From Abditibacteriaceae bacterium (lineage in GTDB: Bacteria; Armatimonadota; Abditibacteriia; Abditibacteriales; Abditibacteriaceae), in NCBI GenBank assembly GCA_031425655.1, contig JANPJS010000151.1, forward strand, positions 1 to 22,998: a DNA stretch of 22,998 nt, written 5' to 3'. This document shows, one piece after another, positions 1-22,998 of the stretch (position 1 is its first letter; every line of letters begins with the position of its first letter). The translations under genes were made by a program, and so were the position numbers. The notes under the pieces were generated by a model. It did not search any database, was not told the DNA's origin, and saw only the letters and a program-made list of their open reading frames with translations.

Positions 1-24
1 CGTCAGAAAAGCCACACAGGAGAT

Positions 25-91
25 TCTCTCGCAAAGACGCAAAGGCGCAAAGAATTAAATATTCTTTGCGCCTTTGCGTCTTTGCGAGAGA
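25..91. repeat. REP-like palindromic element, CGCAAAG family (copy A)
   Basis: Perfect 31-bp inverted repeat TCTCTCGCAAAGACGCAAAGGCGCAAAGAAT (25-55) / ATTCTTTGCGCCTTTGCGTCTTTGCGAGAGA (61-91) with a 5-nt loop. Each arm is three 8-mer units. It lies just after the stop of the minus-strand gene at 102. Confidence 0.92.
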
Positions 92-101
92 TAAAAGCCG
101 G

Positions 102-971
102 CTATCGCCGTGAAACCGACGTAGCGCGCACGGTTTGGCCGTCGAAATATCCGACAACGCGCACACGTTCTCCCAGACCAAAGCGGTCGGCGCCATTGTA
201 AGTCACGTTGTAAGTCGCGCCGTTTTCGCCGCGCACGCTGAGCGTGCCGCGATAACGATCTATGTTGCTCACGAGGCCGGGAAAGTCCACCTGACTGCCG
301 TAATTGCCTCCATAACCGCCGCCGTAGCCGCCATTGTAACCATCGCGCAGAACGACGATTTGATCCGCCGCAATCGTGCTGCCGTTCCATGTGCCGACGA
401 TGCGAACGTAAGCGCCGGCGCTTAGGCTATAAGGCAACCGGCTGCGCGCGTCAACGGTGTAAGTGCGACCATTATCGCCGCGCACCGTGAGGCGCGAATA
501 ATTGCTGACCGAACTCACCGTCGCGGGAAAATCCACTTGGCGATTGCCATAGCCGTAGCCGTCATTTCCCAGATTGCGATAGCGATGAGCGATAAGAAGA
601 TCGCGCGAAACGCGCCCGCTGACTTCGACACGCGCGCCGAGCGACAAATTAAAGTTGCCGCCGTCGTCATGCCAAACCACGCGGTAGCTACGCCCATCGG
701 TGGCGCGCAGCTCGAAATAATCGCGTGCCCAAACGCGGGTGACGCTACCCTGAAAGTAGCTCAGACGCTCGCCGTTGTAATATTCAGTTTGCGCGGAGCC
801 GTAGCGATTTTCGTCGTCCGGCCAGCGCAGAGTCGCTTTGCCGCTGCCGTAAACCCTCGAAGAAATTTCGCTATCGCGCTCGGCGGCGCGCACCGAGCCG
901 TTGAAACCAGCCAAAGTGCTTGCTAAAAGCACGGCGGCGGCGAATCTGCGCCTCAAAACCATCGTTTTCAT
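102..971 (-). CDS. Secreted protein with three OB-fold/DUF5666-like repeat modules (289 aa)
   Basis: Start chosen at ATG 971 with SD GAGGTG upstream. Signal peptide MKTMVLRRRFAAAVLLASTLAGF..VRA. Three copies of F.G.V....L.VRG(D/E)NG.TY.V.....G.RVRV.G......A..(S/I) separated by Gly/Tyr/Asn linkers. The family name is inferred. Confidence 0.8.
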   Translation of the reverse strand: MKTMVLRRRFAAAVLLASTLAGFNGSVRAAERDSEISSRVYGSGKATLRWPDDENRYGSAQTEYYNGERLSYFQGSVTRVWARDYFELRATDGRSYRVVWHDDGGNFNLSLGARVEVSGRVSRDLLIAHRYRNLGNDGYGYGNRQVDFPATVSSVSNYSRLTVRGDNGRTYTVDARSRLPYSLSAGAYVRIVGTWNGSTIAADQIVVLRDGYNGGYGGGYGGNYGSQVDFPGLVSNIDRYRGTLSVRGENGATYNVTYNGADRFGLGERVRVVGYFDGQTVRATSVSRR

Positions 972-1005
972 GGAAAATGCACCTCTTTTGCCCCCATCTC
1001 CGGCG

Positions 1006-1830
1006 TTAACGCGAAACCGAAGAAGCATTCACGACACCGTTCGAGTAGTTGCCGACGATCCGCACGCGGTCGCCGACGCGAAAGTAAGCGTTGCTGTTGT
1101 AACGCACCGTGTAACGCTGCCCGTTGTCGCCGCGCACTCCCAAAGTCACAACGCCGCGATCCGCACGCACCGAATCCACGCGTCCGCCGAAGTTGACGCT
1201 GCTGCCTGTGCCGTAATTTCCATTGTTGCCGGAAACGCGGTCGTCTATCAGCTTCACTTTTTTGGCGAGAATAGCGTTACCGCCGGTTGAAGAAGCGGTC
1301 ACGCGCACGCGGTCGCCGGGGTTGATCTTGGTCGAGAAATCGTCGTTCGAGCTTACCGCGTAAGATTGGCCGTTGTCGCCGCGCACATCCAAACGATAGA
1401 CGGAATAAACGCGGAGCACCGTCGCATCGAACTCGAAGCTCTGGTTCGCCGGCGAATTGTAGCCGCCGGGGTAACTGCCGTTATAGCCGCCCGGATAACC
1501 ATAATCGGGATAGCCGTGATTCCCATTATGGCCGCGATGATCGCAGTCGTCGTCATGGTTGTGGTTGCGGTCGTCATCGCGATTCCCACGCCAATCTCCC
1601 TGCGAATCATGCTTGTTCTTATTCTTGTTCTTGTTCTTGCCGCGATCCTCCCAACGTCCGTGGCGGTCGTCGCGCCGATCTTCCTTGTCACGATAGCCCC
1701 AGGCGGGCGCATGATCTTTTGGCTTGGCCTGCGCCGAAGTCGGGTTCAACAAAGGCAGGAGGGATAAAACGCCTGCGGTCAACAGAGCCACCTTCGCGTG
1801 GCCTTCGTTTTTGCGTGCAATCAGTTTCAT
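1006..1830 (-). CDS. Secreted protein with low-complexity N-terminus and two OB-fold/DUF5666-like modules (274 aa)
   Basis: ATG 1830 preceded by AAAGGAAAG. Signal peptide ..VALLTAGVLSLLPLLNPTSAQA, then an HAPAWGYR motif, a D/R/H/N-rich tract and GYPGGY repeats, then two VRGDNGQ.Y modules homologous to the neighbouring genes. Confidence 0.8.
   Translation of the reverse strand: MKLIARKNEGHAKVALLTAGVLSLLPLLNPTSAQAKPKDHAPAWGYRDKEDRRDDRHGRWEDRGKNKNKNKNKHDSQGDWRGNRDDDRNHNHDDDCDHRGHNGNHGYPDYGYPGGYNGSYPGGYNSPANQSFEFDATVLRVYSVYRLDVRGDNGQSYAVSSNDDFSTKINPGDRVRVTASSTGGNAILAKKVKLIDDRVSGNNGNYGTGSSVNFGGRVDSVRADRGVVTLGVRGDNGQRYTVRYNSNAYFRVGDRVRIVGNYSNGVVNASSVSR
1612..1639. repeat. In-frame hexanucleotide simple repeat encoding KNKNKNKNK
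   Basis: CTTGTT CTTATT CTTGTT CTTGTT CTTG on the + strand. Confidence 0.75.
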
Positions 1831-1906
1831 AGCTTTCCTTTCGTGAATTCGCTGCATTTGGGCAGCGAATCTCATATTTGAAGAAACTCAGTCGAATGCG
1901 ATGCCT

Positions 1907-1932
1907 GACGATGCGCGATTTCACCATGTTCA
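1907..1932 (-). promoter_or_regulatory. Putative ECF-sigma promoter (TGAACAT-N15-CGTC)
   Basis: Minus strand TGAACATggtgaaatcgcgcatCGTCaggca, about 75 nt upstream of the 1830 start. The same motif occurs upstream of the paralogue at 3803 and fits the generic ECF -35 AAC / -10 CGT layout. Confidence 0.6.
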
Positions 1933-1959
1933 TTTCTTTTGAAGGCTCTCGCAACTACG

Positions 1960-1997
1960 AAAAAAAGGAGACGGGCGCTCGGCGCCCGTCTCCTTTT
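1960..1997 (-). terminator. Intrinsic terminator, possibly bidirectional
   Basis: AAAAGGAGACGGGCGC-TCG-GCGCCCGTCTCCTTTT hairpin 15 nt after the stop at 2013, with a 7-U tract on the minus strand. Confidence 0.9.
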
Positions 1998-2012
1998 CTG
2001 CATGAAACGTCT

Positions 2013-3803
2013 TTAGCCAACTGATACAGAAGACGCCGTCACTTTGCCGTTGGAAAAAGTGCCGATGACACGCACGCGGTCGCCGACGCGGAAGGTTTGC
2101 AGATTGCGATACGTCACAACGTAAACCGCTCCATTGTCGCCGCGCACACGCAGAGTGCGAATCAGGCCGTTATTGCTCACGGTTTCGACGCGGCCAAAGA
2201 AATTGACTGCTGCGTTGCCGCCCGTGTTGTTGGTGCGAACCGTTCCGGCAGGATGGTCAACGCTGGTGGCAATGATCAGGTCGCGGTCACGAGCATCAAA
2301 GCGTCCGCGAACGATAACACGGTCGCCGTTGGTCAACCAGCCCGGCTCGCGGTTGGTCGTAGTTACACGATAGGTCTGCCCATTGTCAGCGCGCAGAGTG
2401 AACTGGTTGCCGGAGCGGTCGCGTGTTACTACGCCACCGATACTGACGCTTTGACCAGTTCCTGCCCCAACCCCGGTGCCGTTGGGATGCGTCACGCTGG
2501 TCGCAATGATCAAAGTCGAATTAGCCGCAGTGCGCTTGCCGCGCACGGTGACGCGGTCGCCGTTGGTCAGCCAGCCCGGCTCCTGATTGTTGGTGATAAC
2601 GCGATAAGTGCGTCCGTCATCAGTGCGAAGCGAGAACTGGTTGCCGGCGGGATCGCGGGTCACAATGCCGCTCAATGTCACGTTCAAGCCGTTGCCAACA
2701 CCGCCGACGCCATTAGGATGAGTCACGCTGGTCGCAATGATCAAAGTGCGGTCACTAGTATCAAGCTTGCCGCGAACGGTAACGCGGTCACCGTTCGTCA
2801 CCCAGCCCGGCTCTTGATTGTTGGTAATCACACGGTAGGTGCGACCGTCGTCGGCACGAACGGTGAACTGGTTACCGGCGGGGTCGCGGGTTACGACGCC
2901 GCTGACTGTGATGACCTGACCCACGCCGTTGCCATTGCCAACATTGCCGCCACCGGGATGAGTTACGCTGGTAGCGACGATACGATTCTGGTTGAGGCTG
3001 TTGATTTGGCCACGCACTTCGACGCGGTCACCGTTGGAGAGCCAGCCCGGCTCTTTCCGGTTGGTGACAACGCGATAAATGTGTCCGTCGGTGGCGCGCA
3101 TATTGAATTCGTTGCCTTCAAGATCGCTCGCGACCACGCCGCTGACCGTAACATTCTTGACGTCACCGCCGATTCCGCCGACACCGTTGGATTGAGTCAC
3201 GCTGCTGGCGACGATCAGGTTCTGACTGCTGTTGGTGAGGCGCCCTCGCACTTCAACGCGGTCACCATTGGTGAGCCAGCCCGGCTCTTTCCGGTTGGTG
3301 ACAACACGGTAAGTGCGTCCGTCGTTGGCGCGCAAAGTGAATTGGTTGCCGGCAAGATCACTCGCAACCACACCGTTGAGCGTGATGATCTGGCCAACTT
3401 CGTTTCCAATGCCACCGGTTCCGTTGGATTGAGTCACGCTGGTGGCGATGATTGTGTTTTGATTGCGACTGTCGTAACGGCCTCGCACATCAACGCGGTC
3501 GCCGTTGGTCAGCCAGCCCGGCTCTTTGTTGGTGGTTACCACGCGGTAAGTGCGTCCATCGTTGGCGCGCAAGGTGAATTGGTTGCCGGCCTGATCGCTG
3601 GTGACCACGCCGCTGGCGATGAAGTTACCATTGGTTGTTGGGTTGACGTTGAGTTTGTAATTTCGGTCATCCCAAGTCGGGTTTTTCGGAGCGGCGTGAA
3701 CCGCAATCGGGTTCAAGAACGGCGCGACGGCCAAAGCGCTTGCGGTCAACAAGACCGGCCATTTTACGGCGCTGCGCGTTCCTACGTTTTGTTTCGTAAT
3801 CAT
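2013..3803 (-). CDS. Secreted tandem-repeat protein: six near-identical OB-fold/DUF5666-like modules plus one C-terminal module (596 aa)
   Basis: ATG 3803 with SD GGAGG. Signal peptide ..WPVLLTASALAVAPFLNPIAVHA. Six copies of SGVV..D..GNQFTLRA.DGRTYRV.T...EPGWLTNGDRV.VRG.......IIATSVT, then a final VRGDNGAVY module like those of the two downstream genes. Confidence 0.85.
   Translation of the reverse strand: MITKQNVGTRSAVKWPVLLTASALAVAPFLNPIAVHAAPKNPTWDDRNYKLNVNPTTNGNFIASGVVTSDQAGNQFTLRANDGRTYRVVTTNKEPGWLTNGDRVDVRGRYDSRNQNTIIATSVTQSNGTGGIGNEVGQIITLNGVVASDLAGNQFTLRANDGRTYRVVTNRKEPGWLTNGDRVEVRGRLTNSSQNLIVASSVTQSNGVGGIGGDVKNVTVSGVVASDLEGNEFNMRATDGHIYRVVTNRKEPGWLSNGDRVEVRGQINSLNQNRIVATSVTHPGGGNVGNGNGVGQVITVSGVVTRDPAGNQFTVRADDGRTYRVITNNQEPGWVTNGDRVTVRGKLDTSDRTLIIATSVTHPNGVGGVGNGLNVTLSGIVTRDPAGNQFSLRTDDGRTYRVITNNQEPGWLTNGDRVTVRGKRTAANSTLIIATSVTHPNGTGVGAGTGQSVSIGGVVTRDRSGNQFTLRADNGQTYRVTTTNREPGWLTNGDRVIVRGRFDARDRDLIIATSVDHPAGTVRTNNTGGNAAVNFFGRVETVSNNGLIRTLRVRGDNGAVYVVTYRNLQTFRVGDRVRVIGTFSNGKVTASSVSVG
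2245..3620. repeat. Six intragenic tandem repeats with a 231-240 nt period
   Basis: Anchor CCAGCCCGGCTC recurs at 2337, 2571, 2802, 3042, 3276 and 3513. Boundaries are approximate. Confidence 0.92.
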
Positions 3804-3897
3804 GATATTTTCCTCCAAAGGAAGTTGAGCATCGCTTAGATGCAAAATCGCCGCCCGTGTTACATTGGATGTCCCATCGGGCTGCATGGTGCCTGAA

Positions 3898-3922
3898 GAC
3901 GGCACGAGGTCAATTATGTTCA
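3898..3922 (-). promoter_or_regulatory. Putative ECF-sigma promoter (TGAACAT-N14-CGTC)
   Basis: Minus strand TGAACATaattgacctcgtgcCGTCttcaggca, matching the motif at 1907-1932, including the downstream TCAGGCA. Confidence 0.6.
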
Positions 3923-3935
3923 CTTTCGGCGGGAT

Positions 3936-3944
3936 TGCTACACT
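3936..3944 (+). promoter_or_regulatory. Candidate extended -10 promoter for the phosphohexomutase gene
   Basis: TGcTACACT 30 nt upstream of ATG 3975. No good -35 element. Confidence 0.4.
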
Positions 3945-3974
3945 ATCGCCGCTTTCAAAAGGGACAATTTTTCA

Positions 3975-5390
3975 ATGAGTGACTCGCATTCTTCGCGTTT
4001 AATGATTTCGGTTTCGGGCATTCGCGGCGTGGTCGGGCGAAGCCTGACGCCCGCACACGCCCTCGAATTTGTGCAGGCTTACGCCGCTTATTTATGGGAC
4101 ATCGGCGCCGGTCATGGCCGGCAACAACCGCTCGTGCTTTTAGCGCGCGATACACGCACGTCCGGCGACATGATGCGCCACGCGGCGATGGCGGCGCTGA
4201 TCGGAAGCGGCTGTCGCGTGCTGGATTTAGGCATCGTTTCCACGCCGACGCTGCAACTCGCCATTCCGCATCATCAGGCCGATGGCGCCTTGTGCATCAC
4301 AGCTTCGCACAACCCGGCCAACTGGAACGCGCTCAAGTTTTTTCAGCCCAACGGAATGTATCTCGACAAAGCGATGGGCGGCGAATTTCTGCGAAAACAT
4401 GGCGCCAAAGAATGGCATTTCGCGCCGTGGGACGCCATGGGAACCGTTGGCGACGATACGGAAGCGACGGCGCGACACATCCAAAAAGTGCTGGATTATA
4501 TTGATGTCGAAGCGATTCGCGCCCGCAATTTCAAAGTCGTGCTTGACGGCTGTAACGGCGCCGGAAATGTGATTTCTCCGCGCTTATTGGAAATACTCAG
4601 TTGCCAAATCGTGCATATCAACAGCAGTTTGGACGGAATTTTCGCGCACAACCCTGAACCGCTGCCGCAAAACATGACGCAGCTTTGCGAGGCCGTGAAA
4701 CAGCACGGCGCCGACATCGGTTTCGCGCACGACGCTGACGCCGACCGCGTGGCGATTGTCACCGACGACGGCGAATTTATCGGCGAAGATTACTCGCTCG
4801 TTTGGGCCATCGCGCACATCTTAAAAAATCGCAAGCGCGGCCCGGTTGTCACCAATTTAAGCACTTCGATGGCCGTCGAAGCCGTCGCCAAGCCGTTCGA
4901 TTGCCCGGTTTTTCGCGCGCCGGTCGGCGACGTGAATGTCAGCGGCAAAATGCACGAAGTTGGGGCCGTTATCGGCGGCGAGGGCAACGGCGGCGTAATT
5001 ATTCCCGACATCCAATTCGGACGAGACGGCATCGCCGCCATCGGCCTGACGCTGGACTTTTTAGCCAAAGAAGGCAAAACGGCGGGCGAAATTCATCGCT
5101 CGATTCCGCGCTTTTTCAATCGCAAAAGCACCGTCGAATTTCCCAACGACAAAGTGCCGGCGCTGCTGCAATGGCTCAAAGCCAAAGAAAAAACCGCGCG
5201 CCTTGACGAGCAGGACGGCGTGAAATTTTATTGGCCCAAAGACGGCGACGCGACCAGTTGGGCGCACATTCGCCCGTCGGGAACCGAGCCTTTCGTGCGC
5301 GTCATCTGCGAAGCCACCACCGACGCCGAAGCCAAACGCATCGAACAAGCTATGCAGGGCGAAATTGCCGAGTTGGCGGCGGCGCTGTAA
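3975..5390 (+). CDS. glmM: Alpha-D-phosphohexomutase (phosphoglucosamine mutase / phosphomannomutase family)
   Basis: SVSGIRG N-terminus, active-site TASHNP, metal loop DADADR, sugar loop GGEGNGG, C-terminal RPSGTEP. The family is certain; substrate specificity (GlmM versus PMM/PGM) is less so. Confidence 0.8.
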   Translation: MSDSHSSRLMISVSGIRGVVGRSLTPAHALEFVQAYAAYLWDIGAGHGRQQPLVLLARDTRTSGDMMRHAAMAALIGSGCRVLDLGIVSTPTLQLAIPHHQADGALCITASHNPANWNALKFFQPNGMYLDKAMGGEFLRKHGAKEWHFAPWDAMGTVGDDTEATARHIQKVLDYIDVEAIRARNFKVVLDGCNGAGNVISPRLLEILSCQIVHINSSLDGIFAHNPEPLPQNMTQLCEAVKQHGADIGFAHDADADRVAIVTDDGEFIGEDYSLVWAIAHILKNRKRGPVVTNLSTSMAVEAVAKPFDCPVFRAPVGDVNVSGKMHEVGAVIGGEGNGGVIIPDIQFGRDGIAAIGLTLDFLAKEGKTAGEIHRSIPRFFNRKSTVEFPNDKVPALLQWLKAKEKTARLDEQDGVKFYWPKDGDATSWAHIRPSGTEPFVRVICEATTDAEAKRIEQAMQGEIAELAAAL

Positions 5391-5405
5391 TCAAAAAGGA
5401 GAGCA

Positions 5406-6320
5406 ATGAAACCGCAACGGTTAGCTCAATGTTTTCTGCTGTTTTGGCTTGTCTTTCATGCTGTCAGCGCACGCGCCGATTTGACGTTCACAACTGAATT
5501 TCGGCGCGCGGGTTACGACCACGACCCCAATAAAGCAGAACGCGTTGTCGTCACTTACATCAAGGGCGATATGCGGCGCGTTGAGAATACGTGGAGCATT
5601 GAGGGAAGCGCGGGCCGCACATCTTCAGGACGCGCGACGTTTCTGGTGCTCGGTGCGCAGCGGCAGAAGATTACGCTGTATGACGATACGAAAACTTACA
5701 GCGTGGCTCCTCTCAAAGATGCCGTGCTTTTGCGTCTCGTGCCTGCCCCAGACGGCAAGCTGCGAATCGTCGAGGACACAACGCCGCCCACAAAAACAGC
5801 CGCCATTTCCTTTTCAGTTAAGGATTTGGGTGAAGAAACGATTTGCGGCATCAAAACACGCCACTACGGCATTACCCATCTCGAAAAGCTCTCCGACTCC
5901 TCGCGGGCAAATCATTTCGGCTCCGAGGTTTGGGTCGCGTTGGGCTTGGACGCCGAGTTAAAAAATCAGCCGAAGGAAAGATTGGCCCCAGTTCTTCAAG
6001 CTGAACGACTTCCCTCGCCCTGGTTTTCGTTTTCGGATCCGGCCTACAAAACCACTCTCGAAGGCGGCGGCGAAATTTATAACCAACTCAAAAGCGGTTT
6101 TATCATGCGGTCACGAACCCGAACCGGAATTATGGTCGGCGCTATGCCTCCACCGCCCAAAAAATTCACCGGAGGAGAAATCATACACATTCGTGAAGTG
6201 ACTTCGCTTTCGCGTGTTCCGTTAGATGATTCTCGTTTTTCTATCCCTCCCGGCTACCGAGAAGTGCCTGATCCAGACCTTGTTGAAGTGGGCAAACCCT
6301 CAGACAAAACTCAGAAATAA
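5406..6320 (+). CDS. Secreted hypothetical protein, DUF4412-like
   Basis: SD AAGGAG, signal peptide ending ARA, and motifs DLGEETICGIKTRHY and FSIPPGYREV resembling DUF4412/GLPGLI-like proteins. Confidence 0.6.
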   Translation: MKPQRLAQCFLLFWLVFHAVSARADLTFTTEFRRAGYDHDPNKAERVVVTYIKGDMRRVENTWSIEGSAGRTSSGRATFLVLGAQRQKITLYDDTKTYSVAPLKDAVLLRLVPAPDGKLRIVEDTTPPTKTAAISFSVKDLGEETICGIKTRHYGITHLEKLSDSSRANHFGSEVWVALGLDAELKNQPKERLAPVLQAERLPSPWFSFSDPAYKTTLEGGGEIYNQLKSGFIMRSRTRTGIMVGAMPPPPKKFTGGEIIHIREVTSLSRVPLDDSRFSIPPGYREVPDPDLVEVGKPSDKTQK

Positions 6321-6378
6321 CTCCGCAGACCGGCGCAGATAACTATGAGATGCCTCTGCGCGATGAAATCGCGGAGTT
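6319..6378. repeat. Degenerate REP-like hairpin (CGCAGA family)
   Basis: AACTCCGC (6319-6326) / GCGGAGTT (6371-6378) enclosing GCGCAGA (6333-6339) / TCTGCGC (6355-6361). Confidence 0.5.
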
Positions 6379-6402
6379 GGCGACACGGCGAACCGCTAAA
6401 GC

Positions 6403-6530
6403 TAACCACGGATAAACACGGATAAACACGGATGGTTTTCCTTTGCTCGGCCTGAGTTTTCTCCTTATGGGCTTGGCGGCTATTCAATATGGTTTACGAA
6501 TCCGCGTTTATCAGTGTCCATCCGTGGTTA
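6403..6530. repeat. REP-like inverted repeat, CACGGAT 10-mer family
   Basis: TAACCACGGATAAACACGGATAAACACGGAT (6403-6433) / ATCCGCGTTTATCAGTGTCCATCCGTGGTTA (6500-6530), 27 of 31 complementary, 66-nt spacer. It ends 9 nt before ATG 6540. Confidence 0.85.
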
Positions 6531-6539
6531 ATTATCAAC

Positions 6540-7043
6540 ATGGCGAAATTCGATTACTCGCTCAATTACAAAAATCTGAATTTGCGTGAACGCCCCGAAC
6601 TGTATCGCATCGGCGTCGGCGAACAGGGCGTGCTTTTGGTTGAGCCTTACAAAAGCGAAATACTGCCGCATTGGCGCTTTGCAACGCCCGATTTAGCGCG
6701 CGAATCGTCCGCGAAAATCTACGAGCTTTTCCTCGAATATAAAGCGGCGGGCGATTTCGTGGGCATGGACATGGCGCGCAAGTTTTTGCAGATGGGAATT
6801 ACGCGCAGTCGTCGCTACGCCAATCATAAAGGCGGCAAAAAATACGACGGGCCGGTTCCCGAAGATAAAAAGGGGCAAAGCGGCGCGCATGGCCGCAAAG
6901 AGCTTCCGCGTGGACCTGAAGACCCGGTAAAAACCGAAAGCGCACGAATTTTTGCGGAGAAATATACTCTGGCCAAGAACGACGCCGATTACATTCGCAT
7001 GGCACAGGAGCATCGCGCACGATATGAAAACCAATCCGATTGA
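6540..7043 (+). CDS. DUF4385 domain protein
   Basis: Signatures YRIGVGEQGVLLVEPYKSEILPHWRF and DFVGMDMARKFLQMGITRSRRYANHKGGKKY. The upstream extension to 6489 merely translates the repeat arm. Confidence 0.88.
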   Translation: MAKFDYSLNYKNLNLRERPELYRIGVGEQGVLLVEPYKSEILPHWRFATPDLARESSAKIYELFLEYKAAGDFVGMDMARKFLQMGITRSRRYANHKGGKKYDGPVPEDKKGQSGAHGRKELPRGPEDPVKTESARIFAEKYTLAKNDADYIRMAQEHRARYENQSD

Positions 7044-7521
7044 TCCTCAAACGCGCATCGGCCACGTCCATCTCAAAGTCGCCGATTTGCAGCGTGCGCT
7101 CGATTTTTACTGCGGCGTGCTCGGTTTTGAAATCACGCAGCGATACGGGCCGGGAGCGGCCTTTATTTCGGCAGGCGGCTATCATCATCATATTGGGCTG
7201 AACACCTGGGAAAGTTTAGACGGCGCGGCGCCCGCGCCGGGCACGACAGGCCTCTATCATCTCGCTATTCTCTATCCGACGCGCGCCGCACTTGCCGACG
7301 CGCTGCGCCGCCTGCTCAACGCCGGGATCAGGTTAGATGGCGCTGCCGACCACGGCGTCAGCGAGGCGCTTTATCTGCGCGACCCCGATGAAAATGGCGT
7401 GGAGCTTTATTGGGATCGCCCGCAGGCAGAATGGCCGCGTTCGCCGGATGGCGGCATCGCCATGTTCACGCATCGCCTTGATGTCGAAAATCTTCTGCGC
7501 GAATCAAGCGGCGAATCCTGA
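7024..7521 (+). CDS. VOC/glyoxalase family protein (CatE-like catechol 2,3-dioxygenase family)
   Basis: RIGHVHLKVADL, AGGYHHHIGLNTW, GLYHLAILYP, DHGVSEALYLRDPDENGVELY. Overlaps the upstream gene by 20 nt. Confidence 0.9.
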   Translation: MKTNPIDPQTRIGHVHLKVADLQRALDFYCGVLGFEITQRYGPGAAFISAGGYHHHIGLNTWESLDGAAPAPGTTGLYHLAILYPTRAALADALRRLLNAGIRLDGAADHGVSEALYLRDPDENGVELYWDRPQAEWPRSPDGGIAMFTHRLDVENLLRESSGES

Positions 7522-7604
7522 GACGGCGTTAAACAGCGCGGCCTTTTGCTCTGCGTGGTAAATTGCTCTTGAGCACACCGCTGCGCGAGAGGGAATTCAA
7601 AACT

Positions 7605-8075
7605 ATGTCCAAAGAACTGATCATTGCCATGATCGAAATGGGCCGCGACGGCCTGATTCGCACCGCCCAAGCTGTGCCCGACGACAAACTGAACTGGAAA
7701 CCGCTGGATAATGGCCGCGCTGTGCTTGATTTGCTCAGCGAAGCCGCGTGGGTGCCGGAAATTGTCACACGCCTTCTCGAATCTAAAGGCGAATGGAAGC
7801 CGTCTTACGAGTATTTTAAGCAAGGCGCGCCCGAACGCGCCGCTTGGACACGCGACGAGTGTTTGGAAAAGCTGCGGGCCAACACGGACGCGGCCATTGC
7901 AGCCATTCGCGACGTGTCCGAAGAAGAGCTTCTGCAACCGATGAAAATGCCAATCGGCGGCGAAATAACGCTGCCGCTCGGCATCTGGGTGATGATGACC
8001 TATCGAACTTTCATGTCGCGCACGGCGCAAATCAATTACATCCAAACGCTGTATGGCGATTTTGAATCGCACTAA
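7605..8075 (+). CDS. DinB/YfiT-like four-helix-bundle protein lacking the canonical His ligands
   Basis: VPDDKLNWKP..NGR....L.E and ..AQINYIQTLYGD follow the DinB layout. GAGAGGG lies upstream of ATG 7605. Confidence 0.7.
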   Translation: MSKELIIAMIEMGRDGLIRTAQAVPDDKLNWKPLDNGRAVLDLLSEAAWVPEIVTRLLESKGEWKPSYEYFKQGAPERAAWTRDECLEKLRANTDAAIAAIRDVSEEELLQPMKMPIGGEITLPLGIWVMMTYRTFMSRTAQINYIQTLYGDFESH

Positions 8076-8077
8076 AA

Positions 8078-8578
8078 ATGCAAACTCTCGATTATTTCCA
8101 GACTTTGTGCCGCTACAATCGCTGGATGAACGAAAAACTTTACGCCGTCTGTGCCGAAATTCCCGACACGACGCGCAAAGCCGACAAAGGCGCATGGTTT
8201 CGTTCGATGCACGGCACGCTGAACCATTTATTGCTGGCCGACCGCATCTGGCTGGGCCGTTTCACCGCGCAACCGTTCGCCTTTACATCGCTGGCGCAGG
8301 AATTATACGCTGACTTCGATGAATTGCGAAGCCAACGAGCGAAAACCGACGCCGACTTGCAAACATGGCTGGACACAATAAGCGAACAGCAACTGGCCGC
8401 GCCGTTTACTTACACCAACGCGCAAGGACAGCAAGGCACGTTTCCGTTGTGGCTTTTAGTCGCGCACCTTTTCAATCACCAAACGCACCATCGCGGGCAA
8501 CTAACCACGCTTTTGGAGCAATCCGGCTACGATTCCGGCGTCACCGATTTGCTTTTGATGCCCGGCGCGAAGTTATGA
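8078..8578 (+). CDS. DinB family protein
   Basis: YNRWMNEKL, SMHGTLNHLLLADRIWLGRF, HLFNHQTHHRGQLTTLL, GVTDL. Confidence 0.92.
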   Translation: MQTLDYFQTLCRYNRWMNEKLYAVCAEIPDTTRKADKGAWFRSMHGTLNHLLLADRIWLGRFTAQPFAFTSLAQELYADFDELRSQRAKTDADLQTWLDTISEQQLAAPFTYTNAQGQQGTFPLWLLVAHLFNHQTHHRGQLTTLLEQSGYDSGVTDLLLMPGAKL

Positions 8579-8636
8579 ATCAATGCGGCGCTTCTATTTT
8601 GGCGGCAAATTCACGTCGAAACGATAAACTTAAGCT

Positions 8637-8843
8637 ATGAAAAACGGCTGGGTTGAGAAAATAGGCAAAATCAGCGAGATGGATCGCTCGTTCGATATCG
8701 AATTCTGGCAGGCACAAAGCGCCGAAATGCGTTTTGAGGTCGGTTGGCAGTTGGTCGTGGATTACTACGAATTCAAGGGGAAAAATCTCGATGAACTCCG
8801 ACTTCAAAGAACTGTTGAAAATCTTGAGCGAGTTTCACGTTAG
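8637..8843 (+). CDS. Small hypothetical protein, putative antitoxin-like partner of the downstream nucleotidyltransferase
   Basis: 68 aa, with SFDIEFWQAQSAEMRF and RLQRTVE. Overlaps the downstream gene by 53 nt. TAAACT lies 6 nt before the ATG, so the mRNA may be leaderless. Confidence 0.65.
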   Translation: MKNGWVEKIGKISEMDRSFDIEFWQAQSAEMRFEVGWQLVVDYYEFKGKNLDELRLQRTVENLERVSR

Positions 8844-9234
8844 GTTTATGATTATCGGCGGCTACGCTTACATGAATTACGTGGAGCCGCGCTACACCAA
8901 AGACCTCGATTTGTGGATTTCTACCGACCGTTCCAACGCGGAATCAACATTCCAAGCCTTGCGTCATTTTGGCGCGCCGTTGGCGGATGTAACACCTGAT
9001 GATTTCGCCGACCCAAACTGCATTTATCACATGGGCAACGCGCCCGTGCGCGTGGATTTTCTCATGTCCATTCCCGGTGTTGAATTTCAGGATGCGTGGC
9101 TGCGCCGCGTGGAAGTCATAACAGATGGTTTTTCTGTGCCGTTTATTTCCAAAGCTGACCTCATCGTGGCCAAACGCGCTGCCGGACGCCCGCAAGATTT
9201 AGTAGACGCCGACTTGTTGGAACAAGCCCCCTAA
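8791..9234 (+). CDS. Pol-beta-superfamily nucleotidyltransferase (DUF6036/AbiEii-like)
   Basis: IIGGYA...EPRYTKDLDLWI, RVDFL and KRAAGRPQDLVD motifs. AAGGGG lies upstream of ATG 8791. Confidence 0.85.
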   Translation: MNSDFKELLKILSEFHVRFMIIGGYAYMNYVEPRYTKDLDLWISTDRSNAESTFQALRHFGAPLADVTPDDFADPNCIYHMGNAPVRVDFLMSIPGVEFQDAWLRRVEVITDGFSVPFISKADLIVAKRAAGRPQDLVDADLLEQAP

Positions 9235-9262
9235 ACCACCTAAACTGCGGGCGCATTAACAC

Positions 9263-10264
9263 ATGGAAGCACAAATCCAAGAACTCGAAACGCGCGGCGC
9301 ACAGCGCATCGCCGCCGCGCAAAACCTGACGCAGCTTAACGAAGAGCGCATCGCTCTGACCGGCAAAAAAGGCGAGCTTACGGCGCTTCTGCGCGGTTTG
9401 GGCGGCTTGTCCTCCGAAGAGCGACCGCGCGCCGGACAACTGATTAACCAGCTCAAAGAGCGCCTCGAAAGCGCATTGGCCTCGCGCGAAGCCGAACTCA
9501 AACGCGCCGCGCAGAATACCGCACTGGCCGCCGAAACCATTGACGTAACGCTGCCCGCCCCCCACTTGGCGCTCGGACGGCGCCATCCGCTCATGCAAAC
9601 GTGGGACGAAATCGTGCGTATCTTCGCCGGTTTGGGCTACGGCGTCGCCGAAGGGCCGGAAGTCGAAACCAATCATTATAATTTCGATGCGCTCAACATC
9701 GGCCCCGATCATCCAGCGCGGGCCGAAAAAGATTCGCTTTTCGCGGGCGACGATTTGGTGCTTCGCACCGAAACCAGTGCGGTGCAAATTCGCGTCATGG
9801 AAAGCCAGAATCCACCCGTGAAAATCATCGCGCCGGGCCGCGTTTATCGCCGCGACGCCGTTGACCGCACTCACTCGGCGATTTTTCATCAAGTCGAGGG
9901 TTTGATTGTGGACGAAGGCATCACATTCGGCGACCTCAAAGGCACTTTAACCGAAGCTCTGCAACAACTTTTCGAGGGTGCGGCGGGCACCGGCGGCAAC
10001 TTGCAAACGCGTTTTCGCCCTCATTATTTCCCGTTTACCGAGCCGAGCGCCGAATTCGATGTGTGGTTCAATGGCAAATGGCTCGAACTCGGCGGCTGCG
10101 GCATGGTGCATCCTCAAGTTCTCGAAGGCGTCGGCTACGATTCGGAAAAATACACCGGCTTCGCGTTCGGCTTCGGCATCGAACGCATGGCCATGATTAA
10201 ATTCGCTATTGACGACATCCGCGCTTTCTACGAAAACGACCTGCGCTTCCTCAACCAATTTTGA
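9263..10264 (+). CDS. pheS: Phenylalanine--tRNA ligase alpha subunit
   Basis: GKKGELT, HPL, YNFDALN..DHPAR, LRTETSAVQIR, FHQVEG, RFRPHYFPFTEPSAE, GCGMVHP, GFAFGFGIER. Confidence 0.99.
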   Translation: MEAQIQELETRGAQRIAAAQNLTQLNEERIALTGKKGELTALLRGLGGLSSEERPRAGQLINQLKERLESALASREAELKRAAQNTALAAETIDVTLPAPHLALGRRHPLMQTWDEIVRIFAGLGYGVAEGPEVETNHYNFDALNIGPDHPARAEKDSLFAGDDLVLRTETSAVQIRVMESQNPPVKIIAPGRVYRRDAVDRTHSAIFHQVEGLIVDEGITFGDLKGTLTEALQQLFEGAAGTGGNLQTRFRPHYFPFTEPSAEFDVWFNGKWLELGGCGMVHPQVLEGVGYDSEKYTGFAFGFGIERMAMIKFAIDDIRAFYENDLRFLNQF

Positions 10265-10355
10265 AATAAACCGCGAAATCCGCGCACAACGTCCGCGTGC
10301 ATAGCCCGCGTTCCATTCAGTGTCCCGCTTCAATCCCAACTGACAACTCTGCATC

Positions 10356-12395
10356 ATGAGAATCTCAACCGAATGGCTTAACGAATACGTTGCTACGCCG
10401 CCCGATGCTGAACTCGAACACGTTTTCGAGATGGCCGGAATTGGTGTGGAAAATCACGAAAACGGCGTGTGGACGCTGGAAATTACCTCGAATCGCGGCG
10501 ATTGGCTGTCGGCGCAGGGTTTGGCGCGCGAAATTTCAGCGATGACCGGCGCATCGCTGAAAACTACGCAACCAGACATCGTCGCAACCGGCTTTGAAAG
10601 CGGCGAAGCGACGAGCGCGGCCATCCGGGTGGAAATCGAAGACGCCGACGACTGCGCGCATTACGTCGCGCGGATTATTGAAGGCGTGCAAATCGGGCCG
10701 TCGCCGGATTGGATGCAAAAACGCCTCGTCGAGTGCGGAATGCGGCCCATCAACAACGTGGTGGACGTGACCAATTACGTCATGCTGGAAACCGGCCAGC
10801 CGTTGCACGCCTTCGACGCCGACACGCTACGCGGCGATACAATCATCGTGCGACGCGCGCAAAGCGGTGAAAAACTGGTGACATTAGACGAAACCGAGCG
10901 CGAACTCGACGACGAAGTGCTGCTTATCACCGACGAATCCGGGCCAATCGGCATTGCGGGCATCATGGGCGGGCACAACAGCGAGGTGACGGAGCGCACC
11001 ACGCGCATTTTTTTAGAAAGCGCTCATTTTTCGCCGACACGCACACGGCGCGGCGCGCGAGCGCTGAATCTCCGCACCGAAGCCAGCCGCCGCTTCGAGC
11101 GTTGGGTTGACCCCAATAGCGTGCTGCGCTGCGCCGACCGCGCCGCGCGATTATTGGCCGAATGTTGTGGCGGGCGCATCGCGCCGGGCGTGACGGACGT
11201 GTGTTCGCGCATCGTTGACCCGGCACTCGTGACGCTGCGCTTCGCGCGCTGCCGCGCGATTTTAGGACTCGATTTAAGCGAGGACGAAGTCGTTTCCGCC
11301 TTACAACGCTTGGGTTTTGAAGTCGAACCGGCGGAGGAGAGCGCGACGGTTTCGATTCCAACATGGCGGCGCGACATTGAGCGTGAAATTGACCTCATCG
11401 AAGAAGTGGCGCGCATTCACGGCTACGACAAAATTCCGACGACGCTGCCCAAAAACTCTGTTCCCGGCGCCGGACTCAACGCCGCGCAACGCTTGCAGCA
11501 AGCGGCACGCGCTACCCTGCTCGGCTGTGGCTTGAACGAAATCGTGACTTATTCGCTGGAAAACAGCGCCGCCACACAGCGCGCCGGTTTGACGCAAGAA
11601 GCACCCGCCGTAACGCTGCGAAACCCTCTGACCGAAGACTACACGCAGCTTCGCACCTCGCTCATTCCATCGCTGCTGAACGTGCTGTCCAACAATGCGC
11701 GAACGCGCGCCGGAATTTTTGAAATCGGCAAAGTCTTCGCCTCGAAGCACGAATTGCAGCCCGACGAGCCGCTTAAAATCGGCATTGCCCTGCTGGACGC
11801 GCCTGTTGAGCCGCATTGGCGCAAAGAAACGCCGACCGCCGATTTCTTCGCGCTCAAAGCGGTCGTCGAAACGCTGCTTTCGGCTTTAGGCGCGCCCGGC
11901 GGCGATTATCGCCCGGCGCTTCATCCCTCGTTGCATCCCGGTCGCTGCGCCGAAATCGTGCTGGACGGCGAAACGCTCGGCATTATCGGCGAAGTGCATC
12001 CCGACGTGCGCGAAAACTACAATCTCAAGTCGCGCGCGGTGCTGGCGCAGCTCGATTGGGCCATTTTAGCGAACCACGCGCAGCCATCGCGCACCGCGCA
12101 AACGGTTTCGCGCTTCCCGGCCAGCGACCGCGATTTAGCTTTGGTCTTAAATTATGAAGTGCCTGCCGCGCGTGTCGAAAAAGCCGCGCGCGAGGCGGCG
12201 GGAGCCTTGCTGGAAAGTGTGCGCGTTTTCGATGTTTATACGGGTTCGCCGATTCCCGAAGGCCAGAAAAGCCTTGCCATTTCGCTTCGCTTTCGCGCAA
12301 AAGAACGCACTTTAACCGACGCCGAAGTGGACGAAGCCATGACCAAAGTGCGCGCCGCAACCGAAAGCACGCTCGGCGCACAGGTGCGAAGTTGA
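10356..12395 (+). CDS. pheT: Phenylalanine--tRNA ligase beta subunit, short form without the B2 domain
   Basis: EITSNRGD, B3/4 RPINNVVDVTNYVMLETGQPLHAFD, B5 WRRDIEREIDLIEEVARIHGYD, C-terminal FDX-ACB RFPASDRDLA...FDVY.G...KSLA. 679 aa. Confidence 0.98.
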   Translation: MRISTEWLNEYVATPPDAELEHVFEMAGIGVENHENGVWTLEITSNRGDWLSAQGLAREISAMTGASLKTTQPDIVATGFESGEATSAAIRVEIEDADDCAHYVARIIEGVQIGPSPDWMQKRLVECGMRPINNVVDVTNYVMLETGQPLHAFDADTLRGDTIIVRRAQSGEKLVTLDETERELDDEVLLITDESGPIGIAGIMGGHNSEVTERTTRIFLESAHFSPTRTRRGARALNLRTEASRRFERWVDPNSVLRCADRAARLLAECCGGRIAPGVTDVCSRIVDPALVTLRFARCRAILGLDLSEDEVVSALQRLGFEVEPAEESATVSIPTWRRDIEREIDLIEEVARIHGYDKIPTTLPKNSVPGAGLNAAQRLQQAARATLLGCGLNEIVTYSLENSAATQRAGLTQEAPAVTLRNPLTEDYTQLRTSLIPSLLNVLSNNARTRAGIFEIGKVFASKHELQPDEPLKIGIALLDAPVEPHWRKETPTADFFALKAVVETLLSALGAPGGDYRPALHPSLHPGRCAEIVLDGETLGIIGEVHPDVRENYNLKSRAVLAQLDWAILANHAQPSRTAQTVSRFPASDRDLALVLNYEVPAARVEKAAREAAGALLESVRVFDVYTGSPIPEGQKSLAISLRFRAKERTLTDAEVDEAMTKVRAATESTLGAQVRS

Positions 12396-12440
12396 TAACT
12401 CACGGAGAGAACGCAGAGGGCGCAGAGAATTGAATTCTCT
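12396..12440. repeat. Left part of a CGCAGAG 9-mer repeat element (full left arm, truncated right arm)
   Basis: TAACT-CACGGAGAG-AACGCAGAG-GGCGCAGAG-AATTGAATTCTCT immediately after the pheT stop. Confidence 0.7.
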
Positions 12441-13655
12441 ATGCCGCTGACTATCTGTCTACAAAATAAGCTCATGCGAAGAAGCCGCATTGCATATTCT
12501 TTAATAATCTCGTTGCCTGCCGTCTTGTTCGTTGTCATTGGTGCGACTCAAGAACGTAGAACATGGCTGCCACGCACGACGAGCGTCTCTGTTCCGGGAA
12601 ATGTTAGCCTTTTTCAATTTACTCCCGACAGCCAGAAAATTGGGGTTGACGGTTGTTATACACCTCCTTTTGAAGAAACGATTTGTAGCGACATCACTCT
12701 TTTCGACACTCAAAATCTAAATCGTCAGCGCAGTGAATCAACGGACAAGAGGCAATCTCTATTTGAGCCGCATAGCTTAATTGCCACGCAAAATAGTGCG
12801 GGAACAATTATGCTCCAGCGCGCAGGCACTGGTAAATTGTTACGATCATGGCGCTCGTTTAAACCTCAAAGCCAGTCCTCTGAGTTCACATTCTCCGCAG
12901 ATTGGCAGATTTTAGCAGAACTCCGCAAAAACAAAGATCCACTTGATAAAAAACCACTTCCTACTTCTTTAGTATTGTGGAACACAAACGACGGCACTCC
13001 GCGCGGCAAGCTAATCCTGCCCGAAGCAGATTATTGGAACTCTCCATCTTGGATAGCTGCCAATGGCAAAATGGTAGCTTTTGAGGGCGGAACTTCCGGT
13101 CATTCAGAGGTGCGCTGTTTTGATATGGCAACTGGGCAAGAGTGGATTCAAGACCGCTATAACGGAATTACAGATTCAATTGACATAGAAACAAAGCGAG
13201 GTTTATTGGCCTGCATTCACGAAGCGCAAAGCTCCGCCGTTCTCTATGATATGAATACCGGCAAAGGCTTGTGGCACAAAAAAACTACAGGCAACGCAAG
13301 CATTACGTTTAATCCTGATGGCACAATGTTGGCTTTGAGTGATTCCAAAGCCGGAAAAATTTGGCTTTTAGCTACGAAGACTGGAGCAATCCAGCACACA
13401 CTGGCTATGGAGATAAATCAAGAAAAAAGCAATCAAACTCGTATTAGAACCATGTTCTCGCCTGACGGCAAAACACTTGTGGTTATCAGTGCCGACGACA
13501 AAAAGATTTCGCTTTGGGATACTGCGATAGGAAAACTGCTCCGCCGCTTGCCTTATAATGGTTCAGCGATTTGGGGCATTAACGTTTCACCTGACGGAAC
13601 AACTTTGGCTACGTTGAGCGATAACCTAATTCTTTCTCTCTGGCGCCTCAAATAA
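12441..13655 (+). CDS. Membrane-anchored WD40/YVTN beta-propeller protein (AT-rich)
   Basis: N-terminal hydrophobic segment IAYSLIISLPAVLFVVIG. Blade motifs FTPDSQK, FNPDGTMLA, FSPDGKTL..ISLWD, VSPDGTTLA..LSLWR. The start could be 12474. Sampled 60-nt lines are 37-42% GC versus 68% in a pheT line. Confidence 0.85.
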   Translation: MPLTICLQNKLMRRSRIAYSLIISLPAVLFVVIGATQERRTWLPRTTSVSVPGNVSLFQFTPDSQKIGVDGCYTPPFEETICSDITLFDTQNLNRQRSESTDKRQSLFEPHSLIATQNSAGTIMLQRAGTGKLLRSWRSFKPQSQSSEFTFSADWQILAELRKNKDPLDKKPLPTSLVLWNTNDGTPRGKLILPEADYWNSPSWIAANGKMVAFEGGTSGHSEVRCFDMATGQEWIQDRYNGITDSIDIETKRGLLACIHEAQSSAVLYDMNTGKGLWHKKTTGNASITFNPDGTMLALSDSKAGKIWLLATKTGAIQHTLAMEINQEKSNQTRIRTMFSPDGKTLVVISADDKKISLWDTAIGKLLRRLPYNGSAIWGINVSPDGTTLATLSDNLILSLWRLK

Positions 13656-13713
13656 CATAGAAAAAGCGCAGAGAATTTTATATTTCTCTGCGCTCTTTGC
13701 ACCTCTGCGGTTA
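13653..13713. repeat. Right part of a CGCAGAG repeat element (degenerate left arm, full right arm)
   Basis: AGCGCAGAGAA-TTTTATAT-TTCTCTGCGCT-CTTTGCACCTCTGCGGTTA between convergent stop codons. Confidence 0.75.
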
Positions 13714-13714
13714 A

Positions 13715-14095
13715 TTATTTCCGGCGCGTGCCTGTCGCCAGCAAGCCGATAAGCGTTAGCGCGCTGAGCGCAGTCATGCCCATCGCGCGCTTTTTGGCGC
13801 TTTCGCGTTTCTTCGCTGCAGCTTCGGAACTGGTGGTCGTGCTGTTCGTCGCAGGCGCGCTGGAATCACTTAAACCTTGAAGGAAAAAAGCGCCGACGTT
13901 GAGAACCACGACAATCGCTAAGGGCAGCGCCCAGCTTTTGCGCTGTTGAAAGCCGCGCCCGGCAGCGGTGCAAAGCGCGCCGCCGCCCACGCCGGCGATG
14001 AGCGAAGCCATGCTGCCTGCCATCGCAAAGCCCATAATGCCGCCTAAAACCAGCAAAGCACCGTAAACAAAGCAAATCATTGCGGGAGTTTTCAT
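13715..14095 (-). CDS. TMEM14 family membrane protein
   Basis: YGALLVLGGIMGF..AGSMASLIAGVGGG signature and about four hydrophobic segments. Confidence 0.85.
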   Translation of the reverse strand: MKTPAMICFVYGALLVLGGIMGFAMAGSMASLIAGVGGGALCTAAGRGFQQRKSWALPLAIVVVLNVGAFFLQGLSDSSAPATNSTTTSSEAAAKKRESAKKRAMGMTALSALTLIGLLATGTRRK

Positions 14096-14146
14096 AAAGT
14101 CAAATCCTTGAGGCGCAACAGAAAGGAAAGGCGTCGCGCCCCCTCC

Positions 14147-14175
14147 ATTTTCACCGCTTGGTGTCGCGCGGTCAA
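14147..14175 (-). promoter_or_regulatory. Candidate sigma70 promoter for the TMEM14 gene
   Basis: Minus strand TTGACC-N17-GAAAAT. Confidence 0.4.
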
Positions 14176-14178
14176 CAG

Positions 14179-15645
14179 TTAAGCGAGGAGCGCTTTCACC
14201 ACGTTGCCATGCACGTCGGTCAGACGGAAATCGCGGCCCGCGTAGCGATATGTCAGTTTGGTGTGGTCGAAGCCGAGCAACTGCAAAATCGTGGCGTGTA
14301 GGTCGTGAACGTGAACCGGCTTATCTTGCGCTGCAAAGCCGAATTCGTCGGTCGCGCCGTAAACCGTGCCGCCTTTGACGCCGCCGCCTGCCATCCACAT
14401 CGTGAAACCGTGATGATTGTGGTCGCGGCCATTCATTTTACCGGCGTTGGCGCCCGGCGTCGGCAGTTCGACAACCGGAGTGCGCCCAAATTCGCCGCCC
14501 CAAATGACAAGAGTTTCTTCCAGCATTCCAAGCCGTTTCAAGTCGGTTAAAAGCGCGGCGATGGGTTTATCGGACTGATTCGCCAGACTGCGATGGCCGC
14601 TTTCGATGTCGTCGTGATTGTCCCACGGTTGCCCGGCGCCGTGATAAAGCTGGATAAAGCGCACGCCGCGTTCGGCCAAGCGCCGCGAAATTAAGCAGGC
14701 CCGCGCGAAATCGCCGCCGCCATACATCGCTTTCGTCTCTGCCGATTCTTTGTCCACATCGAAGGCATCGGTCGCGTCCGATTGCATCCGATAGGCTAAT
14801 TCAAACGATTGGATGCGCGATTCCAACTGCCCGTCGTTTTGGCGCTGTTTCAGGTGCCGCGCGTTGAGTTGCTGCACCAAATCGAGCTGCGCACGTTGGT
14901 CGTCGGTCGTTAAATTATGGTTCCGCACGTTGGAAACCAGTTTCTCGATGTCGGTGTGCTTTGGGTCAATGTAAGTGCCCGCTAAAACTCCCGGCAAAAA
15001 GCCCGACTGCCAGTTTTGCGTTTCCTGAATCGGATATCCGCCCGGACACATGGCGATAAAACCCGGCAAATTCTGGTTTTCGGTGCCCAGTCCGTAAGTC
15101 ACCCACGAACCCATGCTGGGCCGCACCAAACGCGCTTCGCCGCAGTTCATTAAAAGCAGCGACGGCTCGTGGTTAGGCACATCGGCGTGCATCGAGCGAA
15201 TAATGCACATATCGTCAACGTGCTTGGCGACGTTGGGAAAAATGTCGCTGACTTCGATTCCGCTTTGCCCGTGCTTGGCAAATTTAAACGGCGACGGCAA
15301 AGCGTTGCCGGTTTTGCGCTCTGTTCGCAAATCCAGCGGAATCGGCTTGCCCGCATATTCCAGCAATTTCGGTTTGGGGTCGAAAGTATCCACTTGCGAC
15401 GGCCCGCCGTTCATAAAGAGGAAAATAACGCGCTTGGCTTTGGCCGGAAACTGCGGCGCGTGCGGCGCCAGCGGGCTTTGCGCCATCGCCGCATTAGTGC
15501 CGGAAGCCGCATTGACGGTCGCCGCCAACGCTTGCGGCCCGGCCACGCCCGCTAATCCGAGCATTGCGAAGCCGTTGCCCATGCGCGAGAGAAACTCGCG
15601 GCGCGTTAAAAAGTGTTCGTCCAGACGGGGTTTATGATGCGACAT
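14179..15645 (-). CDS. DUF1501 domain protein (sulfatase-like), Tat-exported
   Basis: TRREFL Tat motif, AKRVIFLFMNGGPSQVDTFDPKP, GSWVTYGLGTENQNLPGF, ERGVRF, GEFGRTP, GRDHN, RDFRLTDVHG. Confidence 0.95.
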   Translation of the reverse strand: MSHHKPRLDEHFLTRREFLSRMGNGFAMLGLAGVAGPQALAATVNAASGTNAAMAQSPLAPHAPQFPAKAKRVIFLFMNGGPSQVDTFDPKPKLLEYAGKPIPLDLRTERKTGNALPSPFKFAKHGQSGIEVSDIFPNVAKHVDDMCIIRSMHADVPNHEPSLLLMNCGEARLVRPSMGSWVTYGLGTENQNLPGFIAMCPGGYPIQETQNWQSGFLPGVLAGTYIDPKHTDIEKLVSNVRNHNLTTDDQRAQLDLVQQLNARHLKQRQNDGQLESRIQSFELAYRMQSDATDAFDVDKESAETKAMYGGGDFARACLISRRLAERGVRFIQLYHGAGQPWDNHDDIESGHRSLANQSDKPIAALLTDLKRLGMLEETLVIWGGEFGRTPVVELPTPGANAGKMNGRDHNHHGFTMWMAGGGVKGGTVYGATDEFGFAAQDKPVHVHDLHATILQLLGFDHTKLTYRYAGRDFRLTDVHGNVVKALLA

Positions 15646-15647
15646 AA

Positions 15648-15914
15648 TTATTCTTTGGCGGGAGACAGTCGGCGTAGTTCTTCAGAGATTTGGAGACGCA
15701 GTTCCAGCTTGATCTTTTCGATGTCGCGTTCGCGCAATTCGCGCTCGTGCTGGAGCGCTTGGCGAAGCAGGTCGTTTTCGGCGGCCAGCGTTTGCAAGGC
15801 CCGAATGATTCGCCGGTCGCTCTCCTGCAATTCGTCAATGGCACCACTGTGAGCCTCAACTTTCTTGCCGGCGTCCCACATCATGTGAAACCAGCCGATT
15901 AATCTTTCCCACAT
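15648..15914 (-). CDS. Small coiled-coil hypothetical protein (88 aa)
   Basis: Amphipathic N-terminus MWERLIGWFHMMW followed by a charged heptad pattern. GGAG upstream. Overlaps the upstream ORF and ends 2 nt before the DUF1501 start. Confidence 0.7.
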   Translation of the reverse strand: MWERLIGWFHMMWDAGKKVEAHSGAIDELQESDRRIIRALQTLAAENDLLRQALQHERELRERDIEKIKLELRLQISEELRRLSPAKE

Positions 15915-16096
15915 GAAAGTCGTTGCTCCAATTCATCCAAAGCGCGCCGATTTGCCTGTCCGGTGCGTTGTGCGCGCTCCATACTTCGCTCCGAAGCGCG
16001 CAGCATTTCACCCGTTTCTTGTAACAATCGGTCAGCCTCAGCCAGAAAGTCTTTGCGCGTCATGCGTTTGGCGCCGGTTAAAGTCTTCGATTCCAT
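15899..16096 (-). CDS. Small helical hypothetical protein (65 aa)
   Basis: Strong SD GAGGTG before the ATG. Charged helical composition. Overlaps the next gene by 16 nt. Confidence 0.65.
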   Translation of the reverse strand: MESKTLTGAKRMTRKDFLAEADRLLQETGEMLRASERSMERAQRTGQANRRALDELEQRLSCGKD

Positions 16097-16148
16097 AACT
16101 TCACCTCACTCTTTTCAATTTTATCAGTTCCCGAAATTAAATTCGGTC

Positions 16149-19112
16149 TCAATCCACGAAGTAAAACTCGTTCGACATCAAGAGCGCTTGGGCATAACGC
16201 GCCCAACTCGAAAGCGAGGCGGGCGCAGGGCCGGGCGGCGCCGAAAACTGCGTCAGCGAACTCCACGACGGGCCTTTGGGCATGACGATGCTGACGACCC
16301 AGCCAAACGAATCGGAATTATCGCTGGTGCGCGGCGAGGCCACAAAATCTAACGTATCGCCTTTTTGCAGCGCGATTTTCTCGACTTTGGTTTCGGCGCT
16401 GGAATTTTGGATCGTCCACGTTCCAAGCGACCCGCTCCGGCTGGAAACGATGCGTAATTCCAAACCGTCGCCTGCATCAGCGGGATGATTGGCGGTGCCT
16501 TGAATCGAAACCACGCCGTCGTGCGGCGCGACCCAGCGGCGAATCGCGGCGTGCGCGCTGTCGTGGCCGGGATGCCCGCCGCCGCTGCCTAAGCTGACAT
16601 AACCAAGTTGCGGATGCGGAAATTCGGCGCCCACTCGATACGATCCATCCTTGAAAACCGCCAGTGGCGTGAAGCCGGTGACGCGGTTGGATTTTTCGTC
16701 GAAGCCGCCCCAGCCATAGCGCCAGAATTGCGGCGCAAGATCGGGCGCCGGGCCGGGCGCAGCTTGCAAATACTTCTGTCCCAGCGCGATTTCTGCGGCA
16801 TCGGGTGCGCGAGAAAACAGGATTTGATAAAGCGCGCGAATGCGGGCCACGTCGTCTTTGGGCGTCGTGATTTCGGGCCGATTAGCCAACTGCTGCGCTT
16901 GATCTACCACGAAATCGTTGTTCATCAAAAAGAGCGCCTGCTGCGGCACGACGGTTTTGAATCGCTGCGGACTGCTGGCATCGGGCGTAGCGAAATCGAA
17001 GGTTTTGAAGATGCCCGGCAAGTTTTGCCGCTCGATCAGGCCGTAAACCGAGCGCCGCGCCGGATAAGGCGTCTGCCACAAATCCACCGCCGGCCCGCCG
17101 ACTTTGGCATCCAGTTTTCCCGATGCGTAAAGCAGCGAATCGCGCAGGGCTTCCAATTCGAGGCGGCGGCGGTTCATGCGCCAGATGAGCGTATTTTCCG
17201 GGTCACTTGCGAAGCTTTTGGCGTTAAAATCGTTGCTCTGACGGTAGGCGCTCGACATCATTATCAGCTTTTGCATCGCCTTGATTGACCAGCCACTATC
17301 CATGAAACGCTTCGACAAATAATCAATCAATTCCTGATGCGTGGGCGCTTCGCCGCGCGTGCCGAAATCGCTGGGCGTTCCTACCAAGCCGGTGCCGAAA
17401 TGCTGCATCCACAGGCGATTAACCATCACGCGCGCCGTCAGGGGATTGTCTTTTGAGGCGATAGACTGCGCTAATTCGAGGCGTCCGCTGCCGTTTTTCC
17501 ATTCGGGCCGCGCTTCGCCGGACAAAATTGCCAAAAAGCGGCGCGGCGCTAAATCGCCCTTGTTACCTTGATTGCCGCGCCGAAAAATGTGCTGTTCGAC
17601 GGGTTTTTCGGCATCGGCCATTGTCATGGCGCGTTCGGGCGTCGGAGGATACGATTTTTTCAGCGCGGCGAGGCTTTCGCCCAAAGTTTTCACTTTTTCG
17701 CGCGCCGCTTCTTCAAAAGCCGGCAGCAAAGCAGCAAGTTCTTTGGCGTCCGGCTTTTCGCGCTCGCGGAATTTGGCCAGCGTCTTTTTGATTTCGTCCG
17801 GCAACGCTTCGCCCTTCTTTTCACGTTCGCGCAATAATTTCACTTGCTCTTTAATCAGGTTGTCTTCTTCGGCGTCGGTTTCACGCACTTTTTTATCGTG
17901 CGCGGCCCACGGTTCGGAGATAGTTTTCGGTGAAATCGGCGTGTCGGGCGGCTCGGTTGAGGACGCGAAAACGCCGTAAAGCGAATAATAATCCTGCGTC
18001 GGAATCGGGTCGAATTTATGATCGTGGCAACGCGCGCAGGCCACGCTCAGGCCTTGAAAGCCGCGCATCGCGGTGTCAATGCGGTCATCAATAATGTCCG
18101 GCTGCTGATTCAAAAAGCGCCGTCCGACCCGCAAGAAGCCCATCGCGGCCAAGCGGCGCGGGTCGCCGTCCGGCAGACGATCCGCAGCCAATTGTTGAAT
18201 GATGAACTGATCGTAGGGCAAATCTTCGTTGAAAGCGCGAATCACCCAGTCGCGGTATTGAAAAGCGTTGGGATAATTGCGGTCTTCCTGAAAAACGTAG
18301 CCTTTGGTGTCGGCGTAGCGCGCTACATCCAGCCAGTGACGGCCCCAGCGTTCGCCATAACGCGGACTCGCCAGCAGGCGGTCAATCACTTTTTCGTAAG
18401 CGTTCGGCGTCGCATCGCCGACAAAAGACTGCACTTCGTCGGGCGTGGGCGGAAGACCGTGCAAATCGAAAGTCGCGCGGCGAATTAAAGTGGCTTTATC
18501 AGCAATTTTGGCGGGCGCCAAGCCGCGCGCTTCGAGTTTCGCCAAAATGAAAGCATCAACGGGATTGGAAATCCAGCCGCCGTTTTTGACTTTGGGCGGC
18601 GCATAGTTGCGAACCGGCTGAAACGACCAGAATTTGCGCTGCGCCTCGCTGATGACGTAACCGCCATCCGGCGTTGTGGTTGTTGCCGCTTTGGGCGCAT
18701 CGTTTGGCCACGGCGATCCCATTTTCACCCACGCTTCGAGATCGGCGATTTCTTCGTCTTTCAGCTTCTTTCCGGGCGGCATTTGCAAGTCGCCCATGTG
18801 CTTGACAGCTTTAATCAAGAGACTTTTGGCCGGGTCTTTTTCGACAAGCGCCGGGCCGCTGTCGCCGCCTTTGAGCAGCAAGGCTTTGCCGTCCACGCGC
18901 AAGCCGCCTTTCTGCTTTTTGTCGCTGTGACACGAATAGCAATTATTGGCGAGAACCGGACGAATTTTCGTCTCGAAAAACTCGGCTTGCGCCGGCTCGA
19001 TGGGCACTAATTTCGGCTCTTCGGCGGCAAACAATCCAGAGCGAGTAGCGCCTAAAACCACCAAAGCTGCGCCCGTTGTGAAGAATAAAATTTTCGATTT
19101 CTGCCAATTCAT
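16149..19112 (-). CDS. DUF1549/DUF1553 (PSD1) and planctomycete cytochrome c domain protein (987 aa)
   Basis: N-terminal signal or TM segment, FFETKIRPVL..NCYSCH (heme), WSFQP, YGERWGRHWLDVARYAD, CARCHDHKFDP (heme), NPLTARVMVNRLW, terminal LLMSNEFYFVD. Start chosen at ATG 19112. Confidence 0.95.
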   Translation of the reverse strand: MNWQKSKILFFTTGAALVVLGATRSGLFAAEEPKLVPIEPAQAEFFETKIRPVLANNCYSCHSDKKQKGGLRVDGKALLLKGGDSGPALVEKDPAKSLLIKAVKHMGDLQMPPGKKLKDEEIADLEAWVKMGSPWPNDAPKAATTTTPDGGYVISEAQRKFWSFQPVRNYAPPKVKNGGWISNPVDAFILAKLEARGLAPAKIADKATLIRRATFDLHGLPPTPDEVQSFVGDATPNAYEKVIDRLLASPRYGERWGRHWLDVARYADTKGYVFQEDRNYPNAFQYRDWVIRAFNEDLPYDQFIIQQLAADRLPDGDPRRLAAMGFLRVGRRFLNQQPDIIDDRIDTAMRGFQGLSVACARCHDHKFDPIPTQDYYSLYGVFASSTEPPDTPISPKTISEPWAAHDKKVRETDAEEDNLIKEQVKLLREREKKGEALPDEIKKTLAKFREREKPDAKELAALLPAFEEAAREKVKTLGESLAALKKSYPPTPERAMTMADAEKPVEQHIFRRGNQGNKGDLAPRRFLAILSGEARPEWKNGSGRLELAQSIASKDNPLTARVMVNRLWMQHFGTGLVGTPSDFGTRGEAPTHQELIDYLSKRFMDSGWSIKAMQKLIMMSSAYRQSNDFNAKSFASDPENTLIWRMNRRRLELEALRDSLLYASGKLDAKVGGPAVDLWQTPYPARRSVYGLIERQNLPGIFKTFDFATPDASSPQRFKTVVPQQALFLMNNDFVVDQAQQLANRPEITTPKDDVARIRALYQILFSRAPDAAEIALGQKYLQAAPGPAPDLAPQFWRYGWGGFDEKSNRVTGFTPLAVFKDGSYRVGAEFPHPQLGYVSLGSGGGHPGHDSAHAAIRRWVAPHDGVVSIQGTANHPADAGDGLELRIVSSRSGSLGTWTIQNSSAETKVEKIALQKGDTLDFVASPRTSDNSDSFGWVVSIVMPKGPSWSSLTQFSAPPGPAPASLSSWARYAQALLMSNEFYFVD

Positions 19113-19228
19113 TGTGGGCCTAAAGGGTAAAAAGACACGAAAATTCGCGTTTTGTTGCGAAAAGAGATGCCGCAAACCGCGACGTGGTGCCCTCGAAATT
19201 GTCGCACTACCCGGCCACGCGATTCTGC

Positions 19229-19257
19229 TTGCCGTCTCTTTGGTCGCGCGCCACACT
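19229..19257 (+). promoter_or_regulatory. Candidate sigma70 promoter giving a (near-)leaderless transcript
   Basis: TTGCCG-N17-CACACT, 8 nt before ATG 19266, which has no SD. Confidence 0.45.
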
Positions 19258-19265
19258 TTACGCTC

Positions 19266-20366
19266 ATGAAACCACTCACATTGCTTGCCGCACTCACGTT
19301 TTCAGGTTCTGCTATGGCTAACACGCACACGTTTTATCTGGGCACTTACACCGGCCCGCAAAGCAAAGGCATTTATCGGGGCACCTTAGATTCCGAAACG
19401 GGCAAGCTCGGCCCGCTCGAATTGGTGGCCGAAGCCAAAAACCCGTCGTTTGTCGCGCTCAGCCCGGATGGCAAGGCGCTTTACGCCGCGCTCGAAGATG
19501 GCGGAGGCGCAGTCGGCGCGTGGAAAATCGGCGCCGACGGCAAACTGACCGAACTCAACAAACAGTCGTCGGGCGGCAACGGCGCGTGCCACGTCTGGGT
19601 TGATTCGACCGGCAAAAACGTTCTCGTCGCCAATTACGGCGGCGGCAGCATCGCGGTTTTGCCGGTTAAAGACGACGGCTGGTTGGGCGAAAAAAGCGCT
19701 TTTGTGCAGCACGTCGGCAGCGGGCCGAACAAAGGTCGCCAGAAAGAACCGCACGCACACTCGATTTACGCTTCGCCCGACAACAAATTTGTCTACGCCT
19801 GCGATTTGGGCACCGATGACGTGTTCACTTACCGCCTCGACGCCCAAGCCGGCACGCTGACGCCCGCTAATCCGGCGTCCGGCAAAGTGCCGCCCGGCGG
19901 CGGGCCGCGCCATCTGGCGTTTCATCCCAAAGCGAACTTTGTTTACGTTTGCAACGAGATGACAATGACAACCACAACCTTCGCGCGCGACCCGCAAACC
20001 GGCGCGTTGACCGAAGTTCAAACCATATCCACGCTGCCCGCAGGCACTACGGATTTGAAAGGCATGTCTACGGCGGAAATTTTCGCGCATCCCAGTGGAA
20101 AATTCCTCTACGTTTCCAATCGCGGCCATGACACCATTGCGGTATTCGCTATTGCCGACGACGGCAAACTGTCACTTCTGCAAAACGCGCCGTCACCCAA
20201 AGTGCCGCGCGGCTTTGACCTTTCGCCCGACGGCAAATGGTTGGTCGCCGGCGGCCAGAACGACAACACCATCGCCGTGCTGAAGATCGAAACCGACGGC
20301 AAATTAACGCCCACCGACCAGAAAGCCGAAGTCGGCGCGCCGGTTTGCGTTTTGTTCGCGCGCTGA
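19266..20366 (+). CDS. pgl: 6-phosphogluconolactonase-family (cycloisomerase 2) beta-propeller lactonase with signal peptide
   Basis: YLGTYT, NPSF, ACHV, VANYGGGS, RQKEPHAH, DLGTD, GPRHL, LYVSNRGHD, PRGF motifs. Confidence 0.88.
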   Translation: MKPLTLLAALTFSGSAMANTHTFYLGTYTGPQSKGIYRGTLDSETGKLGPLELVAEAKNPSFVALSPDGKALYAALEDGGGAVGAWKIGADGKLTELNKQSSGGNGACHVWVDSTGKNVLVANYGGGSIAVLPVKDDGWLGEKSAFVQHVGSGPNKGRQKEPHAHSIYASPDNKFVYACDLGTDDVFTYRLDAQAGTLTPANPASGKVPPGGGPRHLAFHPKANFVYVCNEMTMTTTTFARDPQTGALTEVQTISTLPAGTTDLKGMSTAEIFAHPSGKFLYVSNRGHDTIAVFAIADDGKLSLLQNAPSPKVPRGFDLSPDGKWLVAGGQNDNTIAVLKIETDGKLTPTDQKAEVGAPVCVLFAR

Positions 20367-20370
20367 TTTT

Positions 20371-20443
20371 TCTCGCAAAGACGCAAAGGCGCAAAGAAGC
20401 AAAGAAGAAATGTTTTGCTTGGCGTCTTTGCGTCTTTGCGAGA
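20371..20443. repeat. REP-like palindromic element, CGCAAAG family (copy B)
   Basis: TCTCGCAAAGACGCAAAGGCGCAAAGAAGCAAAG ... TTTGCTTGGCGTCTTTGCGTCTTTGCGAGA, followed directly by GGTTAAAAC-ATG. Confidence 0.9.
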
Positions 20444-20452
20444 GGTTAAAAC

Positions 20453-21088
20453 ATGAAACATTTCACGCTTGCCCGCACATTTTCTCTGTTCGCAATTTTG
20501 TTGGTTTCCGTAGCTCATGCCGCGCCGGTTGCACTCTTCGACGGCAAAACGTTCGATGGTTGGGAAGGCGACACGCAGAAAACGTGGCGCGTGGACAACG
20601 GAGAAATCGTCGCCGGAGCGTTGGACAAAAAGCAGGAAAACAACGATTTTTTAGCGACGACAAAACAGTTCGCCAACTTCGAGTTGCGTTTAAAAATCAA
20701 GCTGACCGGCACCGAAGGCTTCGTTAATTCCGGCGTGCAGTTTCGTTCGCAGCGCGTGCCCAATCACTTTGAAATGTCCGGTTATCAGGCCGATTTCGGC
20801 GAAGGCTATTTCGGCGCGCTTTACGACGAAACGCGGCGCAACAAAATTTTAGCAGCGCCGAGCAAAGAAACCGCCGAAAAAGCCGTCAAGCGCAACGAGT
20901 GGAACGATTATCGCATTCGCGCCGAAGGCAATCGCATTCAACTCTGGCTCAACGGCGTGCCGACGGTGGATTACACCGAACCCGACAACGACATCGCGCT
21001 CAAAGGTTTCATCGCGTTGCAAATTCACGGCGGCGCCAAAGCCGAAGTGCGCTTCAAAGACATCGTGGTCGAAGAATTGCCGAACTGA
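20453..21088 (+). CDS. DUF1080 domain protein (3-keto-disaccharide hydrolase / GH16-like fold), secreted
   Basis: Signal peptide ending AHA. LFDGKTFDGW, NSGVQFRS, GYQAD, EWNDYRI, LNGV, GFIALQIH, FKDI. Confidence 0.93.
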   Translation: MKHFTLARTFSLFAILLVSVAHAAPVALFDGKTFDGWEGDTQKTWRVDNGEIVAGALDKKQENNDFLATTKQFANFELRLKIKLTGTEGFVNSGVQFRSQRVPNHFEMSGYQADFGEGYFGALYDETRRNKILAAPSKETAEKAVKRNEWNDYRIRAEGNRIQLWLNGVPTVDYTEPDNDIALKGFIALQIHGGAKAEVRFKDIVVEELPN

Positions 21089-21092
21089 TTTA

Positions 21093-21155
21093 TCTCGCAA
21101 AGACGCCAAGTCGCAAAGAAACTTTTCTTCTTTGCGACTTGGCGTCTTTGCGAGA
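21093..21155. repeat. REP-like palindromic element, CGCAAAG family (copy C)
   Basis: Perfect 28-bp inverted repeat TCTCGCAAAGACGCCAAGTCGCAAAGAA / TTCTTTGCGACTTGGCGTCTTTGCGAGA with a 7-nt loop, followed by GGTAAAAC-ATG. Confidence 0.92.
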
Positions 21156-21163
21156 GGTAAAAC

Positions 21164-22849
21164 ATGAAAAAAATCCTGCCGTTCCTCGCTCTTGCCATCA
21201 TCTGCGCCGCACCGACTCGCGCGGCGGATGATTATCCGCTGACGGCGGATTCCAAGCCGCAGGAAAATGTGCCAAAAGGCGAAGTGCTGAAGTTCGCTTT
21301 CGAGAAAAGCACCATCTTTCCCGGCACCACGCGCGAGGTTTGGGTTTATGTTCCAAAGCAATACGATGGCGCCAAACCAGCCTGCGTTTACGTGAACCAG
21401 GACGGTATCCAGTGGAACGCGCCGACGGTCTTCGACAACCTCATCGCGCGCGGCGAAATGCCGGTTACGATTGGCGTTTTCGTGATGCATGGGCGCGTCA
21501 AAGCGCCGAATGCGAACGCGCTCGACCGCTTCAATCGCTCGCTGGAATACGATGGACTCGGCGACAATTACGCGCGCTTTCTGCTTGAAGAACTGCTGCC
21601 CGAAATCGAAAAGATGAAAACGGCGGACGGTCGCGCCATTATGCTGTCGAAAAGCGGCAACGACCGCGCGATTGGCGGCTCCAGTTCGGGCGCGATTGCC
21701 GCGTTTACCGCAGCGTGGGAGCGGCCCGATGCGTTCAGTCGCGTTTTTAGCGCCATCGGCACTTACGTCGGATTGCGCGGTGGCAACGAATATCCAACGT
21801 TGATTCGCAAGATGGAGCCGAAACCGCTGCGCGTTTTTTTGCAGGACGGCTCCAACGATTTAAACATCTACGGCGGCGATTGGTGGATGGCGAATCAAGC
21901 GATGCAGCGCTCGTTGGCCTTCGCGGGCTACGAAGTCAATCACGTCTGGGGCGAAGGCGGGCACAACGGCACGCACGGCTCGCAGGTTTTCCCCGACGCG
22001 ATGCGCTGGCTGTGGAAAGGCTGGCCGCAACCGATTAAAAGCGGTCTCGGCGCGCCGCAGTTGAAGGAGATTTTGATTCCGGGCGAGGAGTGGAAGCAGG
22101 CGGGCGAAGGGTTCTGGCAATTAATTGATTTGAATGTTGATGCCTCTGGAACAATTGGCTTTTCAAAAATAATTCCTTCAATGATGCGTAGCTCCGTTGA
22201 GTATTATCGTTGGGACGCTGCAAAAGGGAATTTTGAAAAGTCCGCTCCCGCAATGAAGGGACCAACTGATCCGCTCAATTTGGGCATGAGAACCACGGTC
22301 ACTTTAATTGATGGCTCCAAATATGTGAGGACATGGCATGAATCCAAACTTCAAATAATAAACATGAAAATGTTTGACCTTGCCCTTGTGTCTGCTAAAG
22401 GAGAACGAAAAACAGTTGCCTCCGGAGTGCTGAGTCCTGTCGCACTTACGATGTCTCCCGACCAATCCTTGCTTTATGTGGCAGACGAAAGTCACTGGGT
22501 TTGGTCATTTCAAATTCAACCCGACGGCTCGTTGGCGCACAAGCAAAAATACTATCATTTGCACGTTCCAGACGACGCTGACAGCGCAGGAACGGGCGGA
22601 ATGTGCGTTGACCGCGACGGGCGTCTTTATGTCGCAACGGCGATGGGTATTCAAGTTTGCGATCAGGCCGGGCGCGTGAATTCCATCATTCCGGTTCCGG
22701 GCGGCGCGGCGCAAAGCGTGGTTTTAGGCGGCGCCGATTTCGACACGCTGTTCGTCGCGGCGGGCGACAAGATTTACCAGCGCAAAGTGAAACCGAAGGG
22801 CGCGCCGTCGTTTTTGCCGCCGGTCAAGCCAGCCGCGCCGCGACTGTGA
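21164..22849 (+). CDS. Secreted fusion of an enterochelin-esterase-like alpha/beta hydrolase and an SMP-30/gluconolactonase domain
   Basis: Signal peptide, TREVWVYVP, nucleophile elbow GSSSG, QDG.ND and GEGGH. C-terminal SPDQSLLYVAD, VDRDGRLYVAT, GIQVCDQAGRV, LGGADFDTLF. Confidence 0.9.
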   Translation: MKKILPFLALAIICAAPTRAADDYPLTADSKPQENVPKGEVLKFAFEKSTIFPGTTREVWVYVPKQYDGAKPACVYVNQDGIQWNAPTVFDNLIARGEMPVTIGVFVMHGRVKAPNANALDRFNRSLEYDGLGDNYARFLLEELLPEIEKMKTADGRAIMLSKSGNDRAIGGSSSGAIAAFTAAWERPDAFSRVFSAIGTYVGLRGGNEYPTLIRKMEPKPLRVFLQDGSNDLNIYGGDWWMANQAMQRSLAFAGYEVNHVWGEGGHNGTHGSQVFPDAMRWLWKGWPQPIKSGLGAPQLKEILIPGEEWKQAGEGFWQLIDLNVDASGTIGFSKIIPSMMRSSVEYYRWDAAKGNFEKSAPAMKGPTDPLNLGMRTTVTLIDGSKYVRTWHESKLQIINMKMFDLALVSAKGERKTVASGVLSPVALTMSPDQSLLYVADESHWVWSFQIQPDGSLAHKQKYYHLHVPDDADSAGTGGMCVDRDGRLYVATAMGIQVCDQAGRVNSIIPVPGGAAQSVVLGGADFDTLFVAAGDKIYQRKVKPKGAPSFLPPVKPAAPRL

Positions 22850-22911
22850 ATCGCATAAATTAACCCAAGTTGCTACCTACGGGAGTGCGAAGAGCGACTT
22901 CGTCGCTCCCG

Positions 22912-22998
22912 CCCCCACCCAACCTCCCCCGGAGGGGGAGGAGTGCGCTCTTCAGGGCAAAAATCCTTGAGAAAACGCGGCTCCTCCCCCTCCGGGGG
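22912..22998. repeat. GC-rich REP-like inverted repeat, truncated by the window end
   Basis: CCCCCGGAGGGGGAGGAG (22926-22943) is the exact reverse complement of CTCCTCCCCCTCCGGGGG (22981-22998). The left arm contains its own palindrome CTCCCCC-GGA-GGGGGAG. Confidence 0.85.

Follow-up and report, generated by a model that had tools for sequence, protein, structure and literature searches.

Homology-facilitated illegitimate recombination (HFIR), a form of additive recombination, has been described as a rare but real process (PMC5361080, PMC2884548), its rarity being reported in the first of these papers; both cite the primary study, and the details used here are those that they give. The displacement scars in the passages concerned are like the locus presented here in that a non-homologous gene is added beside a conserved sequence and a resident piece is shifted downstream, with no linked recombinase. 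Unlike those scars, in which a gene end or an immunity gene is displaced, the displaced piece here is an intergenic palindrome, both flanking copies are clipped, and no donor was found.

REPIN/RAYT systems and TIRtrons (PMC3116915, PMC3733652) also comprise hundreds of intergenic inverted hairpin doublets, a few of which bracket an enzyme gene. Passenger genes are not described in the passages that deal with them. In contrast to these systems as presented there, the gene bracketed by hairpin arms of the family described here is not a tyrosine transposase but a member of the GxxExxY family (TIGR04256, PF13366), and the arms are arrays of three 8–10-nt units.

ORF-bearing 23S rRNA intervening sequences, as outlined in PMC4990558, carry a small ORF in a selfish insert. 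Genes for the 23S rRNA IVS protein (PF05635) are present in the genome studied here, where five of the seven lie between inverted arrays of 7-nt units (contigs C74, C54, C92, C262 and C26) and represent a second type of cargo and of arm. The WD40 gene described below differs from such inserts: at 1.2 kb, it lies outside rRNA, is unrelated to S23p and has outer arms that are poor partners of each other.

The locus also resembles an integron cassette, since a single compact low-GC gene stands between hairpin-forming repeats and an integrase-like gene is found elsewhere in the genome. attC sites contain the boxes RYYYAAC and GTTRRRY, and crossover takes place at the outer GTT. Unlike such cassettes, the locus has no attC core boxes, its repeated part is the inner stem, and there is no array. 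The attC-like repeats of this genome belong to a different family and are found around low-GC genes on contigs C211, C218, C326, C186, C193 and C41.

A WD40 gene between two clipped hairpins

The window, meaning the whole stretch of DNA that was analysed, comprises positions 1 to 22,998 of a contig (C151) from an Abditibacteriaceae bacterium (assembly GCA_031425655.1; G000 below). In this genome, 4251 genes were called with our own ORF and codon model. Three congeners, G001, G002 and G003, served for comparison. An earlier note, made from the letters of the window alone, had singled out a WD40 gene lying as if inserted in a palindromic repeat between pheT and a TMEM14 gene. The features of the interval are as follows.

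10356..12395, + strand: pheT, resident left neighbour (Pfam B3_4, B5, tRNA_synthFbeta and FDX-ACB; orthologues in the three congeners, 67–70% identity)
12396..12428, + strand: left arm, 33 nt, of a three-unit hairpin (CGCAGAG subfamily) with a non-canonical outer unit, beginning at the pheT stop; matches the position of the left arm in the empty sites of G001 and G002
12420..12431, + strand: 12-bp direct repeat GCGCAGAGAATT, copy 1; family consensus in 9 bases
12429..12445, + strand: loop of the left hairpin (7 nt) and its right arm, clipped or decayed to a 10-nt stub; contains the ATG at 12441
12474..13655, + strand: WD40 beta-propeller gene of the W-R-x-K family, with an N-terminal hydrophobic segment (Pfam WD40 families, hydropathy, family alignment; 45.4% GC); longest frame from 12441
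13661..13684, + strand: right hairpin, left arm clipped to 14 nt, and loop (10 nt)
13661..13698, − strand: terminator-like stem of 15 pairs with a T tail, on the TMEM14 strand (by consensus scan only)
13666..13677, + strand: 12-bp direct repeat GCGCAGAGAATT, copy 2
13685..13714, + strand: right arm, complete, 30 nt, reaching the TMEM14 stop as does the right arm of the empty sites
13715..14095, − strand: TMEM14-family gene (PF03647), resident right neighbour; adjoins pheT in G001 and G002

The WD40 gene had been said to carry almost no flanking DNA, and this is the case: 5 nt separate its stop codon from the right stub. It is the one gene in the pheT–TMEM14 interval, which holds no cassette array. 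In three loci (window 13656–13659, C117 of G000, and L345), the letters CATA lie on or close to the boundary of gene and stub; they may be a decayed repeat unit.

The assembly of the locus is backed by one contig of read run X1, the probable source run and the only one found to contain the locus; this contig covers positions 10745–14380 with zero differences from the window. None of the 15 listed joints, out of 89 in that run, is an excision joint skipping the WD40 gene, a weak test in that contigs drop rare variants. Runs X2, X4 and X5 yielded pieces from relatives only at the locus; these are short and of low depth and are therefore uninformative on excision.

Elsewhere in the window, four intact three-unit hairpins of other subfamilies stand at gene junctions (25–91, 6403–6530, 20371–20443 and 21093–21155), and an Rfam scan of the window gave 0 matches. 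PheT (10356–12395) is 679 aa long, close to the length of its orthologues in the family, and its Pfam matches include no N-terminal tRNA-binding domain. Before pheS, at 8638–9234, lies a nucleotidyltransferase gene (DUF2204/DUF6036) with a short upstream frame; a similar pair occurs at C227:24984–25621, where G003 carries a hairpin. Three neighbouring genes with related repeats occupy positions 102–3923, the largest of them with five repeats of about 235 bp and matches to DUF5818/DUF5666.

The same junction in relatives

The earlier note had proposed that relatives might show an empty single hairpin, and this is what is found in G001 and G002 at the exact pheT/TMEM14 junction, where pheT is followed by one hairpin that fills the 73- or 80-bp gap and then by TMEM14. 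With one hairpin in the relatives and a gene between two clipped ones in G000, the insertion of the WD40 gene is real and lineage-specific. The hairpin at this junction is of a different subfamily in each of the four genomes, which means that hairpin turnover at the site is frequent.

In G003, whose assembly is 79% complete and has frameshift errors, pheT and TMEM14 are on separate contigs (C8 and C13), and a hairpin stands beside each. The right arms of these two hairpins are identical at 36 of 44 positions. In the 1.6 Mb examined, out of a total of about 5.3 Mb, they match each other better than any other of 18 comparable copies (score 28, next 21). The hairpin on the TMEM14 side is cut to a stem of 15 pairs that faces an SMI1/KNR4 gene in a stretch of 46% GC. 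Judged from this likeness in an imperfect assembly, G003 appears to record an independent event that left a similar scar beside a different neighbour gene.

The nearest genomes are rather distant by PheT, as the identities given above indicate. A metagenome scan with a TMEM14 alignment returned 80 loci, with pheT in none of them, and so offered no closer junction for comparison.

The direct repeat and the two hairpins

The sequence GCGCAGAGAATT was found in direct orientation at both positions where it had been reported (12420–12431 and 13666–13677); with one mismatch allowed, the window contains 4 matches where 0.24 would be expected. The right hairpin had been described as a degenerate left arm followed by a complete right arm, and a long arm with a short partner is indeed present there. 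The left one had been described as a complete three-unit left arm with only a stub for a right arm. Here too there is a long arm with a short partner, but its outer unit is non-canonical and the stub is longer than AATTCTCT: TCTCTATGCC (12436–12445) agrees with the family arm apart from two changes and contains the first ATG.

It had further been suggested that deletion between the direct repeats rebuilds an intact hairpin with the architecture of others in the window. A 17-nt pairing with two G-T pairs does result, but the rebuilt hairpin is atypical and weak. At −20.7 kcal/mol, it is exceeded in stability by 70 of 71 intact hairpins with short loops, which had been chosen for being well paired. 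The outer arms score 14 as partners of each other, against a median of 28 (17 of 304 pairs are equally low) and against 26–27 with other copies of the family; for the right stub, the arm of its own hairpin is the better partner. Since the outer arms fit other copies better than each other and the rebuilt hairpin is weak, the flanks are parts either of two copies or of one old copy, and not the two halves of one recent, freshly cut hairpin.

The repeat is mostly family sequence. The inner unit is followed by A in 80 of 107 arms and 9 of the 12 bases are family consensus, so that ATT alone is extra. Two independent insertions had been put forward as an explanation of the direct repeat should AATT be the normal consensus after GCGCAGAG; it is not, as AATT follows in 3 of 31 arms. 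The 12-mer occurs in 2 of 106 other arm readings, and an identical 12-mer is common to 97 of 5565 random arm pairs. The direct repeat alone is weak evidence, and a role for it as a specific recombination site is not supported.

The WD40 family

The ORF has a GC content of 45.4% (GC3 43%), compared with 60.0% for pheT and 56.7% for the genome, and is in the lowest 1% by this measure, 35 of 3590 called genes longer than 450 nt being as low. The earlier note was thus right that the gene is low in GC, but its figures of 37–42% against about 68% reflect extreme lines, given that 60-nt lines span 37–55% in the ORF and 47–72% in pheT.

The product matches PF00400 with 39 bits (cut-off 27) and WD40 clusters in Atlas (0.94–0.96), and its hydropathy reaches 2.4 over residues 6–24. 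Members of the family have a hydrophobic N-terminal segment, a W-R-x-K end and, in several of them, a W-x-P-R motif. The family alignment favours a start at the ATG at 12474 over the first ATG at 12441. From these features, the protein is most likely a membrane-anchored propeller that would act as a binding surface.

A profile of the family matches 11 genes in G000, 7 in G002, 3 in G001 and 0 in G003. With this protein as the query, there was no match in 26 family genomes at E ≤ 1e-15, and the 356 matches in a protein database search (lengths 222–707 only) are generic WD40 repeats, mostly with 22–45% identity over parts. The 10 paralogues in G001 and G002 have 44–51% GC and are sited in stretches of 52–53% GC. 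Because GC is generally low in this WD40 family, the foreign-looking composition of the gene is no proof that the donor was distant. Among the 17 paralogues checked, hairpin arms stand beside 0 of 7 in G000 and 0 of 10 in G001 and G002. The family is most likely native to the lineage and without a tie to the hairpins. Tandem pairs or triplets of its members with a repeated end/start junction sequence are found at C186:11487–14294 and on C164 of G000, and on C181 of G002.

A hairpin family linked to GxxExxY genes

G000 contains hundreds of intergenic palindromes in which each arm consists of three units of 8–10 nt. A library of arms from 171 clean hairpins of this genome found 304 paired and 184 unpaired arms; the calls rest on similarity to that library, and arms are under-detected in relatives. 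The 184 unpaired arms comprise 74 with a degenerate partner, 36 at contig ends, 32 with a stub and 42 with none. An arm is present at 372 of 3924 junctions, and 107 of 792 arms belong to the CGCAGAG-type subfamily. The hairpins occupy a median of 78% of the gap in which they lie (208 cases), which means that inserts leaving the genes intact will tend to fall within a hairpin.

A search for GxxExxY genes linked to the repeats, one of the checks that had been proposed, gave a positive result. Eight strong G000 genes of this family lie in or between arms, and inverted arms are present at 26 of 28 GxxExxY loci in family genomes, compared with 65 of 756 mismatched pairs. The GxxExxY gene on C54 (9201–9551) is bracketed by the same arm subfamily as the WD40 locus. 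Arm-partner scores at three GxxExxY units are 34, 37 and 21; unlike these units, the WD40 locus, at 14, has poorly matched arms and stubs on both sides. The corresponding search for RAYT genes was negative, as three-unit arms lie within 700 bp of none of the six Y1_Tnp (PF01797) genes, two of which are near contig ends.

The hairpin family is thus tied to a small nuclease gene and is poorly described. A literature search, which had most subscription journals and supplements outside its range, gave no description of the three-unit repeat family or its passengers. Of three papers on "GxxExxY", the two listed do not deal with repeats, as judged by title or the start of the abstract. To our knowledge, no activity of a GxxExxY nuclease has been reported.

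Two further elements were seen in association with the hairpins. The arms of many hairpins that are unrelated to one another contain a small palindrome with the core GGTGCCCTCTGGGC, whose pattern has 285 matches in G000 and 18 in the 1.6 Mb of G003 sequence. Hairpin loops, often at contig ends (C58, C88, C92, C107, C197, C263 and C325 of G000), harbour a multi-copy element whose copies share one end; it is possibly an insertion sequence that targets three-unit hairpins.

Other genes inside broken hairpins

Whether low-GC genes, defined as those under 50% GC, are enriched between split elements was another of the checks that had been proposed. For adjacency, the genome-wide test gave the reverse: an arm stands beside 7 of 176 low-GC genes and 596 of 3442 others (odds ratio 0.2). 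Two of the 176 are beside an intact hairpin, both of them GxxExxY genes, and all three low-GC genes beside arms that are not GxxExxY face a broken one. Unpartnered arms on both sides were found for 5 of 3618 genes, namely two GxxExxY genes, the WD40 gene and one gene each on C169 and C221; one-sided cases of a gene facing an unpartnered arm are on C79 and C117. The proposal that the hairpins are capture sites for genes is borne out to the extent that broken hairpins enclose a small number of other genes, but general, attC-like capture is unsupported.

The gene on C169 (12972–13417, L044) encodes a 125-aa orphan that fills a hairpin loop, its ATG being supplied by the arm. The same junction has an empty hairpin in G002 and a homologous gene with one arm in G003. 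Homologues in four genomes of another genus have no arms, and a genome-collection scan with this gene gave no match. On C221 (6086–7290, L045), a 311-aa gene with no Pfam match lies between well-matched 36-bp arms. The arm-partner score is 24 for C169 and 32 for C221. When serC, mqnA and the neighbour of the C221 gene were followed in the three congeners, the downstream genes differed and there was no clean empty site.

A further low-GC orphan (C207:40365–40923, L265) is enclosed by a perfect 54-bp duplication that takes in a gene end and part of an arm, and its frame ends within the duplicated gene end. The orphan occupies the ftsI–murE junction, where G003 has an empty hairpin and both G034 and G031 carry GxxExxY cassettes. 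In 2.1 Mb of G002 and G003, none of the 26 unpaired arms belonged to a two-sided passenger. The breakpoints within hairpins vary between loci.

Of 489 syntenic junctions compared with 2.1 Mb of G001–G003, 91 differ by an insert. An arm is present on the empty side of 6 of 55 such junctions versus 18 of 398 (p = 0.057) and, in a second comparison, of 7 of 36 versus 48 of 398 (p = 0.20). At a threshold score of 16, which the WD40 repeat, at 12, does not reach, flanking direct repeats were counted for 21 of 203 low-GC genes, compared with 95 of 3542 other genes and 14 of 3974 random pairs. Sorted into rough classes, the 21 repeats comprise 11 that overlap a neighbour gene, 6 that are attC-like, 1 three-unit arm and 3 others, one of them a terminator-type hairpin. 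Repeats scoring at least 14 surround 4 of 51 syntenic inserts in G000 and 1 of 34 in relatives. At C155, C227 and C282, the sequence duplicated around the insert is an ordinary terminator-type hairpin. The direct-repeat scars of G000 are mostly duplicated gene ends or terminators.

How the gene may have entered

The WD40 locus most likely works like a displacement scar and not like an attC or REPIN cassette. The explanation that we favour, with a confidence slightly better than even, is that homology-assisted additive recombination displaced the junction hairpin, of which a 15-bp stem was retained as a terminator-like site for TMEM14. The ancestral junction would have held one gap-filling palindromic repeat, probably doubling as a terminator. 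DNA from a relative would have paired on one side, at the end of pheT and/or the pheT hairpin, and the opposite end would have joined via short homology within the resident hairpin. The latter would thereby be shifted downstream behind the new gene, with its gene-facing arm clipped. The flanks would then be parts of two different hairpin copies and the 12-bp repeat the inner unit common to both, not a dedicated site. We infer the recombination route, the donor and the anchor side, as well as one or two clipping events and selection on the stem as a TMEM14 terminator.

The observed basis for this explanation is the empty and filled states, the hybrid arms, the scar in G003 and the fact that, across the genome, duplication scars are in excess around low-GC genes. 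As in such scars, the insert is absent from relatives, and the junction sequence is present twice, with the displaced copy truncated towards the insert. By a weak consensus scan, the retained stems are terminator-like on the TMEM14 strand in G000, in G003 and in the empty site of G001; terminator-like sites number 3 in 1.5 kb against 2.5 in shuffles. Such a role of the stem may explain the persistence of about 15 pairs. The presence of ComEC and DprA in G000 also fits this explanation. Several points speak against additive recombination. ComEC and DprA match in 10–11 of 14 control genomes as well, and HFIR is itself reported to be rare. A one-sided event clips one hairpin and two are clipped here, so that either two events or two joints within hairpins would be needed. 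The score of the WD40 repeat is below the scar threshold, no donor was found, and repeats scoring at least 14 are confined to the few syntenic inserts counted above. The genes on C169 and C221, between their well-matched arms, are more cassette-like.

It is unlikely, in our estimate, that the three-unit hairpins are gene-less versions of the GxxExxY arm-gene-arm cassette that are opened by the nuclease acting in trans, with passengers such as the WD40 gene inserted by repair or cassette exchange. The GxxExxY genes in or between arms and the inverted arms at 26 of 28 loci argue for this model, as do the alternate states of the ftsI–murE junction and the C169 gene, with its arm-derived ATG and its empty and occupied counterparts in G002 and G003. 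Of the five genes that have an unpartnered arm facing them on either side, three fall outside the GxxExxY family, and a broken hairpin faces every low-GC gene beside arms that is not a member of it. Against it stand the depletion of low-GC genes beside arms, the lack of a clear enrichment of arms on the empty sides of insertion junctions, the absence of arms from the WD40 paralogues and from the C169 homologues of another genus, the lack of two-sided passengers in G002 and G003, breakpoints that change from locus to locus, and a nuclease family with no activity that we know of. Somewhat more doubtful still is an origin from two independent hairpins, in which the WD40 gene came by an unrelated route, a second copy of the repeat arrived later at the new convergent junction, and the arms towards the gene either decayed or had units removed through slippage. 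The poor partnership of the outer arms, the better pairing of the right stub with its own arm, the frequent turnover implied by four subfamilies in four genomes and the presence of an arm at 372 of 3924 junctions all fit this account, and a reading of the left stub as a full arm that has decayed is possible. However, it requires that one subfamily, with 107 of 792 arms, arrived twice and that precisely the two arms facing the gene eroded, low-GC genes other than GxxExxY are not seen beside intact hairpins, and G003 shows one hairpin duplicated at this very junction. Movement by the integron-integrase-like gene at C103:4880–5845, with the hairpins as attC equivalents, is very improbable. A three-unit hairpin lies just downstream of that gene, and the cassette would be a single gene with almost no flanking DNA. 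However, RYYYAAC and GTTRRRY are absent at both ends of the locus, and both boxes occur in 2 of 191 hairpins; the repeat is in the inner stem, away from the outer GTT of attC crossover, and G000 has separate attC-like repeats around six low-GC genes. The integron explanation is largely refuted by the motif test. What probability remains belongs to routes other than these four.

Significance

Under additive recombination, the favoured explanation, the locus would be a clear example of the entry of an accessory gene at a gene junction without a recombinase, in which the displaced piece is a repeat or terminator, a useful if modest addition. There is a small chance that GxxExxY-linked hairpins are reusable junction slots, each able to contain an empty hairpin, a nuclease cassette or an unrelated passenger gene, and that capture follows the opening of the hairpin by the nuclease. 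The multi-state junctions pheT/TMEM14, ubiA/aroB and ftsI/murE are concrete substrates for testing this idea. If it were true, a very common nuclease family of unknown function, together with its hairpins, would carry passengers. This would provide an integrase-free route of single-gene acquisition at hundreds of sites per genome and a function for the GxxExxY family.
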